IMG/VR virus record: IMGVR_UViG_2675903606_000003
Coordinates: 1 to 5,286 of that record
Reading direction: 5' to 3' (one strand)
Source: a virus
Lineage: Duplodnaviria; Heunggongvirae; Uroviricota; Caudoviricetes
Length of the DNA stretch: 5,286 nt
A program made the position numbers and the translations under genes. Numbering within the stretch: the stretch's first letter is position 1; the number at the start of each line of letters is the position of its first letter. Below are positions 1-5,286 of this stretch, piece by piece. Below the pieces are notes generated by a model that worked only from the letters and a program-made list of their open reading frames with translations, had not been told where the DNA came from and did no database searches.

Positions 1-231
1 ACCCCTGATGCAGTTGAAAAAATTCAGGCGTTGTTACCAGCGATCGAAAAGGCAATGCCACCTTTGCTGGTGGCCAGAATGCGCAGCCACAGTTCAGCTT
101 ATTTTCGGGAGCTGGTGGAGACGCGGGAGCGACTGGTGAGAGACGCTGATGATTTTGTCGCAGTGGCAATCGCCGGTTTCAATCAGATGAACAGTGGTGG
201 CCCGGCAGGAAATGCTGTGGCAGTACATTGA
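1..231 (+). CDS. 3' portion of a phage early-region protein that starts upstream of the window (5' partial)
   Basis: Frame 1 is open from base 1 to TGA at 229-231 (TPDAVEKIQALLPAIEKAMPPLLVARM...AVAVH). The ORF-track TTG at 31 and the internal ATG at 55 lack a properly spaced Shine-Dalgarno, so the gene most likely begins upstream. Position immediately before the replication initiator suggests a YdaT/CII-position early protein, but that identity is a guess from gene order only. Confidence 0.5.
   Translation, partial: TPDAVEKIQALLPAIEKAMPPLLVARMRSHSSAYFRELVETRERLVRDADDFVAVAIAGFNQMNSGGPAGNAVAVH
66..73 (+). other. Chi octamer 5'-GCTGGTGG-3'
   Basis: Exact match to the E. coli Chi sequence read directly on the + strand. 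Confidence 0.6.
111..118 (+). other. Chi octamer 5'-GCTGGTGG-3' (second copy, 45 bp downstream of the first)
   Basis: Exact match to Chi, same orientation as the copy at 66-73. Confidence 0.6.
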
Positions 232-302
232 CTGACAATAGCCATATCGAATCGCTTCCGGCAACTCGTGAGTAAAAAGATTCGGTATCAGAAGAGGTGA
301 GT

Positions 303-1361
303 ATGGCTAACGCCTGGCTCAGATTATGGCATGACATGCCGAATGACCCTAAGTGGCGAACAATTGCCAGGGTGTCAGGGCAGCCAATTGCAACAGTGAT
401 GGCAGTGTATATCCACCTCCTGGTGAGCGCGTCACGAAATGTCACGCGAGGTCACATTGATGTCACGACAGAAGATTTGGCAAGTGCGCTCGACGTGACA
501 GAAGAGGTAATTGATTCAATTTTGCAGACGATGCAGGGGCGGGTACTTGATGGTGATTTAATCACTGGATGGGAAAAACGCCAGGTGCTTAAAGAGGACA
601 ACGGCAATATTTCGCAAACCGCAAAATCTCCTGCAGAGCGCAAGAGGGCGCAGCGAGAGAGGGAAAGAAAGCGGGAACAAAATGGCGATTGTCACGGCGC
701 GTCACGAAATGTCACGCACATGTCACGACGAGTCACGACAGATAAAGATACAGATAAAGATACAGATAAAGATACAGATCAAGAAGATCAAAACACTATG
801 GTCCATGGCGTAAAAAACGCCACGAACCAGGCAGGGGATGTTCAGACCGTCAATCCTGGTCAGCCAGCAGGCACGACACCGGAAGCCGATTCGGGCGCTG
901 TGCAGCAGGTGATGACCGCAAGGCCGGAGCAATCACTCCAACTGCAGCAGCCTGAAGCCGATTCCGCCATTCAGCGGGAAGCCGATCGGGTAGCCCCGGA
1001 AAACACCGGGCAGCCTGTGGGACGAGTGGATTATCCGGATGTGTTCGAACAGGTCTGGCGGGAATACCCGTTGCGTGCCGGGGCAAACCCGAAGAAATCC
1101 GCTTTCAGTGCCTGGAAGGCCAGATTGCGCGAGGGGGTGCCACCAGAGACCATGCTGGATGGTGTGAGGCGTTACGCAAGATACCTGGCGGCGACCGGGA
1201 AAGCGGGAACGGAATTTGTTCAGCGAGCGACGACGTTTTTTGGGCCGGACCGGAATTTTGAAAACCCCTGGTTGCTCCCGGTAAGCGGCACGAACAACCA
1301 GCGTTGTGTGAATCATATTTCTGAACCGGACACTGAAATACCGCCGGGATTCAGGGGGTGA
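303..1361 (+). CDS. Phage replication initiator / replisome organizer (lambda O-like architecture)
   Basis: ATG at 303 with AGAAGAGG Shine-Dalgarno 6 nt upstream (the track's GTG at 297 is the alternative start); stop TGA 1359-1361. Contains iteron arrays and a low-complexity charged linker (AERKRAQRERERKREQ...TDKDTDKDTDKDTDQEDQ) between an N-terminal domain (WLRLWHDMPNDPKWRTIA...) and a C-terminal domain (VDYPDVFEQVWREYPLRAGANPKKSAFSAWKARL...). Sits directly upstream of a DnaC-like gene, as O/P or YdaU/YdaV-type modules do. Family is inferred from architecture, not a search. Confidence 0.8.
   Translation: MANAWLRLWHDMPNDPKWRTIARVSGQPIATVMAVYIHLLVSASRNVTRGHIDVTTEDLASALDVTEEVIDSILQTMQGRVLDGDLITGWEKRQVLKEDNGNISQTAKSPAERKRAQRERERKREQNGDCHGASRNVTHMSRRVTTDKDTDKDTDKDTDQEDQNTMVHGVKNATNQAGDVQTVNPGQPAGTTPEADSGAVQQVMTARPEQSLQLQQPEADSAIQREADRVAPENTGQPVGRVDYPDVFEQVWREYPLRAGANPKKSAFSAWKARLREGVPPETMLDGVRRYARYLAATGKAGTEFVQRATTFFGPDRNFENPWLLPVSGTNNQRCVNHISEPDTEIPPGFRG
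431..467 (+). repeat. Iteron array A: four GTCACG/GTCACA hexamers at 10-11 bp spacing inside the initiator gene
   Basis: GTCACG at 431-436, 441-446 and 462-467; GTCACA at 451-456. An inverted copy CGTGAC lies at 494-499. Confidence 0.7.
691..737 (+). repeat. Iteron array B: five GTCACG hexamers at 10-11 bp (helical-turn) spacing
   Basis: GTCACG at 691-696, 701-706, 711-716, 722-727 and 732-737. The block 700-717 (cgtcacgaaatgtcacgc) is identical to 430-447, and 732-742 (gtcacgacaga) is identical to 462-472. Confidence 0.75.
738..779 (+). repeat. 12-bp tandem repeat (ACAGATAAAGAT) x3.5, A-rich, immediately 3' of iteron array B
   Basis: Perfect copies at 738-749, 750-761 and 762-773, partial copy 774-779. 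In frame, it encodes TDKDTDKDTDKDTD. GATC sites at 777-780 and 786-789. Confidence 0.85.
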
Positions 1362-1367
1362 CGTGTC

Positions 1368-2114
1368 ATGAAAAACATTGCGGCAGTTGGGGTTCTTGAA
1401 CGTATTCGCAGACTTGCACCACAGGGGGCGGTTCCACCGTACCGGACGGTGGAGGAGTGGCGGGAATGGCAACTTGCTGAAGGACGAAAACGCAGCGAGG
1501 AGATTAACCGCCAGAATCGCCAGTTGCGGGTGGAAAAAATCCTGAATCGTTCGGGCATCCAGCCTCTGCACAGCAAATGCTCGTTTGCAAATTATCAGGT
1601 GCAGAACGACGGGCAAAAATACGCGCTGAGCCAGGCCAAATCCATAGCTGACGAACTGATGACCGGGTGCACGAATTTTGTGTTCAGCGGTAAAACCGGC
1701 ACCGGGAAAAATCACCTTGCAGCGGCGATGGGCAACCGGCTGATGGTGAAGGGGCGCAGCGTGATTATCGTCACCGTGTCTGACGTCATGAGCGTGTTGC
1801 ATGACAGCTACGACAACGGCAAATCCGGGGAAAAATTTTTACAGGAGTTTTGCGGGGTTGATTTGCTGGTCCTGGATGAAATAGGCGTTCAGCGGGAGAC
1901 GAAAAATGAGCAGGTGGTATTGCACCAGATAATTGATCGCCGGACAGCATCACTGTGCAGTGTCGGGATGTTAACAAACCTGAATCATGCCGCAATGAGT
2001 ACGCTTCTTGGTGAGAGGATTATGGACCGCATGACCATGAACGGTGGTCGATGGGTGACGTTTAACTGGGATAGCTGGCGTCCAAATGTCAGCAATCAGA
2101 GGGTTGTGAAGTAA
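1368..2114 (+). CDS. DnaC/IstB-like AAA+ ATPase, putative replicative helicase loader (Rac YdaV-like)
   Basis: ATG 1368 with AGGGGG Shine-Dalgarno 9 nt upstream; stop TAA 2112-2114. Walker A FSGKTGTGKNHLAAA (about 1683-1727) and Walker B DLLVLDEIG (about 1860-1886). Length of 248 aa and motif layout are typical of DnaC-family loaders. Starts 6 nt after the initiator's stop. Confidence 0.9.
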   Translation: MKNIAAVGVLERIRRLAPQGAVPPYRTVEEWREWQLAEGRKRSEEINRQNRQLRVEKILNRSGIQPLHSKCSFANYQVQNDGQKYALSQAKSIADELMTGCTNFVFSGKTGTGKNHLAAAMGNRLMVKGRSVIIVTVSDVMSVLHDSYDNGKSGEKFLQEFCGVDLLVLDEIGVQRETKNEQVVLHQIIDRRTASLCSVGMLTNLNHAAMSTLLGERIMDRMTMNGGRWVTFNWDSWRPNVSNQRVVK

Positions 2115-2135
2115 TTTTTGTTGGAGGACGTTTTA

Positions 2136-2906
2136 ATGGAAACTGTATTTGACGCACTGAAAGCAATGGGAAAAGCCACATCGGTAGAACTGGCCGCGCG
2201 ACTTGATATCAGTCGTGAAGAGGTTCTCAACGAGCTGTGGGAACTCAAAAGAAATGGCGTCGTTGATAAAACTGGTCACACCTGGTTTCTGGCTGGCGAA
2301 GGTGAATCCCGGGTAACCGAAGAGCGGCCAGTAAAATCTGAAGCACAGGATATGCTGACCGGGGAGGTCGAACAAAAAGTTACCGCAGACATGATGATTG
2401 AGTTTATCGGTCAGGATGGTGCTAAAACGTGTGAGGAACTGGCGGGTAAGTTCGGCGTCAGTACTCGCAAGGTTGCCTCCACGCTGGCGGTGGTAACCGC
2501 AACGGGGCAGCTGGCACGCGTTAATCAGAACGGTAAATTTCGTTACTGCATGCCGGGCGATAATTTACCAGCAGAGCCGAAAGCCGCGCTGGTAACGGAA
2601 AGTGATGGTAAGGCCTTTCCTCAGCCAGCAGGTGCTGCGTTACCAGTCCGGGAAGCCGCAACACAGGAAGAAATTAAAACAGAAACTGTGGCGGACATTG
2701 TGCAGCCGTTGCTATCGTTTACCGAAACGCAAGCAGATGAGCTGATTTTTCCGTCCCTTCGCAGGGCAAACCTGGCGCTGCGCAGGGCGAAAAGTGATGT
2801 TCAGAAGTGGGAGCGAGTCTGCGCCGCTCTGCGGGAGCTGAACAAGCACCGGGATATTGTTCGACAGATTACTGATTCTTCCCGCCATGTTGTATCGGAA
2901 AAGTGA
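2136..2906 (+). CDS. Hypothetical protein with two tandem winged-helix-like repeats
   Basis: ATG 2136 preceded by GGAGG at 2123-2127 (the track's TTG at 2118 is a less likely start); stop TGA 2904-2906. Two repeats with the same pattern: residues about 5-45 ([39 protein letters not shown]) and about 90-130 ([41 protein letters not shown]). The fold assignment is from pattern reading only. Confidence 0.7.
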
Positions 2907-2921
2907 TTGCCGGAGGCGCTT

Positions 2922-3314
2922 ATGGCAAAAGTATTTACACCAGAAGAGCGGGAAGAAGTGAAGGCGCGCATTGTGGAATTCGTGCGCCTGAGCGGACGAG
3001 AAACTTTTCGACAACTGGCAGATAAAACGGGTGTCAGTAAGACCGCTATTCGTCGTTTATCTGGTGCGCTTGCGGCCAGTGGTGATGTCTGGCTCTCTGG
3101 TTGCGGGGTATTTCCATCAGAGCAGGCGTATCGCGTATGGCGTAAGACACCGGAGAAGGCTGCTGACCCGACACTGATTCGAAAGTTACCTGACGGAGAA
3201 ATACGTCGTTACAACAGACGGCAGAACATAATTTGTCGTGAGTGCCGCCAGAGCGAAGTTATGCAGCGTGTGCTGGCGTTCTATCGGGGAAACTTTCAGG
3301 AGGTGATGGAGTGA
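2922..3314 (+). CDS. Hypothetical phage protein (130 aa)
   Basis: ATG 2922 with GGAGG at 2912-2916; stop TGA 3312-3314. The N-terminal 50 residues (VSKTAIRRL region) have an HTH-like pattern; there is a CxxC pair near the C-terminus (ICRECRQ). The track's TTG at 2907 is a less likely start. Confidence 0.65.
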   Translation: MAKVFTPEEREEVKARIVEFVRLSGRETFRQLADKTGVSKTAIRRLSGALAASGDVWLSGCGVFPSEQAYRVWRKTPEKAADPTLIRKLPDGEIRRYNRRQNIICRECRQSEVMQRVLAFYRGNFQEVME

Positions 3315-3614
3315 GGGTCAGAGTTTATATTGCCGGTCCAATGACGGGATATGAAAATTTCAACCGTGAGGCGTTTCACAAGGCGGAAGAGGAACTGAAA
3401 CGGGAAGGGCATACCGTCTTAAACCCGGCAGTACTTCCGGACGGGCTGACACAGCCGCACTACATGGATATTTGCATGGCAATGATTCGTTGTGTGGATG
3501 CGATTTACATGCTGAATGGCTGGCAGCGGTCAGCGGTCAGCGGGCGCTAAGGCAGAGCTGGCACTGGCGGAGAAACTGGGGCATGCAGTGATTTATCAGG
3601 AGGTGGCTCAATGA
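3311..3614 (+). pseudogene. DUF4406-like gene (nucleoside 2-deoxyribosyltransferase-like fold) disrupted by a +1 frameshift from a 7-bp tandem duplication
   Basis: GTG 3311 overlaps the upstream stop (GTGA) and follows AGGAGGTGA. The N-terminus RVRVYIAGPMTGYENFNREAFHKAEEELKREGHTVLNP matches my recollection of the DUF4406 signature. The frame terminates at TAA 3548-3550 right after the repeat CAGCGGT-CAGCGGT-CAGCGGG (3524-3544). The +1 frame then continues open (SAGAKAELALAEKLGHAVIYQEVAQ) to TGA 3612-3614, which overlaps the next gene's ATG 3611 (ATGA). Removing one 7-mer gives a single ORF of about 99 aa. Confidence 0.6.
3524..3544 (+). repeat. 7-bp tandem repeat (CAGCGGT x2 plus CAGCGGG) at the frameshift site
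   Basis: Read directly: cagcggt (3524-3530), cagcggt (3531-3537), cagcggg (3538-3544). Confidence 0.9.
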
Positions 3615-4072
3615 GAGAGGTTAACTATGAGGCGCTTCGTGAGGCAGCACAAAACTATCAGTCGACGCTGGCGTGGTATCAGGCTATCCCGGACAGCCCA
3701 AATGCTGAACGGGATTGTGATGCGGCTCTTGCTGCGTTTAAGCGTCACATCCGTCATCGGGAAGCGGATATTATCGCTGATTTGCTGGATGGACTGGAAG
3801 AAGCAAAATCACAACTCAAAGAGCAGCGTGAGTATTACGAAGGCGTTATCTCTGATGGGAGCAAGCGTATTGCTGAACTGGAAGCGCGGGAAGTTCAATT
3901 ACCGACTCGCTACGACCTTCGATATGGACACCCGATAAATGCAGATGAGCGACATGTCATGATACCTAAAGAAAATGGCAGTTGGCTTTACCTGATTGAC
4001 CTAGAACACGCATTACGCGTCTCTGGCATTCGCATCAAAGGAGAGGAGCATGGAAATAAAACCAGAGGATGA
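3611..4072 (+). CDS. Hypothetical phage protein (153 aa)
   Basis: ATG 3611 with AGGAGG at 3598-3603; stop TGA 4070-4072. Coiled-coil-like middle section (EEAKSQLKEQREYYEGVISDGSKRIAELEAREVQL). No family recognised. Confidence 0.7.
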   Translation: MREVNYEALREAAQNYQSTLAWYQAIPDSPNAERDCDAALAAFKRHIRHREADIIADLLDGLEEAKSQLKEQREYYEGVISDGSKRIAELEAREVQLPTRYDLRYGHPINADERHVMIPKENGSWLYLIDLEHALRVSGIRIKGEEHGNKTRG

Positions 4073-4406
4073 GTTAAGCAATATCGTTTTATTTCCGGTA
4101 AAAGAGGATGACCCTCGTAATCAGGTTAATTTTCTTTATGAGCCATCGGAAAGACCATATTGTCATCACGCCTCTGTTCGGGTTGACGAAAAAGAGCGCT
4201 AGGTCCGCTGTAAAATCTGCGGTGCGGTTGTGGAGCCGTTTGACTGGATGCTCTCTGTGGCGAAAAGAGAAACCAGACTGGCAGATGATGTAAGGCTATT
4301 GCGCCAGGAGGAACAGGAAAGGCGGAAAAATATAGAAAAGTTAATTCAGATTGAACGTAACGCGAAAGCGCGGATACGCAGGGCGACAAAATCCAGAACT
4401 GAATAA
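4050..4406 (+). pseudogene. Small zinc-ribbon-like protein gene interrupted by an in-frame amber (TAG) codon at 4200-4202
   Basis: ATG 4050 with AGGAGAGGAG 2-11 nt upstream. Translation: MEIKPEDELSNIVLFPVKEDDPRNQVNFLYEPSERPYCHHASVRVDEKER-TAG-VRCKICGAVVEPFDWMLSVAKRETRLADDVRLLRQEEQERRKNIEKLIQIERNAKARIRRATKSRTE, ending at TAA 4404-4406. The segment after TAG has no start codon with a Shine-Dalgarno, so it is unlikely to be a separate gene. Cys/His residues lie on both sides of the TAG. Confidence 0.5.
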
Positions 4407-4456
4407 ATAAATTTAGCGCTGTAAATAAAATCTAATCCTTAACTGGAGGTGTATTT

Positions 4457-4669
4457 ATGTTAAATACACAGAAAGCCATTAATGCGGAAAAATATAACGA
4501 GTGGGCAAGAAAATTCTCTGAGCAGATTTTTAAAATTACTGGCGATGAGAATGCGGCAAAAAATGAATTAGAACCGTGGACACCTGAAGGAAACGCACCA
4601 AATTATTGCTGGTGGGAGGTTGATCCGGTTGATGTTGCAAATGAAGCCATGAGTTACCACAACGATTAA
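4457..4669 (+). CDS. Hypothetical small protein (70 aa)
   Basis: ATG 4457 with GGAGG at 4445-4449 (7 nt spacing); stop TAA 4667-4669. Preceded by a 50-bp AT-rich intergenic region. Confidence 0.6.
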   Translation: MLNTQKAINAEKYNEWARKFSEQIFKITGDENAAKNELEPWTPEGNAPNYCWWEVDPVDVANEAMSYHND

Positions 4670-4678
4670 TGTCAGGAG

Positions 4679-4696
4679 GCCGCCTGAAAGGGCGGT
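4679..4696 (+). other. Short GC hairpin (CCGCC / loop TGAAAG / GGCGG) in the intergenic region
   Basis: 5-bp GC stem at 4680-4684 and 4691-4695 with a 6-nt loop. No downstream U-run, so not a classical intrinsic terminator. The stem abuts an AGGAGG at 4674-4679. Confidence 0.25.
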
Positions 4697-4701
4697 AAGA
4701 A

Positions 4702-4920
4702 ATGACTACATTATTCAGAAAAGAATATCCGAGAAAAAGTAGAGCGACAGAATTTTTGTTTCTCATTATATTTATCGTGTTGATGATACCGATACCCCCG
4801 CTATTACTGGTCTGGTTTATCGTGAAAATAATTGAGCCAGTTATTGAATTGTATAACGACGTGGTGTGGGCGTCGTTCAGCACACTGCACAATAAAATTA
4901 ATCCGTATAAGGAAAGCTGA
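4702..4920 (+). CDS. Small membrane protein (72 aa, one predicted transmembrane helix)
   Basis: ATG 4702; stop TGA 4918-4920. Hydrophobic stretch FLFLIIFIVLMIPIPPLLLVWFIVKII after a basic N-terminus (RKEYPRKSRATE). Local GC content is clearly lower than in the replication genes. Confidence 0.55.
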   Translation: MTTLFRKEYPRKSRATEFLFLIIFIVLMIPIPPLLLVWFIVKIIEPVIELYNDVVWASFSTLHNKINPYKES

Positions 4921-4921
4921 T

Positions 4922-5286
4922 ATGGCACTGACGAAAAAACAACGTGCAGAGCTGCGCATGAAGTTCGGCGGTCGCTGTGCTTATTGCGGCTGCGAACTTG
5001 GCGAAAAGTGGCATGCAGACCATGTAAAACCGGTCATTCGTTTTGATGGAAATATGCTTCACCAGGAACGTGACGATATATCCAACATGGTTCCGGCATG
5101 CCACCCATGCAATCTGCACAAGCATTGCAGTAGTCTGGAAGATTATCGGCGAATTATCAGTGATGGTCGTCGTGAATTCCTTGCGTCCGGGAAAGGCAAA
5201 GCGCTGGTTCGTATGGGATTGGTTGAAATGAAATCTGACCCAGTTGTGTTCTGGTTTGAAAAATATCAAGAAGGGGCTACGGCATG
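4922..5286 (+). CDS. HNH endonuclease (3' partial, continues beyond the window)
   Basis: ATG 4922 with AAGGA at 4909-4913. HNH signature: CAYCGC...WHADHVKP...N...CHPCNLHKH (CxxC, H-x-D-H, conserved Asn, CxxCN..K). No stop codon before base 5286. Confidence 0.8.
   Translation, partial: MALTKKQRAELRMKFGGRCAYCGCELGEKWHADHVKPVIRFDGNMLHQERDDISNMVPACHPCNLHKHCSSLEDYRRIISDGRREFLASGKGKALVRMGLVEMKSDPVVFWFEKYQEGATA

Follow-up and report, generated by a model that had tools for sequence, protein, structure and literature searches.

Iteron plasmids such as P1 (oriR/incA), F and R6K carry short direct repeats at helical pitch, which are bound by the cognate Rep protein; where such plasmids have two arrays, these could pair or loop. 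In phages lambda and SPP1, origin repeats lie within the initiator gene. The lambda origin, ori-lambda, consists of iterons and an AT-rich tract in the middle of gene O (PMC7466680). SPP1 oriL likewise combines direct repeats with an AT-rich unwinding element inside gene 38, and is bound by the gene product gp38 (PMC6316719). In E. coli K-12, the origin of the Rac prophage, oriJ, has been reported to be active (PMC3945230).

We analyzed a 5,286-nucleotide stretch of Caudoviricetes DNA (IMG/VR record IMGVR_UViG_2675903606_000003, positions 1 to 5,286), referred to here as the window. It is likely that the vegetative replication origin of a lambdoid E. coli prophage is made up of two segments of this window, 431-499 and 691-790, and is located inside the prophage's own initiator gene. 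This gene (303-1361, plus strand, from the ORF list; ATG at 303, alternative GTG at 297) encodes a protein of 352 amino acids, which matches the PHROG family phrog_3729 'replication initiation protein' over its full length (E = 9e-243) and is named 'phage replisome organizer' by NCBI. No Pfam family matches the whole protein at E <= 0.01. The N-terminal domain (303-692, plus strand, residues 1-130) is putatively iteron-binding and winged-helix-like. Its AlphaFold2 model contains helices at residues 2-11, 16-25, 29-45, 56-63 and 67-77 and a hairpin at 78-88, with pLDDT values of 84-92 in the blocks 11-40 and 51-90, and of 70 in block 41-50. Searches with this domain against PDB structures returned winged-helix matches, all of them non-significant, and no significant family or fold was obtained from NCBIfam, from a PDB sequence-profile search or from Foldseek against the PDB. 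The lack of a significant tie between this fold and any solved DNA-binding protein counts against the origin reading. At E <= 10, the only Pfam entries recovered with the N-terminal domain are HTH_Crp_2 and PF09681 (Phage_rep_org_N), the latter spanning profile positions 1-119 of 121 at E = 0.0085, with 16.5 bits vs a gathering score of 23.3. The initiator would thus appear to be at most a distant relative of the PF09681 'replisome organiser' proteins. Homologues of the N-terminal domain with 56-74% identity are present in many proteobacteria.

A basic helix (AERKRAQRERERKRE, residues 110-126, encoded by 630-680 on the plus strand) is predicted by AlphaFold2 between this domain and the second repeat array, and its ERKR.QRERE motif is conserved (alignment A2). 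Directly past it, residues 130-161, which are encoded by the second repeat array and the A-rich element described below, are predicted to be disordered (pLDDT < 50), in line with the proposal of a first-pass annotation that the initiator's charged linker houses the element. The C-terminal half (790-1361, plus strand) is a putative loader-interaction module that is DnaD-like by PHROG (phrog_1701 'DnaD-like helicase loader', residues 130-352, E = 2e-63), and it terminates in an invariant PPGFRG tail that co-occurs with DnaC-like loaders. A gene for a DnaC-like helicase loader follows at 1368-2114 (plus strand; PF01695 IstB_IS21, E = 7e-19; phrog_50). In NCBIfam, its product matches PRK12377 (E = 5e-152) and the DnaC equivalog (E = 4e-89, below cut-off), and genes for DUF1627 and DUF977 proteins lie downstream. 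The window contains no phage helicase gene. The loci of the 95%-identical phage Tritos and of one Shigella genome are without an adjacent DnaC-like gene, a further point against the origin reading.

Two arrays of GTCACG cores are located within the initiator gene. Array 2 (691-737, plus strand) has five cores, starting at 691, 701, 711, 722 and 732 and thus spaced by 10, 10, 11 and 10 bp. They fall in reading phases 1, 2, 0, 2 and 0, and the array encodes residues 130-145 of the predicted disordered linker. Tandem Repeats Finder (TRF) reports a period-10 array at 690-740 with the consensus TGTCACGACA. Array 1 (431-467, plus strand, repeat family D1) lies ~260 bp upstream, with GTCACG at 431, 441 and 462 and GTCACA at 451 (spacing 10, 10 and 11 bp), and encodes residues 43-55, corresponding to the end of helix 29-45 and the loop after it. 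A lone core in inverted orientation (494-499, minus strand) encodes residues 64-66 (DVT). The whole window contains 10 GTCACG copies vs 2.5 +/- 1.6 expected, a number reached in 0 of 200 dinucleotide shuffles, and GTCACG forms no clusters other than these two arrays in the complete 46-kb Tritos genome. We refer to the repeats as iterons on the grounds that at least three direct copies lie about one helical turn apart, and that they are over-represented and clustered. Cores of 6-7 bp are very short compared with the iterons of lambda or of plasmids, and this too counts against an origin. Motif counts and TRF both recover the five hexamers at helical-turn spacing (691-737) that the first-pass annotation had described. 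It had taken them for a single origin-like array; the array is real, but the element has two parts, of which array 1 had been overlooked.

We compared the window to related loci. The GTCAC class comprises 25 loci, the window and 24 others, from beta- and gammaproteobacteria (E. coli, Shigella, Serratia, Pseudomonas, Bordetella, Chromobacterium, Pseudothauera and others), with locus GC contents of 0.34-0.70. The two-array layout is found at equal gene positions across the class: almost every one of the 24 other loci bears cores at the array 1 positions, the array 2 equivalent has 3-6 cores in 25 of 25, and an inverted GTGAC occupies the place equivalent to 494-499 in most. The distance between the arrays is 249, 258, 267 or 270 bp and differs by whole codons. 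A conserved helical phasing between the arrays was rejected on these distances, and a precise looped structure is therefore unsupported. In two subfamilies of the same N-terminal domain the core is instead GTAACG (6 loci) or CGAACG (9 loci), and is identical in both arrays. Initiators of the O157/POCJ13 type, whose N-terminal half has no similarity to the one described here (E = 15), have AAGGGGCTT arrays at the two equivalent places; array 2 of POCJ13 is inverted, with the peptide altered and the site kept. Across the GTCACG, GTAACG, CGAACG and AAGGGGCTT classes, both arrays change along with the N-terminal half. The earlier suggestion that GTCACG marks a distinct specificity class thus holds, the other three being its sister classes.

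Mosaic genes delimit the exchanged segments. One type of E. coli mosaic joins window positions 297-760, which cover the N-terminal half together with the two arrays and some of the A-rich tract, to a DnaT-like C-terminal half and a lambda-P-like loader. A second type joins positions 790-1361 to a different N-terminal half with its own iterons, and has a DnaC-like loader. The loader is lambda-P-like in mosaics L086 and L087. The C-terminal half shares 97% DNA identity with O157:H7 prophage initiators whose N-terminal half is unrelated, and in mosaics L085-L088 the N-terminal part is associated with the origin type and the C-terminal part with the loader. These sequence comparisons indicate that the N-terminal half, the iterons and the A-rich tract move as one module, and that the C-terminal half moves with the loader. 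Exchange of the former module between phages is expected for a self-contained unit of origin and initiator specificity.

The A-rich, purine-skewed tract (738-790, plus strand) consists of 3.9 copies of ACAGATAAAGAT (738-784; TRF, 97% matches) and a tail. TRF thus reproduces the A-rich 12-mer previously noted directly after the iterons, and the two GATC (Dam) sites reported to follow it are present at 777-780 and 786-789. The AT content of the tract is 0.72. The least stable of the window's 5247 40-mers is the one at 740-779 (AT 0.75, purine 0.75), with a dG of -42.4 where the mean is -55.7 (sd 4.2), and 738-790 is a candidate DNA-unwinding element; counting against this, the stability of the tract ranks only 544 of 46321 in the full Tritos genome. 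Every GTCAC, GTAACG and CGAACG locus has a AGATAAAGA-type tract behind its last iteron, even where GC reaches 70%. In initiators of the O157/POCJ13 and Rac types, the tract is purine-rich, not AT-rich (GAACAG, AGAGGA). GATC sites occur at the distal end of the tract in some homologues only, and any role for them is thus uncertain. Directly to the right of the tract lies an imperfect palindrome with a terminator-like match (799-829, minus strand). On the minus strand, it can form a hairpin of 13 pairs with a U/T-rich run after it, at a fold z of -3.8 vs -2.5 for the plus strand. Among 7 distinct variants the hairpin has 13 pairs, 2 with compensatory changes, and one pair is an invariant G-U that becomes a C-A mismatch if read on the plus strand. 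Lambda, too, has a palindrome to the right of its AT-rich tract, and it is uncertain if the palindrome at 799-829 is part of the origin.

We investigated whether the repeats are maintained as DNA or as protein. Across loci, the cores make use of each of the three reading phases (82, 54 and 58 cases), with a spacing of 10 bp in 101 cases and of 11 bp in 30. Of the 50 SR dipeptides in array zones, 47 use TCACGN, vs 5 of 21 elsewhere (p = 5e-9), and Val is coded by GTC in 95 of 180 vs 57 of 249 cases. At conserved residues, the major allele of synonymous third positions has a frequency of 0.97 inside the cores vs 0.56 outside (21 loci, p = 3e-4), and in a set of 35 different close N-terminal halves, variation affects 2 of the 45 columns in the cores vs 84 of 385 elsewhere. 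The use of three frames, the forced codons, the fixed synonymous sites and a position kept across GC-divergent genera together mark the repeats as DNA-level and iteron-like; judged from these alignments, selection acts on them at the level of DNA and not of protein. The repeats might instead be the by-product of a peptide motif (SRNVT / VT / H), or be sites read in the mRNA, in either case without a double-stranded DNA function. Such a motif would account for the residues that are invariant or conserved to at least 90% in the alignment, namely S44, N46, V47, T48, R49, G50, H51, V54 and T55 in array 1 and H131, S134, R135, V144 and T145 in array 2. However, a single hexamer is read in three frames to yield different peptides (VT, SR, xH), codon choice and synonymous sites are fixed solely inside the cores, and inverted copies are tolerated (494-499, POCJ13 array 2 and K-12 ydaU). 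We rejected the repeated-peptide explanation because of the frames used, the choice of codons, the fixed synonymous sites and the inverted copies. Array 2 is moreover located in a predicted disordered segment, and no Rfam family matches the window; this whole line of explanation is very improbable.

The A-rich tract doubles as a coding repeat liable to slippage and as a joint for recombination, and part of its persistence could be explained in this way, without a role in unwinding. Close relatives, with genes ~95% identical, differ in copy number between 3 and 11 hexamer units, the repeat is always in frame (TDKD units), and mosaic homology stops at 760 or starts at 790, placing the breakpoint within the tract. 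Together with the GC-richer purine repeats found at this place in other initiator classes, these features would suit an arrangement in which the iterons are functional and the 12-mer repeat is only a flexible acidic/basic linker and joint, unwinding occurring elsewhere or without a dedicated element. We consider this unlikely, because the AGATAAAGA nucleotides are kept beside the last iteron at 60-70% GC (L105, L106, L098), despite the possible G- or C-ending codons for D, K and E, because the motif recurs behind unrelated N-terminal domains, e.g. in K-12 ydaU, and because the tract is the stability minimum of the window. It is also conceivable, if quite improbable, that the arrays are real initiator-binding sites that serve control (autoregulation, roadblock, or titration/handcuffing like P1 incA), with replication starting at another site, either beyond the window or past the loader gene. 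Plasmid systems do employ extra iteron arrays for control. Here, there are two separate arrays, one of which (431-467) is buried in the coding sequence of the DNA-binding domain and far from A-rich tracts, and array copy numbers differ (3-6) among homologues. A function in control alone is at odds with array 2 always abutting a low-stability A-rich tract in the manner of an initiation site, with the complete Tritos genome containing no further core cluster, and with the exchanged module being composed of the N-terminal half, the iterons and the tract.

The reading we prefer is an initiator-embedded origin that would work like ori-lambda or SPP1 oriL, the initiator binding the cores, the tract melting and replication starting here. 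The winged-helix-like N-terminal domain of the initiator would bind the GTCACG cores, all of which would be placed on one helix face by the 10-11 bp spacing, in two clusters ~260 bp apart. Initiator oligomers assembled on the cores may then stress the adjoining A-rich tract (738-790), the predicted easiest melting place in the region. The C-terminal half could recruit the DnaC-like loader (1368-2114) carrying host DnaB, and rightward transcription through the gene probably assists, as at ori-lambda. Near the element, we detected neither DnaA boxes (TTATNCACA, <=1 mismatch) nor an IHF consensus, the counts being at or below chance, and a promoter scan returned one weak minus-strand match (715-688) at chance level. 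Literature searches (oriJ mapping, ydaU/ydaV, replisome-organiser iterons, Eru types) yielded no description of these repeats; an earlier account in Potrykus et al. 2000 or Wrobel & Wegrzyn 2002 is possible.

The residues that discriminate between the classes map almost all to the array 1 loop (residues 44-56) and to the inverted core (residues 64-66), the N-terminal domain being otherwise nearly identical between the GTCACG, GTAACG and CGAACG subfamilies. There is a small chance that array 1 encodes the specificity determinant that reads array 1, and that the AGATAAAGA tract is a loader/helicase entry motif. If the array 1 loop contacts bases, site and reader would be written in the same nucleotides, and one DNA change, copied to array 2 by gene conversion, could create a new incompatibility/specificity class. 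The AGATAAAGA tract, which recurs behind unrelated N-terminal domains, could be a shared entry motif, beyond its AT-richness.

Of 5426 complete E. coli genomes, 1647 carry the initiator gene at >=80% coverage, and relatives of the initiator reside in the prophages of many other bacteria, among them Shigella, Pseudomonas and Bordetella. Stx phages are driven by sister modules of the Eru4 type, e.g. in phage 75/02 (PMC8951638). With the origin and iteron code of this family defined, one could annotate prophage origins from sequence alone and predict incompatibility and cross-activation of co-resident prophages. Small phage-derived replicons of differing specificity could be built, and the design of replication-dependent toxin production experiments in non-lambda-type Stx phages would be aided. 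The locus also provides a clean natural case in which DNA-level selection overrides codon freedom within a protein-coding gene.

How, then, does the locus relate to the described systems? As in ori-lambda and the O/P system of Stx phages, the element is located in the linker between an N-terminal part and a C-terminal part, here putatively origin-binding and loader-binding, and as in lambda, the N-terminal half with the iterons and the C-terminal half with the loader are exchangeable modules. The ori-lambda layout proposed in the first-pass annotation is thus retained for the repeats, the AT-rich tract behind them in the initiator linker and the N- and C-terminal modules. It does not extend to homology, the initiator having no detectable similarity to lambda O (Phage_rep_O, PF04492), nor to the sites themselves: lambda has four to six palindromic sites of ~19 bp with internal dyad symmetry, whereas the cores here are direct, 6-7 bp long and set at a pitch of 10-11 bp. 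Unlike in lambda, a second array is found 260 bp upstream, inside the coding region of the N-terminal domain, and the loader is DnaC-like rather than P-like, the latter type being present in mosaics L086 and L087.

SPP1 oriL shares with our locus the direct repeats and AT-rich candidate unwinding element in the organiser's own gene, kept in homologues, and the loader gene that follows the initiator (gp38, loader gp39 and helicase gp40 in SPP1). The weak match of the N-terminal domain to the SPP1-type PF09681 is full-length but below threshold. The window differs from SPP1 in having no phage DnaB-type helicase gene, in its proteobacterial host and in its unrelated iteron sequence, and no second distant origin corresponding to SPP1 oriR was seen in Tritos. 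The Rac ydaU-ydaV region of K-12 has the same order of an initiator-like gene, the gene for DnaC-like YdaV (~80% protein identity, tblastn) and the DUF1627 gene ydaW, and its C-terminal PPGFRG tail is identical. K-12 ydaU contains three copies of TGTTCAAAC followed by a GATAAAGATACAGATAAAGATC tract as here, and we infer that oriJ is linked to these ydaU repeats. In contrast to our initiator, K-12 YdaU has a DUF1376 N-terminal domain, other iterons and no array 1; a Rac-type YdaU (MN652886) matches our N-terminal domain weakly (hhalign E = 0.008, probability 5%). In plasmids, the iterons are 17-22 bp long and lie outside the rep coding sequence, whereas both arrays here are in-frame coding DNA of a phage initiator. 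It is very probable that the repeats described here act as the origin of a common E. coli prophage, embedded in the initiator gene and thus of the kind already known from lambda and SPP1.

We compared the two clusters of GTCACG-type hexamers ("cores") in the initiator gene. The first-pass annotation had described five hexamers at helical-turn spacing, followed by an A-rich 12-mer tandem repeat and two GATC sites, and each of these is present: cores start at 691, 701, 711, 722 and 732 (array 2), ACAGATAAAGAT is repeated 3.9 times at 738-784, and the GATC sites lie at 777 and 786. GTCACG occurs 10 times in the window against an expected 2.5, a count reached in 0 of 200 shuffles. That annotation described the hexamers at 691-737 correctly but did not mention array 1, which lies 260 bp farther upstream in this gene; there the same core starts at 431, 441, 451 (a GTCACA variant) and 462, accompanied by an inverted core at 494-499. 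Arrays 1 and 2 are the only core clusters in the complete genome of phage Tritos. Neither a DnaA box nor an IHF consensus was found near the element, consistent with an initiator-driven origin.

We next considered whether DNA or protein is under selection, using 80 close relatives (viral contigs) and 52 loci with the same initiator N-domain (one genome per species). GTCAC arrays are found at equal gene positions in 25 loci including the window, from Escherichia, Shigella, Serratia, Rahnella, Pseudomonas, Bordetella, Acidovorax, Chromobacterium, Stenotrophomonas, Pseudothauera, Entomomonas and other genera, with locus GC contents of 0.34-0.70. Their cores lie at gene positions ~129, 139, 149 and 160, with an inverted copy near 193, and array 2 comprises 3-6 copies ending near 409-457. 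Core-to-core spacing is 10 bp (n = 101) or 11 bp (n = 30). All three reading phases are used (82, 54 and 58 cases), and one hexamer is thus read as VT, SR or xH. SR is encoded by TCACGN in 47/50 cases within arrays versus 5/21 elsewhere (p = 5e-9), and Val by GTC in 95/180 versus 57/249; the forced codon choice is confined to the arrays. At synonymous third positions of equally conserved residues, the major-allele frequency is 0.97 in cores versus 0.56 outside (21 loci, p = 3e-4), and the sixth core base, G, is invariant too. When 35 distinct N-terminal halves of close relatives are aligned, variation affects 2 of 45 core columns versus 84 of 385 elsewhere. These four results (spacing and phase, codon choice, synonymous fixation, column variability) point to selection at the DNA level, and the invariance of the core-coded residues is thus best read as its consequence. 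Core inversions are tolerated at 494-499, in POCJ13 array 2 when compared with its O157 counterpart and in the third copy in K-12 ydaU, which argues that the cores are recognised in duplex DNA and not in mRNA. A search of Rfam gave no family match.

The cores co-vary between subfamilies. Within the same N-domain family, GTAACG replaces GTCACG in 6 loci and CGAACG(C) does so in 9, and in these genomes both arrays share one core, at unchanged places and with an unchanged 10-bp pitch. The O157:H7 and POCJ13/PhiR5_2 initiators, whose N-terminal half has no detectable similarity to that of the window (E = 15), contain AAGGGGCTT repeats at two equivalent places. A comparison between L002/L003 and L085/L088 shows that these array 2 cores are direct in O157-type genes and inverted in POCJ13 and PhiR5_2, with position and downstream GAACAG repeat retained. 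Array 1 has grown to 5-6 cores, or is rearranged with overlapping and inverted copies (GTCACGTCACGTCACGTGAC), in L090, L086, L087, L114 and L115, and such changes add residues to the N-domain loop in some lineages.

We searched E. coli genomes with a query starting at window position 297, so that query positions 494 and 464 correspond to 790 and 760. The mosaic loci L085 and L088 have only 790-1361 in common with the window; their N-terminal half is a different one, with iterons and a purine-rich tract of its own, and the gene is followed by a DnaC-like loader. L086 and L087 share only 297-760, a segment with the N-terminal half, the start of the tract and both arrays, of which array 1 has expanded to six cores. 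In these loci a DnaT-like C-terminal half (PF17948) comes next, and after it a lambda-P-like loader. These reciprocal mosaics indicate two exchangeable units, N-terminal half with iterons and tract, and C-terminal half with loader. The joint between them is at the repeat.

In an AlphaFold2 model of residues 1-161, most of residues 11-90 are confident (10-residue blocks with pLDDT 84-92; block 41-50, 70). Helices are predicted at 2-11, 16-25, 29-45, 56-63 and 67-77, followed by a hairpin (78-88), a basic helix (110-126) and a disordered stretch (130-161). Array 1 encodes residues 43-55, where a helix ends and passes into a loop, and the inverted core encodes residues 64-66; array 2 and the repeat encode the disordered linker, where the element had been placed initially. 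The N-domain matches SPP1-type Phage_rep_org_N (PF09681) over its full length but below threshold (E = 0.0085). Foldseek gave no significant match in the PDB, all listed entries being non-significant winged-helix regulators. Residues 329-352 (1290-1361; ...SEPDTEIPPGFRG) weakly match the extreme C terminus of host primosomal DnaT (NF002770, E = 0.0015). The motif PPGFRG does not vary between initiators whose N-terminal halves are unrelated, and it is mostly found with a DnaC-like gene immediately downstream, mirroring the host dnaT-dnaC gene order. The tail may dock the loader. Phage Tritos (L141, 32105-33638) and a Shigella locus (L089) have the same initiator and arrays with no DnaC-like gene following, and in some phages the initiator may thus rely on the DnaC of the host.

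The assignment as a real origin-like element is strongly supported. In our proposed mechanism, the N-domain would bind the cores of both clusters on a single helix face, oligomerisation would put stress on the adjoining tract and melt it, and the C-terminal half would bring the DnaC-like loader and host DnaB. We consider this initiator-driven sequence of core binding, tract melting and loader/DnaB delivery probable as a whole. The main rival explanation retains initiator binding but takes the arrays as control sites. A second retains the iterons and denies the tract a role in unwinding. In every class of the N-domain family, an A-rich, purine-skewed tract of the AGATAAAGA type comes no more than 10 nt after the last array 2 core, even with a host GC of 60-70%. 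The segment 740-779 is the least stable of 5247 40-mers in the window (dG -42.4 versus a mean of -55.7, sd 4.2); measured against all of the Tritos genome, this segment ranks only 544 of 46321. The hexamer repeats at this place in the O157/POCJ13 and Rac-type versions are purine-rich and less AT-rich (GAACAG, AGAGGA). The copy number of the A-rich repeat varies from 3 to 11 hexamer units among ~95%-identical genes.

The window corresponds to the early-right region of a lambdoid prophage of E. coli and contains, in order, the 3' end of a cII-like gene (31-231, phrog_163), the initiator gene (303-1361; phrog_3729 'replication initiation protein', E = 9e-243), the DnaC-like loader gene (1368-2114) and, last, DUF1627 and DUF977 genes. 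Phages Tritos and Evi and several vB_Eco isolates carry ~95% identical DNA, and 1647 of 5426 complete E. coli genomes contain the initiator gene at a coverage of at least 80%. Directly right of the A-rich tract, an imperfect palindrome (799-829, minus strand) would form a terminator-like 13-pair hairpin followed by AUAGUGUUUUG in a minus-strand transcript. All 13 pairs are kept in seven distinct variants. Two of the pairs show compensatory changes, and one is an invariant G-U, which in a plus-strand hairpin would become a C-A mismatch. No promoter-like site was found within 1500 nt to its right. A perfect 7-bp tandem repeat (CAGCGGT x2.9, 3524-3543) ends ORF 3312-3550; as read from the sequence, one copy fewer would let the ORF continue in frame into ...GAKAELALAEKLGHAVIYQEVAQ, and the gene thus looks frameshifted by a 7-bp duplication. 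An in-frame TAG (4200-4202) separates ORFs 4050-4202 and 4230-4406, which combined resemble a single small Cys/His-containing protein, so that the gene is a pseudogene or the amber codon is suppressible.

We propose that the element works like the known origins ori-lambda (PMC7466680) and SPP1 oriL (PMC6316719). As in the ori-lambda layout named in the first-pass annotation, the origin-like element lies within the initiator gene. The two-unit modularity is classical lambda O logic. The initiator lies outside the lambda O family, with no PF04492 match and different repeats, and is at most a possible PF09681 member. The closest gene context is ydaU-ydaV of the E. coli K-12 prophage Rac, whose origin oriJ is reported to be active (PMC3945230). 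K-12 ydaU (L142, 4512-4640) has a DUF1376 N-domain, and its linker contains three copies of TGTTCAAAC (two direct, one inverted) and then AATAAAGATACAGATAAAGATCTAAAAACAGATC, a tract nearly identical to that of the window; these repeats and tract are a candidate location for oriJ. Our literature search found no paper describing the GTCACG-type iterons of the window, although an earlier description is possible. The element adds a two-array twist to a known kind, the origin embedded in its initiator gene, of which it is an uncharacterised member.

Follow-up and report, generated by a model that had tools for sequence, protein, structure and literature searches.

A DUF4406 gene in a lambdoid prophage of E. 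coli has very probably been inactivated by a genuine 7-bp tandem duplication, leaving an ordinary frameshift pseudogene; we place the probability of this reading at about 0.9. The window analysed is a stretch of 5,286 bp corresponding to the early region of the prophage, with all genes on the + strand. Near the 3' end of the DUF4406 frame it carries three copies of a 7-mer, one more than the form of the gene that is found in complete genomes.

Gene order and the repeat array

The features of the window relevant to this analysis are the following.

297-1361, + strand, replisome organiser
1368-2114, + strand, DnaC/IstB-like loader
to 2906, + strand, DUF1627 gene
2907-3314, + strand, DUF977 gene, the intact upstream neighbour (PF06163, profile positions 1-134 of 134; PHROG 142)
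3298-3314, + strand, AGGAGG at 3298-3303, then the GTGA overlap 3311-3314 of the DUF977 stop and the DUF4406 start; the same boundaries are annotated in strain AR_0013
3311-3550, + strand, truncated DUF4406 ORF of 79 codons and a stop; gene calls of 79 aa on four public contigs correspond to it
3524-3544, + strand, 7-bp tandem array, CAGCGGT twice plus CAGCGGG; by alignment, one unit more than in the intact allele, which is the lesion
3546-3614, + strand, displaced coding remnant of the DUF4406 C-terminus, 22 codons plus stop, out of frame
3599-3614, + strand, AGGAGG at 3599-3604, then the ATGA overlap 3611-3614, at which the Ead/Ea22-like gene starts and the intact DUF4406 frame stops
3611-4072, + strand, Ead/Ea22-like gene of 153 aa, the downstream neighbour (PF13935, 9.5e-12)
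3' of the Ead/Ea22-like gene, + strand, small ORFs and an HNH gene cut at 5286

The three 7-mers (CAGCGGT at 3524-3530, CAGCGGT at 3531-3537 and CAGCGGG at 3538-3544) lie where a preliminary description of this DNA had placed them, as confirmed by reading the sequence and by Tandem Repeats Finder, which reports a period of 7 over 3524-3543 with 2.9 copies and 100% matches. With up to two mismatches allowed, the 20-mer of the array occurs once in the window, and in none of 200 dinucleotide shuffles. The array is located inside the ORF, where each unit added or removed alters the reading frame.

In the ORF list the gene starts at an upstream GTG (3242); intact homologues use GTG 3311, which has an AGGAGG 7 nt upstream. 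Read from GTG 3311, the ORF gives MRVRVYIAGPMTG...NGWQRSAVSGR and ends at a stop codon at 3548-3550, with residues 1-75 native and the last four (VSGR) out of frame. The frame spanning 3546-3614 reads AKAELALAEKLGHAVIYQEVAQ* and terminates in the ATGA in which the next gene starts (ATG at 3611). The layout described earlier, with an ORF that ends just past the repeat and a next frame that stays open for 22 codons to the ATGA, is thereby seen directly in the sequence. Deletion of one 7-mer restores a 98-aa protein (99 codons including the stop), which agrees with the figure of 99 in the preliminary description. We found no start codon or Shine-Dalgarno sequence belonging to the 3546-3614 frame itself when reading the sequence, and the sole in-frame start for it, ATG 3516, has no Shine-Dalgarno sequence upstream.

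A promoter and terminator scan of positions 2800-4300 returned nothing, including no terminator-like site in the gap, a result that is consistent with one operon and with a lack of dedicated signals for any small gene at 3546. Rfam found no RNA family in the whole window, and the minus-strand ORFs across the region, of 24-49 aa, had no support.

The intact two-unit allele

When window positions 3250-3700 were compared with complete E. coli genomes, the best matches were identical at 444 of 451 positions and the sole difference was a 7-bp gap. A 144-mer around the site with one 7-mer removed gives 100% matches in complete E. coli genomes, where 495 records reach 99% or more. At the intact locus a single 98-aa CDS is annotated as 'DUF4406 domain-containing protein' (WP_001266130.1); it begins in a GTGA overlap with the DUF977 stop and ends in an ATGA overlap with the Ead/Ea22-like start. 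The finding of the two-unit sequence at 100% identity in complete genomes as one CDS upholds the proposal that the two pieces were once a single ORF. The shorter form is also present in the phage records Rac-SA53 and vB_EcoS-689R5, and the intact protein is encoded on at least 1000 contigs. Homologues in Enterobacteriaceae and Vibrio are likewise single ORFs of about 95-101 aa. Homologues ending at the equivalent of 3550 and followed by a separate small gene, the pattern that the preliminary description had set against its own reading, were looked for and did not turn up. We take the two-unit state to be the intact, ancestral one.

Membership of the DUF4406 family, as proposed earlier, also holds for the restored protein, which scores 129.7 bits against Pfam DUF4406 (PF14359; gathering threshold 22 bits) and spans profile positions 2-91 of 91. 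It is a full-length member of PF14359/PHROG 355 that carries the invariant residues of the family. The window allele, in contrast, encodes only profile positions 2-73 of 91 (106.4 bits), followed by four wrong residues, and the conserved C-terminal S-x-G-A-x-A-E...K segment is not contained in its ORF. On these comparisons the locus in the window classifies as a pseudogene of the DUF4406 family rather than as an intact member.

Predicted consequence for the protein

The C-terminal motif that the preliminary description had pointed to for this family proved to be genuine: residues S74, G76, A77, A79, E80 and K86 do not vary across 34 homologues with identities down to 58%. An AlphaFold2 model of the restored protein (pLDDT 91.7) places a strand at 64-67, a helix at 75-87 and a strand at 90-93. 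The frameshift after residue 75 removes G76, A77, A79, E80 and K86 together with helix 75-87 and strand 90-93. Because these invariant residues and both structural elements are missing, the 79-aa product is very probably, indeed almost certainly, non-functional, judging from conservation and the predicted structure.

The predicted model has the Rossmann-like fold of nucleoside 2-deoxyribosyltransferases (NDT). Foldseek matched it to nucleoside 2-deoxyribosyltransferases, to DNPH1 (Rcl) and to the CMP/hmCMP N-glycosidases MilB and BcmB, with TMq values of 0.67-0.79; the top PDB matches (2a0k, 8pqr, 6qai, 4ohr and 9da6) have TMq values of 0.67-0.78 at a probability of 1.00. The likeness lies in the fold, whereas the DUF4406 protein is shorter than these enzymes, at 98 aa against 130-160 aa, and shares 16-25% identity with them. 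PHROG 355, annotated as 'nucleoside 2-deoxyribosyltransferase', is matched at 3e-48. The NDT superfamily has its catalytic Glu within an S-x-G-x-x-x-E motif where a helix begins, and the DUF4406 protein shows such a motif at the beginning of the equivalent helix, following strand 4. We presume from this motif pattern that E80 occupies the position of the superfamily's catalytic Glu, an assignment that remains putative. An hhalign comparison of the family profile with a DNPH1 sequence, aimed at placing the catalytic Glu, produced no alignment that could be used. Neither the protein nor a 34-sequence profile found a meaningful match when searched by sequence against the PDB, and NCBIfam has no model for the DUF4406 protein. 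In the literature on DUF4406/PF14359, on LygF/Rac-SA53 and on the assembly accessions we found no reported activity and no functional or strain information.

Distribution of expanded alleles

Four contigs, each from its own assembly, code for precisely the 79-aa product and represent two DNA haplotypes. The carriers are as follows.

CYAZ01000115.1, identical to the window, from the E. coli draft assembly GCA_001284505.1
AIAU01000247.1, from GCA_000446445.2, also in IMG/VR
a Logan contig from SRR21142969
a Logan contig from SRR19765218

The window, AIAU01000247.1 and the SRR21142969 contig belong to a single haplotype and differ at 0-1 positions over 2.4-3.8 kb. Since the same haplotype recurs in three assemblies, the three-unit allele is stably inherited or has spread. 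Its presence in four assemblies marks it as genuine rather than an artefact. Between the SRR19765218 contig and the window there are 12 differences in 1222 positions, among them synonymous changes at 3319 and 3587 that flank the repeat. Over a 623-bp stretch, this contig matches strain NMBU-W12E19 and 11 other complete genomes, among the matches listed, at 616 of 623 positions, the gap being the only difference. Each of the two +7 haplotypes is thus otherwise identical to a common intact allele, and the two +7 alleles are identical to each other between 3319 and 3587. A third haplotype, known from a single Logan contig (ERR9598548, product P0042), has CAGCGGT three times plus CAGCAGG. In strain 602354, the intact relative closest to it, a single CAGCGGT precedes CAGCAGG, so the contig allele is +14 bp.

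These three are the only expansion alleles seen in large collections, where gains of one and two units were found and losses were not. The three-unit state occurs in none of 5,426 complete E. coli genomes, as a 91-mer across the array reached a best identity of 84/91 in all 615 matching records; the one-unit state is also absent from these genomes, and the array has two units at every one of about 1000 places in complete genomes. The comparison of two- and three-copy states in relatives called for in the preliminary description separates complete genomes, which have two units, from the four contigs with three. An exact 40-mer of the three-unit state matched nothing in species-representative genomes and only the AIAU contig in IMG/VR, where a 28-mer for the four-unit state had no matches. 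A looser 21-mer gave 19 matches each in genome and metagenome contigs, which we set aside as chance hits: the genomes were unrelated and mostly GC-rich, and contained no DUF4406 by tblastn. From a collection of 15 billion proteins, the 1-, 4-, 5- and 6-unit products of the window haplotype were absent, as were the predicted three-unit products of 10 other haplotypes.

Because the +7 change is found on a second haplotype and a +14 change on a third, the repeat appears to be a recurrent but rare slippage hot spot that acts at low frequency. Two slippage events offer the simplest reading of +7 on two backgrounds. It is unlikely, though deserving of some weight, that the site is not a hot spot and that a short recombination patch carried a single +7 event over to the second haplotype. 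The identity of the two +7 haplotypes from the SNP at 3319 to that at 3587 would fit such a transfer, and lambdoid prophages often recombine; however, a gene-conversion patch of no more than 268 bp would be needed, and the +14 expansion on a clearly different haplotype argues that the site expands on its own.

Origin of the lesion and alternative explanations

Slipped-strand mispairing in a short repeat would account for the lesion. The intact allele has a chance 13-base direct repeat, CAGCGGT-CAGCGG, encoding Q-R-S-A-G, and mispairing during replication could have added one unit. The extra unit shifts the frame after residue 75 and brings in a stop four codons later, leaving a 79-aa product that lacks its tail residues, helix 75-87 and strand 90-93, and so would not be expected to function. 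On the three-unit allele, ribosomes stop 60 nt before the ATGA at 3611-3614 that the intact allele uses, and translation of the Ead/Ea22-like gene would lose its stop-start coupling. As this gene retains its own AGGAGG (3599-3604, 6 nt before the ATG) despite the lost coupling, we would expect little polarity on it.

A comparable case is the CTGG-repeat frameshift hot spot in lacI of E. coli, reportedly described by Farabaugh, Miller et al. in 1978. Like the DUF4406 repeat, it is a short tandem repeat within a gene at which units are gained or lost by slipped-strand events, giving recurrent identical frameshifts, and in both cases these would be ordinary mutations and not a regulated switch. 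The DUF4406 site differs from the lacI site in its unit of 7 bp, in a wild type with about 1.9 copies, and in that only gains have been seen.

The preliminary description had offered three alternatives, a decayed gene, a reversible on/off switch at the repeat and an assembly error, of which the decayed gene is the best fit. A switch would require frequent gain and loss of units by the array, so that the DUF4406 enzyme and the coupling to the Ead/Ea22-like gene are turned on and off. The location of the repeat inside the ORF, where each unit step shifts the frame, would suit this, as would the expansions on at least two or three haplotypes, one of them to a four-unit array. In this respect the array resembles the contingency loci of Neisseria, Haemophilus and Campylobacter, which also have an in-ORF repeat whose copy number sets the frame. 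Those loci, however, have long tracts and many copy-number states among close relatives, whereas the DUF4406 array has just 2-3 units and the site is in the two-unit state in essentially every genome examined. The uniformity of the roughly 1000 places in complete genomes, and the missing 1-, 4-, 5- and 6-unit products and three-unit products of other haplotypes, leave a switch unsupported by population data, and unrelated lesions in the same gene (below) point to relaxed selection and not to regulated switching. We therefore consider a reversible switch very improbable, and its more specific form, a low-copy contingency repeat that switches a nucleoside-deoxyribosyltransferase-like enzyme and modulates Ead/Ea22-like coupling, a shade more so. 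If that form were true, subpopulations of lysogens would differ in nucleotide-metabolism or phage-exclusion phenotypes.

An error of sequencing or assembly might be suspected from the fact that the window is an entire short contig of a draft assembly and that the three-unit state is in no complete genome. Against this, the identical state is present in four assemblies, which include two independent Logan assemblies of other sequencing runs and a different haplotype. Assemblers do not invent an extra unit here because the 21-base array is shorter than reads and usual assembly k-mers. An error is in effect excluded, with only a residual chance. Still less credible is a reading of the locus as two genuine genes, or as a site of programmed ribosomal frameshifting that still yields full-length protein. 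The second frame does stay open for 22 codons and ends in a conserved ATGA overlap, but intact homologues are all single ORFs, a two-ORF layout is conserved in no relative, the 3546 frame is without a start codon (ATG 3516 being without a Shine-Dalgarno sequence), and reading the sequence from 3524 to 3550 revealed no slippery heptamer. The DUF4406 locus thus has neither the conserved two-frame layout nor the slippery site that mark programmed frameshifting. A pseudogene produced by a +7-bp duplication remains the reading that we prefer.

Other lesions in the same gene

Several close homologues of the DUF4406 gene are damaged in different ways. Three, from other E. coli assemblies, are independent frameshift alleles: one has a frameshift upstream of the repeat (P0099), another a 1-base frameshift downstream of it, after AEL (P0035), and a third an internal double frameshift (P0037). 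In two more, from other strains, DUF4406 homology gives way to unrelated DNA, either right after CAGCGG (P0049/L008; GCA_042183615.1, ABUWOU010000088.1, 3213-3225) or at or next to the repeat (P0050). The CAGCGG repeat may therefore also act as a junction at which deletions or mosaics form. These unrelated lesions suggest that selection on DUF4406 has relaxed in resident prophages and, taken together with the repeat hot spot, suggest that DUF4406 is dispensable to the lysogen.

The pseudogene has little import beyond annotation. It reflects ordinary gene decay and no new system. The 79-aa 'phage protein' CTT81741.1 and the remnant at 3546-3614 belong in a single annotation, that of a frameshifted DUF4406 pseudogene. 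The locus is of modest value as a documented natural example of a prophage gene in which a two-unit 7-bp repeat is probably a hot spot for recurrent duplication, and the three-unit allele could be used to mark the lineage of its carrier strains.

Further observations on the prophage

The DUF977 product matches PHROG 142, 'Ren-like exclusion protein', at 1.4e-43, and has weak helix-turn-helix-like Pfam matches. Inside this intact gene, at 3126-3144, there is a 7-bp near-tandem repeat of GCGTATC (2.7 copies, 91% matches) that could be a slippage site. Past the 3' end of the window and just downstream of the HNH gene, on the opposite strand, a ParE/ParD toxin-antitoxin pair is seen at 4378-4940 in L003 and at 2978-3540 in L005, which represent the same prophage. 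When the whole window was compared with complete E. coli genomes, the best covered 77% of it at 97.4% identity; since none covers at least 80% in one place, this mosaic of prophage modules is unrepresented among them. Finally, the replisome-organiser gene contains five GTCACG-containing repeats at 690-740, with 10-11 bp spacing, and directly after them, at 738-784, an A/T-rich 12-bp repeat (ACAGATAAAGAT, 3.9 copies) that encodes (DKDT)n. The layout of 690-784 resembles that of a lambdoid origin, in which iterons and an AT-rich tract lie inside an O-like gene.

Follow-up and report, generated by a model that had tools for sequence, protein, structure and literature searches.

What does an in-frame amber codon signify in the middle of an otherwise continuous reading frame of a lambdoid prophage: an inactivated gene, an allele that depends on suppression, two separate genes or a sequencing error? 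The stretch of DNA analysed here (the window, 5,286 nt) is the complete contig CYAZ01000115.1 of the draft E. coli assembly GCA_001284505.1 (locus L011), in which the frame is represented by the 50-residue product CTT81767.1. Direct reading of the plus strand showed that the Shine-Dalgarno sequence AAGGAG (4038-4043), separated by a 6-nt spacer from ATG at 4050-4052, opens a frame of 50 sense codons that ends at TAG (4200-4202) and is followed in the same frame by 67 sense codons (4203-4403) and TAA (4404-4406), giving 118 codons in total. The strong Shine-Dalgarno, the positions and the codon counts are exactly those given in an earlier note on this DNA. The start lies within the 3' end of an intact upstream Ead/Ea22-like gene (3611-4072, plus strand, 153 aa), the two genes overlapping by 23 nt, and a scan of 3500-4800 for promoters and terminators returned nothing above shuffle expectation. 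Past the TAG, the first possible starts are GTG at 4230-4232, 28 nt away, and ATG at 4248, 46 nt away. The earlier note, which saw no separate start signal for the downstream part, was nearly right: the GTG has no Shine-Dalgarno sequence, yet gene callers start a 58-residue C-terminal fragment there, as annotated in other disrupted copies of the gene (for example ADD56532.1 of O55:H7 CB9615), and the ATG is preceded by GGAG, although by nothing longer, 12 nt upstream.

To identify the ancestral codon at 4200, we compared the gene with its homologs, as the earlier note had proposed. A 511-nt region around the gene matched 2,002 of 5,426 complete E. coli genomes, 1,662 of them over at least 80% of the query, and also matched Stx2a-converting and other lambdoid phages. 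In all four records fetched (E. coli EH2252, WP5-S18-ESBL-07 and CFT073, and phage ArgO145), the gene is annotated as a single 357-nt ORF of 118 codons, and DNA alignment placed CAG at codon 51 in every one of them. The alleles of EH2252 and phage ArgO145 share 356 of 357 nt with the window, the sole difference being C rather than T at 4200; these closest alleles read GCGCCAGGTC, whereas the window reads GCGCTAGGTC. At the protein level, E. coli homologs are 97-100% identical to the window protein with Gln restored at codon 51, and the exact 118-residue Gln51 protein was found on at least 1,000 contigs in a protein collection. More distant homologs came from Klebsiella, Kluyvera, Yokenella, Salmonella, Serratia, Pluralibacter, Erwinia and Yersinia, among other genera. 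The 22 diverse homologs that we aligned, down to 45% identity, are all continuous ORFs of 113-132 residues, in which position 51 is variously Q, E, L, T, R or K. Neither a two-gene arrangement nor a conserved stop was seen among the homologs examined, and because the four fetched homologs each have one 357-nt ORF of exactly the same length, the split in the window is not a chance juxtaposition of two ORFs. The ancestral codon at 4200 is thus CAG (Gln). Two independent genes with a conserved stop, the arrangement that would have spoken against the earlier note, are not what the homologs have; they are single intact 118-residue ORFs, one base from the window in the closest alleles, in agreement with its suggestion of a nonsense-inactivated gene. 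Judged by these matches, E. coli and Stx phages carry the gene very commonly, and it is conserved throughout the Enterobacterales.

The protein with Gln51 restored matched phrog_1621 over residues 1-117 (E = 1.5e-56), which places it in this family by full-length similarity. In the alignment of the 22 diverse homologs (alignment A2), C38, H40, C54 and C57 are invariant, as are R50 and a C-terminal block running from L84-R85-x-E87-E88-x-x-R91-R92 to I-E-K-L-I-Q-I-E-R-N-A-K-A-R-I-R. All codons of the family pattern, Cys38-x-His40 ... Cys54-x-x-Cys57 followed by the C-terminal NIEKLIQIERNAKARIR helix, are present in the window in one frame, with Cys38 at 4161-4163 and His40 at 4167-4169 on the 5' side of the amber codon and Cys54 at 4209-4211 and Cys57 at 4218-4220 on its 3' side. 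The uninterrupted ORF expected of a functional member is broken at 4200-4202. By this comparison, the window copy is a PHROG 1621 member by descent, but a pseudogene allele. The Pfam family PF08271 (Zn_Ribbon_TF, TFIIB-type) matched residues 36-73 with 21.5 bits (E = 1.6e-4), below its 29-bit gathering cut-off, so that the protein is not assigned to it. To call the frame zinc-ribbon-like, as had been done from the sequence, is nevertheless reasonable: the four invariant Cys and His residues speak for it, although the Pfam score does not reach the threshold. The AlphaFold2 model (mean pLDDT 76) consists of a disordered N-terminus, a small beta-hairpin ribbon (strands 43-46 and 51-54) and one long helix of residues 63-117, with pLDDT 84-95 for residues 71-110. 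Foldseek found no significant match to this model in the PDB, the top match being the TFIIB N-terminal ribbon (E = 0.15). A profile search of PDB sequences and an NCBIfam search of the protein gave no match, and a PADLOC search gave a single meaningless match of 11.6 bits. Taken together, the alignment and the model portray a protein in which a small zinc-ribbon-like module (CxH...CxxC) is joined to a long basic helix.

The second ribbon strand begins at the amber codon, which separates the C38/H40 pair from C54/C57 and precedes the whole conserved helix. Codons 1-50 (4050-4199) encode the N-terminus, the strand at residues 43-46 and the first half of the zinc-binding motif, so the 50-residue product would be a mostly disordered N-terminus with half a metal site. 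The untranslated remainder, codons 52-118 and the TAA (4203-4406), holds Cys54, Cys57 and the conserved C-terminal helix (LRxEExxRRxNIEKLIQIERNAKARIR). Such a product, deprived of the entire conserved helix and left with two of the four invariant ligands for the metal, is very probably inactive.

We then considered whether the T at 4200 is real. Carriers of the TAG allele were found by a contig search with the 50-residue product and subsequent alignment to the window. One is contig AIAU01000247.1 of GCA_000446445.2 (L010), which also appears in IMG/VR as UViG 2548876940 (L015); the other is the Logan assembly of ERR180862 (L014), with two further similar places. L010 and L014 overlap the window by 3,830 and 2,430 nt, respectively, without gaps and with one mismatch each, at different sites (window positions 2713 for L010 and 3372 for L014), and both also carry a 7-bp duplication present at 3524-3530 of the window. 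The window is a short draft contig, and a single-base difference is typical of errors, both of which would suit a true C at 4200 and an intact gene. Against this, the T is found in all of these sequences, assembled separately from other projects or runs, each set apart from the window by its own SNP and all sharing the duplication. With one different SNP in each contig, these are distinct data sets from very closely related strains, and a sequencing error, one of the options of the earlier note, is thereby practically excluded.

The allele is confined to few sequences. With a 55-nt probe that has the T at its centre, so that each 28-mer seed includes it, none of the 5,426 complete E. coli genomes matched, while the same probe with C, used as a positive control, matched 157 of them. 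Exact-pattern scans for the TAG allele gave no match in GTDB species-representative genomes or in JGI metagenomes and one match in IMG/VR, which is the same contig as L010. The only two matches of a degenerate back-translated pattern among genome contigs, in a Porticoccaceae MAG and a Bacillus, were discarded as chance. Most contigs matching the 50-residue product are not amber alleles but simply end at nt 149-152 of the gene, as is seen in the draft contigs L006-L009, L012 and L013. L007, L012 and L013 also hold a full-length copy with CGC at codon 50, the contig-end copy having CGT where it reaches that codon. The assemblies likely break right after the last distinguishing SNP (nt 150), and such contig ends create spurious partial "50-aa" proteins in databases. 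Together with the linked 7-bp duplication, the amber allele conveniently marks one clonal prophage lineage of E. coli.

How the mutation arose is suggested by its context. CCWGG is the Dcm site of E. coli, the inner C of which is methylated to 5-methylcytosine and yields T upon deamination. The ancestral context of codon 51 is GCG-CCAGG-TC, and the base that changed is the second C of CCAGG; the closest alleles have CCAGG where the window has CTAGG (4199-4203, plus strand), the mutated base at 4200 being the inner C of the former Dcm site. A stop could be created in the gene by 51 single substitutions, just two of which are at Dcm 5-methylcytosine positions (4200 and 4305), and by seven nonsense transitions, two of them at Dcm sites. 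The chance of hitting such a site is therefore about p = 0.04 under uniform substitution, but a Dcm-independent C-to-T transition would fall on one about 29% of the time (0.29 given a transition), so that the fit to a Dcm hotspot is suggestive and not proof. We consider it likely that the inner C of CCAGG, as 5-methylcytosine, was spontaneously deaminated, giving CTAGG and with it the C-to-T transition at 4200 from Gln51 CAG to TAG, and that the resulting mismatch escaped Vsr. Very-short-patch repair by Vsr normally reverts T:G mismatches in CTWGG/CCWGG (PMC2715241). The mechanism would be that of the dominant lacI amber hotspots, which arose at CAG codons within Dcm sites when 5-methylcytosine was deaminated (Coulondre, Miller, Farabaugh and Gilbert 1978, reviewed in PMC12606429). 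A second CCAGG site lies in the gene at 4304-4308, where the inner C is the first base of a CAG codon (Gln86); it is a potential amber hotspot and is intact here. A CCTAG at 4000-4004, considered as a second Dcm-type deamination product, is conserved in homologs and so is not a new mutation.

The amber codon is accompanied by a second lesion. The 7-bp duplication is a tandem duplication of CAGCGGT (3524-3530, plus strand) that frameshifts a DUF4406 gene, leaving 79 aa against the 98 aa of the intact homologs to which it was aligned. A frameshift noted earlier at 3524-3544 is thus real. The duplication and the amber codon are co-inherited, both being present in all three aligned carriers (the window, L010 and L014); the amber allele and this frameshift in the gene two ORFs upstream of it are fixed in a single prophage lineage of E. 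coli. The two damaged ORFs, among ten in the window, are both accessory genes. The DnaC-like ATPase, DUF1627, DUF977, Ead-like, 70-aa and DUF4014 genes are equal in length to their intact relatives, and the replisome-organizer has 352 aa against 372 aa in strain 2013C-3264, an in-frame length difference that probably lies in its repeat region. The decaying cryptic prophage that the earlier note saw in the two lesions is therefore only partly borne out: the lesions exist, but both lie in accessory genes, and the other eight ORFs are of intact length or differ only by an in-frame change of length. The contig is made up of replication and accessory genes and has no structural, lysis or integration module, so the lesions do not show that the prophage is defective. 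They fit a relaxation of selection on the accessory genes of a resident prophage, and it is plausible that the prophage is cryptic.

Two further observations concern the same stretch and its sister contigs. Nine plus-strand GTCACG hexamers, spaced by about 10-11 nt, lie in two clusters in the replisome-organizer ORF (303-1361), at 431-467 and 691-737 (also 738-784). Across the window the hexamer occurs 10 times against 2.5 expected, a count reached in none of 200 shuffles. These hexamers look like origin iterons inside an O-like gene, and they are followed by three copies of a 12-nt tandem repeat, ACAGATAAAGAT, encoding DKDT repeats. In the sister contigs, the stop codon of an HNH endonuclease gene is changed from TGA to TGG (L010 3466-3855 and L014 2066-2455), so that the protein gains 8 residues and has 129 aa instead of 121. 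With it the lineage has three unusual changes; the altered base is the first past the end of the window (5287), which ends at the "TG" of that codon.

Other disrupted copies of the gene were retrieved by a search with the 58-residue C-terminal fragment that starts at GTG 4230. Cys57 is changed from TGC to TGA in four contigs from different samples (L019, L020, L021 and L023), which come from metagenome assemblies and public sequencing runs; TAG is found at codon 44 in L022 and at codon 8 in L023; and O55:H7 CB9615 and two relatives (L016-L018) have a 5' deletion. The 58-residue ORF in CB9615, considered as a sign of the amber allele, was rejected as such, since that copy is broken by the deletion and still has CAG at codon 51. 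In L005 (6150-6180, Logan SRR27723757), the end of an IS629 element, identified as such from phage annotations, is inserted directly after nt 150 of the gene. The insertion is at the codon 50/51 boundary and thus coincides in position with the amber codon of the window. As read from these genomes, the disrupted copies show that lysogens tolerate loss of the gene; we infer from them that it is dispensable to the lysogen and that the loss may persist for this reason. One could go further and propose that knock-outs were selected because the lysogen pays a cost for the protein or is poisoned by it, and the several independent disruptions (the amber at codon 51, the Cys57 opal, the ambers at codons 44 and 8, the 5' deletion and IS629) would be in keeping with this. 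However, the copies were retrieved by a search that selects broken genes and are by themselves no evidence of an elevated loss rate: looking for shortened products biases the sample towards broken copies, while intact ones outnumber them by orders of magnitude, and the protein is strongly conserved from genus to genus, which points to purifying selection at work on the phage side. We thus regard it as unlikely that the zinc-ribbon/helix protein is harmful to lysogens under some conditions and that its loss was repeatedly selected, although, if this were true, the amber allele would mark an adaptive step of domestication and not neutral decay.

The remaining alternatives concern not why the allele persists but whether it is null. 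With a probability of roughly 0.85, we read the window copy as an inherited nonsense allele that has lost the function of its gene, a conserved accessory gene of lambdoid prophages with a product of 118 residues: C-to-T at 4200 creates TAG, so that translation from the Shine-Dalgarno sequence and ATG at 4050 would stop after 50 residues. The allele might instead be functional in a host with an amber suppressor (a supE-like tRNA-Gln with a CUA anticodon) or by natural UAG readthrough. A TAG derived from CAG is exactly the kind of allele that supE restores to wild-type Gln, almost any inserted residue would do given the six tolerated at position 51, and the 67 downstream codons are undamaged, the rest of the gene being identical to intact alleles. 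Low-level natural readthrough of UAG often inserts Gln and would regenerate some wild-type protein. Yet amber suppressors are rare in natural isolates, and no tRNA gene lies within the 5,286-nt window. Moreover, the downstream identity is equally expected of a very recent mutation, the carrier contigs differing by one SNP in 2.4-3.8 kb. Programmed stop-codon readthrough or recoding would call for a conserved stop and was rejected: position 51 is a sense codon in all intact homologs examined, and TAG occurs in none of the 5,426 complete genomes. Suppression or readthrough on a functional scale consequently appears to us highly improbable. Slightly more improbable still is a gene working as two pieces, a 50-residue peptide and a C-terminal helix fragment re-initiated at GTG 4230 or ATG 4248. 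Both starts are close behind the stop, the fragment would hold the most conserved block, and re-initiation after nonsense codons is familiar from lacI, but neither start has a proper Shine-Dalgarno sequence, no homolog is organised as two genes, and the zinc motif would be broken up, with C38/H40 on one chain and C54/C57 absent from both. A null allele is therefore the reading we retain, and ORFs 4050-4202 and 4230-4406 should be annotated as one pseudogene with an internal stop and not as two hypothetical proteins.

So read, the allele is an ordinary, already-understood phenomenon, a nonsense pseudogene made by a textbook gene-killing mutation, and it can be set beside several known systems. 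The intact family members WP_000403783.1, WP_000403785.1, WP_000403791.1 and YP_009907882.1 (Escherichia phage ArgO145) belong to PHROG 1621 like the window gene and share its Shine-Dalgarno sequence, start, stop and neighbours (the Ead/Ea22-like gene upstream and the 70-aa gene downstream); they have CAG at codon 51, whereas the window has TAG, which would block translation beyond residue 50. The phage amber alleles that are propagated with suppressor hosts, such as lambda Sam7 and Pam80, are likewise single ambers in lambdoid phage genes, and the window allele is in principle rescuable by supE or supF as they are. They differ in being laboratory-selected, conditional-lethal alleles of essential genes, while here the gene is a probably non-essential accessory one in natural isolates, with no suppressor tRNA gene in the window. 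Closer in setting are the pseudogenes of decaying prophages in E. coli and Shigella, which resemble the present case in the combination of a point nonsense mutation with a nearby small-repeat frameshift in accessory genes, and in the IS629 insertion, deletion and nonsense codons that break other copies of this gene; unlike them, the window has damage in just two of its ten ORFs, and its replication genes look intact. The lacI amber hotspots are laboratory mutants, in contrast to a fixed natural polymorphism in a prophage gene, but the change is the same, CAG to TAG at the second C of CCAGG to give CTAGG, so that the amber codon of the window would neatly illustrate, in nature, the amber hotspot that textbooks describe at Dcm sites.
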